A stretch of 61,418 bases of DNA, from positions 1 through 61,418 of the forward strand of contig LJUQ01000012.1 in the NCBI GenBank assembly GCA_001304505.1. Reading direction: 5' to 3'. The notes under the pieces were generated by a model. That model saw only the letters and a program-made list of their open reading frames with translations, searched no databases and had not been told where the DNA came from. Positions 1 to 61,418 of this stretch are shown piece after piece. A program made the position numbers and the translations under genes. The number at the start of each line of letters is the position of its first letter. Position 1 is the first letter of the stretch. The DNA comes from Bacteroides sp. SM23_62_1. GTDB taxonomy: Bacteria > Bacteroidota > Bacteroidia > Bacteroidales > SM23-62.

Positions 1-1
1 C

Positions 2-3000
2 GACGCGGGAGATTATGATCTTGTTGTTACAGATTCAAATGGTTGTGTTGCCACTATTCCAACCCAGACCATAAATGAACCATCAGCAATTAATGTGACT
101 GTTGATCCCACATCCAAGCTTGCTCTTAACTGTTATGGTGATAGTGACGGAAAAATAGATATTACTGTTTCAGGCGGAACTGCTCCCTTCACATACTCAT
201 GGACCGGACCAGGCGGATATACATCAGGTAGTGAAGACATTAACGGGTTAATCGCGGGTGAATATAACCTTTCAATCATCGACAAAAATGGATGTTCAAA
301 AAATTATACTCCTCTTGATACAATCACCCAACCCGCACTCCTGCAGGTTTCATTATCAAAAACAGATATTTCCTGTTTCAATGATAATAACGGTACAATC
401 ACTGCACATGCTACAGGAGGTACTTCTCCGTATAAATATCGTCGAAAACTAAGTGATCTCTGGCAAACAGACAGTGTATTCAGCAATCTGCCGCCTGCTA
501 AATACACTATTTATATCCAGGATACAAATCTTTGTACTGTATCCGATACCATTTCGATTAAACAACCTTACGATCTGCGAATTGTCAGTGAAACCAGAGA
601 TGATTCCAATAATAAGTGCTTCGGCGACAGTAATGCGTATATTTCAATTACCGCAACAGGTGGAACAAGTCCCCTGACTTATTCTATCGACAGTGGTTAT
701 ACATATGTTGCATCCAGTTATTTCAGTAACCTCCCCGCAGGAGATTATTATGTCTTCGTCGAGGATGCCAAAGGATGTAAGGAGCAGGGCAGCAAACTCG
801 TTATTGGACAGCCTGCAGAAATCCTGATCACATCATACGGACAAATTGATATTACTTCCTGTTCTTACAGTAAAGAGGGTTATATTGGCATTGAGGCCAC
901 AGGAGGAGTTACACCCATCACCTATACGCTTGATGGATCTGAAAGTAATACATCCGGTGAATTTTTTAATGCGAGTGCCGGGCCACACCTGATTGAAATC
1001 ACTGATGCCAATACCTGTTTGAAAGACACAAATGTTACCATTCTCAGTCCGCCACCCATTGTTGTAGATATTGTTACCCTTACTCATATTACCGGATGTT
1101 ATGGTGACAGTACCGGCAGTATTGACCTGACTGCCTCCGGTGGCACAGGTGCCCTCGAATATTCCATGGATGGCGAGCCTTATGGGGCCATCGCATCTTA
1201 CTCCAACCTTCCTGCAGGCAGTTATACAATTACCATCAAGGATGGAAACGATTGTACACGTGATACAATTATTAAAATTAATCAGCCGGATACTATTGCA
1301 ACTTCGTCTGTATTTGTAAATCCTGTCACCTGTAAGGGAGATGTCGATGGTATCATATCGCTTGCAGGCTCCGGCGGAACTGCACCCTATACCTACACCC
1401 TTATGCCGGGAGTTATCAGTAACGGAACAGGTCTCTTTAACAATCTTGCACCGGGTGTATATACAGTAACAATCGATGATGTAAACGGTTGTCCCTCCTA
1501 TACAACTCCTGATCTTGTTGTTGATGAACCGGAACAATTGCTGATCGATTCCGTCACCTGGAGTGAGATTACCTGCTTTGGCAGGAATGACGGTCAGATT
1601 CATATCTATCCATCCGGAGGATATATTCCCTATAACTACTCGGTTAATGACGGAGTTGATTATGATACATCTGCTCTTGTTACCGGATTATCTCCTTCAA
1701 CTTACTATATCGTTGTGCAAGATTCCGGAGGATGTGTGGTTCAGGGAGATACTGTAACACTTGCCGATCCCCCCGGAATAACAATAGATACAGAGTTAGC
1801 AACAGATGTGTCAACATGCTATGGCGACAGCACAGGTTCAGTAAGTGTCTCAGCTTCTGGCGGACGGGGCCTTCTTAATTATTCACTTGACTCCATCATT
1901 TGGCAGTCATCAGGTGATTTCAATAATCTGCCTGTTGGAGATTATTCAGTGATAGCAAGTGATACAACCGGTTGCTATGCTAAAAGTAATGTGCTGACAA
2001 TCAGCCAGCCTGTGCTTATTACTGCAGATATATCCATGATCCAATCCATCAATGGAGAGCCCGGATCAATACATGTTTCCGCCTCCGGAGGAACAGGGAA
2101 TCTGGAATATTCCGTCAGCGGTCCCACCGGACCATATCAGCCTGATACTGCTTTCCTTAACCTGTGGCCGGGAGATTACCCTGTGGTGGTAAGGGATGAT
2201 AACGGTTGTATGTTCCAGGAAACCGTTACACTCGATGCTGTTCCATTACTTGAAATCGATGTCAGCTATTCTTTCATTGACTGCTATGGACAAAATTCCG
2301 GAACCATTACACTCATCTCAATAAACGGAACAGGAACAGTACAGTATTCAATCGATGGAGGCACAACTTTCTTTACTGATGGTATTTTTACAAATCTCCC
2401 TGCAGCAAAGTATCCCATATACGCAACCGATGAAGATCACAGGATCTTCAAGGATACAGTGAACATCATTCAACCTCCTGAACTGATTGTTACACCTTCA
2501 CTTACAAATCCAACGTGTAACCGTTATTCAAACGATGGATCCATTATTCTGGATGTGTCAGGAGGCACTCCCGGTTACTCCTACCTGTGGTCAAATGATT
2601 CCACAACAAGAGACCTGTTAAACATCGATGAAGGAACCTATTTATTAACCATCACAGATGCCCAGAACTGTATATGGCAGGATACTTTCATTTTGGTTGC
2701 CAATGTTTCAATTACGGCAAATGCAGGTAGTGATACATCTGTCTGCCAGGGCACACAGATTATTTTAAACGGTTCAGGGGGAACAAATTATTTCTGGCAA
2801 CCTGAAACCGGTCTCAGCAGTCCCATTATTGCTAATCCTGTTGCAACAATTACTTCAGATATCACCTATGTGTTGACAGTTACCGAACCGGGAGGATGTT
2901 ACGACAGGGATACACTTGTCATAGGTGTATATCCTCTGCTGGGTATTGATGCCGGAAATGATACAACCGTCGCTATCGGTCAAACCATTCAGCTGAATGC

Positions 3001-3439
3001 CTCCGGCGGACCATTCGATACATACTCCTGGACCCCGCAGGAAGGTCTTGATGATCCTGCAAGTTCAACACCATCATTACTGGTTTCTGAATATATGGTT
3101 TACCATGTCACAGGGATCAGTACATACGGATGCTCTGAGAGTGATTCTGTATTCATCACTACCGCAGGGAATCTGATTATCTATAACGGTTTCACCCCAA
3201 ACGGCGATGGTGTTAACGATTTCTGGGATATTGATAATGTCCAGTATTATCCAAATATCACTGTTGAAGTTTACAACAGATGGGGATCCCAGGTATTCAG
3301 CTCCAAAGGCTATGGAGATGACAAGAGATGGGATGGTACATATAAAGGCAAGGATGTGGCCATCGGCACATATTATTATATCATTCACCTGAATGACGGA
3401 TCCAAACCAATAACAGGACATGTGACTATTGTGAGATAA
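2..3439 (+). CDS. Large SprB-repeat surface protein with T9SS type B (gliding motility-associated) C-terminal domain; 5' partial
   Basis: Frame is open from base 2 (DAGDYDLVVTDSNGC...), so the gene starts before the window. Repeated 'CxGxxxGxIxxxxSGGTxPYxYS...LxxGxYxxxxxDxNGC' units. C-terminal 'NGFTPNGDGVNDFW...VYNRWG...WDG...GTYYY...GHVTIVR'. Confidence 0.9.
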   Translation, partial: DAGDYDLVVTDSNGCVATIPTQTINEPSAINVTVDPTSKLALNCYGDSDGKIDITVSGGTAPFTYSWTGPGGYTSGSEDINGLIAGEYNLSIIDKNGCSKNYTPLDTITQPALLQVSLSKTDISCFNDNNGTITAHATGGTSPYKYRRKLSDLWQTDSVFSNLPPAKYTIYIQDTNLCTVSDTISIKQPYDLRIVSETRDDSNNKCFGDSNAYISITATGGTSPLTYSIDSGYTYVASSYFSNLPAGDYYVFVEDAKGCKEQGSKLVIGQPAEILITSYGQIDITSCSYSKEGYIGIEATGGVTPITYTLDGSESNTSGEFFNASAGPHLIEITDANTCLKDTNVTILSPPPIVVDIVTLTHITGCYGDSTGSIDLTASGGTGALEYSMDGEPYGAIASYSNLPAGSYTITIKDGNDCTRDTIIKINQPDTIATSSVFVNPVTCKGDVDGIISLAGSGGTAPYTYTLMPGVISNGTGLFNNLAPGVYTVTIDDVNGCPSYTTPDLVVDEPEQLLIDSVTWSEITCFGRNDGQIHIYPSGGYIPYNYSVNDGVDYDTSALVTGLSPSTYYIVVQDSGGCVVQGDTVTLADPPGITIDTELATDVSTCYGDSTGSVSVSASGGRGLLNYSLDSIIWQSSGDFNNLPVGDYSVIASDTTGCYAKSNVLTISQPVLITADISMIQSINGEPGSIHVSASGGTGNLEYSVSGPTGPYQPDTAFLNLWPGDYPVVVRDDNGCMFQETVTLDAVPLLEIDVSYSFIDCYGQNSGTITLISINGTGTVQYSIDGGTTFFTDGIFTNLPAAKYPIYATDEDHRIFKDTVNIIQPPELIVTPSLTNPTCNRYSNDGSIILDVSGGTPGYSYLWSNDSTTRDLLNIDEGTYLLTITDAQNCIWQDTFILVANVSITANAGSDTSVCQGTQIILNGSGGTNYFWQPETGLSSPIIANPVATITSDITYVLTVTEPGGCYDRDTLVIGVYPLLGIDAGNDTTVAIGQTIQLNASGGPFDTYSWTPQEGLDDPASSTPSLLVSEYMVYHVTGISTYGCSESDSVFITTAGNLIIYNGFTPNGDGVNDFWDIDNVQYYPNITVEVYNRWGSQVFSSKGYGDDKRWDGTYKGKDVAIGTYYYIIHLNDGSKPITGHVTIVR

Positions 3440-3440
3440 A

Positions 3441-4340
3441 ATGAAGAAGACGATCATTATAATCATAGCAGGATTTGTTCTTCTGCCATATATGGCAAGA
3501 GCACAACAGTCGCCGATGTATACACAGTATATGTTTAATAAATTCCTCTATAATCCTGCGGTCGCCGGTATCGATCCGTTTTTTCAGATCCGTTCGAACC
3601 ACAGATTCCAATGGGTGGGCATTTCTGATCCTCCAATAACAAATTCCATCAGTTACTATGGACCCCATGGGAATTTGCCAATGGGTTACGGGGGTTATAT
3701 ATACTATGATGTGACCGGCCCTACCACCAAGGCAGGAGCAACCGGTGCCTATGCTTATAATGTAGGTATTACAGGTGATATCAGGCTGTCTATGGGAGTA
3801 TCCGTAGGAATCATGCAGTACAGGGTAGACGGTACACAGATCAACCTGAAAGATCCCTCCGACCAGGCCCTAGAAGAAGCGATTTATTCAAGTATTGTGC
3901 CCGATGCAAACTTTGGTGTTTTTATGTACACCGAAAATTATTGGGCCGGATTCTCAACATCACAATTGATCAATACAAAAGTTAAGCTGTACGAACAAAA
4001 AACCGGATTGAATAAACTGAAGGCTCACTTTTATCTGACCGGAGGATACCTTTTTGTTATTAATAACGACTTTAAGATCGAACCTTCCTTAATCCTTAAA
4101 GGTACTGCACCCGTTCAGATACAGCTTGATCTTAACACAAGAGTAATTTACCAGGATATGGTATGGCTGGGACTTTCTGTGAGAACAAGAGATGCATTAT
4201 CTTTGCTTATCGGTTATGCCTATGATAATAAGATCCATATCGGATATTCCTATGATTTCACCATAACTGATCTCAGAAAATATAACTCCGGCACACATGA
4301 AATCATGATCGGATACCGTTTTAGTGATATAAAAAGGTAA
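3441..4340 (+). CDS. Type IX secretion system membrane protein, PorP/SprF family
   Basis: 'QQSPMYTQYMFN..YNPAVAG', 'RxQWVG', 'GYSYD', 'GTHEI' motifs; lies directly after a type B CTD gene, the usual arrangement. Confidence 0.92.
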   Translation: MKKTIIIIIAGFVLLPYMARAQQSPMYTQYMFNKFLYNPAVAGIDPFFQIRSNHRFQWVGISDPPITNSISYYGPHGNLPMGYGGYIYYDVTGPTTKAGATGAYAYNVGITGDIRLSMGVSVGIMQYRVDGTQINLKDPSDQALEEAIYSSIVPDANFGVFMYTENYWAGFSTSQLINTKVKLYEQKTGLNKLKAHFYLTGGYLFVINNDFKIEPSLILKGTAPVQIQLDLNTRVIYQDMVWLGLSVRTRDALSLLIGYAYDNKIHIGYSYDFTITDLRKYNSGTHEIMIGYRFSDIKR

Positions 4341-4358
4341 TTAAAGTATCAGATCAAA

Positions 4359-4706
4359 ATGCACAAATTTGTTGTTCTTCTTGTTTTATTTATCCTGCTG
4401 AGTTGCAACACGGACAAGAAACCTCAAGCTAAATATCTTCTCTCAAAGGATCAGCTAATTTCAGTGCTGGTGGATATTCATCTCACCTTTGCCATTCAAA
4501 CCACTACAGAATTTCGTGATATTGCTAACCGTTATGATTCAATCGATATACATTCCGGTATTTTCCTGAAGCATCATATTGATAAAGCGTCTTTTGACAG
4601 TACGCTTTCTTATTATTCAAAATATCCGGAAAATATGATGGAAATATATGATGAAGTAATCATGCGGCTCAGCAAAATGCAGGATTCAATCCAGAGTAGT
4701 GAATGA
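4359..4706 (+). CDS. DUF4296-family lipoprotein
   Basis: Lipobox LLSC; 'VLVDIHL', 'IFLKH', 'FDSTLSYYSKYP...IYDEVI' pattern typical of this Bacteroidota family. Confidence 0.75.
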   Translation: MHKFVVLLVLFILLSCNTDKKPQAKYLLSKDQLISVLVDIHLTFAIQTTTEFRDIANRYDSIDIHSGIFLKHHIDKASFDSTLSYYSKYPENMMEIYDEVIMRLSKMQDSIQSSE

Positions 4707-4737
4707 GGCCCGGTCTGTCTAATATGATAAATCGAGG

Positions 4738-5859
4738 ATGAGAAGGGTATCTGCAAATTATATAATTCCTGTCTCATCCCCACCCTTGAAAAATGGAATT
4801 ATTGAATTTGATGATTCCGGCAGGATTAGCTCTTTGATTGATACAGGTGGGAATCTTAAAGAGTCCGCAAACCTGGAATTTTATAATGGTCTTCTTGTTC
4901 CCGGATTTATCAACCCATACTGCCGAATTGAACCATTCATTATTGATATACCAAGAAAAGATCCTCATCAGCCTGAATTTTCTATTGATACCGAATATTC
5001 TGAAGTCAGGGATGACCTGGGTATTCATTCTCGGTTCAGGGAACTTGAAAGAATATTAAAAAATTCAGGAATTTGTGGCCTTGGTAGCGTATCTTCCAAT
5101 CATCATTTCTTTTCAAATAAGTCGGCAGGAAAACTTAAATATCACAGCTTTATTGAAGTATGCCAGCAGAAGGGAGCAGATAGTTTTGAAATATTCAATC
5201 ATGCCGTTGAAGTTATAATGACCGGATGGAATGAGTATAACCTCATGTGTTCCCTGATACCATTTGACTCGTGCAGTGATAAGGAAATCGCAACCCTTGT
5301 TGCAGAATTTACTGTTACTCACTATAATCCGGTTATATTGAAGTGTCAGGATAAGAGTGTCTCTTCAGAATCGTTGTTAATTGATTTTTCAGAATCACTT
5401 GCACGCATAACAGGAAAATCAGCTGATGCAGCCTTAAATTCTTTCAACAGCCCCATTATATTTCCTGTTACTGATCTATCCGGATTCATTCTCGAGTTAA
5501 AATCTGATATTTTTTATTTATTATCCATAGAGGACTTTCAAAGGACCGGATTAATGACACTTTCAAAAGATATCCTTAAAAAAATATCTAACCATATTCT
5601 GTTCAGTTCATATGGATCAGGTTTTCATACACATTATCCAATCATTTCTGAATTGATCATCCTGCAGTCCAAGATTCCTTCGTTATCGATCAATGAACTG
5701 TTGCGTTCATGTACAATTAATCCTGCCCGCGCATTAAAAATGGATAAATATCTCGGCAGTTTGGAGCCAGGAAAAGCTCCGGGAATAAACCTTATTACCA
5801 ATATCGATTTCAGTGAAATGAAACTGACAGAAAAAAGTGAGCTTAAAGCACTTATTTGA
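4738..5859 (+). CDS. Amidohydrolase-fold protein with degenerate metal site
   Basis: N-terminal 'SANYIIPVSSPPLKNG', 'LVPGFIN', C-terminal 'TINPARAL...GSLEPGKAPGINLI'; expected HxH reads 'PYCR'. Confidence 0.75.
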   Translation: MRRVSANYIIPVSSPPLKNGIIEFDDSGRISSLIDTGGNLKESANLEFYNGLLVPGFINPYCRIEPFIIDIPRKDPHQPEFSIDTEYSEVRDDLGIHSRFRELERILKNSGICGLGSVSSNHHFFSNKSAGKLKYHSFIEVCQQKGADSFEIFNHAVEVIMTGWNEYNLMCSLIPFDSCSDKEIATLVAEFTVTHYNPVILKCQDKSVSSESLLIDFSESLARITGKSADAALNSFNSPIIFPVTDLSGFILELKSDIFYLLSIEDFQRTGLMTLSKDILKKISNHILFSSYGSGFHTHYPIISELIILQSKIPSLSINELLRSCTINPARALKMDKYLGSLEPGKAPGINLITNIDFSEMKLTEKSELKALI

Positions 5860-5879
5860 TAAAAGAATATATTCATCTA

Positions 5880-5939
5880 TACCTCCCCTGCATGTCCTGT
5901 CAGACGGGTTGCAGTCCCACTTCGGCAGACAGGGAGGTA
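5880..5939. repeat. GC-rich palindrome, degenerate CCTGC...CAGG mini-element inside TACCTC-C-GAGGTA
   Basis: tacctcccctg (5880-5890) pairs with cagggaggta (5930-5939); contains cttcggcagacagg, similar to the 32904 element. Confidence 0.5.
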
Positions 5940-6053
5940 ACAGAGATTCACTCTGTTCACTCTGTGGATCTTCCATTTACTATGTGATGATAATCATTTC
6001 AGGTTAGGAAATGCCGGATTTTAGTATTTTAGCACCTTTGAAAATATTTCAAC

Positions 6054-6830
6054 ATGACATTCCTTTTCGACGAGGTAATTTTCGGACCTGTAACCAGCCG
6101 CAGGCTTGGATCATCACTGGGTATTAATCTTCTTCCATCATGCAGGAAGGTATGTACTTTTAACTGTATTTACTGTGAATGTGGCTGGACCGGCAGCAGG
6201 GATCTTACAAAATCGGATTACCCAACCAGATCCGATGTCAGGTCAGCTCTGGAAGTCCGGCTACAAGAACTGTCAGAAAAAGGTATTCCGCCGGATTCTA
6301 TCACCTTTGCAGGAAATGGTGAACCAACTCTTCATCCCGACTTTGAGGGTATTGTTGATGATAGTATTAGCCTGCGTAACAATATATCGCCCGTGAGCAA
6401 AATTGTTGTTTTATCAAATGGATCCCTTGCAGATAGGAAAAATATCAGTCACGCCCTTCTGAAAGTTGACCAGAATGTCCTTAAACTGGATACCGGGTAC
6501 GAAGAAACATTCAGGGTGCTGAATCATCCTCCTGAAAGTATCAGGCTTTCAGATATTATCCATAATTTAAAAAGTTTTAATGGCAAGCTGATTGTCCAGA
6601 CACTCTTCATCAGGGGTAGTTATCAGGGTAAATGGATAGATAATACAACTGAGAAAGAAATTTCTGAACTATTAAAACTTTACCAGGATATATACCCCGA
6701 GATGGTCATGGTTTATACATTCGCACGTGGAACTCCCATTGAAGGCCTGGATAGAATTTCTTATCAGGAGTTGAAAAACATTGCTGACAGGATAGAAGAA
6801 CTGGGTATAAGGACACAGATCTCAGCATAA
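6054..6830 (+). CDS. Radical SAM protein (COG0731-like)
   Basis: CxxxCxxC 'CTFNCIYC', 'FGPVTSRRLGSSLGINL', 'ITFAGNGEPTLHP'. Confidence 0.88.
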   Translation: MTFLFDEVIFGPVTSRRLGSSLGINLLPSCRKVCTFNCIYCECGWTGSRDLTKSDYPTRSDVRSALEVRLQELSEKGIPPDSITFAGNGEPTLHPDFEGIVDDSISLRNNISPVSKIVVLSNGSLADRKNISHALLKVDQNVLKLDTGYEETFRVLNHPPESIRLSDIIHNLKSFNGKLIVQTLFIRGSYQGKWIDNTTEKEISELLKLYQDIYPEMVMVYTFARGTPIEGLDRISYQELKNIADRIEELGIRTQISA

Positions 6831-6842
6831 AGTTTTAACCCA

Positions 6843-7952
6843 TTGATTAATAATTATCGTATTTTGATTTGCCCCCTTAACTGGGGATTAGGACACGCAA
6901 GCAGGGATGTCTATCTGATCAGCTGTCTTCTTGACCGTAAGTACGAAGTAATCATTGGTGGAGAGGGGGCTTCAATGGAATTCCTGAAAGCAGAATTTCC
7001 AAACTTGAAATATGTTCATCTCCCCTCATTCCAGATCAGGTATTCTTTAAAATGCCGGGCATGGATTATGATAGTTTTATTATTACCAATTTTTTTTGCC
7101 TGGGTGATTCGTGAAAACAGGTTTCTTCAGCAAATTATCCGTGAATATAATATTGATCTTGTTATTTCTGATACACGTTATGGCTTGTGGAGTTCACTTA
7201 TACCTTCAATTATTATCACGCATCAACTAAGTTTCAGGCTTCCCCGCCTGTTAAAACCATTACAGTATATCATATACAGGATTAATCTTAAGGCATTAAA
7301 AAAGTTTTCCCAGTGCTGGATACCGGATTTCCCCGGATATCCCAACCTTAGCGGAGATCTTGCCCACAAATATAAATTACCTGATAATGCACTATTTATT
7401 GGTCCACTTTCAAAATTCCGGCGATCCGATATTCCATATCTTTCTAAAAAAGGATTCGAAATTGCAGCTGTTTTATCCGGCCCTGAACCTCAAAGATCAC
7501 TATTGGAAAAAATAATTACGGAACAGCTGGTGGAAAATCATCGCAACGCCATCATCATTTGTGGCCTGCCGGGTAAAAAAATATCAGAAACCCTTACTTC
7601 ATCAATTACCCGGGTATCCTGCCTGGCGGGTGATGAATTGGGATCTGTTTTAAAGTTCTCAAAATATATCTTCTGCCGTTCCGGTTATACTTCAATCATG
7701 GATCTTTTAACTATTGGGAAAAGTGCCATGCTTATCCCAACTCCTGGACAGACGGAACAGGAATATCTTGCTCTTTACATGGAAAGACAGGGTTTATTCC
7801 AGTCTGTCCGGCAAAAGCATTTTAATCTTGAAGAAGCGATTTCCCGCTTAGATAAATTCGTGCCTGATATGCTGTTTAACAAAAAACATGATTTACTGGA
7901 TAAAGCCCTGGAGGGATTACCATCCTTGATTGAAAGAATCAAGCATGGTTAG
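6843..7952 (+). CDS. GT-B glycosyltransferase (GT28 C-terminal-like)
   Basis: 'PLNWGLGHASR', 'RSGYTSIMDL', 'IPTPGQTEQEYLA'. Confidence 0.85.
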   Translation: MINNYRILICPLNWGLGHASRDVYLISCLLDRKYEVIIGGEGASMEFLKAEFPNLKYVHLPSFQIRYSLKCRAWIMIVLLLPIFFAWVIRENRFLQQIIREYNIDLVISDTRYGLWSSLIPSIIITHQLSFRLPRLLKPLQYIIYRINLKALKKFSQCWIPDFPGYPNLSGDLAHKYKLPDNALFIGPLSKFRRSDIPYLSKKGFEIAAVLSGPEPQRSLLEKIITEQLVENHRNAIIICGLPGKKISETLTSSITRVSCLAGDELGSVLKFSKYIFCRSGYTSIMDLLTIGKSAMLIPTPGQTEQEYLALYMERQGLFQSVRQKHFNLEEAISRLDKFVPDMLFNKKHDLLDKALEGLPSLIERIKHG

Positions 7953-7987
7953 TTGTTTTGCAATCCCGGAAAATTTTTTGAATGGGG

Positions 7988-8096
7988 TACAGCTTCGCTA
8001 ATGATCCAGTCATTTATAGTGACTGGATCCTAACAGAAAAACTTCATAACCGGATACAGCTTCGCCAATGATCCAGTCACTTTAAATGACTGGATC
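7988..8096. repeat. Two tandem 42-bp hairpin repeats (REP-like)
   Basis: 7988-8029 and 8055-8096: TACAGCTTCGCYAATGATCCAGTCA-N7-TGACTGGATC with a 10-bp perfect stem; lies between convergent genes. Confidence 0.85.
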
Positions 8097-8195
8097 ACTA
8101 AAATAACTCCCCAAACATTAATGTCAAAAAAAAGAAAATATCGGTCGTTTTGATATAAAATTTTTACTTCAGCAAGCCATGTCTAATGTGGATTA

Positions 8196-8801
8196 TTAAT
8201 ACATCAACATAATCAGGGAAATGACAGTAAATCCGACGATGAATCCACTGTAAATTTCAGAGGGCTTGTGTGCATCCAGAATCATTCGTGCCGCACCAGT
8301 AAGTCCTGCAACTACAATAATGATGATAAGATAAATTTCAAGGTTTATCTGTAAATAGAAAATAAGGTAGGTTATTAATCCTGTGATGCCACCATTCCCG
8401 ATCATATGTGCACTGATCTTCCACTTTGAGGTGATGATAAAAGCTGCCAGTACAGATACCATACATCCCAGGGAGAATGCTTTGTATGGCGGGGGTATCT
8501 GTAAGCGCATAAGCAGATAATAGCAAAAAAGGAAAAGTAAAAAACTGAGGATAAGGGGAACAAATCTTTCACGTCTTTCTGACATCTGTACAGAAAAAAT
8601 GATCTTTTGATACAAAAAAAATGGTATCATGCTGATTGGGATAACCAATGTACAGAGAATAACTATCAAAAGGATCATCTTTTTATATTCTGCAGGAAGA
8701 TAGGATAGATAGGTTCCGGAATTGAAAAGTATAAGAAATCCCAGGGAAGGCATCAGCAGAGGATGAAAGAGAATGGAAATAATCTGTGCTGATTTTTTCA
8801 T
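8196..8801 (-). CDS. Integral membrane protein, PAP2-like superfamily
   Basis: Several hydrophobic helices; 'SILFHPLLMP', 'KISAHMIG', 'ARMILDAHKPSEIYSG'. Confidence 0.65.
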   Translation of the reverse strand: MKKSAQIISILFHPLLMPSLGFLILFNSGTYLSYLPAEYKKMILLIVILCTLVIPISMIPFFLYQKIIFSVQMSERRERFVPLILSFLLFLFCYYLLMRLQIPPPYKAFSLGCMVSVLAAFIITSKWKISAHMIGNGGITGLITYLIFYLQINLEIYLIIIIVVAGLTGAARMILDAHKPSEIYSGFIVGFTVISLIMLMY

Positions 8802-8844
8802 TTAATTCCCTGTTGTGTGATTCCCTGCGGATTATTCATTTCTT

Positions 8845-10229
8845 TCAGAGCTCTTTCCTTAAACGGGCAACCGGTATATCAAGTTGTTCCCGGTATTTAG
8901 CCACAGTACGTCTGGCAATATGATATCCCTTTTCTTTGAGTATCTCGGCAAGTCGTTCGTCTGTCAGAGGTTTACGTTTTTCCTCACCTTCAATACATTC
9001 CTGCAATATCTTCTTAATTTCACGGGTTGAGACTTCCTCCCCAGTATCGGTCTGCATTCCCTCTGAAAAGAAAAACTTCAGTGGATATATACCAAAATGG
9101 GTCTGTATATATTTACTGTTCGCTACCCTGGATATGGTTGAAATATCCAGGCCTGTCATATCAGCAATATCTTTGAGAATCATTGGTCTCAGCTTCTTCT
9201 CATCACCATCTTTAAAATATTCATGCTGGTAATTTATAATGGCGTTCATGGTTAGCATAAGGGTGTTTTGTCGTTGCTTGATAGCATCAATAAACCACTT
9301 GGCTGAATCGAGCTTTTGCTTTACAAATGTGATGGCCTCTTTTTGTTCCCTTGTCTGTTTATTCCGGTTAATATGATATGATTCAAGCATTTCACTGTAT
9401 GTCTGGCTGATCCGCAATTCAGGAACATTCCTGGCATTCAGGCTTAACTGTAATTCTCCATCATTGTTTTCAAGTACAAAATCAGGAACAATATGCTGAA
9501 CATTCTTATTTTGAGGATCACTGTATGAGCTTCCAGGTTTTGGATTCAGTTTAAGAATCTCTTCCATGGCCAGTCTCAGTTCGGCTTCACTGATATTTAG
9601 CCTGATAATGATTTTTTCGTAATGCTTTTTGGTAAATTCCTGAAAATAATATTTAACCGTGCACCCACACCTACAGGCTCAAAGTCCTGTATAATCCTGA
9701 GCACTTCATGAAGTTCTTCTTCGGTAGTTTGAATGTTCTGAGTAAATGCAAGATCATCCACAATAGCTTCAAGCTTTCTTCTTAAATAGCCATCATCATC
9801 AATATTTCCAATTAAATAAGAAGCAAGCAATTCCTGTTTCTCTGTAAGCTCCCTTAATCCCATCTGGCTCTCAAGATATTCATGGAAAGAGGATCCAACA
9901 GAAAACGGTATCTCTTCACGTTTTTCATCCTTTGGATAGTTCTTCGGATTCAGCCGGTAAACAGGAATATCTTCATCATTCAGATAATCTTCAAGCGAAA
10001 ACTCTTCCAGATCAGAATCCTGTTCATCCTGTCTGTCTTCATCAGTCTGTTCAGTCTCTTTAAGGGTTATTTCATCATCTGTTCCTTCTTCCAGTAATGG
10101 ATTCTCCTCCAGTTCTTTCTTAATTCGCTGTTCGAGCTGTATGGTAGGTATCTCAAGCAGCTTGATCATCTGTATCTGCTGCGGAGAAAGTTTTTGTAGT
10201 AACTTTTGTTGTAACCTTTGTTTCAGCAT
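8845..10229 (-). pseudogene. rpoN: RNA polymerase sigma-54 factor interrupted by an internal deletion/frameshift near 9656/9657
   Basis: 9597-10229 gives the Gln-rich region I and core-binding domain up to 'FEPVGVGAR'. Homology resumes in another frame ('KYYFQEFTKKHYEKII...LNPKPG...STISR...ARRTVAKYRE', the RpoN box). The conserved 'xLxECLLLQ' segment is absent. Confidence 0.85.
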
Positions 10230-10297
10230 TATCTATCCTGTTACGCTTCTCTAATACTATGGAACGGACATTTATTCTATACTACTTACTGTTTCAT

Positions 10298-10363
10298 AAA
10301 ATTTACCTTTCCTGACCTGCAGCACCCCCCGTTGAAATAAATGTTCAGCAGGCAGATAAATTT
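10298..10363. repeat. Imperfect hairpin of the CCTGCCTGC...GCAGGCAG family
   Basis: cctgacctgc (10311-10320) and ttcagcaggcag (10344-10355), flanked by aaattta/taaattt. Confidence 0.45.
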
Positions 10364-10410
10364 AATGTCTGTAACGTGCTTTGAGTTTAGAATTTATTGA
10401 TCGCTATATA

Positions 10411-10418
10411 CAAATTTA
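10411..10418 (-). promoter_or_regulatory. Bacteroidota -7 promoter element (TAAATTTG) upstream of rpoN
   Basis: Matches the TAnnTTTG consensus on the minus strand. Confidence 0.45.
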
Positions 10419-10493
10419 AACTTTTTGCAGAAGAAAAGTTACAAAAAATCCTTCAATTCTATTGCCTTGCAGGCCGTTAAAGTCCTGTTCGTA

Positions 10494-11906
10494 TTAAAAC
10501 TCTGCATTATTGGGTGTTCTTGGAAAAGGAATTACATCCCGGATATTATTCATGCCGGAGATGAATAACATAAATCTCTCAAAGCCAAGCCCAAACCCGC
10601 TATGGGGTGCAGTACCAAATTTCCTGGTTTCAAGATACCACCACAGATCCTTCTCAGGAAGGTTTAGTTCAAGAATTCTTTGTCGCAATTTTTCATAATT
10701 TTCTTCCCTCTGCGAACCGCCAATGATTTCACCGATCTTAGGGAATAATACATCCAGGGCCCTCACTGTCAATCCATCATCATTCTGCTTCATATAAAAG
10801 GCCTTGATATCCTTCGGATAATCAGTAAGCATGACCGGTTTTCTGAAATGTTTCTCAACAAGATACCTTTCATGTTCCGATTGAAGATCCTTTCCCCATT
10901 CAACAGGGAATTCAAATGGCTGATCAGCCTTTTTGAGGATTTCAATTGCTTCACTGTAAACTGTACGGACAAAATCATGAGCTAGAACAAAATCCAATCT
11001 CTCAATAAGCCCATCATCATACATCTTCTGAAGGAATTCAAGGTCTGTCATACAATGGTCAAGAATATAACGTATAAGGTACTTCAGCAGATCTTCAGCA
11101 AGGTCCATATTGTCATGAATGTCATAGAAAGCCATCTCCGGTTCTATCATCCAGAATTCTGCGAGGTGTCGTGGTGTGTTTGAATTTTCTGCTCTGAATG
11201 TGGGTCCAAAGGTATATATAGTTGACAACGCAAGAGCTCCCGTTTCTCCTTCAAGCTGTCCCGAAACGGTCAGGTTTGTTTCTTTTCCAAAAAAATCCTC
11301 ATTAAAATCTACTTTTCCGTCTTTAGTTAATGGTGGTGATTTTGGATCAAGGGTTGTCACCCTGAACATCTCTCCCGCTCCTTCACAATCGGACCCGGTA
11401 ATGATAGGGGTATGCATATAATAAAAACCCTTATCATTAAAATATTTATGGATAGCATAAGAAAGATGGTGCCGGAGCCTGAGTATGGCACCAAACGTAT
11501 TTGTTCGTGGTCTGAGATGTGCGATTTCCCGAAGGAATTCCAGGGAATGTCCTTTTTTCTGAAGAGGATATGTTTCCGGATCAGCCGGTCCGTATAGCGT
11601 AATTTCGTCTGCATGTAATTCAACTTCTTGCCCTTTACCGGGCGATTCCGCAAGCTTCCCCCGCACCTCAATGCAGGTCCCTGTCGACATCTTTTCCAGG
11701 ATCTCTTCCTTAAACTTTGGAACATCTGCCACTACCTGAAGGTTATGTACAATGCTTCCATCATTGATGGCAATGAAAGCAATCTTATTGTTTCCTCTTT
11801 TTGTACGTACCCATCCCTTAACAATAATTTCCTTCTCTGTTTCCTTTTGTTCAAGAATATCCCTTATCTTTTTCCTGTAGAGCTCCTTCATTGTTTTATC
11901 CTCCAA
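10494..11906 (-). CDS. asnS: Asparagine--tRNA ligase
   Basis: 'GWVRTKR', 'LTVSGQL', '[21 protein letters not shown]', 'GFGLGFER', 'IPFPRTP'. Confidence 0.97.
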
Positions 11907-12184
11907 AAAATGAAATACAAAAATAATTATTTCCAGCAGAAGTTATGCTGATAATATCCGGTTGTTTTACTCCGCCGCAATTGCCTTATGAAATGTGTCG
12001 GATAAGCAATGAAGTGATCATGTTTATATCTCCGGAACTTAAATATTTTCAAAGATTGTATGACTGGTATTTTTGAAGTGAGGTAATCACTTTACAGAGA
12101 ATGATTAAAAGTTGGCCTATCTGAATTTTTGAAAATAAAAAGAATGAATTAAATTTATACATCTTTCAGATTGAATCCGGTTCA

Positions 12185-13033
12185 ATGGAAAAAGACAGGA
12201 ATACCATACTGGTCACATGGGACTACACAGAACTGTCGGAATATGCTCTTATGCATGCTATACGGATTGCCAGAATGGTTGAAAATAACGTCCGTATCAT
12301 TCATATTATTGATCCGAATGCAGCAAAGAGAAGTTATAACGAGGTTGAAGAACGTTTCCGAAAGACAATTGAGGAATTACAGGAGAAATATAATTTCCCC
12401 CTGGAAACTGTTATTTTGACCGGTAAGATTTTTTCAGAAATTTCGAGGTATGCCAGTGATTCTGATGCCAACATGGTTATTATGGGCACACATGGTATCA
12501 AAGGGGTTCAAAGATTTACCGGCAGCTGGGCATTAAGAGTAATTGCCGGTTCAACCATCCCTTTTATTGTAGTTCAGGATAAACCCCATACCGAAGACCG
12601 TTTCAGAAGTATTGTGTTCCCGATTGATTTTAAAGCTGAGAACAAGGAAAAACTCCAATGGGTAATATTCCTTGGTAAGTACTTTGACTCAAAAGTATAT
12701 TTATTTAAACCTCCCGTCAGTGATAAGGGGCTTCAGAAAAAGGTTAATATTAACCTGAATTTTACTGTAAAATTCCTGATCCAGAATAACCTTGAATATG
12801 AAATACATACAGCTTCAAAATCATCAAAATTTGCACAGGAAACCCTTGATTTTGCTCAGAAAGTAAATGCTGACCTGATCCTCATTACAACCACAAAACA
12901 TATTAATTTTGCAGATCTGATATTTGGTGCACAGGAGCAGTTTATTATTGCAAACAGTTCAAAGATACCTGTTATGTGTGTTAATCCCCGAGCTGCATAT
13001 GCTCATGTCGGGCAATTCATGTGGGGAAGATAA
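12185..13033 (+). CDS. Universal stress protein (tandem Usp domains)
   Basis: 'ILVTWDYTELS', 'MVIMGTHG', 'IVFPIDF', 'IPVMCVNP'. Confidence 0.88.
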   Translation: MEKDRNTILVTWDYTELSEYALMHAIRIARMVENNVRIIHIIDPNAAKRSYNEVEERFRKTIEELQEKYNFPLETVILTGKIFSEISRYASDSDANMVIMGTHGIKGVQRFTGSWALRVIAGSTIPFIVVQDKPHTEDRFRSIVFPIDFKAENKEKLQWVIFLGKYFDSKVYLFKPPVSDKGLQKKVNINLNFTVKFLIQNNLEYEIHTASKSSKFAQETLDFAQKVNADLILITTTKHINFADLIFGAQEQFIIANSSKIPVMCVNPRAAYAHVGQFMWGR

Positions 13034-13043
13034 AAAAGTTATT

Positions 13044-14027
13044 TTACTGGCACTGTAATACATTATCCATCTTATGTTTGACATTACTGGTATAAGGCTC
13101 ATATAAAGCATTTTTGAACGCTTCACATGCCTTATTGTACTCAACAATGCCAACATATGCATTCCCCAGTTCAAAATATATCCTGGCTTTCTTTTCCGGT
13201 TCACTATCATCATATGCAAGTGCCTTTTCAGCATTTTCTATAGCTTTATCATACTCCAGCTGCTTATTGTATATTGCTGATAAATAGTAATAAGGTTCAG
13301 CATATTGATCATCATATTTCATTGAAGCATTGAGCAGGTTGATCGCTGATTCATAATTTTCTTCTTTCAGGGCTTTCACTCCTGCAATAACAAGGTAATC
13401 CCTGGCTGTTTTAACGGCTGCTTCAGCAGTCTTTTCATCACCGGATGTTTTTCCTGATTCAATAGCTTTATCAAGTGCCGTAAACATATTTTCCTCCTGC
13501 TCAAGTTTCCTGTAAACCACTCCCATACTGTAATAAGCCTTTGTATAATCCGGTAAATATTCAATTGCTTTATCAAAACTGGCAAGGGCTTCTTCATATT
13601 CTTCATCCTTTGCCTGTGTATTACCCTTTACATAGTAAAGTTGCGGGATATAGTTTAACGACTTTGTTTTAATATCATCATTGCCATACTGTTCGCATGT
13701 TGTAACTGTCTTCTCAAACCATGAAATTGCACCATCAATATCTTTTTCTTTGTATTTATCAAGTGCAATACGATAATGAATGGTTGGTAACTGTTCCTGG
13801 GCTTTCCCTTTCATTTCTTCACCCTCAGATCCAAGCTGGTCTGCCAGCTGAACACATTCTTCAAATTTTGAAATAGCAGTTTCGAAATTTCCAGCATTAA
13901 TTTCTTCAGCACCTGCATTAAAGGCATTGATAACATCTGCCAACGTCTGTGCACGTATCAAAGTTGATACTAAAAGAAGGACAGCAATTGGCGTTAACCT
14001 GAGTAAATGATTCTTCTTGTAATTCAT
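13044..14027 (-). CDS. Exported tetratricopeptide repeat protein
   Basis: Signal peptide; TPR motifs such as 'YEEALASFDKAIEYLPDYTKAYYSMGVVY'. Confidence 0.85.
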   Translation of the reverse strand: MNYKKNHLLRLTPIAVLLLVSTLIRAQTLADVINAFNAGAEEINAGNFETAISKFEECVQLADQLGSEGEEMKGKAQEQLPTIHYRIALDKYKEKDIDGAISWFEKTVTTCEQYGNDDIKTKSLNYIPQLYYVKGNTQAKDEEYEEALASFDKAIEYLPDYTKAYYSMGVVYRKLEQEENMFTALDKAIESGKTSGDEKTAEAAVKTARDYLVIAGVKALKEENYESAINLLNASMKYDDQYAEPYYYLSAIYNKQLEYDKAIENAEKALAYDDSEPEKKARIYFELGNAYVGIVEYNKACEAFKNALYEPYTSNVKHKMDNVLQCQ

Positions 14028-14264
14028 AACTGTGCGATTTTAATTTTCAGTCAAACATTTGATTTTTAAATAATTATATAATTTTTATTTATTAATAATA
14101 TTTTCTATTCAGGGATTAGAAAATTTCTATTGATTGTTAACTTCATTCCATTACTCCACTTTCTGCCTGGATATGAACTGCAAAAATAAGATTTTAAGTT
14201 AAATAAGGTAGATTATCATTTTTTTTTCACATATAATTAAATTTGAACCAGAAATCATTCCATA

Positions 14265-15701
14265 ATGAACCTACAGATTCTGATCCCATTTTTTCTTTAT
14301 TTTCTTGTTGTTATTCTTATAGGTGTTTTTGCCACACGTTTTTCCTCAAGGGGAATTTCAGAGTTTTTTCTTGGTGGGCGATCAATGGGGCGTTTTGTGG
14401 TAGCCCTTTCTGCAGTTGTTTCAGGTAGAAGTGCATGGCTGCTTCTGGGATTTACAGGTATGGCCTACACAATGGGATTATCAGCTGTATGGGCAGTTGC
14501 CGGTTATACAATCGTTGAATTTGTTCTGTTTCTTCTGTATGCTCCCAGGATTAGAAAATTCAGCGAGGAAAATGATTGTATTACACTTCCGGATTTTTAT
14601 GCCGCACGGTTCAGGGACCAGTCAGGCAGCCTGAGAATCATCATTATCATCATCTTTATGATCTTTATGGTTACATATGTGTCGGCTCAATTTGTTGGTG
14701 GTGGAAAAGCATTTTTTGCAAATTTTGGTTTAAATCAAAATACAGGATTACTGATAACAGCTGCTATCATTCTTATCTATACCATACTTGGTGGCTTTCT
14801 TGCAGTTAGTCTTACAGATGTTCTCCAGGCATTCATCATGATTATTGGCCTCATCGGTTTACCCTTATATGGTATCATTAAACTGGGTGGATGGAATGAT
14901 CTGACAAATAATTTGCTTAAAATCGACAATGATTTCTTCAATTCTTTTGCATTAACGGCAGGCATGCTGGCAGGATTCCTGGGGATTGGCCTTGGATCAC
15001 CTGGCAATCCGCATATAATAATACGCTATATGTCTATCAGGGATCCATCACAATTTAACTGGACTGCCATTGTAGGTACAGTCTGGAACATTTTACTGGC
15101 TGCCGGTGCATTATTTACCGGACTTGTTGGCAGGGCATATTTCTCCTCCCCATCCTTATTACCTGATGCAGATGCAGAAAATGTTTATATTACCCTTGCC
15201 AATGAATTGTTACATCCTGTAGCAGTTGGCCTTATCCTGGCTTCAATTTTCGCAGCTATTATGTCCACAGCTGATTCACAACTACTTGTGGCAGCCTCAA
15301 GTATTGTGAGGGACCTGTATGAAAAGATACTTCTAAAAGGCAAACAAATATCACAAAAAAAACTTGCCCTGATGAGCAGGTTTGTTGTGATTATTCTTGT
15401 TCTGATTGCTGTTATTCTTGGAATTTTAATTGAAGACCTGGTATTCTGGTTCGTCCTGTTTGCATGGGCCGGGCTGGGAGCATCTATCGGCCCTACATCC
15501 ATACTTGCCCTTTTCTGGGAACGCACAACAAAGCCCGGAATTATTGCAGGATTAATTACAGGAACCCTGACAGTCTTTGTCTGGAAAATTGTGCCGGCAT
15601 TAAATAATCTAATGTATGAGCTAATACCTGCATTTTTTATTTCATTACTCATCACAATCCTGGTAAGTTACATGAGTGGCCGTAAAAAAGTAATCAATTG
15701 A
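14265..15701 (+). CDS. Sodium:solute symporter, PutP (Na+/proline)-like
   Basis: 'FFLGGRSMG', 'SAWLLLG', 'GGFLAVSLTDVLQ', 'PHIIIRYM', 'AAIMSTADSQLL', 'AWAGLGA'. Confidence 0.85.
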   Translation: MNLQILIPFFLYFLVVILIGVFATRFSSRGISEFFLGGRSMGRFVVALSAVVSGRSAWLLLGFTGMAYTMGLSAVWAVAGYTIVEFVLFLLYAPRIRKFSEENDCITLPDFYAARFRDQSGSLRIIIIIIFMIFMVTYVSAQFVGGGKAFFANFGLNQNTGLLITAAIILIYTILGGFLAVSLTDVLQAFIMIIGLIGLPLYGIIKLGGWNDLTNNLLKIDNDFFNSFALTAGMLAGFLGIGLGSPGNPHIIIRYMSIRDPSQFNWTAIVGTVWNILLAAGALFTGLVGRAYFSSPSLLPDADAENVYITLANELLHPVAVGLILASIFAAIMSTADSQLLVAASSIVRDLYEKILLKGKQISQKKLALMSRFVVIILVLIAVILGILIEDLVFWFVLFAWAGLGASIGPTSILALFWERTTKPGIIAGLITGTLTVFVWKIVPALNNLMYELIPAFFISLLITILVSYMSGRKKVIN

Positions 15702-15870
15702 GATAGCGAATATTTGATAAAATCAAAAATAATTGTTTTAAAAAATTTGTAAAGAAGTGCTATGGCATGGCTCTTTAGAATTTATAAATACCCATCTGTC
15801 CCCTGTAAGATAATTTCTGTGATAGCATAACCCGTATTTTTTAATTATTTTCGCCTGTTAATTTCCTGTA

Positions 15871-16785
15871 ATGTCTATCCTCACCAAGGAAATATCTAAA
15901 CGGTATGGCGAACAGCTTGCACTGGATCATGTGTCATTTAAGGTCCGGAAGGGAGAAATTGTTGGTTTAATTGGTCCCAATGGCGCCGGCAAATCGACAA
16001 TGTTTAAGATCCTCACAGGATATATTCCCCCAACATCGGGTGATGTTTATATGAACGACCTGGATATTGTAGAACATTCCCTGGAAATCAGAAAAATAAC
16101 AGGTTATCTTCCTGAACATAATCCCCTATACACAGAGATGTATGTGAGTGAATATTTGCACTACGTGGCCGGTTTATATGGTCTTCGAAACAAGGCTGGA
16201 AAGCTTGTCCCGGAGATTATTCTACGAACGGGGCTTGATATCGAACGAAAGAAAAGAATCGGGGAACTGTCAAAAGGTTTCCGCCAACGTATTGGACTTG
16301 CACAGGCTTTAATACATAATCCTGAAATTCTTATCCTCGACGAACCGACTTCCGGACTGGATCCCAATCAGATAATAGAAATCAGGAATCTTATTGCTGA
16401 ACTGGGAAAAGAAAAGACTGTATTGCTGTCAACACATATCATGCAGGAGGTGGAAGCGATTTGCGACAGAGTAATCATTATTGATAAGGGAAGGATTGTT
16501 GCCGATGAAGAATCAAAGAAAATAGGTCATCAGCTCCGGGAATCCACTCAAACAATTATTGTTGAATTCGACAGGGAGATAGATTCAGAAGATCTTCAGG
16601 AGATTCAGGGAACAGACCAGATAAAGAATATAGATAGGAATAGGTGGCTCATTCAGTCTTCTTCAGATAGGGATATCCGGGGTGAGATATTTGAACTGGC
16701 CGTCTCAAAAGGATATAAGGTCCTTTCTTTGCAGAAAAAGGAGAAAAGCCTTGAGGATGTTTTCAGGGATCTGACAACTTCATAA
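15871..16785 (+). CDS. gldA: Gliding motility-associated ABC transporter ATP-binding subunit
   Basis: Walker A 'GPNGAGKST', 'GYLPEHNPLY', 'LSKGFRQRIGLAQALIHNP', 'LSTHIMQEVEAICDRV', 'LEDVFRDLT'. Confidence 0.8.
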   Translation: MSILTKEISKRYGEQLALDHVSFKVRKGEIVGLIGPNGAGKSTMFKILTGYIPPTSGDVYMNDLDIVEHSLEIRKITGYLPEHNPLYTEMYVSEYLHYVAGLYGLRNKAGKLVPEIILRTGLDIERKKRIGELSKGFRQRIGLAQALIHNPEILILDEPTSGLDPNQIIEIRNLIAELGKEKTVLLSTHIMQEVEAICDRVIIIDKGRIVADEESKKIGHQLRESTQTIIVEFDREIDSEDLQEIQGTDQIKNIDRNRWLIQSSSDRDIRGEIFELAVSKGYKVLSLQKKEKSLEDVFRDLTTS

Positions 16786-16839
16786 ATTTTGGAATTACAA
16801 ACTATTATTACTTACTTCGTACCCTTTTAAAATACAAGA

Positions 16840-18111
16840 ATGAGTTACCTGTTTACATCAGAATCCGTTTCGGAAGGGCATCCTGACAAGATAGCTGATC
16901 AAATATCAGATGCATTGCTTGATGAGTTTCTAAGACGTGATCCGGAATCTAAAGTTGCTGTAGAAACACTTGTAACAACCGGGCTGGTCATGCTCAGCGG
17001 AGAAGTACATACAAATACCTATGTAGATGTCCAGCAAATAACCAGGGAAGTTATCCGGAAAATCGGATATACCAGAGCCGAATATATGTTCGATGCCGAT
17101 TCATGTGGTATTATCTCAACTATTCATGAACAATCACCCGATATCCGCCAGGGAGTGGAAAGAGGGGATGAACTGGAACAGGGGGCCGGAGATCAGGGAA
17201 TGATGTTCGGCTATGCCTGTACAGAAACGGATGATTATATGCCGCTTGCTTCCCAGATATCCCATATGTTGCTTCAGGAGCTGGCAGCAATAAGGAGGGA
17301 AAGTGAAAAAATGACCTATCTGCGCCCGGATTCAAAATCACAGGTTACAATAGAATACGACAAAAATAATCAACCTGCTAATATTCATACCATTGTTGTT
17401 TCAACCCAGCATGATCCCTTTGATTCAGATCAAAACAGAATGCTGGCCACCATTAAGGAAGATGTCAAGAATATCCTCATCCCGCGAATTAAATCAAGAT
17501 TACCTGAAAGGATACAAAAACTTTTCTCCGATAAGCTGGTCCTCCATGTGAATCCTACCGGTAAATTTGTTATCGGCGGACCACATGGTGATACCGGCCT
17601 CACTGGCAGGAAAATCATCGTGGATACCTATGGAGGAAAAGGTGCACATGGTGGTGGCGCTTTTTCTGGTAAAGATCCTTCAAAAGTTGATCGTTCCGGA
17701 GCATACGCCATGAGACATATTGCAAAAAACCTTGTCGCCGCAGGTGTAGCCGATGAAGTGATTGTCCAGGTCGCATATGCTATCGGAGTAGCCAGACCAA
17801 TAGGGTTGTTCCTGAATACCAATGGTACCTCCCATGTTCATTATACTGATGACGAGATTGCAAGAAAAATCCTGGATATTTTTGACCTCAGGCCCGCTGC
17901 TATTATTAATAAACTCGGACTTAAGAATCCGATCTATCTGCCAACTGCAGCATACGGACATATGGGAAGAGACCATTACCGAGACACTGTTGAAATTATT
18001 CATAATAGTAATTGTGACCGCGAAGAGAGAATTCGGAAAGATGTAGATTTTTTTACATGGGAAAAACTGGATAATGTTGACGACATAAAAAATATATTTG
18101 GAATAGGTTGA
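16840..18111 (+). CDS. metK: S-adenosylmethionine synthetase
   Basis: '[13 protein letters not shown]', 'GAGDQG', '[16 protein letters not shown]'. Confidence 0.97.
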
Positions 18112-18169
18112 AAACTTTGCGGTATCCCTATTGTTATTCCTTACTTTTTATTAACGATCGTCTTTCATC

Positions 18170-18682
18170 ATGCAGGGAAAAAAATGGTACGCCATCTATA
18201 CAAAGCCCAGGTGGGAAAAAAAAGTGGCTGAATTGCTTCTTGAAAAAGGCATTGATCATTACCTGCCACTGCAAAAGGTATTAAAACAATGGAGCGACCG
18301 AAAGAAATGGGTCAGAGAACCATTATTTAAATCATATATATTTGTTTATATTACGCGGGAAGACTACCTTCCTTCACTCCAGACACCTGGTGTGGTCAGG
18401 TTTGTAACCTTCGAAAAAAAAGCTGTAACAATCCCACCGGTACAGATTGAAGCTATCAAAACTTTTATTGCCACGGGTGAAGAATTGACGGATGAGACCA
18501 TCCATGTGAAAATAGGCGACAGGGTTATAGTTACCCATGGAACACTTAAAGGATTGGAAGGAACACTTATTGAAATCTCAAAGAAAAAAAGACTCAGGAT
18601 CATGATCGAGGGAATACAACAATCCCTTCATCTTAAAATACCTGCCTCGTATATAAAGATCGTTAAGAATCCTAACTCCTGA
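18170..18682 (+). CDS. UpxY/NusG-family transcription antiterminator
   Basis: 'WYAIYTKPRWEKKV', 'WSDRKKWVREPLFKSYIFV', KOW 'GDRVIVTHGTLKGLEG'. Confidence 0.9.
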   Translation: MQGKKWYAIYTKPRWEKKVAELLLEKGIDHYLPLQKVLKQWSDRKKWVREPLFKSYIFVYITREDYLPSLQTPGVVRFVTFEKKAVTIPPVQIEAIKTFIATGEELTDETIHVKIGDRVIVTHGTLKGLEGTLIEISKKKRLRIMIEGIQQSLHLKIPASYIKIVKNPNS

Positions 18683-18899
18683 CAGAAATTTTCATTCCTT
18701 ATTTATTGAATGATTTCAATTGAATTTCCTGTATTATATCTGTATACTTATGTATTGTAAGCCTCTGAGGTTTATATAATATTAATACAACAAAAACACC
18801 AACCTGGGTACCATCGTGTGGTGATAAGTGGATTAAATATATACAAGCAGTTGAAGCAGACATTAATCAATATATCAATAACATAAAAATCTTTTAATC

Positions 18900-19301
18900 A
18901 TGAAACAAATTTACAATCTGATTATGATTCTTTCGCTTTTATTACTTGCTTCCTGTGGTGGCAGATCAGGACAGACAGGAACAGAAAGCGACCTGGAAGA
19001 AGATACCGGGGAATCTGTAGAGGTCAAAGACGGTGATGATAAAATAAGTAATTGTGACGAGTTCCTGGATAAGTATGAAGAATGGATGGACGAATATTTG
19101 AAATTTCTCGAAGATTATAAAAATAATCCTGCCGACGTTGAAATAAGTTCAAAGTTTGGTTCACTCATGGAAGAACTTGGTTCGTGGTCTACAAACTGGG
19201 TGACAATGTATCAGTGTGCCAATGAAGAGAAATATCAGCAAAGATATGAGGAAATTGCCAGGAAATCAGAGGAGAAGATGAAAGATCTCGGATTCGAGTA
19301 A
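18900..19301 (+). CDS. Lipoprotein, acidic helical (DUF6591-like)
   Basis: Lipobox LASC; 'DEFLDKYEEWMDEY'. Confidence 0.6.
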   Translation: MKQIYNLIMILSLLLLASCGGRSGQTGTESDLEEDTGESVEVKDGDDKISNCDEFLDKYEEWMDEYLKFLEDYKNNPADVEISSKFGSLMEELGSWSTNWVTMYQCANEEKYQQRYEEIARKSEEKMKDLGFE

Positions 19302-19303
19302 TA

Positions 19304-20317
19304 CTAGCTGCTCACATCCTGGAGAAACAATCGCGCTGTTTCCTGAATAGATTCATGTACCGGTATAAATCTTATTCCGGTTACTTTGATTATCTTCTCA
19401 TTTGAAAATTTTCTTTTTTCATTTGCCGCGGAAATAAATTCCATGGTTATGCGTCTTTTGTCACCACTAAACAGGCTCTTAAACCAGTCGAGGACACATA
19501 CTATCTGAATGATGATTGGCGAAGGTACCCTTGAAGGCAATGGTTTTCCCAGAGCTCCGGCAATCATTTCAAGTACTTCTTTATTTGTCAGATTTTCTGA
19601 CGTTATTATATATCTTTCTCCGGAATAATCTCCATTCATAAGGTGAATCATTACCTTTACCACATCCCTGACATCTACGTACCCCGTCATACCCTCAATA
19701 TAATATTTCAACCCTTTCCATACCACCTGAATCAATTGCCCACTGCTCCTGTGCCAGTTACCCGGGCCGACAATTACTGAAGGATTAACAATGACTGCAT
19801 TTAATCCTTCATTAATTGCACGCCAAACGATCATTTCAGACTTGTATTTACTGATAGAATAATATGAATGATGATGTGGACCTGTCCAGAGCTTTTCTTC
19901 AGTAACTTTTTCTTCCAGAACATTGTTTCCGAGTGTTGCCACAGAACTGACAAAACAAAGCTTTCTTACCTTGTGCTCCAAACAGGCGTTTACAACATTT
20001 TCAGTTCCTTCAATATTATTCCTCAGGATGGCCCGTTTGTCTGCAGGAGTAAACGAAACACGGGCGGCCAGATGATATACAAAATCCATCCCGCTAATAG
20101 CATCATGCACACTGTATGGGTCCGTTATATCAGCTTCAATCCATTCAATACGTGATAAAAGATCATCAGGATCATCCGTATAATAGCTGAAGGTTCTTTT
20201 AACATAATCAATACCATTCATATCACGGATCAGTGCCCTGACTTTCTTTTCTTCTTTCAGCAGGTTAAACAGAAGGTGAGAACCGACCAATCCTGTACCC
20301 CCGGTTATAAGAATCAT
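19304..20317 (-). CDS. NAD-dependent epimerase/dehydratase (extended SDR)
   Basis: 'TGGTGLVG', 'HLAA', 'YSISK', 'VDVRDV'. Confidence 0.9.
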   Translation of the reverse strand: MILITGGTGLVGSHLLFNLLKEEKKVRALIRDMNGIDYVKRTFSYYTDDPDDLLSRIEWIEADITDPYSVHDAISGMDFVYHLAARVSFTPADKRAILRNNIEGTENVVNACLEHKVRKLCFVSSVATLGNNVLEEKVTEEKLWTGPHHHSYYSISKYKSEMIVWRAINEGLNAVIVNPSVIVGPGNWHRSSGQLIQVVWKGLKYYIEGMTGYVDVRDVVKVMIHLMNGDYSGERYIITSENLTNKEVLEMIAGALGKPLPSRVPSPIIIQIVCVLDWFKSLFSGDKRRITMEFISAANEKRKFSNEKIIKVTGIRFIPVHESIQETARLFLQDVSS

Positions 20318-20498
20318 GTATTAACTTTTTGTATCTGCGAAAATATGAATTATTCTTTGTTTTAAGGTCAAAACAGGAAACGGAGGCTAAATGAATTCTC
20401 TGAAAAATATCTATTATCTCTGAAAAAAATGACCATAACATGACCGATATTTTTAACAATTCATCATTAAAGGGTATAAACCATTAAACTCTTAAATC

Positions 20499-20864
20499 AT
20501 GAAAAACGAAAATTTAATGAATTCCTCTTTTGGCCGTCTGTTGGGATCAGATCTTATACCCGATGAATTCAATAATCAACAGGATTTTAATTTGTTCTGT
20601 AAAATACATGATGAGATGAACAAGTTTTTACAAAACCTTAATCAAAGCAAGTATGATAGTTCATTGAACGACCGGATTCATTTACTTTTTATGGCTCTTA
20701 AAAATCTCGATAATGTTGAAAAAGAATTACTTGCCTCAAATTTTGCAGAGGAACTATTATATCAGGAAAAGATCATAGAGGATATTCATTCAATGAAACT
20801 GATGGTTATAGATTATATCAATGACCTTTCCGGAGAATTGAATCGCAATAATATGAATCCGTGA
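20499..20864 (+). CDS. Hypothetical helical protein
   Basis: 121-aa ORF with ATG and A-rich leader; no recognised motif. Confidence 0.5.
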   Translation: MKNENLMNSSFGRLLGSDLIPDEFNNQQDFNLFCKIHDEMNKFLQNLNQSKYDSSLNDRIHLLFMALKNLDNVEKELLASNFAEELLYQEKIIEDIHSMKLMVIDYINDLSGELNRNNMNP

Positions 20865-20891
20865 ATACAAGGTGTGTGTTAATATTATCTT

Positions 20892-21018
20892 TTCACGTAA
20901 GACAAATAGAATACAAAGTTTGCAAAGATCACATGTTTGTTAATCAAAACTTTGCGATCCCTGCCTGCTTCGCCAACTGGCGGATTCAGCAGGCAGTTTT
21001 GCGTCAGCTTTGCGTGAA
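20892..21018. repeat. Palindromic element with (CG)CAAAG / CTTTGCG units, interrupted by a 38-bp insert (20960-20997)
   Basis: Left ttcacgtaag..tacaaag..tgcaaag; right ctttgcg..[insert]..ctttgcgtgaa. Confidence 0.65.
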
Positions 21019-21281
21019 GTCTTAAATTTAAGTTGTGACATACCTCCGGTTACATTTATATCTGGCATGAATGCTATTATTTCTCAAACTACGTTATACA
21101 TTAATTAATTTTCCTATGTAAAAAGTTTAAATTTGTCTTTATTAATCAACAAATTTACACTTTACAGCAGGGAACTCCCATGAACTTTTTTCATGAGTTC
21201 TTGAGTAGTTTTTCATGAAAAAACTTCATGTCCGTTAATAAATTGCACAACAGGTCAAATCTTAAACTAAAACGAATAATT

Positions 21282-21881
21282 ATGTTTTCAGGAATTGTTG
21301 AGGAAACAGCAACCGTTACAAAGCTTGTAAAAGAGCAAGAAAACCTGCATATTACGCTTACATGCAGTTTTGTAAACGAATTATCCATAGATCAGAGTAT
21401 TTCACATGATGGCGTATGCCTGACAGTAGTAAAAAAAACAGATAAGGATTATACTGTGACAGCGATCCTTGAAACCCTTCAAAAAACAAATCTGAGAAAC
21501 TGGAATGTTGGAACAAAGGTTAATCTCGAACGGAGTGTAAAGGTCGATGGCCGTCTTGACGGACACATGGTACAGGGGCATATTGATCTCACTGCTATAT
21601 GTGCTGAGGTCAAAGAAGCCGAAGGAAGCTGGTATTTTACATTCCAGTATGAACCTGTAACAGAAGAACATATAACTGTAGAGAAAGGATCCGTTTCAGT
21701 GAATGGGGTGTCCCTGACCGTTGTAAACTCCCGGGAAAAATCTTTCCAGGTTGCTATTATTCCGTATACATACCAGGTTACAAATTTCCACGAGATTAAA
21801 CCGGGAACCGTTGTAAATATTGAATTTGACATTATCGGGAAATATATTGCCAGAATCCTGAAAAAACAACTGGGGAAATAA
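21282..21881 (+). CDS. ribE: Riboflavin synthase (alpha chain)
   Basis: Starts MFSGIVE (ATG 21282, downstream of the track start); 'GVCLTV', 'VNLERS', 'GHMVQGHID', 'KGSVSVNGVSLT'. Confidence 0.95.
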   Translation: MFSGIVEETATVTKLVKEQENLHITLTCSFVNELSIDQSISHDGVCLTVVKKTDKDYTVTAILETLQKTNLRNWNVGTKVNLERSVKVDGRLDGHMVQGHIDLTAICAEVKEAEGSWYFTFQYEPVTEEHITVEKGSVSVNGVSLTVVNSREKSFQVAIIPYTYQVTNFHEIKPGTVVNIEFDIIGKYIARILKKQLGK

Positions 21882-22135
21882 TCCCAATTTATTTATCCTT
21901 ATTCCTACTCGCTAAACAGGTTTTAATTTTTTGTTTATTAAATCTTTTACTATCAACTGTATAGTTTATCCTTAACTGTATGCGGTTTGTTAAAAATCTC
22001 AGATTTACTGGACTTCAACTGCCAGATTTTAATTTTTCGGCACAGCCTGATTTTTGTTTAATTAATACCTTCTCCCTATCTGATTAGATTTTGTGTATCA
22101 GCACATTCATGATTATCAATTCCTAAAAAAATCCT

Positions 22136-22143
22136 TATCTTTG
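22136..22143 (+). promoter_or_regulatory. Bacteroidota -7 promoter element (TATCTTTG) for ileS
   Basis: TAnnTTTG 20 nt before the ATG. Confidence 0.6.
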
Positions 22144-22163
22144 CACAATTTTTAAAGAGACAC

Positions 22164-25100
22164 ATGAGTACCAGGTTCACAGAATATAAGAGTCTTGATC
22201 TTCCGAAAATAAATAAGGAAGTCCTTTCTTATTGGAAAAAGAATAAAACTTTTGAAAAAGGTTTGGAAATCAGAAAAACCAGCCCTGCATTCATTTTTTA
22301 TGAAGGACCCCCTTCAGCGAATGGAATTCCTGGCATTCATCATGTTATTTCCCGCACAATTAAAGATATCTTTTGCCGGTATAAATCACAGAAAGGTTAC
22401 AGGGTTGACCGCAAAGCCGGCTGGGACACCCATGGCCTTCCTGTTGAACTTGCAGTTGAAACATCCCTTGGCATCACCAAGGAAGATATAGGAAAGAAAA
22501 TCAGTGTAAGTGAATACAATAATACCTGTAAACAAGAGGTTATGCGTTATACACGTGAGTGGGAGGATTTTACCGATAAGATGGGTTACTGGATTAATAT
22601 GGACGAACCTTACATCACTTACGATAACCGTTATATTGAAACACTCTGGTACCTGTTAATGGAACTTTACAAGAAAGAATTCTTATACAAGGGATATACC
22701 ATTCAGCCATATTCACCCGCTGCCGGTACAGGCCTCAGCAGCCATGAACTGAACCAGCCGGGATGTTACCGTGATATCAAAGATACATCTGTTGTTGCCC
22801 TTTTTAAACTGATTCGTGATAAGAAATCCGATTTTCTTTATAAGAATATTGACTGTGACGTGTTCATACTTGCATGGACCACAACACCATGGACACTTCC
22901 ATCAAATACTGCACTTGCAATGGGGCCTGATATTGATTATATCAGAATAAAAACATTTCATCCATACAGTGGCAAACCTATTGTGGTAATTTTAGCCGGA
23001 ATTCTGTCAGAAATATATTTCCCTCCGGAAAACAGGAATCTCGATCCAGATCATTATCAGCCGGGTGATAAAGAAATTCCTTTTAAAGTCCTTTCCCGGC
23101 ATAAAGGCCGTGAATTTGAAGGAATCAAATATGAACAGCTTATTACCTGGGTTAAACCACATAAAGAAGCCTTCCGGATACTGCTGGGAGATTTCGTTTC
23201 AACAGAAGAAGGTACCGGGGTTGTGCATATCGCACCAACATTTGGAGCAGACGATTATAAAATAGCCCGGGAATATGATATACCTCCCCTGATTATTATT
23301 GATCGCGAAGGCACCACACAACCCCTGGTAGATAAAAAAGGAAGATTTTACCTGATCGAGGATATGAATCCCGATTTTGTGAAAGAATATGTAAATACAA
23401 AAGTCTATGGTGAATTCGCCGGCAAATTTGTAAAAAACGAATATGACGAGACGAGTGAAAAGGATGACGAGACTACTGATATTTCTATTGCTGTCGATCT
23501 GAAAAGACAGAATAAGGTTTTTCAGATCTCAAAGTATATACACAGTTATCCTCATTGCTGGCGCACTGATAAACCTGTTTTATATTATCCGCTTGAATCA
23601 TGGTTTATCCGTACTACAGCACTTAAAGACCGGTTAATTGAGCTGAATAATACAATTAACTGGAAGCCGAAATCAACCGGGGTCGGAAGGTTCGGGCAAT
23701 GGCTTGAAAACCTCGTTGACTGGAACCTTTCACGCTCCCGTTTCTGGGGAACTCCATTGCCAATCTGGATGACTGAAGATAAAACCGAGGAAAAATGTAT
23801 CGGATCACTGAAAGAATTGAAGGATGAAATAGTAAAATCTGTTGAGGCAGGATTTATGAAAGATAATCCACTTGCAGATTTTATCCCGGGTGATAATTCT
23901 TCCAAGAACTATAACAGGTTTGACCTTCATCGCCCATTTGTGGATAACATTATACTCGTTGCCTCTTCAGGAAAAAAAATGTACAGAGAACCGGATCTGA
24001 TAGATGGCTGGTTCGACTCGGGAGCTATGCCTTACGCCCAGTGGCATTATCCCTTTGAAAATAAAGATGAATTTAACCATTTGTTCCCTGCGGATTTTAT
24101 CTCCGAAGGTGTTGAACAAACCCGCGGATGGTTTTTTACACTTCATGCTATTGCTACAATGATCTCGGATTCAGTTTCAAGCAAAACTATTGTTTCACAT
24201 GGACTGGTTCTGGACAAGAATGGAAACAAGATGTCAAAAAGGCTTGGTAATTCTGTCGATCCGTTTCATACTATTGAAACATACGGGGCTGATCCGTTAA
24301 GGTGGTATATGATAACAAATAGTCAGCCATGGGATAACCTTAAATTTGATATTGCCGGTGTTGATGAAGTACGCCGGAAATTTTTTGGGACTCTGTTTAA
24401 TACATATTCATTCTTTGCACTATATGCCAATATCGATAGATTCCGATTTAATGAGGAAGATATTCCGGTAGCGGAAAGGCCTGAAATAGACCGGTGGATT
24501 ATTTCCCTGCTGAATACACTTACAAAAGAAGTTCAGGAATATTACGACGATTACGAACCTACCTGGGCAGGAAGGGCTATCCAGGAATTTGTTATAGAAA
24601 ACCTGAGTAACTGGTATGTTAGATTAAACAGAAAACGTTTCTGGGGTGGCGATTTTTCTAAAGATAAACTTTCCGCTTACCAGACTCTTTTCACCTGTCT
24701 CGTAACAGTTGCCCGGCTTATGGCACCTCTTGCTCCCTTTTTTGCAGAAAGATTATATAATGACCTCAATCAGGTTACGAAAAAATTCAGCTATGATTCC
24801 GTTCATCATACTGATTTTCCTGAATATGATGAATCGCTTATCGATAAAGAACTTGAAGAACGCATGGATATTGCACAAAAAATTTCTTCCCTCATACTGG
24901 GATTAAGAAGAAAAGTGAATATCAAAGTCCGCCAGCCTCTCAATAAAGTGCTTATTCCCCTCCTTAATAAAAAGTACAAGACAAAAATCGAAGCTGTTAA
25001 AAACCTTATTCTTTCAGAAATTAATGTGAAGGAACTTGAATATCTTTCCGATTCAAGTGAAATTTTAATTAAAAAAATTAAACCTGATTTCAAGGCCCTG

Positions 25101-25601
25101 GGACCCATGTATGGTAAACTAATGAAAGACATTGTTACTGTTATCAATCAGATGTCTCATGATGATATCCTTAATTTTGAAAAAGAAGGTTCGTTCACCT
25201 TCAGGATCGGGGAACAAAAAATCACGCTTACCTTGGATGATGTTGAAATCCTTTCCGAAGATATCCCGGGTTGGCTCGTTGCCAGTGAAGGAGACCTGAC
25301 TGTTGCACTCGATATCTCTGTTACTGAAGAACTCAGGTTCGAAGGTATTGCCAGGGAGTTCATTAATCGCATCCAGAATTACAGGAAAGAAAGCGGTTTT
25401 GATGTGACAGATAAAATCCTGGTCAGCATCCAGAAACATGATGCTATTAATAAAGCAATAGAAAAAAATAAGGAATATATTGGTTCTCAGACACTTGCGA
25501 AAGAAATACGATTAACTGATAAGCTGGAAAAAACCAATTCCCGGAAGGTTGAGATTGATGATGATATCACAACCCTGCTAAAAATAGAAAAAGTTATCTG
25601 A
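22164..25601 (+). CDS. ileS: Isoleucine--tRNA ligase (type 2)
   Basis: 'EGPPSANGIPGIHH', 'GWDTHGLP', 'WTTTPWTLP', 'QTRGWF', 'KMSKR'. Confidence 0.97.
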   Translation: MSTRFTEYKSLDLPKINKEVLSYWKKNKTFEKGLEIRKTSPAFIFYEGPPSANGIPGIHHVISRTIKDIFCRYKSQKGYRVDRKAGWDTHGLPVELAVETSLGITKEDIGKKISVSEYNNTCKQEVMRYTREWEDFTDKMGYWINMDEPYITYDNRYIETLWYLLMELYKKEFLYKGYTIQPYSPAAGTGLSSHELNQPGCYRDIKDTSVVALFKLIRDKKSDFLYKNIDCDVFILAWTTTPWTLPSNTALAMGPDIDYIRIKTFHPYSGKPIVVILAGILSEIYFPPENRNLDPDHYQPGDKEIPFKVLSRHKGREFEGIKYEQLITWVKPHKEAFRILLGDFVSTEEGTGVVHIAPTFGADDYKIAREYDIPPLIIIDREGTTQPLVDKKGRFYLIEDMNPDFVKEYVNTKVYGEFAGKFVKNEYDETSEKDDETTDISIAVDLKRQNKVFQISKYIHSYPHCWRTDKPVLYYPLESWFIRTTALKDRLIELNNTINWKPKSTGVGRFGQWLENLVDWNLSRSRFWGTPLPIWMTEDKTEEKCIGSLKELKDEIVKSVEAGFMKDNPLADFIPGDNSSKNYNRFDLHRPFVDNIILVASSGKKMYREPDLIDGWFDSGAMPYAQWHYPFENKDEFNHLFPADFISEGVEQTRGWFFTLHAIATMISDSVSSKTIVSHGLVLDKNGNKMSKRLGNSVDPFHTIETYGADPLRWYMITNSQPWDNLKFDIAGVDEVRRKFFGTLFNTYSFFALYANIDRFRFNEEDIPVAERPEIDRWIISLLNTLTKEVQEYYDDYEPTWAGRAIQEFVIENLSNWYVRLNRKRFWGGDFSKDKLSAYQTLFTCLVTVARLMAPLAPFFAERLYNDLNQVTKKFSYDSVHHTDFPEYDESLIDKELEERMDIAQKISSLILGLRRKVNIKVRQPLNKVLIPLLNKKYKTKIEAVKNLILSEINVKELEYLSDSSEILIKKIKPDFKALGPMYGKLMKDIVTVINQMSHDDILNFEKEGSFTFRIGEQKITLTLDDVEILSEDIPGWLVASEGDLTVALDISVTEELRFEGIAREFINRIQNYRKESGFDVTDKILVSIQKHDAINKAIEKNKEYIGSQTLAKEIRLTDKLEKTNSRKVEIDDDITTLLKIEKVI

Positions 25602-25676
25602 TAAGTGAGGCATTTGCCTGTTCTGTTTATATTTTCCAATAAACTCTACAATATGGCCCATTTATTCAAATTTTCT

Positions 25677-25684
25677 TATATTTG
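25677..25684 (+). promoter_or_regulatory. Bacteroidota -7 promoter element (TATATTTG)
   Basis: TAnnTTTG shortly before the DksA-family ATG. Confidence 0.5.
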
Positions 25685-25701
25685 GCGAAAATTTATGAGC
25701 C

Positions 25702-26079
25702 ATGGGAGAAAAGACGAGATATAATGATGATGAGCTTGAGGAATTTAAGCAAATAATCCTGGCCAAGCTTGACAAAGCAAGAAAAGATTATGACTTGTTA
25801 AAAGATGCTATCACCCAGAGTGAAAGCAACGATACACAGGATACTTCCCCAACCTTTAAGGTGCTTGAAGAAGGGGCTGCAACCCTATCCAAAGAAGAAG
25901 CCGGTAAACTGGCACAACGACAACAAAAGTTTATTCAACATCTGCAGGCAGCCCTGATCAGGATTGAGAATAAAACTTATGGCATCTGTCGTGTGACCGG
26001 CAAGTTGATACCAAAGGAAAGGTTACGTGCTGTACCACATGCAACCCTCAGTATTGACGCCAAACAACAGCAACAATAA
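25702..26079 (+). CDS. TraR/DksA-family transcription factor (single-Cys type)
   Basis: 'ALIRIENKTYGICRVTGKLIPKERLRAVPHATLS'; ileS-dksA-lspA synteny. Confidence 0.9.
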   Translation: MGEKTRYNDDELEEFKQIILAKLDKARKDYDLLKDAITQSESNDTQDTSPTFKVLEEGAATLSKEEAGKLAQRQQKFIQHLQAALIRIENKTYGICRVTGKLIPKERLRAVPHATLSIDAKQQQQ

Positions 26080-26100
26080 TCTTTAAGTAATGACTTTAAT

Positions 26101-26136
26101 AAAAATGATTGGAGAACGATTTCCAATCATTTTTTA
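26101..26136 (+). terminator. Intrinsic terminator after the DksA-family gene
   Basis: aaaaatgattgga / tccaatcattttt stem followed by a T run. Confidence 0.65.
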
Positions 26137-26292
26137 TCTAGTCCTGAAAAGTTCTGAGGTCAAACCAGCGATATTGAGGATTCAACGCTTACGGTGCTGT
26201 GCACTGGCACAGCTCCACATATCCGAATTATAGCTCATTTATCTGGAATTTCAATATACATGTCCGAAAGTATTAACTTTTCATATTAATAT

Positions 26293-26300
26293 TATCTTTG
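26293..26300 (+). promoter_or_regulatory. Bacteroidota -7 promoter element (TATCTTTG) for lspA
   Basis: TAnnTTTG 20 nt before the ATG. Confidence 0.55.
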
Positions 26301-26320
26301 CCTTTCCCGAATGAAATAAT

Positions 26321-26995
26321 ATGTCTATTACAAGAAAATCCCTTATTCTTATATCTGTGATCCTTATCCTAGACCAGTTTATGAAAATCTGGATTAAAAC
26401 TTCACTCATGCTGGGAGAGGAAATTCATGTTTTTGGTAACTGGTTCATCCTGCATTTCACTGAGAATAACGGTATGGCATTCGGAATTGATATTCCGGGA
26501 GAATTCGGTAAAATCAGTCTCAGCCTTTTCCGTATTGCTGCGGTAGTAGGGATTGCTTTTTTTATCCGTCATCTTATCCGTAACAAGGCTCATCATGGCC
26601 TCGTCATCAGCACCTCACTCATCCTGGCCGGAGCCATAGGCAATATCATCGATTCAGCATTTTATGGTGTTATTTTTACTGACAGCTGGGGTCGGGTTGC
26701 AGAAATTTTTCCGGAAAATGGTGGGTATGCATCATTTCTCCATGGCAGGGTCGTTGATATGTTATATTTTCCAATTATTAAAGGAAGCTGGCCGGACTGG
26801 TTCCCCTTCTGGGGTGGTCAGACTTTTATTTTCTTCCGGCCTGTTTTCAATATCGCCGATTCATCAATTACAACAGGTGTAATTATTATCCTTATTTTCC
26901 AGAAACGCTTTTTCAGGATATCAGAAAAAGTGCAGACCGAAGATACTGATGCAATCCACTCATCCGGCTCATCAGAAGAATCAATAGAGCAATGA
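26321..26995 (+). CDS. lspA: Lipoprotein signal peptidase II
   Basis: 'LDQFMK', 'ENNGMAFG', 'GAIGNIID', 'GRVVDM', 'FNIADS'. Confidence 0.95.
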   Translation: MSITRKSLILISVILILDQFMKIWIKTSLMLGEEIHVFGNWFILHFTENNGMAFGIDIPGEFGKISLSLFRIAAVVGIAFFIRHLIRNKAHHGLVISTSLILAGAIGNIIDSAFYGVIFTDSWGRVAEIFPENGGYASFLHGRVVDMLYFPIIKGSWPDWFPFWGGQTFIFFRPVFNIADSSITTGVIIILIFQKRFFRISEKVQTEDTDAIHSSGSSEESIEQ

Positions 26996-27042
26996 TTCTG
27001 AAGAAACCTCGTATAGAACTCATTTAGAGATTGCGAGTGGTT

Positions 27043-29229
27043 CTATTCATCAACAAAAAATAAATCTAACTGTCTTTTTGCCAGGTTGGCACGCGCAATT
27101 TCCACTTTAATCTGATCACCGAGCTGAAATTTCCTGCCTGTCCGCTTTCCGGTAATACAATAGTTATCCTCATCATAATCATAGAAATCGTCAAATAGGT
27201 CCCTGAGAGAAATCATCCCTTCACATTTACAGTGAACAAGCTCAACATACAAGCCCCATTCAGTCACACCAGAAATAACACCATCATAAATCTCTCCAAT
27301 TTTATCAGCCAGAAATTCAACCTGTTTATACTTAATTGATGCCCATTCAGCTTCCATGGCCTTCCTTTCCATTTCTGAAGAATGCTTGCATCGTTCTTCA
27401 TATTTTTTCTGACTTTTGGAATCCCCGTTTTGCAGATAATGATCCAGCAGTCTGTGAACCATTAAATCAGGATATCTCCGGATAGGGGATGTAAAATGCG
27501 TGTAGTATTGAAAAGCCAGGCCATAGTGGCCGATATTCATGGTGGAATATTCTGCTTTTGCCATGGTTCTAATCGCGAGACTTTCAATGATGTTTTGTTC
27601 ACTTTTCCCTTTTACATCTTCCACAAGTTTATTAATTGAACCGGCTATCTTTTTTTTACTCCCCATATTCAGGCTGTATCCAAAACGTTTGATAAACCAT
27701 GCAAAAGATTCAATTTTTTCCTGGTTTGGTTTATCATGTATCCTGTATACAAAAGTCTTTCCGATAGTCTTTGCAGGTGGTGCAAAATCATTATCCTCCA
27801 ATTGTTTAAGTTTCTTTGGTTTGCCAATCAATTCAGCCACCTTTTTATTGGCAAGTAGCATAAATTCTTCAATCAGCTGATTGGATGCTTTATTCTCTCT
27901 CCAGAAAACACTTAGAGGATATCCCTCATGGTCAATCTCAAATTTAACCTCAACCCTTTCGAAGGAAAACGAACCATTTCTGAATCGTTCAGCTCTTAAT
28001 TTTTGTGCTATTTCATGAAGTTCAAGAATTTCATCCTTCATATCACCTTCTTTCCACTCAATAATCTCCTGTACCTCATCATAATTAAAGCGGCGGTCTG
28101 AACATATAATTGTCCGTCCAAACCATTCATTTAGCACTTCGGCATTATTATTCATTTCAAAAACGGCGGAGTAACACAATTTTTCTTCCTGTGGCTTGAG
28201 GGAACAGATATTATTTGAAAGACGCTCCGGCAACATGGGTATAACCCTGTCAACAAGATATATAGAAGTTCCTCGTTCATAGGCTTCCTGATCAATGATG
28301 GATTTTTCACCAATATAATGTGACACATCAGCAATATGAACACCGACCTCACTGTTGCCGTTCTCAAGGTGTGTGATTGACAATGCATCATCAAAATCTT
28401 TTGCATCTGCCGGATCAATTGTAAAAGTTGGTACATCCCTGAAATCCCTCCGCTTGGCATAGTCATGCTCTGTTATACGGTCACTGATCAACTCCGCAGC
28501 ATGGTTAACCTCTTCAGGGAATTTCCATGGTAACTCAAATTCAGCAAGAATAGCATGCATTTCAACTTCATGCTGTCCCGGTTCACCAAGTACCTCGATA
28601 ATCTCCCCTGCAGGATTTTTAGTACCTTTTGGCCATCCTGTTATAACTGCAATAGCTTTATCCCCGTCTTTTGCCCCTTTTAATCTGTCGAGAGGAATAT
28701 ACAGGTCATAAGGCATCTGTTTTGTGCCGGAATTCAGAAATGCAAAATTGCCGGACACCTCAACAATCCCAACAAATGTTTTCTTCGCACGTTCAATAAT
28801 TTCAATAACCTCACCTTCCAACCGTTTGCCCTTCTTCCTGGCAAACAGATATACCTTAACATAATCTCCATCAAGTGCCTGGTTCAGATTATTCCGTGAA
28901 ACAAACACATCCTCCCCGCTCTCATCAGACTGGATATAAGCATAACCAAATTGCGTCATGTCAACTGTACCGAAAATATATCCGCCTCTGGATCTAAGCT
29001 TATATTTACCTGGAAATATCTCCATCAAATCATTGCGGTTTTTTAAAAACTCCAGAACTTCAATGATTTTTCGTTTTGTAACTGTATCAGTGATCTCAAG
29101 ACGTTTAGCTATTTGTTTATAGTTAAAGGTCTGTGTGGGATTATTTGTAAAAAGCCCAGTCATAGCACTGGTCAGCGCTTCACGGTGAAAAGGTCTGCCT
29201 GTTTTTTTCTTTTTTCCTTTCCTTGCCAT
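27043..29229 (-). CDS. rnr: Ribonuclease R
   Basis: 'TIDPADAKDFDDA', 'VHIADVS', 'YTHFTSPIRRYPDL', C-terminal S1 domain. Confidence 0.96.
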   Translation of the reverse strand: MARKGKKKKTGRPFHREALTSAMTGLFTNNPTQTFNYKQIAKRLEITDTVTKRKIIEVLEFLKNRNDLMEIFPGKYKLRSRGGYIFGTVDMTQFGYAYIQSDESGEDVFVSRNNLNQALDGDYVKVYLFARKKGKRLEGEVIEIIERAKKTFVGIVEVSGNFAFLNSGTKQMPYDLYIPLDRLKGAKDGDKAIAVITGWPKGTKNPAGEIIEVLGEPGQHEVEMHAILAEFELPWKFPEEVNHAAELISDRITEHDYAKRRDFRDVPTFTIDPADAKDFDDALSITHLENGNSEVGVHIADVSHYIGEKSIIDQEAYERGTSIYLVDRVIPMLPERLSNNICSLKPQEEKLCYSAVFEMNNNAEVLNEWFGRTIICSDRRFNYDEVQEIIEWKEGDMKDEILELHEIAQKLRAERFRNGSFSFERVEVKFEIDHEGYPLSVFWRENKASNQLIEEFMLLANKKVAELIGKPKKLKQLEDNDFAPPAKTIGKTFVYRIHDKPNQEKIESFAWFIKRFGYSLNMGSKKKIAGSINKLVEDVKGKSEQNIIESLAIRTMAKAEYSTMNIGHYGLAFQYYTHFTSPIRRYPDLMVHRLLDHYLQNGDSKSQKKYEERCKHSSEMERKAMEAEWASIKYKQVEFLADKIGEIYDGVISGVTEWGLYVELVHCKCEGMISLRDLFDDFYDYDEDNYCITGKRTGRKFQLGDQIKVEIARANLAKRQLDLFFVDE

Positions 29230-29245
29230 TTATGAGTATGATAAA

Positions 29246-29328
29246 GGTCACGGAGAATCACAGAGATGAGGCAGAACCACAGATAAATTCTCTGTAGAAC
29301 TCAATATACTCTTTGATTCTCTGTGCCC
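29246..29328. repeat. CACAGAG-unit palindrome, empty copy 1
   Basis: GGTCACGGAG AATCACAGAG ATGAGGCAGA ACCACAGAT / CTCTGTAG..CTCTTTGATT CTCTGTGCCC. Confidence 0.8.
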
Positions 29329-29344
29329 AAATTATATTTATAAA

Positions 29345-29352
29345 CAAAGGTA
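29345..29352 (-). promoter_or_regulatory. Bacteroidota -7 promoter element (TACCTTTG) for rnr
   Basis: TAnnTTTG on the minus strand, upstream of the palindrome and rnr. Confidence 0.55.
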
Positions 29353-29410
29353 ATTATTACTAATTTTACATATCAATAATAGCCATGGTTTCCTGACTGA
29401 TTTTTTTATT

Positions 29411-30880
29411 ATGGACCATATACTTTACTTATATAACACACTATCACATACAAAGGAGAAATTCGAACCGTTTCATCCCCCGCTGGTTGGGCTATATGTC
29501 TGCGGGCCCACGGTATACGGGGATCCCCATCTCGGTCATGCCCGCCCGGCAATAACTTTCGACCTGTTATACCGCTATCTCACGCACCTGGGTTTTAAGG
29601 TCCGTTATGTAAGAAACATCACAGATGTGGGTCATCTGGAACAGGATCTGGATGAAGGGGAAGACAAGATTGCCAGACAGGCCAGGATTGAAAAGATGGA
29701 ACCAATGGAAGTGGTTCAGTATTATATGAACCGCTACCACGATACAATGCGGAAATTGAATGTTCTCCCTCCAAATATTGAACCCCTTGCATCCGGACAT
29801 ATTATTGAACAGCAGGAACTGGTTAAGAAATTAATTGATAACGGATATGCATACGAAAGTAATGGTTCGGTTTATTTTGATGTGGAGAAATATAACAATA
29901 AAAATCATTATGGTAAACTTTCAGGCAGAAAAACTGAAGATTTACTGGCTGCTTCCCGCGAACTTGAAAAACAATCAGATAAGAGGAATCCATTAGATTT
30001 TGCTCTATGGAAGAAAGCTGAACCGCAACATATTATGCGCTGGCCTTCCCCCTGGAGCGATGGCTTCCCCGGCTGGCATGTTGAGTGTTCGGTAATGAGC
30101 CAGAAATACCTGGGTAACAGATTTGATATCCATGGTGGTGGTATGGACCTCCTGTTTCCTCATCATGAATGTGAAATAGCACAGACAGTTGCCAGCCAGG
30201 GAACGGAATCAGTTAAATACTGGATGCATAATAATATGGTAACCCTGAATGGAAAGAAAATGGGTAAATCACTCGGTAATTCCATAACCCTGGAGGAATT
30301 TATTACGGGACATCACAAACTCCTCAGTAATGCATATAGTCCAATGACAATCAGGTTCTTTATGCTTCAGGCCCATTACAGGAGTACGCTGGATTTTTCC
30401 AATGAGGCATTGCAGGCTGCAGCAAAAGGGCTTGACAGGTTGATGGAAGGATTTAAAAATATTGATAAGATTATCCCGGCTAAAAAATCCACTATCAATC
30501 CGGACCGCATTAAAAAGGAGCTATATGATGCTATGAATGATGATCTGAACAGTCCTATAGCCATATCACATCTTTTTGATGGTATCAGGGATATTAATTC
30601 AGTTGTCTCAGGAAATGAGAGCCTTAACTCATCGGATCTGGTGAAGATAAAAAAAATCTATCATACCTTCATATTCGATATCCTTGGACTTCAGGAGGAA
30701 AAGGATGATGCAAAAGGAAAAGGCCTGCTTTCCGACCTGATAAATCTCCTGCTCATGATACGTATTGATGCCAGGAAAAGAAAAGATTTTGAAACTGCCG
30801 ACCGGATCAGGGATGAATTATCCAGATTGGGAGTGGAAGTCCGGGATGTGAAAGATGGTTATGAGTGGAAGATAAATTAG
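29411..30880 (+). CDS. cysS: Cysteine--tRNA ligase
   Basis: '[15 protein letters not shown]', 'DFALWK', 'PGWHVECS', '[15 protein letters not shown]', 'KMGKSLGN'. Confidence 0.97.
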
Positions 30881-30966
30881 GTCACAGAGTAATACAGAGA
30901 AATATTGAGAACCACAGAGTAATTTCTCTGTGGTTCTTATTTATACCCTGTGATCCTGTATAAACC
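30880..30966. repeat. CACAGAG-unit palindrome, empty copy 2
   Basis: GGTCACAGAG TAATACAGAG AAATATTGAG AACCACAGAG / CTCTGTGGTT CTTATTTATA CCCTGTGATC CTGTATAAACC; begins on the last base of the cysS stop codon. Confidence 0.8.
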
Positions 30967-32749
30967 AATATATTACAAGCATAAATTGTACAAATCCCAA
31001 AAAATAAAAATAGGCCCTACCAGTATTGGAGGAGATGCCCCCATCCGTGTCCAGTCAATGACCACTACCAGTATACTGGATACAGAGAAAACTATAGACC
31101 AGTGTATTAGAATAATCAACGCAGGTGCTGATTTTGTCAGGCTCAGCGTCCGAAGTATGAAGGAAGCTGAAAATCTAAGGATCATTCAAAATAAACTCAG
31201 AGATAAAGGAATAAATAATTCATTGATTGCAGATGTTCATTTTAATCCCAAAATAGCAGTTGCTGCAGCAAATATTGTTGATAAGGTAAGGATAAATCCC
31301 GGAAATTTTGCTGATGACAGTATCAGGGAAAAGCTTATTCCTTTGCTTAATTGTTGCAGACAGAGCGGAACTGCTATCAGGATTGGAGTCAACCATGGAT
31401 CACTGTCAAACCATATATTGAATAAATACGGCGCTACACCGGAGGGAATGATTGAATCCGCCATGGAATATCTCAGGATCTGCATGGAGGAAAATTTTTT
31501 TAACCTGGTGGTATCACTCAAATCAAGCAATACCAGGATAATGATTCACGCTAACAGGCTCCTGGTAAAGAGGATGATGGAAGAAAACATGAATTTCCCC
31601 CTGCACCTTGGTGTAACCGAATCAGGTGAAGGAGAGGATGGAAGGATCCGCTCTGCCGCAGGAATAGGGACATTGCTTGCTGAAGGAATAGGCGATACAA
31701 TAAGGCTGTCACTTACGGAAGATCCGGAAAATGAAATAGCAGCTGCCCTGAAACTTTTACATAATGGAAAAGGCAGGTTGAAAATAATCACTGATAAACC
31801 TGCCTGGAATGAGTATCATTATTCAAAACGAAAAACAAATGAAATATTGGATATTGGTGGAAGGAATGTGCCTGTTGTTGTATCTTCCATTCCTGTTATA
31901 AAAGGAACAAAACTAGATGATGATGCAATCATTGCTGACTTTCTCTATTCATCAAATCCTGATTTTCATTTAGTACATGAAAAATCTTCCTTCATTACGG
32001 ATGCTCCAGGCTGGCAAAGCCATGGATCTGAATTTAATAAACTCTATCCCTCCTTTAACCGGGAGGAATTCATGAAAACATCTTATAGATCTGAATCACT
32101 CAATTTTATCCAAATCCATCCGGAAGAAATCAATAATCACCTGCTAGATAATCTTACAGAATTTAGTAATATCGTATTCATATTATTATGTCAACCTGGT
32201 AAACGAAATAAATTAATCCGGGCATTCAATCTACTTTACCAGTCCGGTTTGCCTGTCCCTGTTATATTAAAATCAGAATATCCCTGTAGTGATAAAGAAC
32301 TTTATATCCTGAAAGCTGCCTCAGACCTTGGTATGTTTTTTACCGACGGCCTGGCAAATGGATTATGGCTTGAAAATCCAAATTTTCCCTCCGGCGAAAA
32401 TGTGAACCTTACATTCCAGATCTTACAGGCAACAAGGGCCAGGATGTTCAAAACTGAATACATTGCCTGCCCGTCGTGTGGGCGGACCTTATTTAACATA
32501 CAGGATACACTTGCCAGGGTTAAAAATTCCACTCATCATCTTAAACACCTTACAATTGCCGTGATGGGATGTATCGTTAATGGGCCGGGGGAAATGGCTG
32601 ATGCTGACTACGGATTTGTTGGCAGTGGCCCGGAAAAGATAACTTTATATAAGGATAAACAACCTATAAAGAAAAATATCCCTGCACAGTATGCCGTTGA
32701 GGAATTGATTAATTTAATTAAAGAATGTGGTGATTGGATTGAAAAATAA
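30950..32749 (+). CDS. ispG: (E)-4-hydroxy-3-methylbut-2-enyl-diphosphate synthase, long form; true start may be TTG 30986
   Basis: 'IRVQSMT', 'ADVHF', 'RINPGN', 'RIGVNHGSLS', 'PLHLGVTE', 'GIGDTIR', 'CPSCGRT', 'MGCIVNGPGE'. Confidence 0.95.
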   Translation: MILYKPIYYKHKLYKSQKIKIGPTSIGGDAPIRVQSMTTTSILDTEKTIDQCIRIINAGADFVRLSVRSMKEAENLRIIQNKLRDKGINNSLIADVHFNPKIAVAAANIVDKVRINPGNFADDSIREKLIPLLNCCRQSGTAIRIGVNHGSLSNHILNKYGATPEGMIESAMEYLRICMEENFFNLVVSLKSSNTRIMIHANRLLVKRMMEENMNFPLHLGVTESGEGEDGRIRSAAGIGTLLAEGIGDTIRLSLTEDPENEIAAALKLLHNGKGRLKIITDKPAWNEYHYSKRKTNEILDIGGRNVPVVVSSIPVIKGTKLDDDAIIADFLYSSNPDFHLVHEKSSFITDAPGWQSHGSEFNKLYPSFNREEFMKTSYRSESLNFIQIHPEEINNHLLDNLTEFSNIVFILLCQPGKRNKLIRAFNLLYQSGLPVPVILKSEYPCSDKELYILKAASDLGMFFTDGLANGLWLENPNFPSGENVNLTFQILQATRARMFKTEYIACPSCGRTLFNIQDTLARVKNSTHHLKHLTIAVMGCIVNGPGEMADADYGFVGSGPEKITLYKDKQPIKKNIPAQYAVEELINLIKECGDWIEK

Positions 32750-32805
32750 GAGTTATCAAAGGTTTTGTATTTTTTCTAATTTAAATATCCTGAATAAACA
32801 TATAT

Positions 32806-32945
32806 TTATTGCCGATTTCACCGATTATAAAGCAGATTCCGCCGGTCATAAATAACCGGGATTTTAAATATCCGCGAAATCTGCGTTAATATCTGAGGTA
32901 ATCCCTGCCTGCGTGCCGAAGCACTTCGGCAGGCAGGGGCGAGAA
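32806..32945. repeat. Palindromic element with GC(A/C)GAT / ATC(T/G)GCG units, interrupted by a 34-bp CCTGCC insert (32904-32937)
   Basis: Left: gccgat, caccgat, gcagat, gccggt. Right: atccgcg, atctgcg, atctgag, atc[insert]ggcgagaa. Confidence 0.7.
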
Positions 32946-32989
32946 GCCTTATATATCAAATATTAATATATTAATTCGTTGTTTTAATT

Positions 32990-33631
32990 ATGATCGATCT
33001 GAAAAACATTAAAAACATCATCCTTGACCTGGGAAGGGTTATTCTTGAAATCCACCTTGAAAAAACCATCATTGCATTTAAAGAATTTGGCATCCCTCAG
33101 ATTGATGATCTTGATATCGTATTTGCCAGGTATCCTTTTTTTTACCATTTTGAAATAGGAACAATCCGTCCTGAACAGTTTATATCCGAAATCCGGAAAG
33201 CTTCCGGAAATAATATACCGGATCATGTTATTGCTGATGCCTGGAATGCGATGATCGGGGGATTCATCGATGGATCGATTGATACAATCATGAAGTTAAA
33301 ATTAAAATACCGGGTGTTCCTGCTCAGTAATACCAATGCAATGCATGAAATAGTATACAATAACCATCTGAAAAAGGATCATGGTATTGCAAATCTTTCA
33401 GAATTATTTGAAAAAGTATATTATTCCCACACCCTTCATATGAGTAAACCCGATATCAAAATATTTGAATATGTTTTGAAAGACAGTAATCTTGTTCCGG
33501 AAGAAACCTTATTTGTTGATGATCTCCTGATTCATATTGAAAATGCAGCTAAACTTGGAATACAAACATATCAACTTGTGCCTCCACTACAGATAAAGGA
33601 TATATTCTTTCAGGTCACAGAGAACCTATGA
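32990..33631 (+). CDS. HAD-superfamily phosphatase (YihX-like)
   Basis: 'ILDLGRV' motif I, 'LLSNTN', 'KPD', 'FVDD'. Confidence 0.88.
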   Translation: MIDLKNIKNIILDLGRVILEIHLEKTIIAFKEFGIPQIDDLDIVFARYPFFYHFEIGTIRPEQFISEIRKASGNNIPDHVIADAWNAMIGGFIDGSIDTIMKLKLKYRVFLLSNTNAMHEIVYNNHLKKDHGIANLSELFEKVYYSHTLHMSKPDIKIFEYVLKDSNLVPEETLFVDDLLIHIENAAKLGIQTYQLVPPLQIKDIFFQVTENL

Positions 33632-33697
33632 GACAAAATAGATCCACAGAGTTTTTTCTTTGTGGTTATTATAAAATCTCTGATGCCCTCTGTGCGC
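33613..33697. repeat. CACAGAG-unit palindrome, empty copy 3
   Basis: GGTCACAGAG AACCTATGAG ACAAAATAG ATCCACAGAG / CTTTGTGGTT ATTATAAAAT CTCTGATGCC CTCTGTGCGC. Confidence 0.78.
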
Positions 33698-33713
33698 TGA
33701 ATTATTATGTTTT

Positions 33714-34820
33714 ATGTTAATTAACGGAAAAGCATATCAGGCAATCTGGCTTGATGAGACAGACCAAAAAACTGTCAGATTCATCAATCAGAATGAACTC
33801 CCTTTCCGGTTTGTCATTGACGAACTTCATACTGCACAGGATGCATTGAATGCTATCCGGGAAATGAAAGTAAGAGGCGCACCACTAATCGGTGTAACCG
33901 CAGCATTTGGTATTTATCTTGCAACCCTCGAAGCAGTAAAAAATAAAGATCCCTTACAAAATATTTTCTCCTTCGCTGAAAAACTGCGTAACGTCCGGCC
34001 AACAGCTGTTAATCTTGACTTTGCAGTAAATCGTCTGACCGAGACTATCAGATCTTTTACAAATCCCGAAAAATTACCCGAAGCAACATTGAAGGCCACT
34101 TTAAATATCCTGAATGATGAAACAGAATCATGCCGGCAGATAGGGCTTCATGGATTCACTGTTTTAGATACGATATATAAAGAAAAATCCAAAAAAACCG
34201 TGAATATATTAACTCATTGCAATGCAGGATGGCTTGCCTGTATTGATTATGGAACCGCCACAGCCCCTATATATATGGCATACGATCATGGTATCCCCGT
34301 CCATGTGTGGGTTGATGAAACCCGCCCAAGGAACCAGGGAAGCCGGCTAACTGCCTGGGAACTTTTACAGCATGGTGTTCCCCATACTGTGATTGTCGAT
34401 AATGCAGGAGGTCATCTTATGCAACATGGGTTGGTTGACCTGGTAATCGTAGGAAGTGATCGCACAACCCGTTCAGGTGATGTGGCCAATAAAATCGGAA
34501 CCTATCTGAAAGCACTGGCAGCAAAAGATAATCATGTGCCCTTTTATGTCGCCCTCCCATCATCCTCAATAGATTTTTCGATTCGGAATGGCTTCCGTGA
34601 AATTCCTATCGAACAAAGAGATCCGGATGAGGTCAGATATATAGAAGGTCTTGACCAATCCGAAAGAAAGAAGGTATTGACCATGGATCCTGCCAGCCCT
34701 GTTTCCAATTATGGTTTTGACGTAACCCCTGCCAGGCTCATATCTGGATTAATTACTGAAAGAGGAATATGCGAAGCTTCTGAAAAAGGCCTGGCCGAAC
34801 TGTTTCAGGAAAAATTCTAG
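33714..34820 (+). CDS. mtnA: S-methyl-5-thioribose-1-phosphate isomerase
   Basis: 'VRGAPLIG', 'RPTAVNL', 'LTHCNAG', 'DETRPRNQG', 'GDVANKIGT', 'FDVTP'. Confidence 0.95.
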   Translation: MLINGKAYQAIWLDETDQKTVRFINQNELPFRFVIDELHTAQDALNAIREMKVRGAPLIGVTAAFGIYLATLEAVKNKDPLQNIFSFAEKLRNVRPTAVNLDFAVNRLTETIRSFTNPEKLPEATLKATLNILNDETESCRQIGLHGFTVLDTIYKEKSKKTVNILTHCNAGWLACIDYGTATAPIYMAYDHGIPVHVWVDETRPRNQGSRLTAWELLQHGVPHTVIVDNAGGHLMQHGLVDLVIVGSDRTTRSGDVANKIGTYLKALAAKDNHVPFYVALPSSSIDFSIRNGFREIPIEQRDPDEVRYIEGLDQSERKKVLTMDPASPVSNYGFDVTPARLISGLITERGICEASEKGLAELFQEKF

Positions 34821-34833
34821 AAATTATTTTCAA

Positions 34834-35300
34834 GGTCACAGAGGCTCACAGAGAATAAAGAGTGCCACAGAGATTAGTTTATGATCCTTTTAAGGCCATC
34901 TTTTAATCGAAGTACGTTAATATTAATTAATAATCCTAATTTGTAATTTCCTAACTTTAAGTAAGTTATGACTTGTGCTGTATGAATAATATTTATTGCT
35001 TCAACTGCTTTTAACTCGACAACCACTTTATCCTCAACCAACCAATCTATTCTGTAGCCATAATTAATAATAACTTCTTCATATTCAAGTGGTAAGATGA
35101 CTTTCTTCCTGACAAACAAACCACTTTTTGTTAAATCATAATATAAGCATTCCTTATAGGCATTTTCAAGCATACCAGGTCCAAATCTTTTATGTACCTT
35201 GATAGCACAATTGATAATTTTGCCAGTAATTATATTTAGTTCCATATTCTTTTCATTTTGACTCTGTGGTTCTCAGATTTCTCTGTGATACTCCGTGACC
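34834..35300. mobile_element. Putative GxxExxY-nuclease cassette bounded by 39-bp inverted CACAGAG-unit arms
   Basis: Left arm 34834-34872 GGTCACAGAG GCTCACAGAG AATAAAGAG TGCCACAGAG; right arm 35262-35300 CTCTGTGGTT CTCAGATTT CTCTGTGATA CTCCGTGACC. The arms are seen directly; mobility is inferred. Confidence 0.6.
34874..35245 (-). CDS. GxxExxY family protein (PD-(D/E)xK nuclease fold)
   Basis: 'VHKRFGPGMLENAY' (GxxExxY), 'RIDWLVEDKVVVELKA', 'AQVITYLK', 'GLLIN'. Confidence 0.92.
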   Translation of the reverse strand: MELNIITGKIINCAIKVHKRFGPGMLENAYKECLYYDLTKSGLFVRKKVILPLEYEEVIINYGYRIDWLVEDKVVVELKAVEAINIIHTAQVITYLKLGNYKLGLLININVLRLKDGLKRIIN

Positions 35301-35382
35301 TCTATATCTTTATCCCAAAAACTATGAATTATCGGTATCCTTTGTCTTTATTTTTGATTAACTTTTAAAACTTATTGATCGT

Positions 35383-36126
35383 ATGAAAATAGCTATCATT
35401 TCAGATATCCATTCAGACATCCGGAGCCTTGAAAAAGCATTGAAAATGATAAGAAAAACAGGCTTTGACCAGCTTGTTTGCCTGGGTGATATTGCCGGAT
35501 ATAGCCACCATTATCATAAAGATCTGGATGGCAGGGATTCCAATGGTTGTATCGAGATGGTTGAAGAAACATGTAACATTACCATAGCAGGTAACCACGA
35601 CCATTATTGGTCCGGGAAGCTCCCGGTTTACCTGAAGAAAAAAATATATCCAGATAACTGGTTTGAGCTTGACCTGTCAGAACAAATAAAAATCTCACGT
35701 AATACCATCTGGCTTTATCATGACGAAATAAAGGATACCATCAATGATGATCACATACAGTTTCTCGCATCCCTTCCTGAAACACATATTTTTCCCGTTG
35801 AGAATTTCACTATCCTTTTCTCTCATTTTCTCTATCCGGATCTTACCGGGGCCACAAAATTTTTCCCTTCAAAAATCGGTCATTTCAGGCCTCATTTAAA
35901 ATACATGAAGCAGCAAAAAAGTCTGTATGGAATTATGGGGCATGGCCACCTGCAGGGATATTCCATTACCTCCAGGAAGCAATTCAGATATAATTATTTT
36001 GGTAAAACAGGGCTGGATTTAATCCCGCAGATCATAATAGGCCCGGCGATTACCAGGGGAGATAGCAAAAATGGCTTTATGATTCTGAATACTTCAATAC
36101 CGGAGCTGGAGGTTATTCAAATATAA
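35383..36126 (+). CDS. Calcineurin-like metallophosphoesterase
   Basis: 'ISDIH', 'LGDI', 'GNHD', 'SH', 'GHGH'. Confidence 0.88.
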   Translation: MKIAIISDIHSDIRSLEKALKMIRKTGFDQLVCLGDIAGYSHHYHKDLDGRDSNGCIEMVEETCNITIAGNHDHYWSGKLPVYLKKKIYPDNWFELDLSEQIKISRNTIWLYHDEIKDTINDDHIQFLASLPETHIFPVENFTILFSHFLYPDLTGATKFFPSKIGHFRPHLKYMKQQKSLYGIMGHGHLQGYSITSRKQFRYNYFGKTGLDLIPQIIIGPAITRGDSKNGFMILNTSIPELEVIQI

Positions 36127-36183
36127 CAATATTCAAGGATTCACTTTTAGCCACCCTTAGATAAAAATACAGAACAATTAAAT

Positions 36184-36191
36184 TAACTTTG
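36184..36191 (+). promoter_or_regulatory. Bacteroidota -7 promoter element (TAACTTTG)
   Basis: TAnnTTTG 24 nt before ATG 36216. Confidence 0.45.
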
Positions 36192-36215
36192 TATTCCTAA
36201 ATACCCGTTAATAAA

Positions 36216-38744
36216 ATGGATGAATCCGGGTTTCGGTTCAGATATATAATCAGTTATATTCTTCCTGCATTCCTGACAATTGCGCTATTTATTTTCATAT
36301 TCTTCTTAGTTATTATTCCCTGGTTCGAATCCTGCTTGTTTGACCGTAAGCGTGAAATGATCCGTGAACTGACCTATTCAACAATCAGTATCATCGATAA
36401 TCTGAATAAGGAAACATCCACTGATTCTCTTTCTGCTGTTGAGGCCCGGAAGCAGGCCATAGATGTTATCCGGAATATGCGATATGGTGAAGAACTGAAA
36501 GATTATTTCTGGATCACAGATACAGTACCTGTAATGATCCTTCATCCCTACAGGAATGATTTGGAGGGTAAAAGGCTGGACGATTATAAAGATCCTAAGG
36601 GTAAAGCTTTATTCATAGAATTTGTAAAGGTTACAAAAGAAAAGGGTGAGGGATATGTAGATTATATGTGGCAATGGAAAGATGACTCCACCTTGATTGT
36701 TCCTAAATTATCATTTGTGAAATTATATGAACCATGGGGATGGATTATAGGAACTGGCATATATATTGAAGATGTAAAGCAGGAAATTTACAGGAGGAAA
36801 ATCCACCTTGCCATGATATCAGGTGGTATCATCCTGGTTATAACCATATTACTATCATTTATTATCAGACAAAGCCTTAAATCAGAAAGAATCAGAGAAC
36901 AGGCTGAAGAAGAACTCGAACTTTCAAAAGAGAAATACCAGGCTCTCATCGACACGTCTCCTGAAGGGACCATCATGTATATTGATGGCAGGTTTGTTTA
37001 TTCCAATATCATTTTCCTGGCCATGACAGGATACACACAACATGAGATATCACAGTTAAATTTCAGGGATATTTTCTACATCAAAACTGATCCTGATTTT
37101 TCAATTGCCAAACTTCGTAAAATATTAAATGAATCAGGTAAAACAATGAATTTCGAGGCACAGGCCAGGAATAAGGATGGAAAGTACCGGGATGTGATTG
37201 TGATGGCATCTGCTATCACTTACCTCGATAAAGAAGGCATTATTTTTATTACCAAGGATATCAGCCGGAGACAAAAATATGGGATTGAAAAAGAAACACT
37301 GACCGATGAATTACAATCATCACTTCTTTTGATGAATTTACCGGTAACATCTTTCATGAAAGAACATATAAAATGTAATATGAACCAGAGTATCTATGAT
37401 GCTGCGATACTCATGAACCGTAAAAACCAGGATGCTATCCTGGTTACCAAGGATGACAGGAATTACATTGGCATTATTACCGATTCTGATCTCCGGAACC
37501 GTGTGGTAGCAGGTGAATATCCGTTCACTAACCCGGTATATGAAATCATGAGCTCTCCTCTCATTACAATACCCGACCAGGCTTTATTGTACGAAGCCAT
37601 CCTTCTTGTTGAAGAAAAAAAGATCTCTCATCTTGCTGTTTCAGGTAAATCGGGTGATATCGTTGGTATCTTCAGTAACGAAGATCTTATCGAAGTTCAG
37701 AGAAATTCCATTTCATACCTGATTAAAGAAATTAAAAATGTAAGAACAGTCGAAAATCTTAAAAATATACATCAAAAAGTGCCGGGACTAGTAAAGATCC
37801 TCCTTGATAGCGGTGCCCGGATACAGAATATTACTCACCTGATCAGCACCATAACAGATGCTATTACAGAACGTGTTATTGAATTTGCCGTGGAAGAAAT
37901 GGGAGCGCCCCCTGTCAGATTTGCATTCCTCGTACTTGGCAGTGAGGGACGCAGGGAACAAACTATGGTCACGGATCAGGATAATGCCATCATCTATGAG
38001 GATGTTTCCTATGATAAAATATCAGAAATAAATAAGTACTTCCTTTACTTTGGACAAAAAATTAACCTCTGGCTCGACAGAATAGGATATAATTACTGTA
38101 GAGGTGATATCATGGCCGGTAATCCACAATGGTGCCAGCCTGTTTCAAAATGGAAGGATTATTTTTCCAACTGGATTCAGAACGAGACACGGGATAGTTC
38201 TCTTGGTATATCTATCTTCTTTGACTTTCGTACCGTCTACGGTGATCATCAATTCGCCGAACAACTCCGTTCCCATATCGATAAGATCTCCTACGACAAG
38301 CCGGACTTCTACCAGAGAATGGCACAGGATACCCTGAAATATAAACTGCCTCTGAATATATTTAAATCCGCTTCGGTTGATTCGCCAGGAGCTAAACCAG
38401 AAACGATGGACCTCAAAACAGGAATTATGCCTGTGACTGACTTTGCACGCATATACTCACTTTATCACCGGATAATAGAAACAAATACAATTCTGCGTAT
38501 TGAAAAAATATTCCAAAAAGGTGAGATTAATAAATCAGAATATGATGAAATCACACATGCCTATGATTTCCTTATGGGCCTCCGCTTTAAAATACAATTG
38601 GCTTCTATCCTGAATAATGAGATCCCTAAAAATATAATTTCCTCACAGGATCTGACGGAAATAGAGCGAAGTATGACTCGCAATATTTTTTCCAGAATTT
38701 CCGGTTTCCAGACCAAACTGACTAATGATCTGAAATGGAGCTGA
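36216..38744 (+). CDS. Membrane sensor: TM-sCache_2-TM-PAS-CBS pair-DUF294/DUF294_C putative nucleotidyltransferase
   Basis: Cache 'YFWI...HPY...DPKGK...GEGYVDYMW...PKLSFVKLYEPWGWIIGTGIY'; PAS ending 'KDIS'; CBS 'GIITDSDLRNRVVA...IMSSPLITI'; NTase 'GSEGRREQTMVTDQDNAI', 'IMAGNPQWC', 'FFDFRTVYGD'. Confidence 0.85.
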   Translation: MDESGFRFRYIISYILPAFLTIALFIFIFFLVIIPWFESCLFDRKREMIRELTYSTISIIDNLNKETSTDSLSAVEARKQAIDVIRNMRYGEELKDYFWITDTVPVMILHPYRNDLEGKRLDDYKDPKGKALFIEFVKVTKEKGEGYVDYMWQWKDDSTLIVPKLSFVKLYEPWGWIIGTGIYIEDVKQEIYRRKIHLAMISGGIILVITILLSFIIRQSLKSERIREQAEEELELSKEKYQALIDTSPEGTIMYIDGRFVYSNIIFLAMTGYTQHEISQLNFRDIFYIKTDPDFSIAKLRKILNESGKTMNFEAQARNKDGKYRDVIVMASAITYLDKEGIIFITKDISRRQKYGIEKETLTDELQSSLLLMNLPVTSFMKEHIKCNMNQSIYDAAILMNRKNQDAILVTKDDRNYIGIITDSDLRNRVVAGEYPFTNPVYEIMSSPLITIPDQALLYEAILLVEEKKISHLAVSGKSGDIVGIFSNEDLIEVQRNSISYLIKEIKNVRTVENLKNIHQKVPGLVKILLDSGARIQNITHLISTITDAITERVIEFAVEEMGAPPVRFAFLVLGSEGRREQTMVTDQDNAIIYEDVSYDKISEINKYFLYFGQKINLWLDRIGYNYCRGDIMAGNPQWCQPVSKWKDYFSNWIQNETRDSSLGISIFFDFRTVYGDHQFAEQLRSHIDKISYDKPDFYQRMAQDTLKYKLPLNIFKSASVDSPGAKPETMDLKTGIMPVTDFARIYSLYHRIIETNTILRIEKIFQKGEINKSEYDEITHAYDFLMGLRFKIQLASILNNEIPKNIISSQDLTEIERSMTRNIFSRISGFQTKLTNDLKWS

Positions 38745-38745
38745 T

Positions 38746-40860
38746 ATGCCAGATCAAAAAGCGACATCCACCCGATTTAAACTTATTGGCACAGTAATTT
38801 TTATTTTTACTCTTTTTATCATCGCCTGGTATTTTAATTACCCTGAGATCCTGCTTAAAAAACCTCAGTCTATTCACTTCCCCAGGCAGGCAGATTGTGC
38901 GTCATTAGCCCTGAATTATTACCAGAGTGATATGGATTTTTTTCATCCCGAAATCCACAACCTGACCTCCGATGATGGGACCAGTGGTAAATGTGCACCC
39001 AGCGAATTGCCGTTCCTGTATTACCTGGTGGCAATACTTTATAAAATGTTTGGGTATCATGACTTTATTTACAGAATCATCAATACCCTGATTTTCTTCC
39101 TCGGACTATTTTACTTTTTCAGGCTTCTGTATGTATTGCTGAATGATATATTCTGGTCGGTATCACTGCCTCTCATCCTGCTTTCATCACCCGTAATAGC
39201 CTATTATGCTAATAATTACCTGACAAATACCTCTGCACTGGCTTTTGTTATTATGGCATGGTTTTATTTTATCAATTATTATATTCATGGACAACATAAA
39301 AATCTTTATCTCAGCGCATTATTCTTTTTCCTTGCCGGTGCATTTAAAATAACCGGGCTTTTCAGCCTGCTATCCCTTGCGATAATATTTACTCTGGAAG
39401 GATTGAATATTATCCGTTGCCATCAGGATGGCAGAAGGATTTTTGGTAATGGTTTAAAACGGATTATCCCTTATATCCCTGGTGTCATTATTATCTTTTT
39501 ATGGATAGTTTATGCGCACCGGTATAATCAAATCCATGACTGTTATTACTTCTCAACAAGGTCATTCCCCATCTGGGATATGAATACGGAAGCTACAAGA
39601 AATGTCATCAAGGCTGTGGTTAAAATCTGGTTCACTCAGTATTTCAGTATTTGGATATATTTCTTCCTTATCATATTGTTTATTTATATGCTGGTTAACC
39701 GTCTTTCCGCTCATCCTCTCCTGTTCTATACCATTATGTTTCTTATTCCAATTGTCCTGCTTTATGTTCTGATGCAATTTTTTATGTTGAAGGATCACGA
39801 TTATTATACAATCAACATCTATATTCTGCCAATATTCATAATTATCTCTTCATTCAGCCTTATGAAGCAAAAACATTACAGACTCTTTAAATCCCTCATT
39901 TTAAAATCCCTGTTTTTTTGCTTTGTCATTTATCATCTCTGGTATGCTAAATCCAAACTGGATGAAAGATATAACAATAAAGAAAACATTTATTACATGC
40001 TTCATGATTACTATGAAATCACACCTTTTCTGGAACAGAATGGGATCCTGCTGAAGGATACAGTTATTTCCATCTCAGGTGAAACGCAGCTTCCTCTTTA
40101 CCTGATGAACCGTAAAGGATGGATTGAACACATTGAAACACAATTTGGTGAAGGAGAAAAAATCCTTTATAACAGGGATAGTACCGGTATTCAACACTCC
40201 ATAGATAAGGGGGCTAAATACATGATTGTCAGGGACCTGGAAGAACTTATCGTGAAACCATATCTTCAGAGCTATGCTACAAACCTCGTGGGCCGTTTTA
40301 ATAAGATCCATATTTTCGATCTGGTAAATAAAAATCCCAATTTTACAATCCCTGAAAGAAAGATCCTGCAGTCTATACTGTGCGATGCCGAGCAGGTTAC
40401 AAATGACAGCAAGGACTACCTTTCCTTCTCTGATTCCCTTTTATTTGAATTTGGAATAACACAGAGTGACGAAACATCATGGTCAGGAAAGTATTCTGCC
40501 AAACTTAATCCTTCACATCCCTTTGGCATGACAATAACTCTCCCACAGGTTAAGACAGGTGAGAGCTTTGCAATAGAAGTTAAATATTCCGGTGTCCCTG
40601 AAAAGGGATTGATTATTGCCTCTGCATTAACGTCTGACGTATTCTATTATAATGAAAATACGATAATTCCGGATACGGTGCCGGGCTGGTATAATATTTC
40701 TGCAGAATTCTTTGTTCCCGGGGAAATGGATGGTAAAGAAATGAAAATATATCTCTGGTATACAGGCAATGATTCTGCTTATTTTGATGATTTTAAAATA
40801 ACCAGATATAGTTCATATTCATTTGTAAATAAGGTCACAGAGGGCCACAGAGATAAATGA
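38746..40860 (+). CDS. Polytopic membrane glycosyltransferase (GT-C/ArnT-like) with C-terminal beta-sandwich domain
   Basis: 'HFPRQADCAS..LNYY', 'SELPFLYY', many TM helices; soluble C-terminal 'WSGKYSAKL...YFDDFKI'. Confidence 0.65.
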   Translation: MPDQKATSTRFKLIGTVIFIFTLFIIAWYFNYPEILLKKPQSIHFPRQADCASLALNYYQSDMDFFHPEIHNLTSDDGTSGKCAPSELPFLYYLVAILYKMFGYHDFIYRIINTLIFFLGLFYFFRLLYVLLNDIFWSVSLPLILLSSPVIAYYANNYLTNTSALAFVIMAWFYFINYYIHGQHKNLYLSALFFFLAGAFKITGLFSLLSLAIIFTLEGLNIIRCHQDGRRIFGNGLKRIIPYIPGVIIIFLWIVYAHRYNQIHDCYYFSTRSFPIWDMNTEATRNVIKAVVKIWFTQYFSIWIYFFLIILFIYMLVNRLSAHPLLFYTIMFLIPIVLLYVLMQFFMLKDHDYYTINIYILPIFIIISSFSLMKQKHYRLFKSLILKSLFFCFVIYHLWYAKSKLDERYNNKENIYYMLHDYYEITPFLEQNGILLKDTVISISGETQLPLYLMNRKGWIEHIETQFGEGEKILYNRDSTGIQHSIDKGAKYMIVRDLEELIVKPYLQSYATNLVGRFNKIHIFDLVNKNPNFTIPERKILQSILCDAEQVTNDSKDYLSFSDSLLFEFGITQSDETSWSGKYSAKLNPSHPFGMTITLPQVKTGESFAIEVKYSGVPEKGLIIASALTSDVFYYNENTIIPDTVPGWYNISAEFFVPGEMDGKEMKIYLWYTGNDSAYFDDFKITRYSSYSFVNKVTEGHRDK

Positions 40861-40918
40861 GATACACAGGGAATGCATCTCTGTGGTTCTCTTAAACACA
40901 CAGTGGCTCTCTGGGACC
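40833..40918. repeat. CACAGAG-unit palindrome, empty copy 4
   Basis: GGTCACAGAG GGCCACAGAG ATAAATGAG ATACACAGGG / CTCTGTGGTT CTCTTAAACA CACAGTGGCT CTCTGGGACC. Confidence 0.82.
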
Positions 40919-41018
40919 TTTTTTATAAATAACATCAGGATAACAATCAAAATAATTCAGTTTTTAGTACCTTAACACCCTTATTCATTTATCATTAAGA
41001 ATATTATAAGAGTGGGAA

Positions 41019-41750
41019 ATGACTTCCAGTATTAAAACACTTTCAATTATTATCCCGGCATATAATGAGGAATCAACCATCGGGACGGTTCTGGATAAAG
41101 TTGTTCAGGTTGATCTTGATAATATCAAAAAGGAGATCATTGTTGTTAACGATCATTCCTCCGATCATACAATGGAAATTGTGCAGAAGTATATAGACAA
41201 AAACCCGGATGTCGCAATCAAGCTTGTGAACCATGATAAAAACCTTGGAAAGGGTGCTTCTTTACATTCGGGTTTTAACCAGGCCACGGGCGATTGCATA
41301 ATCATCCAGGATGCTGATTTTGAATATGATCCACGCGAATATATGATTTTACTGGGTCCAATCATAGAAGGTCATGCTGATGTTGTCTATGGATCACGAT
41401 TTATGGGATCCAATCCTCACAGGATATTATTCTTCTGGCATACGATAGGAAACCGTTTCCTGACATTCCTGTCAAATATATTCACCAACCTGAATCTGAC
41501 CGATATGGAAACAGGATTCAAATGTTTCCGGAAGGAGATTATTAAAAGTATAAATCTCAAGGAAAAAAGATTTGGTTTTGAACCGGAAGTCACGGCAAAA
41601 ATATCCAGGATCCCCGGCATCAGGATCTATGAGGTCGGGATATCGTATTACGGGCGAAGGTATGAAGAAGGGAAAAAAATCAAGTGGAAAGATGGATTCC
41701 GTGCCCTTCTCTGCATTGTAAAATATAATCTCTTCAGAAAAAGAATCTGA
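41019..41750 (+). CDS. GT2 glycosyltransferase (polyprenol-phosphate glycosyltransferase/DPM1-like)
   Basis: 'IIIPAYNEE', 'NLGKGA', 'QDADFEYDP', 'VYGSRF', 'DMETGFK', 'FEPEVT'. Confidence 0.92.
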   Translation: MTSSIKTLSIIIPAYNEESTIGTVLDKVVQVDLDNIKKEIIVVNDHSSDHTMEIVQKYIDKNPDVAIKLVNHDKNLGKGASLHSGFNQATGDCIIIQDADFEYDPREYMILLGPIIEGHADVVYGSRFMGSNPHRILFFWHTIGNRFLTFLSNIFTNLNLTDMETGFKCFRKEIIKSINLKEKRFGFEPEVTAKISRIPGIRIYEVGISYYGRRYEEGKKIKWKDGFRALLCIVKYNLFRKRI

Positions 41751-41752
41751 AG

Positions 41753-43696
41753 ATGAGGCAGTTTAAATATCCGGACGAAAGGCTGATCGCATTCACCCTC
41801 CTGGGAATACTCTTTATATTTTTCCTGGTTATCTCCTTCCTGCAGGAAGGAACATATGGCGGAGCAGATGATATTTCACATTATAACATCTCCAGTAATG
41901 TTTTTCAATACCCGCATTTAATCCTGGATCTCTGGGGCAAACCTGTTTATACCCTTCTCGCTGCACCTTTCGCCAGGTTTGGAATGGAGGGTGTAATTAT
42001 CTTCAACATCCTCATCGGGTTGCTCACATGTTATTTCACCTACCTGATTGCCAGAATCATGCAGTATAAAGATGCCTGGCTGTTAATCCTGTTTATTTGC
42101 TTTGCTCCGATGTATACTGTGATGATTGTATCAGGAATGACAGAAATCTTATTTGGTTTTGCACTTATAGTTGCTGCCTATCTGTTTTTTAAGGAAAAAT
42201 ATATCTTTTCTTCAGTCGTTGTATCTTTTCTTCCATTTATCCGGAATGAGGGAATCGTTATTATCCCTGTTTATCTTGTCATTTTTGCATGGTATAAAAA
42301 ATGGAAAGCGATACCTTTTCTCCTATCAGGAGTATCACTATTTAGTCTGGCCGGGGCATTCTATTACCATGACCTGCTTTGGATCATTCATCAATGGCCA
42401 TATGGTGACACATCCGGTATTTATGGCAGTGGAAGTATTTTCTATTACGTAAGCAATGCGGCCAGGATCCTTGGGATTCCTCTTACTCTGATGTTTATCA
42501 CTGGATTATTATACAGCCTTACCCGATTGTTTTCTGAATTCTCATTTAAATATTCCCATAAACTCTCTGAATTATTTGTTATCCTGGGACCCTTATTTGT
42601 GTATATTGCAGCTCATTCCTATGCATGGTACAGGGGCACGGTTGGCTCGGGTGGTCTGATTCGTTTTATGACACCGGTTCTGCCCCTGGCTTCAATATAT
42701 TGCCTGCAGGGTATTAACCTGATAACAAAACCCCGGTTTATAAATATCTGGCTGAAAACAGGCATATATGCTATTCTGCTGTATTTTATCTTTATTACAC
42801 CATTTAAAGTTTATACCATCCCACGACGCTTCAATGAACCGGAAAGACTTATTTTCAAAGCCAGTCAATGGCTGAAACATCATGCACTTGATAAAGGAAA
42901 GATTTACTTTTTCGACCCCCTTTTGCAACATTATATGGGTGTTAATTATTTTGACAGGGAGAGGATTAATCAATTTCTTCCAAACCCCGAAAATCCCGGA
43001 GAAAAAATCCCCGAAGGAAGTTACATTGTCTGGGATGCCCACTTCGGAGCAAATGAAGGAAGGGTGTCGCTGAAGAGCCTTGTTGATGATCCGTCCCTGA
43101 AGTTGATTAAATTATTTAAACCTGTTAATTATTTCTGGGTTCTTGGAAAAAATTACTATAACATTTTCGTTTTCAGAAAAGACACAATGACTGAGAAAAA
43201 TTACAATTATGATCAGCTTAACACACTTTCTTTTTATAATGATGATGATATCAAACAGATAAAAACTATCCGATACATACCATTTGATATTGATACACTG
43301 ACAAATCTCCCTGATACGATCATTGCCGGACGGGCCTGTACACTGCTCGATACCACTTCCCACAGCGGTTATACGGTCAGAATCAGCGGGAATGAAATCG
43401 ATCCTGAGTTCACAGGAATTAGGGCCAGTATTTATTATTATCCCGTTGAGATACTCAGGGAACAATCATGTAGCTTACAATTATCAGTTTTCAGGGATAA
43501 ATGGAACCGCATTATTCATCATACAACCCTGCCATACTACCTTTATCATCTCCCCGGTATGTGGAACCTTATGATTGTTGAAGCCGTACTGCCGGAAAAG
43601 TTAGACAATTCAGGTGAAATTATCGTTCAGATCAGTCAATCTATAAACCAGGGAATTTATATATATGATTTACTGGTTGAGCAAATTAAATATTGA
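41753..43696 (+). CDS. Polytopic membrane protein, probable GT-C glycosyltransferase
   Basis: Acidic 'ADD' in the first loop, 'WGKPVYT', 'MTEILF', 'RNEG', about 11 TM helices; directly follows the GT2 gene. Confidence 0.6.
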   Translation: MRQFKYPDERLIAFTLLGILFIFFLVISFLQEGTYGGADDISHYNISSNVFQYPHLILDLWGKPVYTLLAAPFARFGMEGVIIFNILIGLLTCYFTYLIARIMQYKDAWLLILFICFAPMYTVMIVSGMTEILFGFALIVAAYLFFKEKYIFSSVVVSFLPFIRNEGIVIIPVYLVIFAWYKKWKAIPFLLSGVSLFSLAGAFYYHDLLWIIHQWPYGDTSGIYGSGSIFYYVSNAARILGIPLTLMFITGLLYSLTRLFSEFSFKYSHKLSELFVILGPLFVYIAAHSYAWYRGTVGSGGLIRFMTPVLPLASIYCLQGINLITKPRFINIWLKTGIYAILLYFIFITPFKVYTIPRRFNEPERLIFKASQWLKHHALDKGKIYFFDPLLQHYMGVNYFDRERINQFLPNPENPGEKIPEGSYIVWDAHFGANEGRVSLKSLVDDPSLKLIKLFKPVNYFWVLGKNYYNIFVFRKDTMTEKNYNYDQLNTLSFYNDDDIKQIKTIRYIPFDIDTLTNLPDTIIAGRACTLLDTTSHSGYTVRISGNEIDPEFTGIRASIYYYPVEILREQSCSLQLSVFRDKWNRIIHHTTLPYYLYHLPGMWNLMIVEAVLPEKLDNSGEIIVQISQSINQGIYIYDLLVEQIKY

Positions 43697-43726
43697 AAAA
43701 CAGTGTGAAATTTAGGATAATTTTCA

Positions 43727-45100
43727 TCAAGGCTTTTTCCCCGGGAATATCAAAATAACAGTCGTTCCTTTTCCCTCAACCGATCGCAACCGGATTGTAC
43801 CTCCATGCAGGTACATGATACGGCGGCTAAGGCTTAGTCCAATACCGGTACCCTTTTCATCTGTGGTAAAAAAGGGTACAAATACCTGGTCAATGATATC
43901 TTCCGGAATTCCTTTGCCATTATCAGAAATATTTATTATTACCGTTCTATTTTCTTGCATATATGCTTCAACATTGATTACTCCGTCTGGATTTACTGAA
44001 ATGGCTTTGAGTGCATTCTGTAGCAGGTTGATCAGAACCTGTTCAAGCATTTTTCTGTCAGCAGTTACCTGTAAATCTGGAGGCTGGATTTTATTGTGTA
44101 TGATCGTTGATTCTTCAGAGCTTTCTGCGGAGCATAGCGAACACACATCATCAAATAATATTCTCAAAACCACATTTTTCATATCCGGCTCCGGGAGTCG
44201 TATAAAGCTCTTATAATGCCCGATGAAGTCGATCAATCCATTCCCGCGTTGTTCAATTAATTCCGCACTCCGGTGAATATCCTTCATGACAGGACCGGGC
44301 ACCTTCACTTCTGTTTCGGTCTCTTTCCATAAGGCTTTTATTCTGTTACCTATATTGGTTCCAAGGGTAGTAATTGGTGTTATGGAATTGGACACTTCAT
44401 GCGCAAGGACCCGGATCAGTTTCTGCCATGACTCCATTTCCTTTTCTTCGAGCTCCGATTGTATATCCTGGAACGATACCAGTTGCAATTGTTCCTTGCC
44501 CAATAAAAAACTCTTAGCCCTGAATAAAAATGGCTGGTTCTCACCCAGGGTATTTGAAAGAATAATAACTGAGCTCCCTCCTGGTTTCAATGTCTGGATT
44601 CGACTGCTAAGGCCCGGATATTGAAAATCCAGTTCAGATATATGTTTAAGATCTTTGACGTTCAGAAGACCCAGTCCTGATTCATTGACAACCTGGATAG
44701 AGCCGGCTCTGTTCCATACAAGGATACCTGTATCCATATGACTCATCACATTACGGAACAGAATATCGGAATATTCACGCTGAAGTTTTACCCGGTTGAT
44801 CTCCTCATTCAACCTTTGAAAACTGTAATGTAATCCTTTGAAGGTTTTTTCAACTTTTTCTTTCAAATGCATAAATTCAACACTTTCCTCGCCAATCATC
44901 AGAAGGAAACTTGCCAGATTGCGATTGGTTGTATTCACATAATGAATAAGCCCGGCAATCTGTGTAATGATCAGGAATCCCAGAAAGACTATAGAGAAAA
45001 ATCTTCCGGTGCTAACCAGAAACCAGAAAAAAGCGAAATTAGTGGCACTTAAAAGGATTATTCTGGTCAGTATATTCACATAGAAACTATTGTATCTCAT
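43727..45100 (-). CDS. Sensor histidine kinase (NtrY-like)
   Basis: H-box 'LAHEVSNSITPI', 'QVLINLLQNA', 'DNGKGI', 'FVPFFTT', 'GTGIGL'. Confidence 0.92.
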   Translation of the reverse strand: MRYNSFYVNILTRIILLSATNFAFFWFLVSTGRFFSIVFLGFLIITQIAGLIHYVNTTNRNLASFLLMIGEESVEFMHLKEKVEKTFKGLHYSFQRLNEEINRVKLQREYSDILFRNVMSHMDTGILVWNRAGSIQVVNESGLGLLNVKDLKHISELDFQYPGLSSRIQTLKPGGSSVIILSNTLGENQPFLFRAKSFLLGKEQLQLVSFQDIQSELEEKEMESWQKLIRVLAHEVSNSITPITTLGTNIGNRIKALWKETETEVKVPGPVMKDIHRSAELIEQRGNGLIDFIGHYKSFIRLPEPDMKNVVLRILFDDVCSLCSAESSEESTIIHNKIQPPDLQVTADRKMLEQVLINLLQNALKAISVNPDGVINVEAYMQENRTVIINISDNGKGIPEDIIDQVFVPFFTTDEKGTGIGLSLSRRIMYLHGGTIRLRSVEGKGTTVILIFPGKKP

Positions 45101-46451
45101 ATTTTTTTAATTTATGATACAGGGTTGTTCTTGAGATGCCCAGTTCTCTGGCAGTATCTTTATACCTTCCATTATTCTTAACCAGTGCTTTCTCGATAGC
45201 TACCCGTTCAATATCCTCCAGCTTAAGACTCTCCTGCTGCAAGGAAAGAGATGTCTGGAAAGAAAAATCGTCAGGTGATAAAACATTCGATTCACACAGA
45301 ATGACAGCATTTTCAATAGCATGTTGTAACTCCCTCACATTCCCGGGCCACGAATAGTGTTTGAGTTTTTCCATTGCCCGTTGTTCAATTCTTAGGTTTT
45401 GTTTCTGATATTTCGTTGAATATTTAATAAGAAAATATTCCGTTAACAAAAGCAGGTCATTACCCCTCTCACGCAGTGGTGGTAATTCAATCTGGACTGT
45501 GTTGATCCTGTAAAATAAATCCTGCCTGAAAAGGTTCTCTTCTATTAACCTTATAAGGTTCTGATTTGTTGCAGAAATTAATCTGATATCTATTCCAATA
45601 GGTTTATTTGATCCGATTCGTGTGATTTCCCTGTTTTGAAGGACGGTTAGAATTTTGGATTGCAATGAGTGAGGGAGATTCCCAATTTCATCCAGGAAAA
45701 GAGTTCCTCCTGAAGCAGTCTCAAATTTTCCTTCCCGATCTGACCGGGCATCTGTGAAGGCACCTTTCGTATGACCGAACAACTCACTTTCAAAGAGTGT
45801 CGGACTGAGGGATGCCAGGTCAACACTTACAAAATTTTCATCTGTCCTTGTTGATTGTCTGTGTATTTCCCTGGCCACCAGGTCCTTACCTGTGCCATTC
45901 TCTCCAAGAATCAATACATTGGCATCCGTCACTGCTACTTTTTTAATTATTTTAAATACCTGTATTACCGGGGGGGATTCTCCAATGAATCCGGGGTAGA
46001 ATCTATCAATATCTTCCTTCAGAGTTTGATTCCTGTTTTCCATTTCCAGTTTTCTCACTTTTATTTTTGATTGTCGCAGCTTATAGGCAGTCTTTAATGT
46101 GCCGATCAGCTTGTCACTGTTCCATGGTTTCTGAATAAAATCAGTTGCTCCCAATTTCATTGCTCTCACAGCAATGTCAACATCTCCATAAGCAGTTATG
46201 GGAATTACAACAGCGTCCCTGTCGTGGCGAAGAATTTTTTTCAGCCAGTAAAATCCTTCTTCACCTGTGTTGGCCCCTGCTTTAAAGTTCATATCAAGAA
46301 GAATCATATCATAAGATTCCAGTACCAGATGTTCTATTATTTTTTTGGGATCCGGTAATGTCACTACCTTTTCAAATTCATACTTCAGCAATAATTCAAG
46401 CGATTCCAGTACATGAATATCATCATCGACGATCAGTATTTTTCCAGACAT
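45087..46451 (-). CDS. Sigma-54-dependent response regulator (NtrC family)
   Basis: Receiver 'IVDDD...LLDMNF'; AAA+ 'GENGTGK', 'ESELFGH', 'GAFTDA', 'FLDEIG', 'WPGNVREL'; Fis-type HTH. Confidence 0.95.
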   Translation of the reverse strand: MSGKILIVDDDIHVLESLELLLKYEFEKVVTLPDPKKIIEHLVLESYDMILLDMNFKAGANTGEEGFYWLKKILRHDRDAVVIPITAYGDVDIAVRAMKLGATDFIQKPWNSDKLIGTLKTAYKLRQSKIKVRKLEMENRNQTLKEDIDRFYPGFIGESPPVIQVFKIIKKVAVTDANVLILGENGTGKDLVAREIHRQSTRTDENFVSVDLASLSPTLFESELFGHTKGAFTDARSDREGKFETASGGTLFLDEIGNLPHSLQSKILTVLQNREITRIGSNKPIGIDIRLISATNQNLIRLIEENLFRQDLFYRINTVQIELPPLRERGNDLLLLTEYFLIKYSTKYQKQNLRIEQRAMEKLKHYSWPGNVRELQHAIENAVILCESNVLSPDDFSFQTSLSLQQESLKLEDIERVAIEKALVKNNGRYKDTARELGISRTTLYHKLKKYEIQ

Positions 46452-46549
46452 TGATTTTTCTTTAAATTATAATATTTGACATATTTATTACCCTTGCAAT
46501 ACCTTAATTGCGAAACTGGTTAAGGTCTTTTGAAAGCTTGTAAAGGTTC

Positions 46550-46753
46550 GGGGGGGTGTCACAACTTCAATAAATAGCTAAAATATCACTTCACCCCCCT
46601 CCAATCCTCCCCCCTAAAAGGGGGAGGCCGTAGGGGGTCCCTGTTCCCCTTCCCACTTCATGGGAAGGGGATAGGGTATGGAGTGAAGTTGAGAACTATA
46701 TTCTGTAAAATCTCCATCGTCTCTGAATGAAAAAGTAGTTATTACACAGCCCC
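46550..46753. mobile_element. MITE-like element with imperfect terminal inverted repeats enclosing a GC-rich multi-stem structure
   Basis: Ends ggggggtgtcacaact and agttattacacagcccc; internal stems 46588-46594/46683-46689, 46606-46627 and 46645-46671. Confidence 0.5.
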
Positions 46754-46815
46754 AAATAAATTTTATGATCAAATGATAAAATTACATCAAAATGTTAAAA
46801 AATTAAACATTCTGC

Positions 46816-46910
46816 GTTCAATATTTGAACATATTTTATTTGTTTTTTGATGAATAAAATTATAAATTGCTGATATTCAGACAAAAGAATGAGATGGTAT
46901 AAAATTTGAA
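46816..46910 (+). promoter_or_regulatory. Putative sigma-54 promoter with upstream activator palindrome
   Basis: GTTCAA-tat-TTGAAC at 46816-46830; TGGTAT-AAAAT-TTGA (-24/-12-like, GG-N10-GA) at 46895-46909; divergent from an NtrC-family gene. Confidence 0.55.
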
Positions 46911-46929
46911 TTTGTGTTTTAAAAAATAT

Positions 46930-49311
46930 ATGTGGGGAAATTATATTAAAACAGCTTTCCGCAACCTGGTCAGGCATCGTTCATACACGATTGTAAACGT
47001 ACTTGGACTTTCATTTGGACTGGCCATATTTATAGCACTTGCCCTTTATATCCAGTTTGAACTCAGTTTTGACAATTTTCATAAAAATGCAGACCGGCTG
47101 TACCGGATTGAACAGATCATGAACGCCGGTGGAAGGATTGAGCGGATGACCGGTTTGCCTACCCCTTTATGGAAGGCTTTAAAGGATGAGTTCCCGGAGA
47201 TAGAGGCTTCCATGCGCCTGGTTAATTCACAGATAACGCTTACTGATACTGAAAATAAAGCCTTTAATGTTAATGCATATTATGTGGAGGAAGACTTTCT
47301 AAAAGCCTTTACTTTCCCTTTGTTCAAAGGAGATGTTGATAATGCATTAACTGATCTTCAGGGTGTTGTACTTACGCAGGAAACAGCCCAGAAATTATTT
47401 GGTGAGGAAGATCCCTTTGAAAAACCATATGAAATTAATGGAACCCCTTTTAAAGTAACAGGGATCCTGTATGATATACCAAAAAATTCTCACCTGGATT
47501 TTGATTTGTTGATTCCGGTTAATGTTATAGGCGAAATACCATTTACATATTGGGGAGATAACTGGGTTCATCTGTATGTTATGTTAAAACCGGGGCAACA
47601 GATGGAGGAATTCAGGTTAAAAATCAGGTACATCCTGAAAAAATTTATTGATGAGGAGATTCTTAACGAGCTCGATGCACGTCCGATAAGGGATATTCAC
47701 CTGTATGCAGATGTGCCTGACGACTTTGCTGTTATTGGCAGTATCCAGAATGTTTATATTCTTTTTGCCATTGCTTTGTTTTTATTGCTGATGGCAGGTG
47801 TAAATTTCACTAATCTATCAATAGCATATTCTTCTGTTAGAACACATGAAGTTGCCATACGGAAAGTTTCTGGCGGGACAAGGTCCCTTTTATTAACACA
47901 ATTCCTTGGAGAATCACTTATAATGGTTATCATTTCCTTGTTTCTGGGATTTGTAATCTTTGAATCTATTCTCCCATGGTTTAATCATATAGTAAGTCGT
48001 GAACTGGATTTTAAATACCTGCATAACCTCCCCTTATTTTTTCTTATTTTTTTCATAGGAATTATTCTTGGAATCTTATCAGGGATCTATCCTGCCATTT
48101 TGATCTCCGGATTTAAACCTATCTCAATTCTTCGTAAACAGGATACCGGCGGAAGTAGAAATCCAACTCTTAGGAAAGTTTTAATCTGTATACAATTTTT
48201 CATTTCAGTTGTGTTGATTGTAGGTGCTATCGGAGTAGTCAGGCAGACCTATTATCTGAAAAATAAAAATCTCGGTTTTAATCCGGAACAGGTTGTGAGA
48301 GTATATCTCAATGATTCTTCCATGTTACATATCAATACATTCAGAGAACAACTTCTAAGGGATCCAAGGATTATCGACGCTTCTGTTCATGATTATGCAG
48401 TATGCAATTCGGAAAACTGGACAGGCATTGTGTGGGAGGGAGTACCTGAAGGAGAGTTCATCCGTATTAATATTAATTATACCGACCAACATTATCTTAA
48501 TACCTATGAAATAAAACTAACTGAAGGGGAAGGTTTTAAAGGTCCGCAGAGAGATACTTTAAACGAAAATAACCAGGTTATTTTAAACCGGGCTGCCCTG
48601 AACAGTATGAGCCTCCAGGATCCCATTGGGAAAAAAATATATTATTTCCGCGATTATAAACGCTATAAAGTAACTACTGCAACAATTGTGGGTATTGTGG
48701 AAGATTATCATTTCTTATCCGCTCATAATCTTATTACTCCGGTTATGCTCAGATTATACAATGGTGAGATGGTGGGCTGGAGTATATCCATCAGGCTGGA
48801 TGGCACAGATATGAAAAATACGCTGGATGAAATACGGAAGGTATATGAAATGTTTTACCCTGATCAGATATTTGACTTTGAATTTGTTGATGAATTCCAT
48901 GCAAGGATGTACCTTGAAGAAGACAAACTGGCAAGAATCGTCTTTTATCTCTCTCTGCTGGCGGTCGTAATTGCCTGCCTGGGAGTATATGGACTTGTCG
49001 CTTTCATAACTTCCCGGAGAACCCGGGAAGTGGGGATCAGGAAAGTGATGGGTGCCAGCTTTGCAACTATCACCGGTGTCTTTGCCAGAGAATTTCTATG
49101 GCTCATTGTCATTGGTAATCTCCTTGCCTGGCCCATAGCATATTACCTTGTAAGAAACTGGTTACAGTCTTTCCCATACAGGGTGGATTTTTCCTCCGTA
49201 CCTTATTTAGTGGCTTTCCTGTTAACGTTGCTTTTTGCTGTTCTCAGCATGCTATACCAGATATTCAGGGTTTCAAGAATCAATCCTGCAGACAGTTTGA
49301 GATATGAATAA
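46930..49311 (+). CDS. ABC transporter permease, MacB/FtsX family
   Basis: 'NYIKTAFRNL', 'FDNFH', 'NFTNLS..RTHEVAIRKV.G', 'RTREVGIRKVMGA', 'NPADSLRYE'; ATG at 46930. Confidence 0.92.
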   Translation: MWGNYIKTAFRNLVRHRSYTIVNVLGLSFGLAIFIALALYIQFELSFDNFHKNADRLYRIEQIMNAGGRIERMTGLPTPLWKALKDEFPEIEASMRLVNSQITLTDTENKAFNVNAYYVEEDFLKAFTFPLFKGDVDNALTDLQGVVLTQETAQKLFGEEDPFEKPYEINGTPFKVTGILYDIPKNSHLDFDLLIPVNVIGEIPFTYWGDNWVHLYVMLKPGQQMEEFRLKIRYILKKFIDEEILNELDARPIRDIHLYADVPDDFAVIGSIQNVYILFAIALFLLLMAGVNFTNLSIAYSSVRTHEVAIRKVSGGTRSLLLTQFLGESLIMVIISLFLGFVIFESILPWFNHIVSRELDFKYLHNLPLFFLIFFIGIILGILSGIYPAILISGFKPISILRKQDTGGSRNPTLRKVLICIQFFISVVLIVGAIGVVRQTYYLKNKNLGFNPEQVVRVYLNDSSMLHINTFREQLLRDPRIIDASVHDYAVCNSENWTGIVWEGVPEGEFIRININYTDQHYLNTYEIKLTEGEGFKGPQRDTLNENNQVILNRAALNSMSLQDPIGKKIYYFRDYKRYKVTTATIVGIVEDYHFLSAHNLITPVMLRLYNGEMVGWSISIRLDGTDMKNTLDEIRKVYEMFYPDQIFDFEFVDEFHARMYLEEDKLARIVFYLSLLAVVIACLGVYGLVAFITSRRTREVGIRKVMGASFATITGVFAREFLWLIVIGNLLAWPIAYYLVRNWLQSFPYRVDFSSVPYLVAFLLTLLFAVLSMLYQIFRVSRINPADSLRYE

Positions 49312-49433
49312 GAATTTACGGTAACGAAGCAACAAGATGTCGGTTCCTGATAATGCTATGAAAATTTTATTGAATGATTTATGTTCAAGGATATTTAATT
49401 CTGCATAAATTTATTCTTTAAATACAGACTGTT

Positions 49434-50306
49434 ATGCAAAAACCAATCCTGAAATTTCTCAATTTCCCACTTGTTAGAATTATTGTTGGAATACTTATAT
49501 GTATTGCGGTTCCTCTGCTGTTAAACAGATTCGCTCTTAAACCACTATTCAATGCTCTGGGAATTGAAGAAACCTTAAACCGTTGTCTCCGGGCTGTCCT
49601 GACACTTTTAATCCTGATGCCATATTTATACTGGCTCTTTTACAACAAGCTGGAAAAACGGGAAATTACCGAGCTGGGAAAAAAGGGATTGGTAAAAGAT
49701 TTGCTGGCTGGGCTTTTATTATCAGCAGGAACAATATCACTGATTCTACTTTTCCTGGCAATATTTGGTTTCTTTAAGATAGAATCCTTCAGCCCTCAAA
49801 TTTCTTTGATTCCACTTTTTATCATGATGATAAGTCTGGTATTTGTTGAAGAATTATTATTCAGGGGGATTATTTACCGGATTATTGAAAATAGCCTTGG
49901 AACAAACCTGTCTCTTGTAATCTCAGGTTTACTGTTCGGCCTATTTCATATTACAAATGAAAGTATGACCATTCAAAGTTTTTTCGCAGTAGTGATTGGT
50001 GGAATGATGGTTGGTATAATGTTCACTTTTGCAAAAAGATTATGGCTCCCGGTATTTTTTCATTTTGGCTGGAATTTTACACAGGTATTATATGGAGTTA
50101 CATTATCCGGAACAGATGAATATAAAGTTGATGCTCTTTTTAAAAGTAATCTATCGGGACCTGATTTACTAACAGGAGGAAAATTCGGCCCCGAAAACTC
50201 TATAGCAACAATTATTCTTACTTTCGTATTATTCCTGGTTTTCTATTGGCTTAGCTACAAAAAAAATAAAATTGTCCGTGCCTCCTTTCAAAAACATGAT
50301 TTATAA
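49434..50306 (+). CDS. CPBP/Abi (CAAX) intramembrane metalloprotease
   Basis: 'EELLFRG', 'FGLFH', 'HFGWN', 'GGKFGPENS'. Confidence 0.9.
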   Translation: MQKPILKFLNFPLVRIIVGILICIAVPLLLNRFALKPLFNALGIEETLNRCLRAVLTLLILMPYLYWLFYNKLEKREITELGKKGLVKDLLAGLLLSAGTISLILLFLAIFGFFKIESFSPQISLIPLFIMMISLVFVEELLFRGIIYRIIENSLGTNLSLVISGLLFGLFHITNESMTIQSFFAVVIGGMMVGIMFTFAKRLWLPVFFHFGWNFTQVLYGVTLSGTDEYKVDALFKSNLSGPDLLTGGKFGPENSIATIILTFVLFLVFYWLSYKKNKIVRASFQKHDL

Positions 50307-50466
50307 AAATCAGTCGACCAATACTGAAGAAGTCTAAAATCTGTTTATACGCTGTTTGAATATTAACAATTCATTACCTGTAATTGTTGATAATATCTGT
50401 TATACCACAGTTAATCCTGATTTGCCGATTTAATAATTTCGCATAACAAATTTAATGCCCTGACAG

Positions 50467-50904
50467 ATGAAACATATTATAATACTATTATTCCTTGTAT
50501 TGATTTTTACAGGCTGCGGCGGTCCCCAGAAATCAGCTATCGCGCCGGATCATTCAAAACAAACAGCGAAAACGTCTGTAACCGAAATGAGTCCTGAAAA
50601 AGCTGTTGAACAACAAATTATTGAAATAGAAGAGAAGCTGGTACCTGTCAATAACCTTCCACCCGATCCAGCCAGGTATTTTGTCATAATCGGGAGTTTC
50701 AGGATCCCGGAAAATGCGACTAACTATCAGAAAGAGATTGAAAAGGATGGATTTTTATCCGACCTGTTAAAAAATGAAGCAGGTTTGTACAGGGTTTCAG
50801 TAATGGCTACGGATGATATTCTGAAAGCCAGAAATGAAATCAAAAGAATCCGTACAAATTATCCTAAATATTATGATGCCTGGCTGCTTATTCAGGAAAA
50901 ATAA
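50467..50904 (+). CDS. SPOR domain lipoprotein
   Basis: Lipobox FTGC; 'YFVIIGSF...NA', 'YRV', 'DAWLL'. Confidence 0.82.
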   Translation: MKHIIILLFLVLIFTGCGGPQKSAIAPDHSKQTAKTSVTEMSPEKAVEQQIIEIEEKLVPVNNLPPDPARYFVIIGSFRIPENATNYQKEIEKDGFLSDLLKNEAGLYRVSVMATDDILKARNEIKRIRTNYPKYYDAWLLIQEK

Positions 50905-51208
50905 TACCTGTGCCCGATAATTATAATCATAACGAATTGTAGGATCAAACCCGCGTTATTAAAAATCAACCAGAGTTGTTTGTTGCGGTTTGGGATGTAA
51001 CTTTTAACCAGCAACTTGGAGTAATTAATTTTGGCATAACAGTATTTCCCGAAAAATATTGACAGGTTAACACAATTATTTACTGCTTCCCCTGTTATAT
51101 CCAACAATATATTTTCTGTAAATATTAAGTGTTATATTTATAGTATCATGATTCTAGAATAATCTTACAAAATAAATTTATGCTATCAGCTGTTTTAAGT
51201 GTTGCTTC

Positions 51209-52090
51209 ATGAAAAATGAGAAAAAGACAGTTGCATTAGTCTCGGTTTTTGCTGCAGTTTTCCTATCCGGATTTAAATTAATAGTCGGTTTATTAACAGG
51301 TAGCCTGGGAATTCTTTCGGAAGCATTGCATTCGATTCTGGACTTATTTGCTGCAGTGATAACTTATTTTTCAGTCAGGATATCCGATAAACCTGCTGAT
51401 CGCGAACATCATTTCGGACATGGAAAAGTTGAAAATTTATCTGCTTTTATTGAGACTATTTTATTATTTATCACCTGTGTCTGGATTATATATGAGGCAA
51501 TAAGCCGGCTTTCTACCGGACAGACTCATATTGAGGTCAATGCCTGGAGTTATATTGTCGTGATCTGCTCTATTGTTATTAATATCTGGAGAACACGTGC
51601 TCTCAGGAGAGTTGCAAGAAAATACAACAGCCAGGCTCTGGAAGCTGATGCATTACATTTTTCTTCAGATATATGGAGTTCTGCGGTTGTATTTCTTGGA
51701 TTAATCTGTGCTCAATTTGGATTTTTCTTTGCTGACCCCATTGCTGCACTATTTGTGGCAGTAATCATCCTTTATGCTACATACAAACTGGGTAAAAAGT
51801 CTATTGAAGTACTTCTGGATACCGCTCCAAGAAGCACCTATTATAAGATCGAAACTGCGATCCGGGGGATAAAAGAAATAACAAACTATCACGATATAAA
51901 AATCAGAACTTCAGGTGCCGACACTTTTATTGAGGTCACTATCCATGTTAATCCCGACCTGAATATTCAGCAGGCCCATGAGATATCTCACAAGGTTGAA
52001 AGCGAAATCTCCAAGATTGTTGAAAGGTGTGAAATCCATGTCCATGCAGAACCGGAAGGATTATCAGAAGATGCGGCTAACACTTTATAA
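51209..52090 (+). CDS. Cation diffusion facilitator (FieF-like)
   Basis: 'EALHSILD', 'HHFGHGKVE', 'ADALHFSSD', 'IHVHAEP'. Confidence 0.92.
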   Translation: MKNEKKTVALVSVFAAVFLSGFKLIVGLLTGSLGILSEALHSILDLFAAVITYFSVRISDKPADREHHFGHGKVENLSAFIETILLFITCVWIIYEAISRLSTGQTHIEVNAWSYIVVICSIVINIWRTRALRRVARKYNSQALEADALHFSSDIWSSAVVFLGLICAQFGFFFADPIAALFVAVIILYATYKLGKKSIEVLLDTAPRSTYYKIETAIRGIKEITNYHDIKIRTSGADTFIEVTIHVNPDLNIQQAHEISHKVESEISKIVERCEIHVHAEPEGLSEDAANTL

Positions 52091-52124
52091 CTAAACATCA
52101 GCATTAGCAGGTAATATATTCATC

Positions 52125-52184
52125 ATCCCCTTTATGTCTCCCCAGCAGGCAGGGGGAGATGCCCGCAAAGCGGACAGTGGGGAT
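52125..52184. repeat. GC-rich multi-stem element between convergent genes
   Basis: atcccc/ggggat outer stem; tctcccc/ggggaga stem with agcaggcag in its loop; ccgc-aaa-gcgg stem. Confidence 0.5.
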
Positions 52185-52236
52185 CAAGCAGAATTCAAAC
52201 CTATACTTTGTGTTGGTAGATTAATCCATACTTGTA

Positions 52237-53526
52237 CTACAATGCTGCCAGCCAGTCACCCAGAAGATCAAAAGCCTTTACCAGCTTCGGGCAGTTTTCT
52301 TTCATAAAGGTTGAATTAAGTTCTTTCTCAACGGGTATTTTCCCGGAAGTTTCCAGAGCATTTGCACCGTCAAAGTCTACATATGAAATACGTGTGGTCA
52401 GCTCTTCAGGTGGCCTTCCAAAATCGCTTCCGGGTAACATGGCTACACCTGTTTTTTCAAGTATTCTTTTGCATAATTCCCCGGAGGTGTAAATACCATA
52501 TTTTTCAAGTTTTCCCCTGTATGGATTGAAGTCAGGGAACAGATAAAAGGCACCCTGTGGCAGTTGTATATCAATTTCCATATTCCGCAGCTTATCTACC
52601 AGAACCTTAGCAATAGTTTTTAAAATCCTGCGCGAGTGCAAAAGGTAATTCTCAATCTCGGAATTTTCTTCAAAAGCTGTAATGGCAGCATATTGTATCG
52701 GGGATGATGTTGCTGTGTAAGTTTCACTCGCTACACTGGCAATAGCATCCAGCAACCACCGCAGCTTCGCCGGAAAGGTAAAACATCCCAGCCTCCATCC
52801 ACCTGCTCCACACCATTTGCTCATTCCAGAACTTACAATTGTCCCTTCCGGGTAATAATTAGCAACTGAAACATGTTTACCATTATGATGAATCAACCCA
52901 TAAATCTCATCTGACACCAGGATTACACCATATCGCCTGGCCACATGTGCCAGCCTCTCGAGTCTCTCAAGGGGATAGGTATATCCGGTAGGATTGGCAG
53001 GGTAGTTCAGAATAGCTATTCGTGGCCTGGTCGGGTCCGTTCTGCATATCATTTCAAGCATGTCGGGGCTTAAACGCCAGTTGTTATCAGCTTTTGTCGG
53101 AATCCAGTTGACATTCCTTCCCACAATCCTGGCCTGGGGTGAGTAGGACACCCAGCTGGGTGTGGGTATAATCAAATCACCGTAATACACGAGCTGAAGG
53201 AGAAAGATCAGTTCTTTTGACCCGGGGCCAATCAATACATCCTCCGGGGTGCATCTCAGGTTATGTTTCCTCAGGTTAAAATTCGCAATAGCCTCCTGCA
53301 GCTCAGGTAATCCTTTAACCGGAAGGTATTCTTTCTGATGTGCATTCTGCCTAAGGGCTTCCACAACGGGTTCAGGGACCGGAAAAGGTGATTGGCCAAG
53401 TCCTAGCTTAAATACCTCTCTACCTTCTTTAATCATCCTGTTGCTCATTTCATTGATGGCCAGCGTCGCTGACGGCCCCATTCCCCTGATATTAAGGTTG
53501 ATATTTATGTGAAGCTTGTCACGCAT
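52237..53526 (-). CDS. PLP-dependent aminotransferase class I/II (aspartate aminotransferase-like)
   Basis: 'GPGSKE', 'PSWVSY', 'NYPANPTG', 'SDEIY', 'SGMSKWCGAGGWRLG'. Confidence 0.92.
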   Translation of the reverse strand: MRDKLHININLNIRGMGPSATLAINEMSNRMIKEGREVFKLGLGQSPFPVPEPVVEALRQNAHQKEYLPVKGLPELQEAIANFNLRKHNLRCTPEDVLIGPGSKELIFLLQLVYYGDLIIPTPSWVSYSPQARIVGRNVNWIPTKADNNWRLSPDMLEMICRTDPTRPRIAILNYPANPTGYTYPLERLERLAHVARRYGVILVSDEIYGLIHHNGKHVSVANYYPEGTIVSSGMSKWCGAGGWRLGCFTFPAKLRWLLDAIASVASETYTATSSPIQYAAITAFEENSEIENYLLHSRRILKTIAKVLVDKLRNMEIDIQLPQGAFYLFPDFNPYRGKLEKYGIYTSGELCKRILEKTGVAMLPGSDFGRPPEELTTRISYVDFDGANALETSGKIPVEKELNSTFMKENCPKLVKAFDLLGDWLAAL

Positions 53527-53944
53527 TTATTGTTGTAAAATATAGATGAAATGAAGATTAACCTTCAAAAACTAATAAAGATAATGAACGATCTCTTTCT
53601 AAGATACCTGATAATATCCTGATTTATCAACATCATTTTAATACCCTGTTGCAGTGTTTTTGTCGCCGGGTCACAATCCCTTTTCTGCAGAACATTAAAT
53701 GTTTTCCGGGGATTGTGTCATAACTAATTTCAATAGTGGTTGACTTTAGACGGACCTTTTGTAATATTATAAGCCTATTGCGGAGTTCGACTTTCAGCCG
53801 GGACGTTTCTTTTTACAGCGACTGTTCACAGAGCCCGGCTCTCCAGCCATAACATTCATATTACCGACGAAAGTAGTTCTGATTTCCTTTAAGTACATTA
53901 AAATGATTGTGTAAATTTATCCAATCATAATCAAAAACTCAGTC

Positions 53945-55024
53945 ATGGAACCTTATTCACGCAGGTCCTGGTTAAGGAAAAATCTGGCATTAGCGGTAAT
54001 CGGAACCATCAATCCTGTAATACCGAAAATAAATTATCCACCGGGACAGGGAAAATTACAATTGTCAATGCATCTCAGTTTACAAAATCCCGAACGGTTT
54101 AAGATCTGCAGACAGCTTGGTGTCACACATGCGATCACGGGAGCACCCTTCGGACAGATTGGACGTGACCAGTATGAGGCAGCAGCAAAAAAGCTCATGG
54201 ATGATTTTGCCGAAGCCGGATTTACCATCGCCGGCATTGAAGGCCATCCGGTCCCATTTGAGAACATTAAACTGGGTCTGGACGGCCGTGACGAAGAGAT
54301 ACGAAATACAAATGCTGCCATTGAGGCGCTCAGTAAAGCAGGTATCAACATGATATGCTATAACTTCATGGCCGGCCTTGGTTGGTACAGGACCAAATTT
54401 GATATTCCTGAACGGGGTGGAGCACTGACAAGCGAATTCAGCATGGAAGATGCAAATAAACAGGGATTAACCCAATGGGGAGAAATCAGTGAAGAACAAA
54501 TGTGGGAAAACTTGACCTATTTCCTTGAACGGGTCATTCCGGTTGCTGAAAAATTTAATGTTAGAATGGCGGCTCATCCGGATGATCCACCCATCTCGCC
54601 ACTGCGGGGGATTGGTCGTATCCTTACCAGTGCAGATAATTTCCGGCGACTAATGAGTATTGCCCCCAGTCCGGTCAATGGTATTACTTTTTGCCAGGCT
54701 AATTTCAGAGCAATGGGAGAAGATATTTATGAACTGGCCAGGGAGTTTTGCGAACAGGGAAAGGTATTTTTCGTACATTTCCGCGACATCGAAGGAACAG
54801 CAGATCGTTTTCATGAAACATTTCATGACAATGGCCCGACTGATATGCCAAGAATGCTTGAAATATATTCCAGAGCAGGATTTAACGGTCCTATCCGTCC
54901 CGATCACGCCCCAACACTTTCCGGCGAAGATGAGCAAAGCCGGGGATACGGTATGCAGGGGAAGGTATTTGCATTTGGATATATGATCGGTATTATGGAT
55001 GCGCTGAATATACCTTATGAATAA
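53945..55024 (+). CDS. Mannonate dehydratase (UxuA)-family protein with Tat-like leader
   Basis: 'ICYNFM', 'AHPDDPP', 'NGITFCQ', 'FVHFRD', 'RPDH', 'GYM.G'. Confidence 0.85.
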   Translation: MEPYSRRSWLRKNLALAVIGTINPVIPKINYPPGQGKLQLSMHLSLQNPERFKICRQLGVTHAITGAPFGQIGRDQYEAAAKKLMDDFAEAGFTIAGIEGHPVPFENIKLGLDGRDEEIRNTNAAIEALSKAGINMICYNFMAGLGWYRTKFDIPERGGALTSEFSMEDANKQGLTQWGEISEEQMWENLTYFLERVIPVAEKFNVRMAAHPDDPPISPLRGIGRILTSADNFRRLMSIAPSPVNGITFCQANFRAMGEDIYELAREFCEQGKVFFVHFRDIEGTADRFHETFHDNGPTDMPRMLEIYSRAGFNGPIRPDHAPTLSGEDEQSRGYGMQGKVFAFGYMIGIMDALNIPYE

Positions 55025-55040
55025 ACAAAAATAATTGAAT

Positions 55041-55421
55041 ATGAAACCCAGACCTAATTTTGATCATCCGGTTCATGAATTAATACAAAGGCGGTGGAGC
55101 CCTCGTGCCTTTTCTTCGAAACAGGTTGATGAAAAAGTCCTTCTGACCTTATTTGAAGCAGCCCGCTGGGCAGCATCCGCAATGAATGAGCAACCCTGGC
55201 GGTTTATTTATGCTACCAAAAATCACGAAGAAAGATATAATAAACTGGTTGACTGTCTTTCAGAAGGAAATAAAATCTGGGCAATGCATGCACCAGTCCT
55301 GATCATGACATTGATTAAAACCCATTTTGAACATAACAATGAATATAATAGATGGGCTATGCACGATCTTGGTCTGGCAATTGGTAATCTGAGCTGGCTG
55401 TTCAGCAACGAAAACCGTTAA
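55041..55421 (+). pseudogene. Nitroreductase family, C-terminally truncated
   Basis: 'RRWSPRAF', 'EAARWAASAMNEQPWRF', 'HDLGLAIGNLS', then unrelated 'WLFSNENR*'; the usual 'QA..GL.VHQMGGFD...GY' part is missing. Confidence 0.7.
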
Positions 55422-55529
55422 ACAGGATTTTCCTGTAAGAATATATTTGCGTGAAGAATAAGCTGAGATACAGCCCTTTACAAATATTTTATTCGTTTAT
55501 TAACCTGCTTGTCTGGTTTATTCAACAGG

Positions 55530-56453
55530 TTATTTATCATTAAATAAATTATCCGGATTAAATACGATCCCGGCTCTTTCATAATAGCATATACGCCCTT
55601 CTCCTGCAAATGATTCATAAAGCTCTCCCTTACAACTGCCATCAAGTATATTCTTTGCACATATTATCTGTTCATCAATAAAATCCCTTTCCAGAGGAGA
55701 ACCATGTCCCGGCATTATCATGTCAAACTCATCTGATCTCTGTTGTAGTTTTTCTAAAGATTGCATATAAGTTTCCAGTGGAGCACAGCCCTCAAGGAAA
55801 AGCCATACAATAACGTTGTTGTTATCACCTGTGAATAGAATCTTATGGTCAGAATCCAGCAGGCAGATACTTCCCGGTGTATGACCAGGTACTTCAATTA
55901 CTTCAAGATTTCTGTCACCAAGATTGAGTATATAGCCATTTTCTAATGGCAACAGTATCAGGGATGAATGTTCCTCCTTGTCATCAGTTACTTCTCCAGT
56001 AGAATTTGTATTATCCTGGTTTTCCACTACTTCAAGATTACTAAATTGCCTGACTGCTTCGAAGTCCAAAGGGTGGGCCCAGACTTCTTTAAATTGATAA
56101 TTCGTTCCGGCATGATCGGGGTATCCATGTGTGTTGACAACTATCAAAGGTAAATCGGTTACTGACTTCACGCATCCCAGCAGATTCCCTGTACCAAAAC
56201 CTGTGTCAATTAGCAATGCACTGTCCTCACCAATAACAAGGTACATATTTACTCCGCCGTTTTCATTAATCACCCATATGCCCTCGTTAATTTGCTTAAT
56301 TACATAAACAGTATCACATCCGGCATTTTTTTCTGCAGATTGTTTGTCTTTTTCCCCGGACTGACTATCAGGGCAACCCGATAAAACCACCATTACGACC
56401 AGGATAGTTAAACTAACCAGGATCTTTAATAAAAACTTAATTGAATTTTTCAT
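55530..56453 (-). CDS. Metallo-beta-lactamase-fold lipoprotein
   Basis: Lipobox LSGC; 'LIDTG', 'THGYPDH', 'PGHTPGS', 'FTGD', 'PGHG'. Confidence 0.85.
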   Translation of the reverse strand: MKNSIKFLLKILVSLTILVVMVVLSGCPDSQSGEKDKQSAEKNAGCDTVYVIKQINEGIWVINENGGVNMYLVIGEDSALLIDTGFGTGNLLGCVKSVTDLPLIVVNTHGYPDHAGTNYQFKEVWAHPLDFEAVRQFSNLEVVENQDNTNSTGEVTDDKEEHSSLILLPLENGYILNLGDRNLEVIEVPGHTPGSICLLDSDHKILFTGDNNNVIVWLFLEGCAPLETYMQSLEKLQQRSDEFDMIMPGHGSPLERDFIDEQIICAKNILDGSCKGELYESFAGEGRICYYERAGIVFNPDNLFNDK

Positions 56454-56611
56454 AATACTCGATGATTTGAGGTTCTAAACTAGTGTATTATTCCTTCCTT
56501 TAGTATTTTAATACATTGAATTAAAGATTGATAATACACGATTTTTTTTAAATTTATATTGTTTTAAACTAACAACAAAAATTCTGATTATTTTAAGAAA
56601 GAAATTATAGC

Positions 56612-57052
56612 ATGAATACCCGGAGAATTTTTTTAAAAAAGAGTATTCCACTATGTGTTGGAATATCTATCGGAGGTTTTTGTCTTTCGTGTAACAGAAA
56701 TCGCAGTTCATCACAAAACAATGATCAGGAAGCGGAAGATTATCTCATGATAGCTTATTGTACCCTCCCCTGTGACAAATGTGATGCCTATCTTGCTACA
56801 ATAAATAATGACGAAAATCTGAAAAATGAAGTCGCGGCAAGATGGGGAATGAAAGCGGAAGAAATATATTGTAAAGGCTGTAAATCAGATAATGCACTTT
56901 TTAGCTGTTCAGCCAGTAAATGTGCAGCGAAAAGAGGTGTTATCACCTGTGCTCATTGTGAGGATTTTATTGATTGTGATAATGAACTGTGGAATAAACA
57001 ACCCCAATTAAGACAAATGGCCGAGGAACTAAGAAAATCACTTGCCGGATAA
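56612..57052 (+). CDS. Cys-rich DUF3795-like protein with twin-arginine leader
   Basis: 'TRRIFLK'; 'AYCTLPCDKCDAY', 'CKGCKS', 'CAAKRGVITCAHCEDF..C'. Confidence 0.72.
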   Translation: MNTRRIFLKKSIPLCVGISIGGFCLSCNRNRSSSQNNDQEAEDYLMIAYCTLPCDKCDAYLATINNDENLKNEVAARWGMKAEEIYCKGCKSDNALFSCSASKCAAKRGVITCAHCEDFIDCDNELWNKQPQLRQMAEELRKSLAG

Positions 57053-57433
57053 GAATCCTGAGACAGCCTTAGATTAATATTTTATCATTACCATTCCTAA
57101 TATAAAGGAGGGATTGAAATGAAAAAATTATTTCCAATTACATTATTACTTTTACCGCAGCAGGTGAGTTTTATTAACAGGCTATAAATGGAAAAATTCA
57201 ATAATAAGGGAATTGTAAAAATATGGAATCCAATAAAATCATTCAACCTGATGAAAAAAAACCAGTTTCTTTAACTGGCAGGAGATATAACAATTGCCCC
57301 AGCAGAATTGAGATAGAGATCATTCCTGTATATATTTATAATATTCAATAACTTTACTTCGTTTATTTCAAAAAATGTTAATAGTTAAATTAATTTTGCA
57401 TATTGTCCTGATTTCTAAATAAATAGCCCTGTT

Positions 57434-58108
57434 ATGAAAAGAAAAATTATCTTGAAATTTATGCTAATTCTTTTACCACTAGCCGCTTTCACGCAGGAAG
57501 ATAAGATTGATTCTATACTGCAAGAATCAGAATTCAGAACTTTTGAAAAGGGTGGAAATATATTTGTAGCTTTTACAGATGGAACAGAAAAACAATTAAC
57601 CTTTACCCAAAAAGATGAAAAACCTACCCTTTCAAAAGTCAAAAACCAGGTTATATTCCTGAGAAATGAAACATTATTGAAAAGTGGAGGTGAATATACC
57701 AGGAAGAAAATTATGAAAGTGGGTATTAACACTTATATAGAAGAGACTATTACAGACCAGAAGCCTTTTAAAGATGGCCTGGAAAACACCTATGATATAC
57801 TCCATGTAGAAAATCCTACATTATCAAGGGATGAAAATTTTCTCTACTTTATAACGAATCATACTGCAACATCAAACATTTTAATCAAGCTTGATCTGCA
57901 AAACGGGAAATGGAATGAATTATTCAGTGCTGAACTTTTTGAGTTGCTGAAGTCAGGGCCATTTGAAAATCATTTCATCATTGCCCGCAAAGAAGTAGCA
58001 ACAAAAGGGGGAGGATTATTCTATTACCTGGTTGATGAAACAGGTAACAAATTGAAGGAATTTGCGAATGAAGAGAGTGTTCAGCAATTTAAGAATTCAT
58101 TTGAATAG
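57434..58108 (+). CDS. Exported hypothetical protein (possible beta-propeller fragment)
   Basis: Signal peptide; 'DGTEKQLT...PTLS' and 'PTLSRDENFLYF' resemble TolB/PD40 repeats. Confidence 0.55.
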   Translation: MKRKIILKFMLILLPLAAFTQEDKIDSILQESEFRTFEKGGNIFVAFTDGTEKQLTFTQKDEKPTLSKVKNQVIFLRNETLLKSGGEYTRKKIMKVGINTYIEETITDQKPFKDGLENTYDILHVENPTLSRDENFLYFITNHTATSNILIKLDLQNGKWNELFSAELFELLKSGPFENHFIIARKEVATKGGGLFYYLVDETGNKLKEFANEESVQQFKNSFE

Positions 58109-58448
58109 TATGGTTGTTTATATTAAGGTTTAATGATTTCACTGACCTTCTCATCCATTAAATTTTTTGGCAAATCCACCCTTTCACAGGAAAAGCCTGA
58201 CAGGAATATGACTGCTATTAATATTAATTGCTTCATTCAGTGTTAAATTGGTTTAATAAATGAATAATACAGGGCTGGTTTTATGACAAAATTCATATTT
58301 ATGATAATACCATAAACACTATTATATTCTCTTGAAACTACCGGATTCCCCGGGAAGGCAATAACATAATTATCTAATAAAAGGTTATATCTTTCAATAA
58401 CAAAATTTTTTAGATTTGTTATTCAGGTTGGACTCCTATTATAAATCA

Positions 58449-58886
58449 ATGAAGGACAAGTGGATCGACAATATCCGTGACATTTTAAGAAACGGTATTA
58501 CGGAAGAACATAAATTATTTGCCAGGAGGTATGCACGTAGGGCAAAGTATCATATCAATAGAACAATGAAGGGACTGGATAACGAGACCCAGGAAACAAG
58601 GGAAATGGCCCAGTTGTTCTTTCGGATGCTTGAACACGAACTGAAATTAAATGACAGGACTGATCCTCCAACAAAAGAGGAAGTCAGAGCAGCAATCGAA
58701 CAGCTAAAAGATGTAGGACGATTCTCGCTGTTTGTAACTGCAGTCATCCTGCCCGGAGGAGTAATCTCCCTGGTTGGTCTTGAGCTACTTGCAAGAAAAT
58801 TTGGGATAGAAAATTTTACCCTGGTCCCTTCCTCCTTCAGGGAAAAAAAGGATAAACAATCCCATCAACCTAACAGGCTGTCCTGA
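58449..58886 (+). CDS. Small LETM1-like domain protein
   Basis: 'ETREM', 'AIEQLKDVGR...ILPGG...LVPSSF' resembles the LETM1 TM/LPS motif. Confidence 0.55.
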   Translation: MKDKWIDNIRDILRNGITEEHKLFARRYARRAKYHINRTMKGLDNETQETREMAQLFFRMLEHELKLNDRTDPPTKEEVRAAIEQLKDVGRFSLFVTAVILPGGVISLVGLELLARKFGIENFTLVPSSFREKKDKQSHQPNRLS

Positions 58887-58998
58887 ACCTCTCAGGTTGA
58901 AAAAATCTATGATGAAAAGCATAATGATAACTCTATTATCGAACAGGCGGTTTATCCTGTACCTGCGGGCCGAAATATTTACAATTCAATCATTACTC

Positions 58999-60513
58999 AT
59001 GAAAAGGATTATATTATTATTTTCCGGTTTAATAACCTTTGTAATACTATCAGCACAGGATGTATATGATCTAACCATTAAAGCATCCATATCTGATGAA
59101 ATCAATCAGGAATTTATTTCTTCCGGAAGGTTATTTGTTTTTATTTCTCAGACTTCACGGATACAGCCAAGGTACCAGACCTGGCCAAATAAATCGGTAC
59201 ATATTTTTGCTGTAAATATACAGGATTGGGATCCTTCCAGATCTCTTATGCTCGATTCAACCACTGAATTCGTGAAAACATCTGAATGGACTTTCTCAGA
59301 ATTAAATCCGGGTAAATACTTTATTCAGCTATTATGGGATCAGGATCAGGATGAATCGGGCATCAATGCCCCGGGTAATATTTACAGTGATGTCAAAGAA
59401 ATTGAAATACAAAAAAACACCACCCTGGAAATTAACCTTGACCGGTTAATCCCGGAAAGAATCTTCAAAGAAGATAAATATGTAAAGTATGTGGAATTCA
59501 GAAGTGATACTCTTTCAGCATGGTGGGATAAATCTGTCTTTCTTAAAGCTTCTGTCCTGTTACCTTCTGACTTTTACAATAATCCGTCCGGGAAATTTCC
59601 AGTAAGGTATAATATTGCCGGTTACGGTGGCAGGTTTACCCGATCACAAAATTTGCTGGCCAGTGATAATGACTTCAAAGATTGGTGGTTTTCAGGCACA
59701 GCACCCCAGATTATCAGTGTATTTCTGGATGGAGAAGGCCCATATGGTGATTGTTATCAACTGGATTCTGAAAATAATGGCCCTTACGGATATGCACTCA
59801 TTCATGAATTTATTCCATTTCTGGAAAAGGAATTCCGGGCAGAAGGTATTCCTGAATCAAGGTTTCTGGATGGGTGTTCTACGGGAGGGTGGGTATCCCT
59901 GGCTTTACAACTTTTCTACCCCGATTTCTTTAATGGTGCTTTCTCATACAGCCCCGATCCTGTTACCTTTGAAGATTTTCAACTGATTAATCTTTACAGG
60001 GATAAAAATGCCTTTACCAATGAATGGGGTAATCTTCGTCCCGCGCAAAGAGATATTACTGGCGATCCCGTAATCACTATGAAAGATTTTGTGTACTTTG
60101 AAAATGTCCTTGGTGTAGATAACACATATATTACTTCAGGTGGACAGATAGGCGCGTTTGCAGCGCTTTTTGGACCAAAAGGAGAGAATGGATTACCTAT
60201 ACCAATATTCGATGCTGTTACAGGTGAAATAGATTATTCGGTTGCAGAATACTGGCGTAAATATGATCTAGTTGATTATGTAAAATCAAACTGGTCTGAC
60301 CTTGGACCTAAAATCCAGGGGAAAATATGGATCTGGATGGGTGATATGGATAACTTTTATCTAAACCCCGCTATGCGTAAAATGGAACATTTCCTGAATA
60401 CTGCATCCAATCCAACATCAGATGCTGTCATTAAATTCTCCCCCATGCAGGGACACTGCTGGCAATACGATCAGAAGGAGGTGCTTATGATGATTTCTGA
60501 AAAGATACATTAG
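58999..60513 (+). CDS. Exported alpha/beta-hydrolase, putative esterase
   Basis: Signal peptide from ATG 58999; 'DSENNGPYG', nucleophile motif 'GCSTGG', 'GDMDNFYL', 'GHCW'. Confidence 0.82.
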   Translation: MKRIILLFSGLITFVILSAQDVYDLTIKASISDEINQEFISSGRLFVFISQTSRIQPRYQTWPNKSVHIFAVNIQDWDPSRSLMLDSTTEFVKTSEWTFSELNPGKYFIQLLWDQDQDESGINAPGNIYSDVKEIEIQKNTTLEINLDRLIPERIFKEDKYVKYVEFRSDTLSAWWDKSVFLKASVLLPSDFYNNPSGKFPVRYNIAGYGGRFTRSQNLLASDNDFKDWWFSGTAPQIISVFLDGEGPYGDCYQLDSENNGPYGYALIHEFIPFLEKEFRAEGIPESRFLDGCSTGGWVSLALQLFYPDFFNGAFSYSPDPVTFEDFQLINLYRDKNAFTNEWGNLRPAQRDITGDPVITMKDFVYFENVLGVDNTYITSGGQIGAFAALFGPKGENGLPIPIFDAVTGEIDYSVAEYWRKYDLVDYVKSNWSDLGPKIQGKIWIWMGDMDNFYLNPAMRKMEHFLNTASNPTSDAVIKFSPMQGHCWQYDQKEVLMMISEKIH

Positions 60514-60600
60514 AAGAAGGCTAAGGCTAAGGGAGTGTGGGATTCAGGGTGTGTGTGAAGAGGGTCGCAATGGTTACAGGGTCGCATAATCCAATATGGA

Positions 60601-60714
60601 GACCCCGACAGGGGTCAAACTATGAATAACCCGATACACAGTGCCGGGCGAGAATAAAAATCCGGGACTCAACCCCGCAGGGGTTAAATAAATATATACT
60701 TCCCCGCAAGGATT
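60601..60714. repeat. REP-like hairpins RACCCC-N3/4-GGGGTY
   Basis: gaccccgacaggggtc (60601-60616), aaccccgcaggggtt (60671-60685) and a degenerate third copy near 60701; between convergent genes. Confidence 0.6.
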
Positions 60715-60753
60715 AAAAGTTTAGGAACACAGAAATGCAACTGATATAAAAAA

Positions 60754-61418
60754 TTACCTGCCTGTTACATTCAACACTGCAATATAAAAGTTCGGATCAA
60801 CTTTAACCTTAGGATTTGCCGGATCAATTTCTGCTGTTGCCCACATACCATCGGGATAAAGCCATTTCTCAGTTCCTGAAATAGTAACTTTCAAAGGCAT
60901 ATCAAATCCTCTGACACAATTATTCCATCGATAGAATAATTCATTTCCTATGATTGAATATTCAAAAACAGGTATTCTCACATCCCTGAGGTATTGGTCG
61001 AAAAACTTCGAAAGATCAATACCTGTTTGTTCACTTAAATAATTTTCAATCTGACTGGTTGTAACTGTCTGATGATAAAACTCTTTATTGATACCTCTGA
61101 GAATATCTCTCCACTTCATATCATTATTCACAAGCTGACGCAGGGTATGTAACATATTTCCACCTTTAGGATACATGTCACCTGATCCACTGTAATTCAC
61201 ATCATACATCCCTATAACCGGACGGTCATTTCTTATTCCCATTCGGGTTCCCAGTACATATTCTGTCCCTGCATCTTTCCCGAAATGATATTCAACATAA
61301 AGGTTTTCGGAATAGTTGGTAAAACTTTCATGGATCCACATATCGGCAATATCCCTGTATGTTATGCTGTTGGCAAACCATTCATGCCCTGATTCATGAA
61401 TGATAATAAAATCAAATT
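60754..61418 (-). CDS. M1 family aminopeptidase, 5' partial
   Basis: Frame is open to the window end: 'FDFIIIHESGHEWFANSIT...MWIHESF' (HExxH...E), 'YPKGG'. Confidence 0.9.
   Translation of the reverse strand, partial: FDFIIIHESGHEWFANSITYRDIADMWIHESFTNYSENLYVEYHFGKDAGTEYVLGTRMGIRNDRPVIGMYDVNYSGSGDMYPKGGNMLHTLRQLVNNDMKWRDILRGINKEFYHQTVTTSQIENYLSEQTGIDLSKFFDQYLRDVRIPVFEYSIIGNELFYRWNNCVRGFDMPLKVTISGTEKWLYPDGMWATAEIDPANPKVKVDPNFYIAVLNVTGR

Follow-up and report, generated by a model that had tools for sequence, protein, structure and literature searches.

The window analysed here, a stretch of 61,418 nucleotides of contig LJUQ01000012.1 from Bacteroides sp. SM23_62_1, belongs to a 4.74-Mb draft assembly of 305 contigs that is 92% complete (hereafter G000). 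It carries five elements of one design, all located between protein-coding genes: four gene-less palindromes (e1-e4) and, at most 5.6 kb from each of them, a gene-bearing cassette of 469 bp (34833-35301) (Table 1). In agreement with the preliminary description, which had reported the four palindromes near this gene and at gene boundaries, each of e1-e4 has two arms of four units, each unit about 10 nt long, separated by a loop of 5-7 nt, with the core CACAGAG and the ends GGTCAC...GTGACC; both arms have a degenerate third unit, e1 runs GGTCACGGAG...CTCTGTGCCC, and the final right-hand unit of e2 is itself degenerate (CTGTATAAACC). The word CACAGAG occurs 20 times on the two strands of the window, against 4.16 +/- 1.82 (largest 9) in 100 shuffles, and 15 of these occurrences fall in the five elements. 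The e1 palindrome lies between RNase R and cysS, whose starts diverge. Three of the four gene-less copies run into the 3' end of the ORF before them: e2 extends from the final nucleotide of the cysS stop to the first possible ispG start codon, e3 provides the last six codons and the stop of a HAD hydrolase ORF, with mtnA 16 nt further on, and e4 the last nine codons and the stop of a 704-aa ORF. In a degenerate sixth member, the left side is occupied by a G+C-rich hairpin repeat. Rfam searches of the whole window at gathering thresholds returned no match. The stretch is present as contigs (about 5x) in four DNA sequencing runs, with no RNA run listed; one contig of run X3 spans 34553-35532 and confirms the cassette. 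One contig of run X1 skips 40821-40955, which contains e4 (side 45, depth 3.3), and is too weak for a polymorphism call.

Table 1. Coordinates of the palindromic family members and of the GxxExxY gene in the window.
Feature	Position	Strand	Description
e1, gene-less CACAGAG palindrome	29246..29328		4+4 units, loop TAAAT; 65.5 bits
e2, gene-less palindrome	30880..30966		68.2 bits
e3, gene-less palindrome	33613..33697		62.4 bits
e4, gene-less palindrome	40833..40918		77.8 bits
Left arm of gene-bearing member	34833..34872	+	units AGGTCACAGAG, GCTCACAGAG, AATAAAGAG, TGCCACAGAG
Right arm of gene-bearing member	35262..35301	-	same four-unit design as left arm
GxxExxY protein gene, 123 aa	34874..35245	-	predicted minimal Cas4/RecB/lambda-exonuclease-like PD-(D/E)XK nuclease
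Degenerate sixth family member	5938..5989 (about)		right arm of three CTCTGTG-like units kept

The two arms of the cassette, 40 nt each and 78% complementary, stand 389 nt apart, and the GxxExxY gene fills the loop between them, at a distance of 1 nt from the left arm and 16 nt from the right arm. Identity between the arms of the gene-less copies and those of the cassette reaches 88%, and the proposal that all of them share one design holds: they form one family. The encoded protein matches TIGR04256 (129.5 bits, cut-off 35) and PF13366 PDDEXK_3 (128.2 bits, cut-off 22). Judged from an alignment of 24 sequences, the nuclease appears intact, with its predicted catalytic residues conserved (E27, D67, E77, K79, Q91 and Y95), and conservation of the motifs G24-E27-Y30, D67, E77-x-K79 and Q91-xxx-Y95 is complete or at least 90%. 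Foldseek searches with its AlphaFold model (pLDDT 95.6) gave lambda exonuclease and Cas4 as best matches (E 3e-3 to 7e-3), and a sequence search of solved structures gave no match below E 0.47. GxxExxY proteins are common in the order (see below), and one survey lists their function as unknown (PMC3424549). Only one other GxxExxY locus was found in G000, broken and with different arms. Phage records gave no match, and plasmid records gave seven distant ones.

The family is not local to the cassette but extends across the genome. An nhmmer search of the whole assembly found 70 loci, 60 of them at least 60 nt long and about 10 being half copies; the roughly 60 full-length copies also cluster among themselves at a distance from the gene, a gene is enclosed by just one of them, and 58 of the 60 are intergenic. 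This spread gives no support to a local origin. Each arm carries up to four 10-bp-phased CACAGAG cores and the loop is short and A+T-rich. The outermost unit, GGTCACAGAG, forms with CTCTGTGACC a pair of terminal inverted repeats whose terminal columns are 78-100% conserved, and the flanking bases, usually an A before the left end and a T after the right end, merely lengthen the palindrome by one base. As had been noted from the window, target-site duplications are not evident, none being seen in 33 copies with defined ends, and we reject them as a feature of the family; a short duplication could, however, have decayed, since many copies are old (see below). A crude scan for arm pairs up to 3 kb apart gave gaps of 5-52 nt in 46 of 49 cases, the remaining three being the 389 nt of the cassette and gaps of 216 and 2727 nt, neither of which is a cassette. 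Among these pairs we found no transposase-bearing insertion sequence with matching ends that could be the parent, in a 92% complete draft that may lack multi-copy elements. Among 31 copies (465 pairs), the median pairwise identity was 68% and the maximum 83%, and the absence of identical or near-identical copies led us to reject a recent burst of copying.

Matches to the CACAGAG palindrome pattern number 35 in G000, 50 in G001, 19 in G002 and 6 in G007, with none in G003, G004 and all 15 genomes of the neighbouring genus g5. On the tree ((G000,G002)97,G001)99,(G003,G004)100, the family is present in the congeneric lineage G000/G001/G002 and was not found in the congeneric sister pair G003/G004. 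In the first three species, many copies occupy orthologous sites and differ by whole units, which indicates that these copies are old. The polymorphism in presence and absence that the preliminary description had anticipated was borne out at orthologous loci in this cross-species comparison: e1 has an orthologous copy in G001 and none in G003, G004, G010, G014 or G006; the site of e2 holds 2+3 units in G001 and a 10-nt spacer without element in G003; and e3 has orthologues of 2+4 units in G001 and G002 and none in G003, G004 or G010. For near-identical strains, a scan of metagenome contigs with mtnA recovered 33 loci, the best 75% identical over its full length, none of which was close enough.

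At five orthologous sites, occupied spacers have been re-used by another arm-unit type (hereafter dialect), another cassette, or a nested cassette. The spacer between mtnA and mpe, which measures 6 nt in G003, holds the CACAGAG cassette in G000 and a CGCAGAT cassette in the same place and orientation in G001 and G002; the proteins of the two cassette types are 37-38% identical. The CACAGAG palindrome e4 is matched in G002 by a CGCAGAT-type palindrome in the same spacer, the C300 site shows the same exchange between genomes, and the G001:C53 site opposes a gene-bearing CACAGAG cassette to a gene-less CGCAGAT palindrome. At the G001:C174 site, G002 has a GGCTAAG-armed four-helix-bundle gene nested in a CGCAAAG GxxExxY cassette, whose nuclease gene is severed and has shrunk to about 70 nt next to its own arm. 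Such four-helix-bundle genes, which lack the nuclease fold, occupy analogous heptamer arms in G000 and its relatives. The idea that the palindromes serve as docking sites thus gains some support, in that the five occupied spacers were re-used by other dialects and cassettes. This same-site turnover also supplies natural 'before and after' pairs. Counts of the CGCAAAG pattern are uninformative here, with a background of 1-3 matches in many genomes, and in G000-G002 the pattern picks up another family, marked by a conserved centre of 22 nt.

Beyond these sites, the association of the palindromes with GxxExxY genes that had been proposed genome-wide is positive but modest. Eleven further genomes of the order have at least three CACAGAG palindrome matches, and 10 of them contain a GxxExxY gene, compared with 178 of the 301 sampled genomes overall (59%), in a count that ignores relatedness. 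Palindromes adjoin a GxxExxY gene in G070, G308 and G089. Within 3 kb of 80 related genes elsewhere, seven gene-less palindromes were found in 422 kb, or 16.6 per Mb, not clearly above the 11 per Mb of G000 as a whole. Protein clades track the arm-unit type across host families: among the 77 closest relatives (44 labelled rows), we counted 12 label changes, where shuffling gave 19.9 on average and no fewer than 15. Arms and gene therefore travel together between distant hosts. On the other hand, as many as 12 dialect switches within the closest protein clade imply that recognition, if any, is loose.

Taken as a whole, our favoured reading is that the palindromes are a dispersed selfish REP/MITE-like family of heptamer-array repeats tied to a Cas4/RecB-like nuclease, a combination that we hold tentatively, at a little under even confidence. 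Its two parts differ in strength. That the palindromes are selfish REP/MITE-like repeats is very probable. That the loop-encoded nuclease acts on them is a more cautious suggestion, which we think somewhat more likely to be wrong than right. Under this favoured reading, the nuclease would recognise either the phased arrays of 7-mers or a hairpin or cruciform folded from them, and would cut there; host break repair or copying could then move the arms with or without the gene, and existing palindromes would be preferred landing sites. The gene-less copies would accordingly be non-autonomous, that is, mobilised by the GxxExxY nuclease. Counted in favour of this reading, besides the association and the intact nuclease, is the dominant dialect relative to the resident intact gene, with 35 CACAGAG versus 5 CGCAGAT palindrome matches in G000 and 19 versus 17 in G002. 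In G000 such a system looks old and nearly quiescent, and the lack of recent copies among the 31 compared counts against the enzyme link. The presence of four-helix-bundle genes in analogous arms, the low density of gene-less palindromes near related genes in other genomes and the mismatches between dialect and gene in seven genomes, described next, were also counted against it.

The alternative that survives best, which we consider rather unlikely, takes the palindromes as the primary mobile or self-propagating units, which would owe their movement to hairpin-targeted insertion or to some unknown enzyme, with the GxxExxY and four-helix-bundle genes as small selfish cargo that settles in the loop and is carried along by the arms, and with the nuclease inactive on the repeats. 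It is in keeping with the sharing of the loop position by two unrelated gene families, with the nesting of palindromes in the loops of other palindromes, where composite nests recur as units, and with the frequent change of dialect among close proteins. Large palindrome populations also occur without a cognate gene: G002 has 19 CACAGAG matches and no CACAGAG-armed gene was found in its 73% complete assembly, the nearest gene to the 54 matches of G148 has CACGGAG arms, and G315 and G185 likewise have palindromes without a cognate gene. Conversely, genes occur without palindromes, as in G031, which has a CGCAGAT-armed gene yet no CGCAGAT palindrome match, and G033, with 13 TIGR04256 matches and a single CACAGAG match. 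G001, too, counts against the enzyme link: it has an intact CGCAAAG-armed gene, yet 5 CGCAAAG palindromes versus 7 and 7 in its sisters. However, no candidate for the driver was found: the nuclease cassette is the sole gene-bearing arm pair in G000, and the three Y1-transposase-like genes of this genome (PF01797 matches) are each flanked by other repeats of their own, not CACAGAG. The enrichment of palindrome-rich genomes for GxxExxY genes speaks against mere cargo as well, and the state of the assembly was weighed on the same side, since multi-copy insertion sequences may be missing from a draft in 305 contigs.

We regard as improbable that the palindromes are host functional elements, such as terminators or attenuators, mRNA-stabilising hairpins or arrays for binding a host protein, with a secondary likeness to the cassette arms. 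The predicted single-strand folding of 31 copies is stable (median -35.5 kcal/mol, z -7), a lax terminator scan flags e2, e3 and e4 by their inner stems, the 7-mer cores are 80-98% conserved compared with 44-60% for the spacers, and several copies persist across the three species. Nevertheless, the intergenic spacers of 58 copies divide into 40 tandem, 12 divergent and 6 convergent, a split equal to the background (2132, 489 and 480), so that 12 of the 58 lie between divergent genes, as does e1 between its two gene starts. Outside the cores, complementarity was 56% within a copy and 61% from one copy to another, and no more than 6 of 25 copies exceeded their own cross-copy mean; with no copy-specific compensatory change between arms, we reject selection for arm pairing and place the conservation in the 7-mers themselves. 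Moreover, the corresponding operon junctions of G003, G004 and the 15 genomes of the neighbouring genus showed no such element, one dialect is swapped for another at the same site, and orthologous copies are decaying in both lineages. Finally, that each gene-less palindrome is the scar of a former cassette that lost its loop gene, as the preliminary description had also envisaged, is hardly credible despite the exact position of the gene at the palindrome apex and its reduced remnant in G002, because at none of the three cassette sites compared does a sister genome hold an empty palindrome of the same type, gene-less loops are uniformly 5-8 nt, the family search of the genome found no further gene remnant, and some 60 gene-less copies stand against one gene-bearing copy.

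Among known systems, the family resembles REP/REPIN-RAYT in being a short intergenic palindromic repeat in tens of copies, with one or a few small nuclease-type genes framed by the same repeat, in the joint travel of repeat type and gene, and in populations that persist across species. It departs from them in that the framed gene is of the PD-(D/E)XK type (Cas4/RecB-like) rather than a Y1 HUH transposase (PF01797) and sits in the loop, each arm strings together 2-5 phased 7-mers instead of being part of one 20-40-nt hairpin, and identical or near-identical copies are lacking. Where REP repeats are reported to bear a GTAG or CGTC tag (PMC3733652), the ends here are GGTCAC...GTGACC. With MITEs, the family shares small size, terminal inverted repeats, intergenic location, nesting, and many gene-less copies alongside a rare gene-bearing one; unlike them, it showed no target-site duplication in 33 copies and yielded no DDE-transposase insertion sequence with matching ends as a parent, and its gene-bearing form encodes a 123-aa nuclease in less than 0.5 kb. 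The ORF-bearing intervening sequences of 23S rRNA in Coxiella and Leptospira (PMC4990558) likewise combine a small ORF with surrounding inverted repeats able to form a long stem, and their four-helix-bundle (S23p-like) family is the one that sits in analogous heptamer arms in G000 and relatives. The elements described here nevertheless lie between protein-coding genes, not in rRNA, and their ORF is a nuclease. Free-standing homing endonuclease genes, which include PD-(D/E)XK ones, are comparable as small nuclease genes inside a sequence that also exists without the gene, with a site occupancy that turns over as variants replace one another. They differ in targeting one allele, whereas here target-like sites are many, dispersed and nearly all gene-less, and a same-type pair of gene-bearing and gene-less states was seen at none of the three orthologous cassette sites. 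In the freely accessible article texts on GxxExxY, PF13366/TIGR04256, REPIN/RAYT and 23S intervening sequences, no account of the arms was found, and the repeat-plus-nuclease system looks undescribed.

In its boldest form, which we consider doubtful, the favoured reading would make the cassette a self-contained mobile element of less than 0.5 kb, whose 123-aa Cas4/RecB-like nuclease recognises its own phased 7-mers or cruciform, cuts, and uses host repair to spread itself and its gene-less satellites, while rival dialects, and four-helix-bundle cassettes working in the same way, replace one another at the landing sites they share. Were this the case, it would represent a new class, transposon-like or homing, without transposase or recombinase. 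More generally, if the nuclease drives the repeats, they would form a second, independent partnership of repeat and enzyme beside REPIN-RAYT, with another enzyme fold and another repeat architecture. Such a partnership would account for recurrent contig breaks in draft assemblies and, given that three of the four gene-less copies here reach into the stop of the upstream gene, for changed ORF ends, and it would explain much of the odd short tandem and palindromic intergenic DNA in Bacteroidota-like genomes.

The four gene-less palindromes of the window (e1-e4) proved on inspection of the sequence to have the positions and build first ascribed to them. All four begin with GGTCAC(A/G)GAG, followed by a second unit xxxCACAGAG, a degenerate third unit with GAG at its end and a fourth unit xxxCACAGAG; after a loop of 5-7 nt comes the mirror-image arm, with a CTCTGTGACC-like end. 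This four-unit build is shared by the arms of the cassette that encloses a GxxExxY nuclease gene (TIGR04256/PF13366), which measure 40 nt each, are 78% complementary and lie 389 nt apart, and the claim that palindromes and cassette belong together was borne out. The window contains CACAGAG 20 times, versus 4.16 ± 1.82 times in shuffled sequences; the palindromes are real, beyond chance. Three of the four share bases with the end of the preceding ORF, and e1 lies between two divergent gene starts. At 30950-30990, the conserved ispG N-terminus has no in-frame ATG ahead of it; candidate starts are a GTG at 30950, inside e2, and a TTG at 30986, and insertion of e2 may have reshaped the start of this gene.

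Genes and repeats of the window (contig LJUQ01000012.1)
Feature	Position	Strand
G+C-rich hairpin repeat	5888-5936	
RNase R	27043-29229	-
Palindrome e1	29246-29328	
cysS	29411-30880	+
Palindrome e2	30880-30966	
ispG	about 30950-32749	+
Degenerate CGCAGAT-type palindrome	32820-32890	
G+C-rich hairpin repeat	32904-32939	
HAD hydrolase	32990-33631	+
Palindrome e3	33613-33697	
mtnA	33714-34820	+
Cassette, left arm	34833-34872	
GxxExxY gene	34874-35245	-
Cassette, right arm	35262-35301	
Metallophosphoesterase (mpe)	35383-36126	+
DUF294 nucleotidyltransferase	36216-38744	+
704-aa ORF without family	38746-40860	+
Palindrome e4	40833-40918	
GT2 glycosyltransferase	41019-41750	+

A profile built from the four window copies and iterated once retrieved 70 loci from the window's own genome (G000; 4.74 Mb, 305 contigs, 92% complete), 60 of at least 60 nt and ten half copies, two of which are the cassette's own arms. 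The family is genome-wide, and the locality near the gene put forward in the preliminary description was too narrow. Nearly all full copies (58 of 60) are intergenic, and their distribution over tandem (40), divergent (12) and convergent (6) spacers matches the background (2132, 489 and 480). Copies are mutually clustered (11 pairs within 6 kb versus 3.7 expected, P = 0.002), and eight pairs persist without the window's contig; the general tendency of the family to cluster therefore accounts in part for the four copies near the gene. No target duplication was seen flanking family copies. In a crude scan of this genome for left-arm/right-arm pairs, 46 of 49 had gaps of 5-52 nt and one, the cassette, spanned 389 nt; a tandem array and a chance pairing account for the remaining gaps of 216 and 2727 nt. 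There are only two GxxExxY loci, and at the second (contig C191) a stop codon splits the gene, which is framed by a different unit. At C109:20782-21082, a family palindrome is lengthened on its left side by some ten tandem 20-nt double units (AATAAAGAGGTCCGCAGAG-like), so arms can grow like a minisatellite.

When 50 arm ends from 25 copies were pooled, conservation was 78-100% over the first ten columns (part of which, GGTCAC, itself served to define copy ends), 80-92% over the second core and 44-60% in the spacers between cores. Outside the cores, the two arms of one copy are 56% complementary to each other, versus 61% to the arms of other copies, and no more than 6 of the 25 copies score above their own mean across copies. 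It is therefore the family consensus that preserves the palindrome, and not compensatory change within copies. The single strands are still predicted to fold stably, with a median of -35.5 kcal/mol and a z of -7. Pairwise identity among 31 copies has a maximum of 83% and a median of 68%, which rules out a recent copying burst.

The operon-like gene order rnr-cysS-ispG-HAD-mtnA-mpe-DUF294 is conserved across the host family, and HAD plus mtnA give the tree ((G000,G002)97,G001)99,(G003,G004)100, where G001 and G002 are congeneric with G000. Among 41 relatives, CACAGAG and CGCAGAT palindrome hits numbered 35 and 5 in G000, 50 and 10 in G001, 19 and 17 in G002, 6 and 0 in G007, 0 and 1 in G003, and 0 and 0 in G004; in 15 genomes of genus g5, CACAGAG was absent from all and CGCAGAT from 13, with one hit in each of the other two. 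Comparison of orthologous sites confirmed that occupancy varies between genomes. The e1 element is present in G000 and G001 and absent from G003, G004 and three other genera; e2 has 4+4 units in G000 (left+right), 2+3 in G001 and no counterpart in the 10-nt spacer of G003; e3 has 4+4 in G000, 2+4 in G001 and G002, and none in G003, G004 and G010. A copy on C176 is shared by all three congeners (the G003 contig ends at the site), and one on C300 is present in G000 and G001 and absent from G004. From these site states and hit counts, entry of the family postdates the split from G003/G004. Orthologous copies differ by whole units, and many copies are older than the split of the three congeneric species.

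GxxExxY matches occur in 18 of the 41 relatives' genomes, and inverted arrays of CACAGAG, CACAAAG, CGCAAAG, CGCAGAT, CACGAAT, CACTAAG, CGCTAAG, CACATAG, CAGAATT or CAGACAA units frame nearly all the genes examined. Protein clades track unit type across host families, grouping G031 with G002 (CGCAGAT, support 100/97), G033 with G001 (CGCAAAG, 97/88) and G007 with G000 (CACAGAG, 98/97, 70% identical); gene and arms travel together. In a wider survey of the 80 closest relatives of the nuclease in the species collection (56-68% identical; hosts mostly Bacteroidota, some Ignavibacteriota and Acidobacteriota), a strict count found a shared 7-mer at least twice per arm in 28, a weaker one in 29 and none in 23. 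The repeated 7-mer was CACAGAG, CACAAAG or CGCAAAG in nearly every such case. Unit type changed 12 times among 44 labelled proteins on their tree, versus 19.9 (minimum 15) in shuffles, and is therefore clustered but labile.

The 123-aa protein conserves G24xxE27xxY30, D67, E77xK79 and Q91xxxY95. Its confident structure model (pLDDT 95.6) best matched lambda exonuclease, the Cas4 proteins SSO0001 and Pcal_0546, AdnAB nuclease domains and Hjc resolvases in Foldseek (E-values 3e-3 to about 0.1, query-normalised TM-scores 0.46 to 0.58). The model looks like a minimal RecB/Cas4-type core without extra DNA-binding domain, which would suit recognition of structure or short words better than of a long specific site. 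Since the cassette loop leaves no space for a promoter, the gene would be read through its upstream arm, and its transcript would then carry both arms. The one survey naming PF13366 gives its function as unknown (PMC3424549), and our literature search found no account of these arms.

That this nuclease drives the repeats is a tentative reading, to which we give somewhat less than an even chance. In its favour, a sample of 301 genomes of the order contains 11, G000 not counted, with at least three CACAGAG palindrome hits, and 10 of these carry a GxxExxY gene versus 178 of 301 overall (binomial tail about 0.03, kinship ignored). Palindromes directly adjoin the gene in G070, G308 and G089; G000 combines an intact CACAGAG gene with CACAGAG richness, and G002 an intact CGCAGAT gene with 3.4 times the CGCAGAT count of G000 in a smaller assembly. 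Against it, no cognate gene was found for the 19 CACAGAG hits of G002, nor in G315 and G185; G148 has 54 hits and only a non-cognate gene, with CACGGAG arms; G031 and G033 have genes and almost no palindromes; G001 has a CGCAAAG gene and no CGCAAAG palindrome excess; no recent copies were seen in G000; and analogous arms are also used by four-helix-bundle genes without nuclease fold. The alternative, in which the palindromes are the primary mobile units and genes in their loops are cargo, is given a somewhat lower probability.

Known systems resemble the heptamer arrays in part. The likeness to REPIN-RAYT lies in the mode of working, but the defining enzyme fold, end tag and repeat form all differ. 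MITEs are also similar, but no target duplication was visible, and no parent insertion sequence turned up among arm pairs up to 3 kb apart in this draft assembly. ORF-bearing rRNA intervening sequences are alike in form, and four-helix-bundle relatives tie the two together, although the elements here lie outside rRNA. Nine four-helix-bundle matches (TIGR02436, rRNA-IVS/Avd-like) were seen in G000 (C104, C37, C62, C90, C209, C70, C182, C100 and C65), most flanked by inverted arrays of a short unit of their own, usually 6-10-mers set back to back (such as TCGTGAG, GGTTGTC or CCCTGCT) in contrast to the 10-bp phasing of GxxExxY arms. A Y1-transposase (RAYT-like) gene with its own REP-like hairpins (CCGTCAGCTTTAGCTGACGG type) lies at G000:C212:1400-2100; the heptamer arrays seem to share this genome with a classical REP-RAYT pair. 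CGCAAAG...CTTTGCG pairs with a conserved 22-nt centre (CTCTGATTAACAGA-like; e.g. G000:C73:4410-4445) look like a distinct small repeat family of G000, G001 and G002. The separate G+C-rich hairpin (CCCTGCCTGC...GCAGGCAGGG) recurs at G000:C56:1690-1770, C237:10475-10544 and on several G001 contigs, with 89-100% identity among copies and between these genomes, and in other genomes sits in heptamer-palindrome loops, e.g. at G001:C456 (CGCAGAT palindrome) and G033:C657 (CACAGAG pair). In G000, palindromes are also nested in the loops of others, and composites recur as units; at C123:24190-24320, a short CACAGAG palindrome occupies the exact centre of a GTGTGATTAA...TTAATCACAC palindrome inside further unit arrays, a composite repeated at C96:15470, C157:2581, C44:320 and C92:22658.

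Of the roles proposed for the gene-less copies, excision scars found no support and docking sites some. At five of about nine orthologous sites compared, which were not chosen blind, an occupied spacer had been re-used. Between mtnA and mpe, G000 has the CACAGAG cassette; its counterpart in G001 and G002, identically placed and oriented, is a cassette with CGCAGAT-type arms and a GxxExxY protein of only 37-38% identity, the G001 gene having an in-frame TAA. The spacer is 6 nt in G003, and on the HAD and mtnA tree the G000 state is derived. At the C300 site, the CACAGAG palindrome of G000 and G001 is replaced by a CGCAGAT one in G002, here the derived state; e4 is likewise CACAGAG in G000 versus CGCAGAT in G002. 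The CACAGAG cassette with its gene at G001:C53 corresponds to a 4+4 CGCAGAT palindrome without gene in both G000 (C287) and G002, and to no element in G003/G004. Of the CGCAAAG-armed cassette that is intact at G001:C174, G002 retains the left arm and roughly 70 nt from the 3' end of the gene, followed by a four-helix-bundle gene (TIGR02436, 107.8 bits) that lies, with its GGCTAAG tandem arms, within the older cassette. The ispG-HAD spacer is likewise re-used, and is bare in G003 and G004. In the window it contains a degenerate CGCAGAT-type palindrome (GCAGATT ... AATCTGCG), the loop of which encloses a small CCGG hairpin; G002 has a clean CGCAGAT palindrome at this site, and G001 a broken four-helix-bundle gene flanked by GCAGCAG arms, together with a solitary CACAGAG right arm. 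By rough estimate, a second family of some tens of copies among about 3100 spacers would hit an occupied one by chance about 1/100 of the time. This re-use of occupied spacers is the main new point of the analysis.

Follow-up and report, generated by a model that had tools for sequence, protein, structure and literature searches.

The window analyzed here, a 61,418-nt stretch of contig LJUQ01000012.1 from Bacteroides sp. SM23_62_1 (assembly GCA_001304505.1; genome G000 below), contains a cassette of 469 nt (34833..35301) inserted at the junction of mtnA and a phosphoesterase-like gene. It consists of a left arm (34833..34872), a minus-strand gene of the GxxExxY/PDDEXK_3 family encoding 123 aa (34874..35245), and a right arm (35262..35301) that is the left arm in inverted orientation. 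The left arm opens with AGGT and is built of modules of approximately 10 nt; CACAGAG begins at 34837, 34847, and 34866, and a degenerate word separates the second of these from the third. In the right arm, CTCTGTG is found at 35262 and 35281 and CTCCGTG at 35291, and the arm ends in GACCT. The arms are 40 nt each and 78% complementary, with 389 nt between them, and their predicted duplex has a free energy of -52.1 kcal/mol. One neighbor is mtnA (TIGR00512, 397 bits against a cutoff of 279), while the other has a weak match to YfcE-like phosphodiesterases. Since both are on the plus strand, the GxxExxY gene lies antisense to both. GC content is 29% to 31% along this gene (approximately 30% overall) versus 38% to 48% in mtnA, and the combination of low GC and antisense position suggests foreign DNA. 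An initial annotation made from the sequence alone had already reported the orientation, a GC content of about 29%, below that of mtnA, a stop codon 1 nt from the left arm, and an ATG 16 nt from the right arm, all of which agree with our measurements. It had also reported the inverted arms, to which it gave a length of 39 bp that is now corrected. A scan of the window against Rfam returned no family and no rRNA.

The 123-aa ORF matches PF13366 (PDDEXK_3) at 2.6e-37 and 128.2 bits (cutoff 22) over profile positions 3-117 of 117, its only Pfam match at E<=0.01, and TIGR04256 (GxxExxY) at 7.3e-38 and 129.5 bits (cutoff 35) over positions 2-116 of 116. The motif residues are G24-x-x-E27-x-x-Y30, D67, E77-x-K79, and Q91-x-x-x-Y95, and all eight of the named residues are invariant across an alignment of 28 homologs, so the intact motifs noted earlier are borne out by the two profiles and the alignment. 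An AlphaFold2 model (pLDDT 94.4) has a PD-(D/E)XK fold. Its best structural matches are all PD-(D/E)XK proteins, including the Cas4 protein SSO0001 (Z 7.8), BglII (7.6), BpuSI (7.4), and Hjc (6.8), with Z values of 6-7.8 that are middling on the tool's own scale and no neighbor standing out. A Foldseek search with the model gave nothing at E<=0.001, its weak matches all being PD-(D/E)XK nucleases, and a sequence search of solved structures gave nothing meaningful (lowest E-value 0.47). A homodimer prediction, run without controls, scored 0.00. No match was found in phage records by tblastn with the GxxExxY protein at 1e-5. The database descriptions of TIGR04256 and of TIGR02436, a second family discussed below, speak of large paralogous families. 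A 2012 survey of PD-(D/E)XK proteins gives the function of PF13366 as "Unknown" in its available portion (PMC3424549).

The words that make up the arms recur outside the cassette. CACAGAG occurs 20 times in the window versus 4.2 +/- 1.8 expected, a count reached in 0 of 100 shuffles, and there are 4 tandem CACAGAG word pairs where 0 are expected. The initial annotation had described the gene as replacing the short loop of otherwise empty palindromes, and four such gene-less copies lie in the window at P1 (29245..29325, with CACAGAG-type words), P2 (30879..30957), P3 (33612..33697), and P5 (40832..40919). A decayed palindrome of the CGCAGAT type, with approximate limits 32815..32948, is also present, its right arm containing a nested GC-rich hairpin of 37 nt (32901-32937). 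These sites vary among the close relatives G001 to G004. P1 corresponds to a CACAGAG palindrome at the same site in G001 and to a four-helix-bundle gene remnant with other arms in G002. P2 is present in G001 and was not seen in the stretches compared from G003 and G004, while P3 is shared by G001 and G002 but not by G003 and G004. The site of P5 holds a CGCAGAT-type palindrome in G002, and the site of the decayed palindrome holds an intact CGCAGAT palindrome in G002 and a four-helix-bundle pseudogene in G001. The left arm of P3 encodes the last codons and the stop of a gene for a HAD-type hydrolase (32990-33631). Palindromic repeats of this kind rewrite gene ends (33612-33631), and they also break assemblies. 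Many of the repeats sit at contig ends.

Comparison of the mtnA/phosphoesterase junction across relatives shows how the cassette arrived. In 7 of 9 relatives (G003, G004, G010, G012, G013, G014, and G015) the junction has neither insert nor palindrome and is 0-3 nt wide, except in G004, where it is approximately 85 nt. Because it is this narrow in 6 of the 7, the junction is probably within an operon. Arm-gene-arm units occupy the junction in G000, G001, and G002. The two relatives among these, G001 and G002, have another GxxExxY cassette there, with CGCAGAT arms and 37% identity in protein; in G002, the flanking MtnA is 83% identical to that of the window while the junction gene is 37% identical. 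The cassettes at this one site are non-orthologous between sister genomes, and the gene and its arms entered the junction together as one unit. Within the genus, the flanks of filled and uninserted junctions have diverged too far to be read for a target-site duplication. At no orthologous site was a single word type found in both filled and gene-less form; the two further sites that we examined hold different types or a nested insertion.

This presence and absence at orthologous sites upholds the view of the cassette as a discrete, mobile-element-like unit. The associated idea of filled and empty alleles holds among relatives, as presence or absence of the insert. In low-depth contigs (approximately 2-7) from four metagenome DNA runs we found the filled allele alone, with no empty allele and no excision joint, and the public runs listed for this stretch include none of RNA. 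A contig from sequencing run X1 covers 34553-35532, including the whole cassette, with zero differences. Since the metagenome scan gave no relative closer than 68% identity, there are no recent sister copies for comparison. In runs X3 and X4, one record connects 33626 with 34866, 18 other letters lying in between. We do not count this record as evidence, reading it as a repeat-induced contig join or as another copy.

Across the 92% complete G000 assembly there are approximately 146 gene-less palindromic clusters of related words versus a single intact GxxExxY gene, accompanied by one pseudogene (C191). The word pairs are of four main types, CACAAAG (78), CACAGAG (75), CGCAAAG (40), and CGCAGAT (39); the sole intact gene has CACAGAG arms, and CGCAAAG and CGCAGAT have no cognate gene in this assembly. 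Most gene-less copies have the words alone in common, sharing neither spacers nor loops. With alignment anchored solely on the outer word, conservation extended to the following word (approximately 1-1.4 bits) but not to the spacer (approximately 0.2 bits), and word spacing had maxima at 9-10, 19-21, and 29-30 nt, a pattern that points to selection acting on the words. Gene-less copies form stable folds (median free energy -25.8 kcal/mol, z -4.5, 47/54 at z<-2), and within arms the words pair at 83% versus 50% for the spacers. Every intergenic class is occupied, and divergent intergenic regions hold palindromes as often as background would predict (13/70 versus 120/594). A reading of the palindromes as terminators only was ruled out by the lack of any bias to gene 3' ends or to convergent gene pairs.

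The same arm design surrounds most relatives of the GxxExxY gene. By a word rule, 108 of 191 GxxExxY genes have flanking word arms and 83 fail, while 0 of 1000 random intervals pass, so the inverted arrays sought in the flanks of these genes across genomes are indeed there. Flanking inverted repeats were detected at z>3 for 16/24 GxxExxY genes in relatives, the window's own gene included, and at z>4 for 40/80 genes of other genomes; controls passing the inverted-repeat test numbered 1/200 for random intervals and 6/286 for small ORFs. We rejected a chance origin of the arms and words on the basis of the shuffles and of these controls.

The gene-less repeats follow the gene family as well, and genomes with such genes also carry tens to hundreds of gene-less hairpins with the same words. 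Among 41 related genomes, which as relatives are not independent samples, 9 have more than 40 CRCARAK tandem pairs and all 9 have GxxExxY matches, while none of the 23 GxxExxY-free genomes rises above 24 word pairs. The contrast is visible within the genus, where G000, G001, and G002 have 328, 520, and 496 pairs and the congeners G003 and G004 have 7 and 4. A GxxExxY search of these two congeners and 15 sister-genus genomes returned no match, and their word pairs are at background. The commonest word type is that of the arms of an intact gene in G001 (CACAGAG, 221 pairs), G002 (CGCAGAT, 236), and G029 (CACAAAG, 51). There are exceptions: G039 has 426 pairs, yet its GxxExxY matches are all below cutoff and contain stops, and G028 has 183 CRCARAK pairs and 147 CACAGAG pairs with one GxxExxY gene that lacks clear arms. 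On a protein tree of 108 tips, the word type changes 30 times versus 58.2 +/- 2.7 with shuffled labels. This is below the shuffled value but still many changes, so any specificity between protein and word is loose at best.

Whole cassettes have been copied to unlinked sites in one relative, G033. This genome has 12 divergent GxxExxY paralogs, two pairs of which are 93% identical in protein and located at unlinked sites. In the one pair that we read base by base, L236/L237, DNA identity is 91% over 481 nt and homology extends no further than the arm ends, where a target-site duplication is not evident. GxxExxY pseudogenes are frequent, with examples in G000 (C191), G001 (C21), and G033 (C400).

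An unrelated family, the four-helix-bundle proteins (S23p/TIGR02436), has the same arm-gene-arm design in intergenic DNA of these genomes, with words of its own, 13/19 of its genes having flanking repeats at z>3. S23p-type genes are present elsewhere in G000 in the same kind of arms, and in G002 a four-helix-bundle cassette is nested inside a GxxExxY cassette. Because these genes have no nuclease domain and use the same design, a cassette can move without encoding a nuclease, and the single ORF need not be the catalytic mobilizing enzyme. The CRCARAK palindromes, which co-occur with GxxExxY genes over the 41 genomes as the initial annotation's linkage of the two would predict, do not do so with either of two other candidate families. 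Four-helix-bundle genes number 9 in G004 versus 4 CRCARAK pairs, 6 in G010 versus 7, and 0 in G028 versus 183, and words of the four-helix-bundle type were absent among the 60 top units listed in a de novo scan of G000. Y1 transposases occur in 31/41 genomes, repeat-poor ones among them, and the PF01797 genes of G000 lie away from the cassette, the best one (C212) being flanked by a different REP. With no correlation between Y1 genes and the repeats, and with a separate REP around the Y1 gene of G000, we rejected a RAYT as the mobilizer.

On balance, we lean toward interpreting the locus as a small selfish cassette organized around a PD-(D/E)XK nuclease gene of the GxxExxY family and accompanied by MITE-like gene-less derivatives, an account that we regard as moderately probable. 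The cassette comprises a single GxxExxY gene and, on either side of it, an inverted arm with 3-4 heptamer modules in phase (here NNN-CACAGAG). The nuclease would act on the arms, recognizing the phased heptamers of both either in duplex form or after extrusion of a hairpin or cruciform, and may initiate copying or relocation by cutting at the arm ends or close to them, after which host repair or replication would finish the step. Fresh copies would tend to enter or replace resident palindromes, and the gene-less palindromes would be non-autonomous derivatives, like MITEs or REPINs.

A different account, which we consider rather unlikely, makes the modular palindrome itself the mobile or self-renewing unit, spreading by host processes such as hairpin-induced template switching or repeat recombination or by an enzyme encoded elsewhere, with the GxxExxY or four-helix-bundle gene as interchangeable loop cargo or an accessory binder. 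Two unrelated small-protein families in one design are what it would predict, and four-helix-bundle cassettes do persist in genomes without GxxExxY (9 genes in G004, 6 in G010) and insert alone. The missing cognate gene for 3 of the 4 G000 word types, the repeat-rich G039 with its decayed GxxExxY genes, and the 30 word-type switches on the protein tree also fit. It is harder to reconcile with the tracking of CRCARAK palindromes with GxxExxY and with neither four-helix-bundle nor Y1 genes (41 genomes, one within-genus contrast), or with the absence of four-helix-bundle-type words from the 60 top G000 units listed. In the duplicate that was inspected (L236/L237) gene and arms have moved together, arms and gene were gained jointly at the mtnA site relative to uninserted sites, and the catalytic residues are invariant, as expected of an enzyme under selection; each of these argues against a mere passenger and for the selfish nuclease cassette.

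There are two further explanations. Arms could pair in RNA so that RNase III removes the insert and the cassette is tolerated between co-transcribed genes, the protein having a role unrelated to DNA movement. The arm duplex of -52 kcal/mol and the fold of the gene-less copies make this possible, the insertion point probably lies within an operon, since 6/7 uninserted relatives have only 0-3 nt there, and the four-helix-bundle family of the 23S elements has the same design in these genomes. Likewise, the available text on the intervening sequence of Coxiella describes an S23p ORF with tandem heptamers upstream of it, inverted repeats, and removal by RNase III (PMC4990558). Such processing is compatible with the selfish-cassette reading, but as the main explanation we think it improbable, since it leaves spread, whole-cassette copies, and co-occurrence with the gene unaccounted for, and palindromes occur at the background rate in divergent intergenic regions. 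Spacers in the arms are unconserved and pair only about half the time, which fits word recognition better than stem maintenance. The palindromes might also serve the host as terminators, mRNA stabilizers, or nucleoid sites, with the nuclease acting in host maintenance as has been proposed for RAYTs. One intact gene with many palindromes in G000, conserved words with variable spacers, and the location of 75/75 tested palindromes outside long ORFs are consistent with such a domesticated function. We judge it very improbable given that G003, G004, and 15 sister-genus genomes have no GxxExxY match and word pairs only at background, that pseudogenes are frequent and one genome has up to 12 divergent paralogs, that the palindromes are not biased to gene 3' ends, and that GC content and antisense position point to foreign DNA.

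The selfish-cassette reading gives the large PF13366/GxxExxY family a candidate substrate in the form of a specific, countable array of DNA words. If correct, it offers an origin for the hairpin repeats that are abundant between genes in many Bacteroidota genomes and ties these to the unexplained ORF-bearing 23S rRNA intervening sequences. Natural protein/word pairs of the CACAGAG, CGCAGAT, and CACGAAT types, found in one genus or genome, would make a ready system for studying modular DNA recognition and could give compact sequence-reading nucleases. Our literature searches returned no description of a GxxExxY cassette and, as the initial annotation had supposed, none of its mechanism.

The closest parallel proposed at the outset was the REP/RAYT system, for which our comparison draws in part on general background. 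As in the available descriptions of that system, a small gene lies between inverted palindromic repeats, gene-less intergenic copies are far more numerous, and gene lineages have matching repeat families. This layout stands, but the enzyme does not fit, and its copy behavior may not. The protein here is a PD-(D/E)XK nuclease rather than a Y1/HUH (IS200-like) transposase, the arms are phased heptamer arrays whereas a REP is described as one hairpin with a conserved tetranucleotide tag, and the Y1 gene of G000 has its own, different REP. GxxExxY genes are often multicopy, decayed, and patchy, whereas RAYT genes are described as single and vertically kept. With up to 12 divergent paralogs, pseudogenes, and near-identical whole-cassette copies, the behavior looks more like that of IS elements and MITEs than that of RAYTs and REPINs. 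Terminal inverted repeats, copies of the whole element at unlinked sites, and abundant short intergenic derivatives lacking the gene are shared with IS/MITE systems. Unlike these, the cassette encodes no known class of transposase, its one ORF specifying a 123-aa PDDEXK_3 protein; L236/L237 shows no evident target-site duplication, and most G000 gene-less copies have only words in common.

In Xanthomonas, GGGAATC heptamer arrays are likewise tandem, intergenic, and arranged in inverted pairs, 70-75 of them per genome forming convergent pairs (PMC4692102). They are described as G-quadruplex-forming, and the available portion of that paper discusses quadruplex formation, with nuclease, S23p, and four-helix-bundle terms absent from it. 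Free-standing homing endonuclease genes resemble the cassette in that a small nuclease gene interrupts a sequence found uninterrupted elsewhere and a resident element can be replaced, but there is no intron or intein here, the ratio of filled to empty copies in G000 is approximately 1:146, and the arms travel with the gene. The 23S rRNA intervening sequences of Coxiella and Leptospira, which carry an S23p ORF, are described as elements of approximately 0.4-0.5 kb with long-stem inverted repeats around one ORF and tandem heptamers adjoining it, and they share with the cassette a sporadic distribution; a mobile origin has long been suspected for them and not demonstrated, according to the available text (PMC4990558). 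The cassette differs in being intergenic rather than in helix 25 or 45 of 23S rRNA, in having a nuclease-fold ORF rather than an S23p four-helix bundle, and in being accompanied by many gene-less copies. We suggest, more tentatively than the selfish-cassette reading itself, that GxxExxY cassettes may represent a third, undescribed kind of repeat-spreading system beside the DDE-transposase/MITE and HUH-transposase/REPIN kinds. Here, minimal PD-(D/E)XK nucleases that read heptamer arrays would mobilize their own cassette and gene-less hairpins and would preferentially invade or replace resident palindromes, with a sister branch made up of four-helix-bundle cassettes and, among them, the classical intervening sequences of 23S rRNA.

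The 469-nt cassette at 34833-35301 of the window bears out the sequence observations of the initial annotation. Its 123-aa ORF, called on the minus strand from 35245 down to 34874, matches PF13366 (PDDEXK_3, 2.6e-37) and TIGR04256 (GxxExxY, 7.3e-38) over the full model length and far above curated cutoffs in a profile search. The annotated motifs are all intact: the protein contains the whole set of G24xxE27xxY30, D67, E77xK79, and Q91xxxY95, and none of these residues varies when the protein is aligned with 27 homologs of 60-85% identity. An inverted-repeat search places the arms at 34833-34872 and 35262-35301, each 40 nt rather than the 39 bp originally given, 78% complementary, and separated by 389 nt, with the left arm 1 nt from the stop codon and the right arm 16 nt from the ATG. 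Both arms share the layout AGGT-CACAGAG-NNN-CACAGAG-(degenerate word)-CACAGAG. The low GC content of the gene (29-31% versus 38-48% in mtnA) and its antisense orientation were also as described. On the plus strand, one neighbor is a genuine mtnA (TIGR00512, 397 bits) and the other a phosphoesterase gene with weak similarity to YfcE. The window contains 20 copies of CACAGAG versus 4.2 expected, a count reached in 0 of 100 shuffles, and four further clusters, at approximately 29245, 30879, 33612, and 40832, are short-loop palindromes.

Matches to GxxExxY were found in 18 of 41 related genomes. Flanking inverted repeats (z>3) are present at 16 of the 24 GxxExxY genes with enough flank, counting the window's own, and the word making up the arms varies by locus: CACAGAG, CACAAAG, CACTAAG, CGCAAAG, CGCAGAT, CACATAG, CACGAAT, GCGAATT, or CAGAATT. 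Among 80 GxxExxY loci from named genomes, 40 have inverted repeats with z>4; these genomes are mostly Bacteroidota of many orders, with a few labeled Ignavibacteria, Treponema, Pirellulales, and Bosea, and some of the non-Bacteroidota labels may be binning errors. Among controls, the inverted-repeat test was passed by 1 of 200 random intervals and by 6 of 286 small ORFs. The flanks were also screened with a word rule, under which a heptamer fitting CRCNNAK had to occur 3 or more times, on both sides and inverted. Of 210 loci, 202 had a match, and the rule was applied to the 191 genes flanked by 100 nt or more on each side. Inverted unit arrays of the kind anticipated in the initial annotation flank 108 of these 191 genes versus 0 of 1000 random intervals, with 97 in the arrangement seen in the window, 11 in the opposite arrangement, and 83 genes failing.

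That the cassette is mobile or repeat-linked in nature, as first proposed, is well supported by genome comparison. The region is syntenic in relatives, and the orthologous site occurs both filled and without an insert. The mtnA stop lies 0-3 nt from the next start in G003, G010, G012, G013, G014, and G015, while the congener G004 has approximately 85 nt that resemble the sequence flanking the cassette on its right in the window's genome (G000); no palindrome was found at the junction in any of these seven relatives. Two other congeners, G001 and G002, do have an arm-gene-arm unit there, but with CGCAGAT-type arms. The G001 gene contains a stop codon, and the G002 protein is 37% identical to that of the window versus 83% for MtnA. 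MtnA identities to G000 (G002 83%, G001 75%, G003 69%, and G004 68%) suggest an order in which the CGCAGAT cassette was the older occupant and was replaced in G000.

Whole units are also found in multiple copies. Another relative, G033, contains 12 GxxExxY paralogs (12 of 13 loci matched), mutually 31-67% identical and each with arms of its own words; in each of two paralog pairs, the members share 93% identity and come from different contigs. At loci L236 and L237 of this genome, the DNA is 91% identical over 481 nt, bounded by the outer arm ends, with unrelated flanks and no evident target duplication. In G028, a repeat of approximately 250 bp (L253-L260) occurs in many near-identical copies, spacers included, many of them at contig ends, the pattern that a recent burst would leave. 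It has terminal inverted repeats of its own, TTAAGTTTCGCAAGTA, and a CACAGAG core in the opposite order, inverted words first.

The G000 assembly (4.74 Mb, 305 contigs, 40% GC), of which the window is the complete contig C17, contains by tblastn one intact GxxExxY gene, that of the window, and one frameshifted pseudogene at C191:3543-3916. The latter sits within inverted CCACTAATTCACGAATT-type arms (CACGAAT/CACTAAT type), a word type with just 1-3 tandem pairs in G000. A de novo scan of all 7-mers gave CACAGAG, CGCAAAG, CGCAGAT, and CACAAAG as the top palindrome units; it also revealed two more modular palindrome families, with units around AATGGAATA (~10 loci) and GTTAAATTGTTAAA (~8 loci). 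Using the relaxed word CRCARAK and at least 3 words per cluster, 146 clusters are ordered as words, loop, and inverted words versus 14 in the opposite order, and 34833-35301 alone is gene-filled. Word starts are spaced 9-10, 19-21, or 29-30 nt apart, and when copies are aligned by the outer word alone, conservation extends to the second word but not to the 3-nt spacer. Folding beats shuffles (z<-2) for 47 of 54 CACAGAG palindromes, with a median of -25.8 kcal/mol per 79 nt and base pairing of 83% in words and 50% in spacers. None of 75 palindromes lies within an ORF of at least 120 aa, and their share in tandem, convergent, and divergent intergenic regions equals background. The left arm of the palindrome P3, at 33612-33631, encodes the final codons (..QVTENL) and stop codon of a HAD-type hydrolase gene, and its insertion therefore rewrote the C-terminus of this neighbor. 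One short contig in each of two public metagenome DNA runs (X3 and X4) links 33626, in P3, to 34866, within the innermost word of the left cassette arm, through 18 additional nucleotides; it probably reflects either an assembly join caused by the repeats or a further copy.

A second gene family is organized in a similar way. TIGR02436, the S23p family of 23S rRNA intervening sequences, has 9 matches in G000 (e.g., C104:23478-23798 and C37:46940-47263; loci include L044 and L049). These four-helix-bundle genes too lie within inverted arms of tandem 6-8-nt words (such as TCGTGAG, GGCGTCT, AGGCTA, and GTGACAA), which are located 40-115 nt upstream of the ATG and reach z>3 at 13 of the 19 genes tested in G000 and relatives (L041-L060).

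Seven orthologous sites were compared within the genus. At two, a single word type is found wherever an element is present: P2 (30879-30957; G000 and G001) and P3 (33612-33697; G000, G001, and G002). At the other five the element type varies by genome. G000 and G001 share a CACAGAG palindrome at P1 (29245-29325), where G002 has the remains of a four-helix-bundle gene in AGAAGNT arms; the mtnA site holds the CACAGAG cassette in G000 and CGCAGAT-type cassettes in G001 and G002; and P5 (40832-40919) is CACAGAG-type in G000 and CGCAGAT-type in G002. At 32815-32948, a CGCAGAT palindrome is decayed in G000 and intact in G002, with a four-helix-bundle pseudogene in GCAGCAG arms in G001. At C287:10940-11060, G000 and G002 have a gene-less CGCAGAT palindrome, G001 a filled CACAGAG cassette, and G003 and G004 nothing. 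Re-use this common suggests that resident palindromes may be targeted or replaced by incoming elements. A nested insertion is seen in G002 (L270, C182:1-720, compared with L244 on C174 of G001), where an AGGCTA-armed four-helix-bundle cassette lies within a CGCAAAG-type GxxExxY cassette; all that remains of the latter is its left arm and approximately 70 nt from the 3' end of its gene. Separately, the CGCAGAT-type right arm of 32815-32948 contains a nested GC-rich hairpin of 37 nt, CCCTGCCTGC...GCAGGCAGG, at 32901-32937; the hairpin occupies an identical position in three such arms of G000 (the window, C56 at ~1721, and C237), and the G001 copies of the stretch are 97-100% identical.

CRCARAK tandem pairs number 328 in G000, 520 in G001, and 496 in G002, compared with 7 and 4 in the same-genus G003 and G004 and 2-24 in the 23 genomes without a GxxExxY match. 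Further counts are 75 (G025), 183 (G028), 205 (G029), 190 (G032), 148 (G033), and 426 (G039). All nine of the 41 genomes with more than 40 pairs have GxxExxY matches, those of G039 being sub-cutoff and stop-containing, and these co-occurrence counts carry no P value because the genomes are related and not independent. Gene-bearing but pair-poor genomes mostly have arms of words that do not fit CRCARAK. Pair counts do not follow four-helix-bundle genes (9 genes and 4 pairs in G004, 6 and 7 in G010, 0 and 183 in G028) or Y1 transposases, which are present in 31 of 41 genomes, repeat-poor ones included. The Y1 (IS200/RAYT-like) gene of G000 at C212:1400-2080 has its own flanking hairpins, GTCAGC..GCTGAC (GTCAGCT..AGCTGAC), and looks like a separate classical REP/RAYT pair. 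Homotypic pairs of CACAGAG, CACAAAG, CGCAAAG, and CGCAGAT, in that order, number 75, 78, 40, and 39 in G000; 221, 41, 20, and 96 in G001; 46, 88, 17, and 236 in G002; 147, 6, 5, and 0 in G028; 16, 51, 5, and 9 in G029; and 13, 17, 33, and 2 in G033. In G001, G002, and G029, the most frequent type is also the arm word of a gene that is intact; G000 shows a tie, and the single GxxExxY gene of G028 lacks clear arms.

Identity to the window protein drops as word distance grows: 70% and 59% for proteins with CACAGAG arms, 59% and 57% for CACAAAG, 46% and 46% for CGCAAAG, 44% and 37% for CGCAGAT, and 38% and 32% for CACGAAT. In a rapid maximum-likelihood tree relating the 108 labeled proteins, the word label changes 30 times versus 58.2 +/- 2.7 when shuffled (minimum 50, 500 shuffles), so a protein-word signal is present, though linked inheritance of arms and gene would likewise yield it. 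CRCARAG variants are intermixed among proteins approximately 60% identical. One reading is that all CRCARAG words may be served by a single protein and that a divergent protein is required just for more remote words, CGCAGAT among them; this would agree with CGCAGAT having the fewest and the most decayed copies of any type in G000. The AlphaFold2 model of the window protein (pLDDT 94.4, 28-row alignment) has structural neighbors that are all PD-(D/E)XK nucleases, including Cas4 SSO0001, BglII, BpuSI, and Hjc, at middling Z of 6-7.8 with none prominent; no sequence-related solved structure was found. We propose, as the most economical reading, that the nuclease itself would act on the arms, a claim weakened by the existence of parallel four-helix-bundle cassettes.

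A 2012 PD-(D/E)XK survey gives the function of PF13366 as unknown (PMC3424549), and no functional study of GxxExxY was found in the literature searched, which lay mostly outside subscription journals. Within the same scope, the sources available under REPIN/RAYT, MITE/REP, PDDEXK, and Bacteroidetes topics yielded no description of a palindrome-armed nuclease design, and no paper linking intervening-sequence or four-helix-bundle proteins with inverted repeats was found under those names. Heptamer arrays of GGGAATC are described in Xanthomonas as 70-75 convergent pairs, and that paper mentions neither a nuclease nor an S23p or four-helix-bundle gene (PMC4692102). The Coxiella intervening sequence is described as having inverted repeats and tandem GACAGAT heptamers before an S23p ORF and as being excised by RNase III; the same paper recounts an old idea that the sequence is a mobile element and that its ORF helps it move (PMC4990558).
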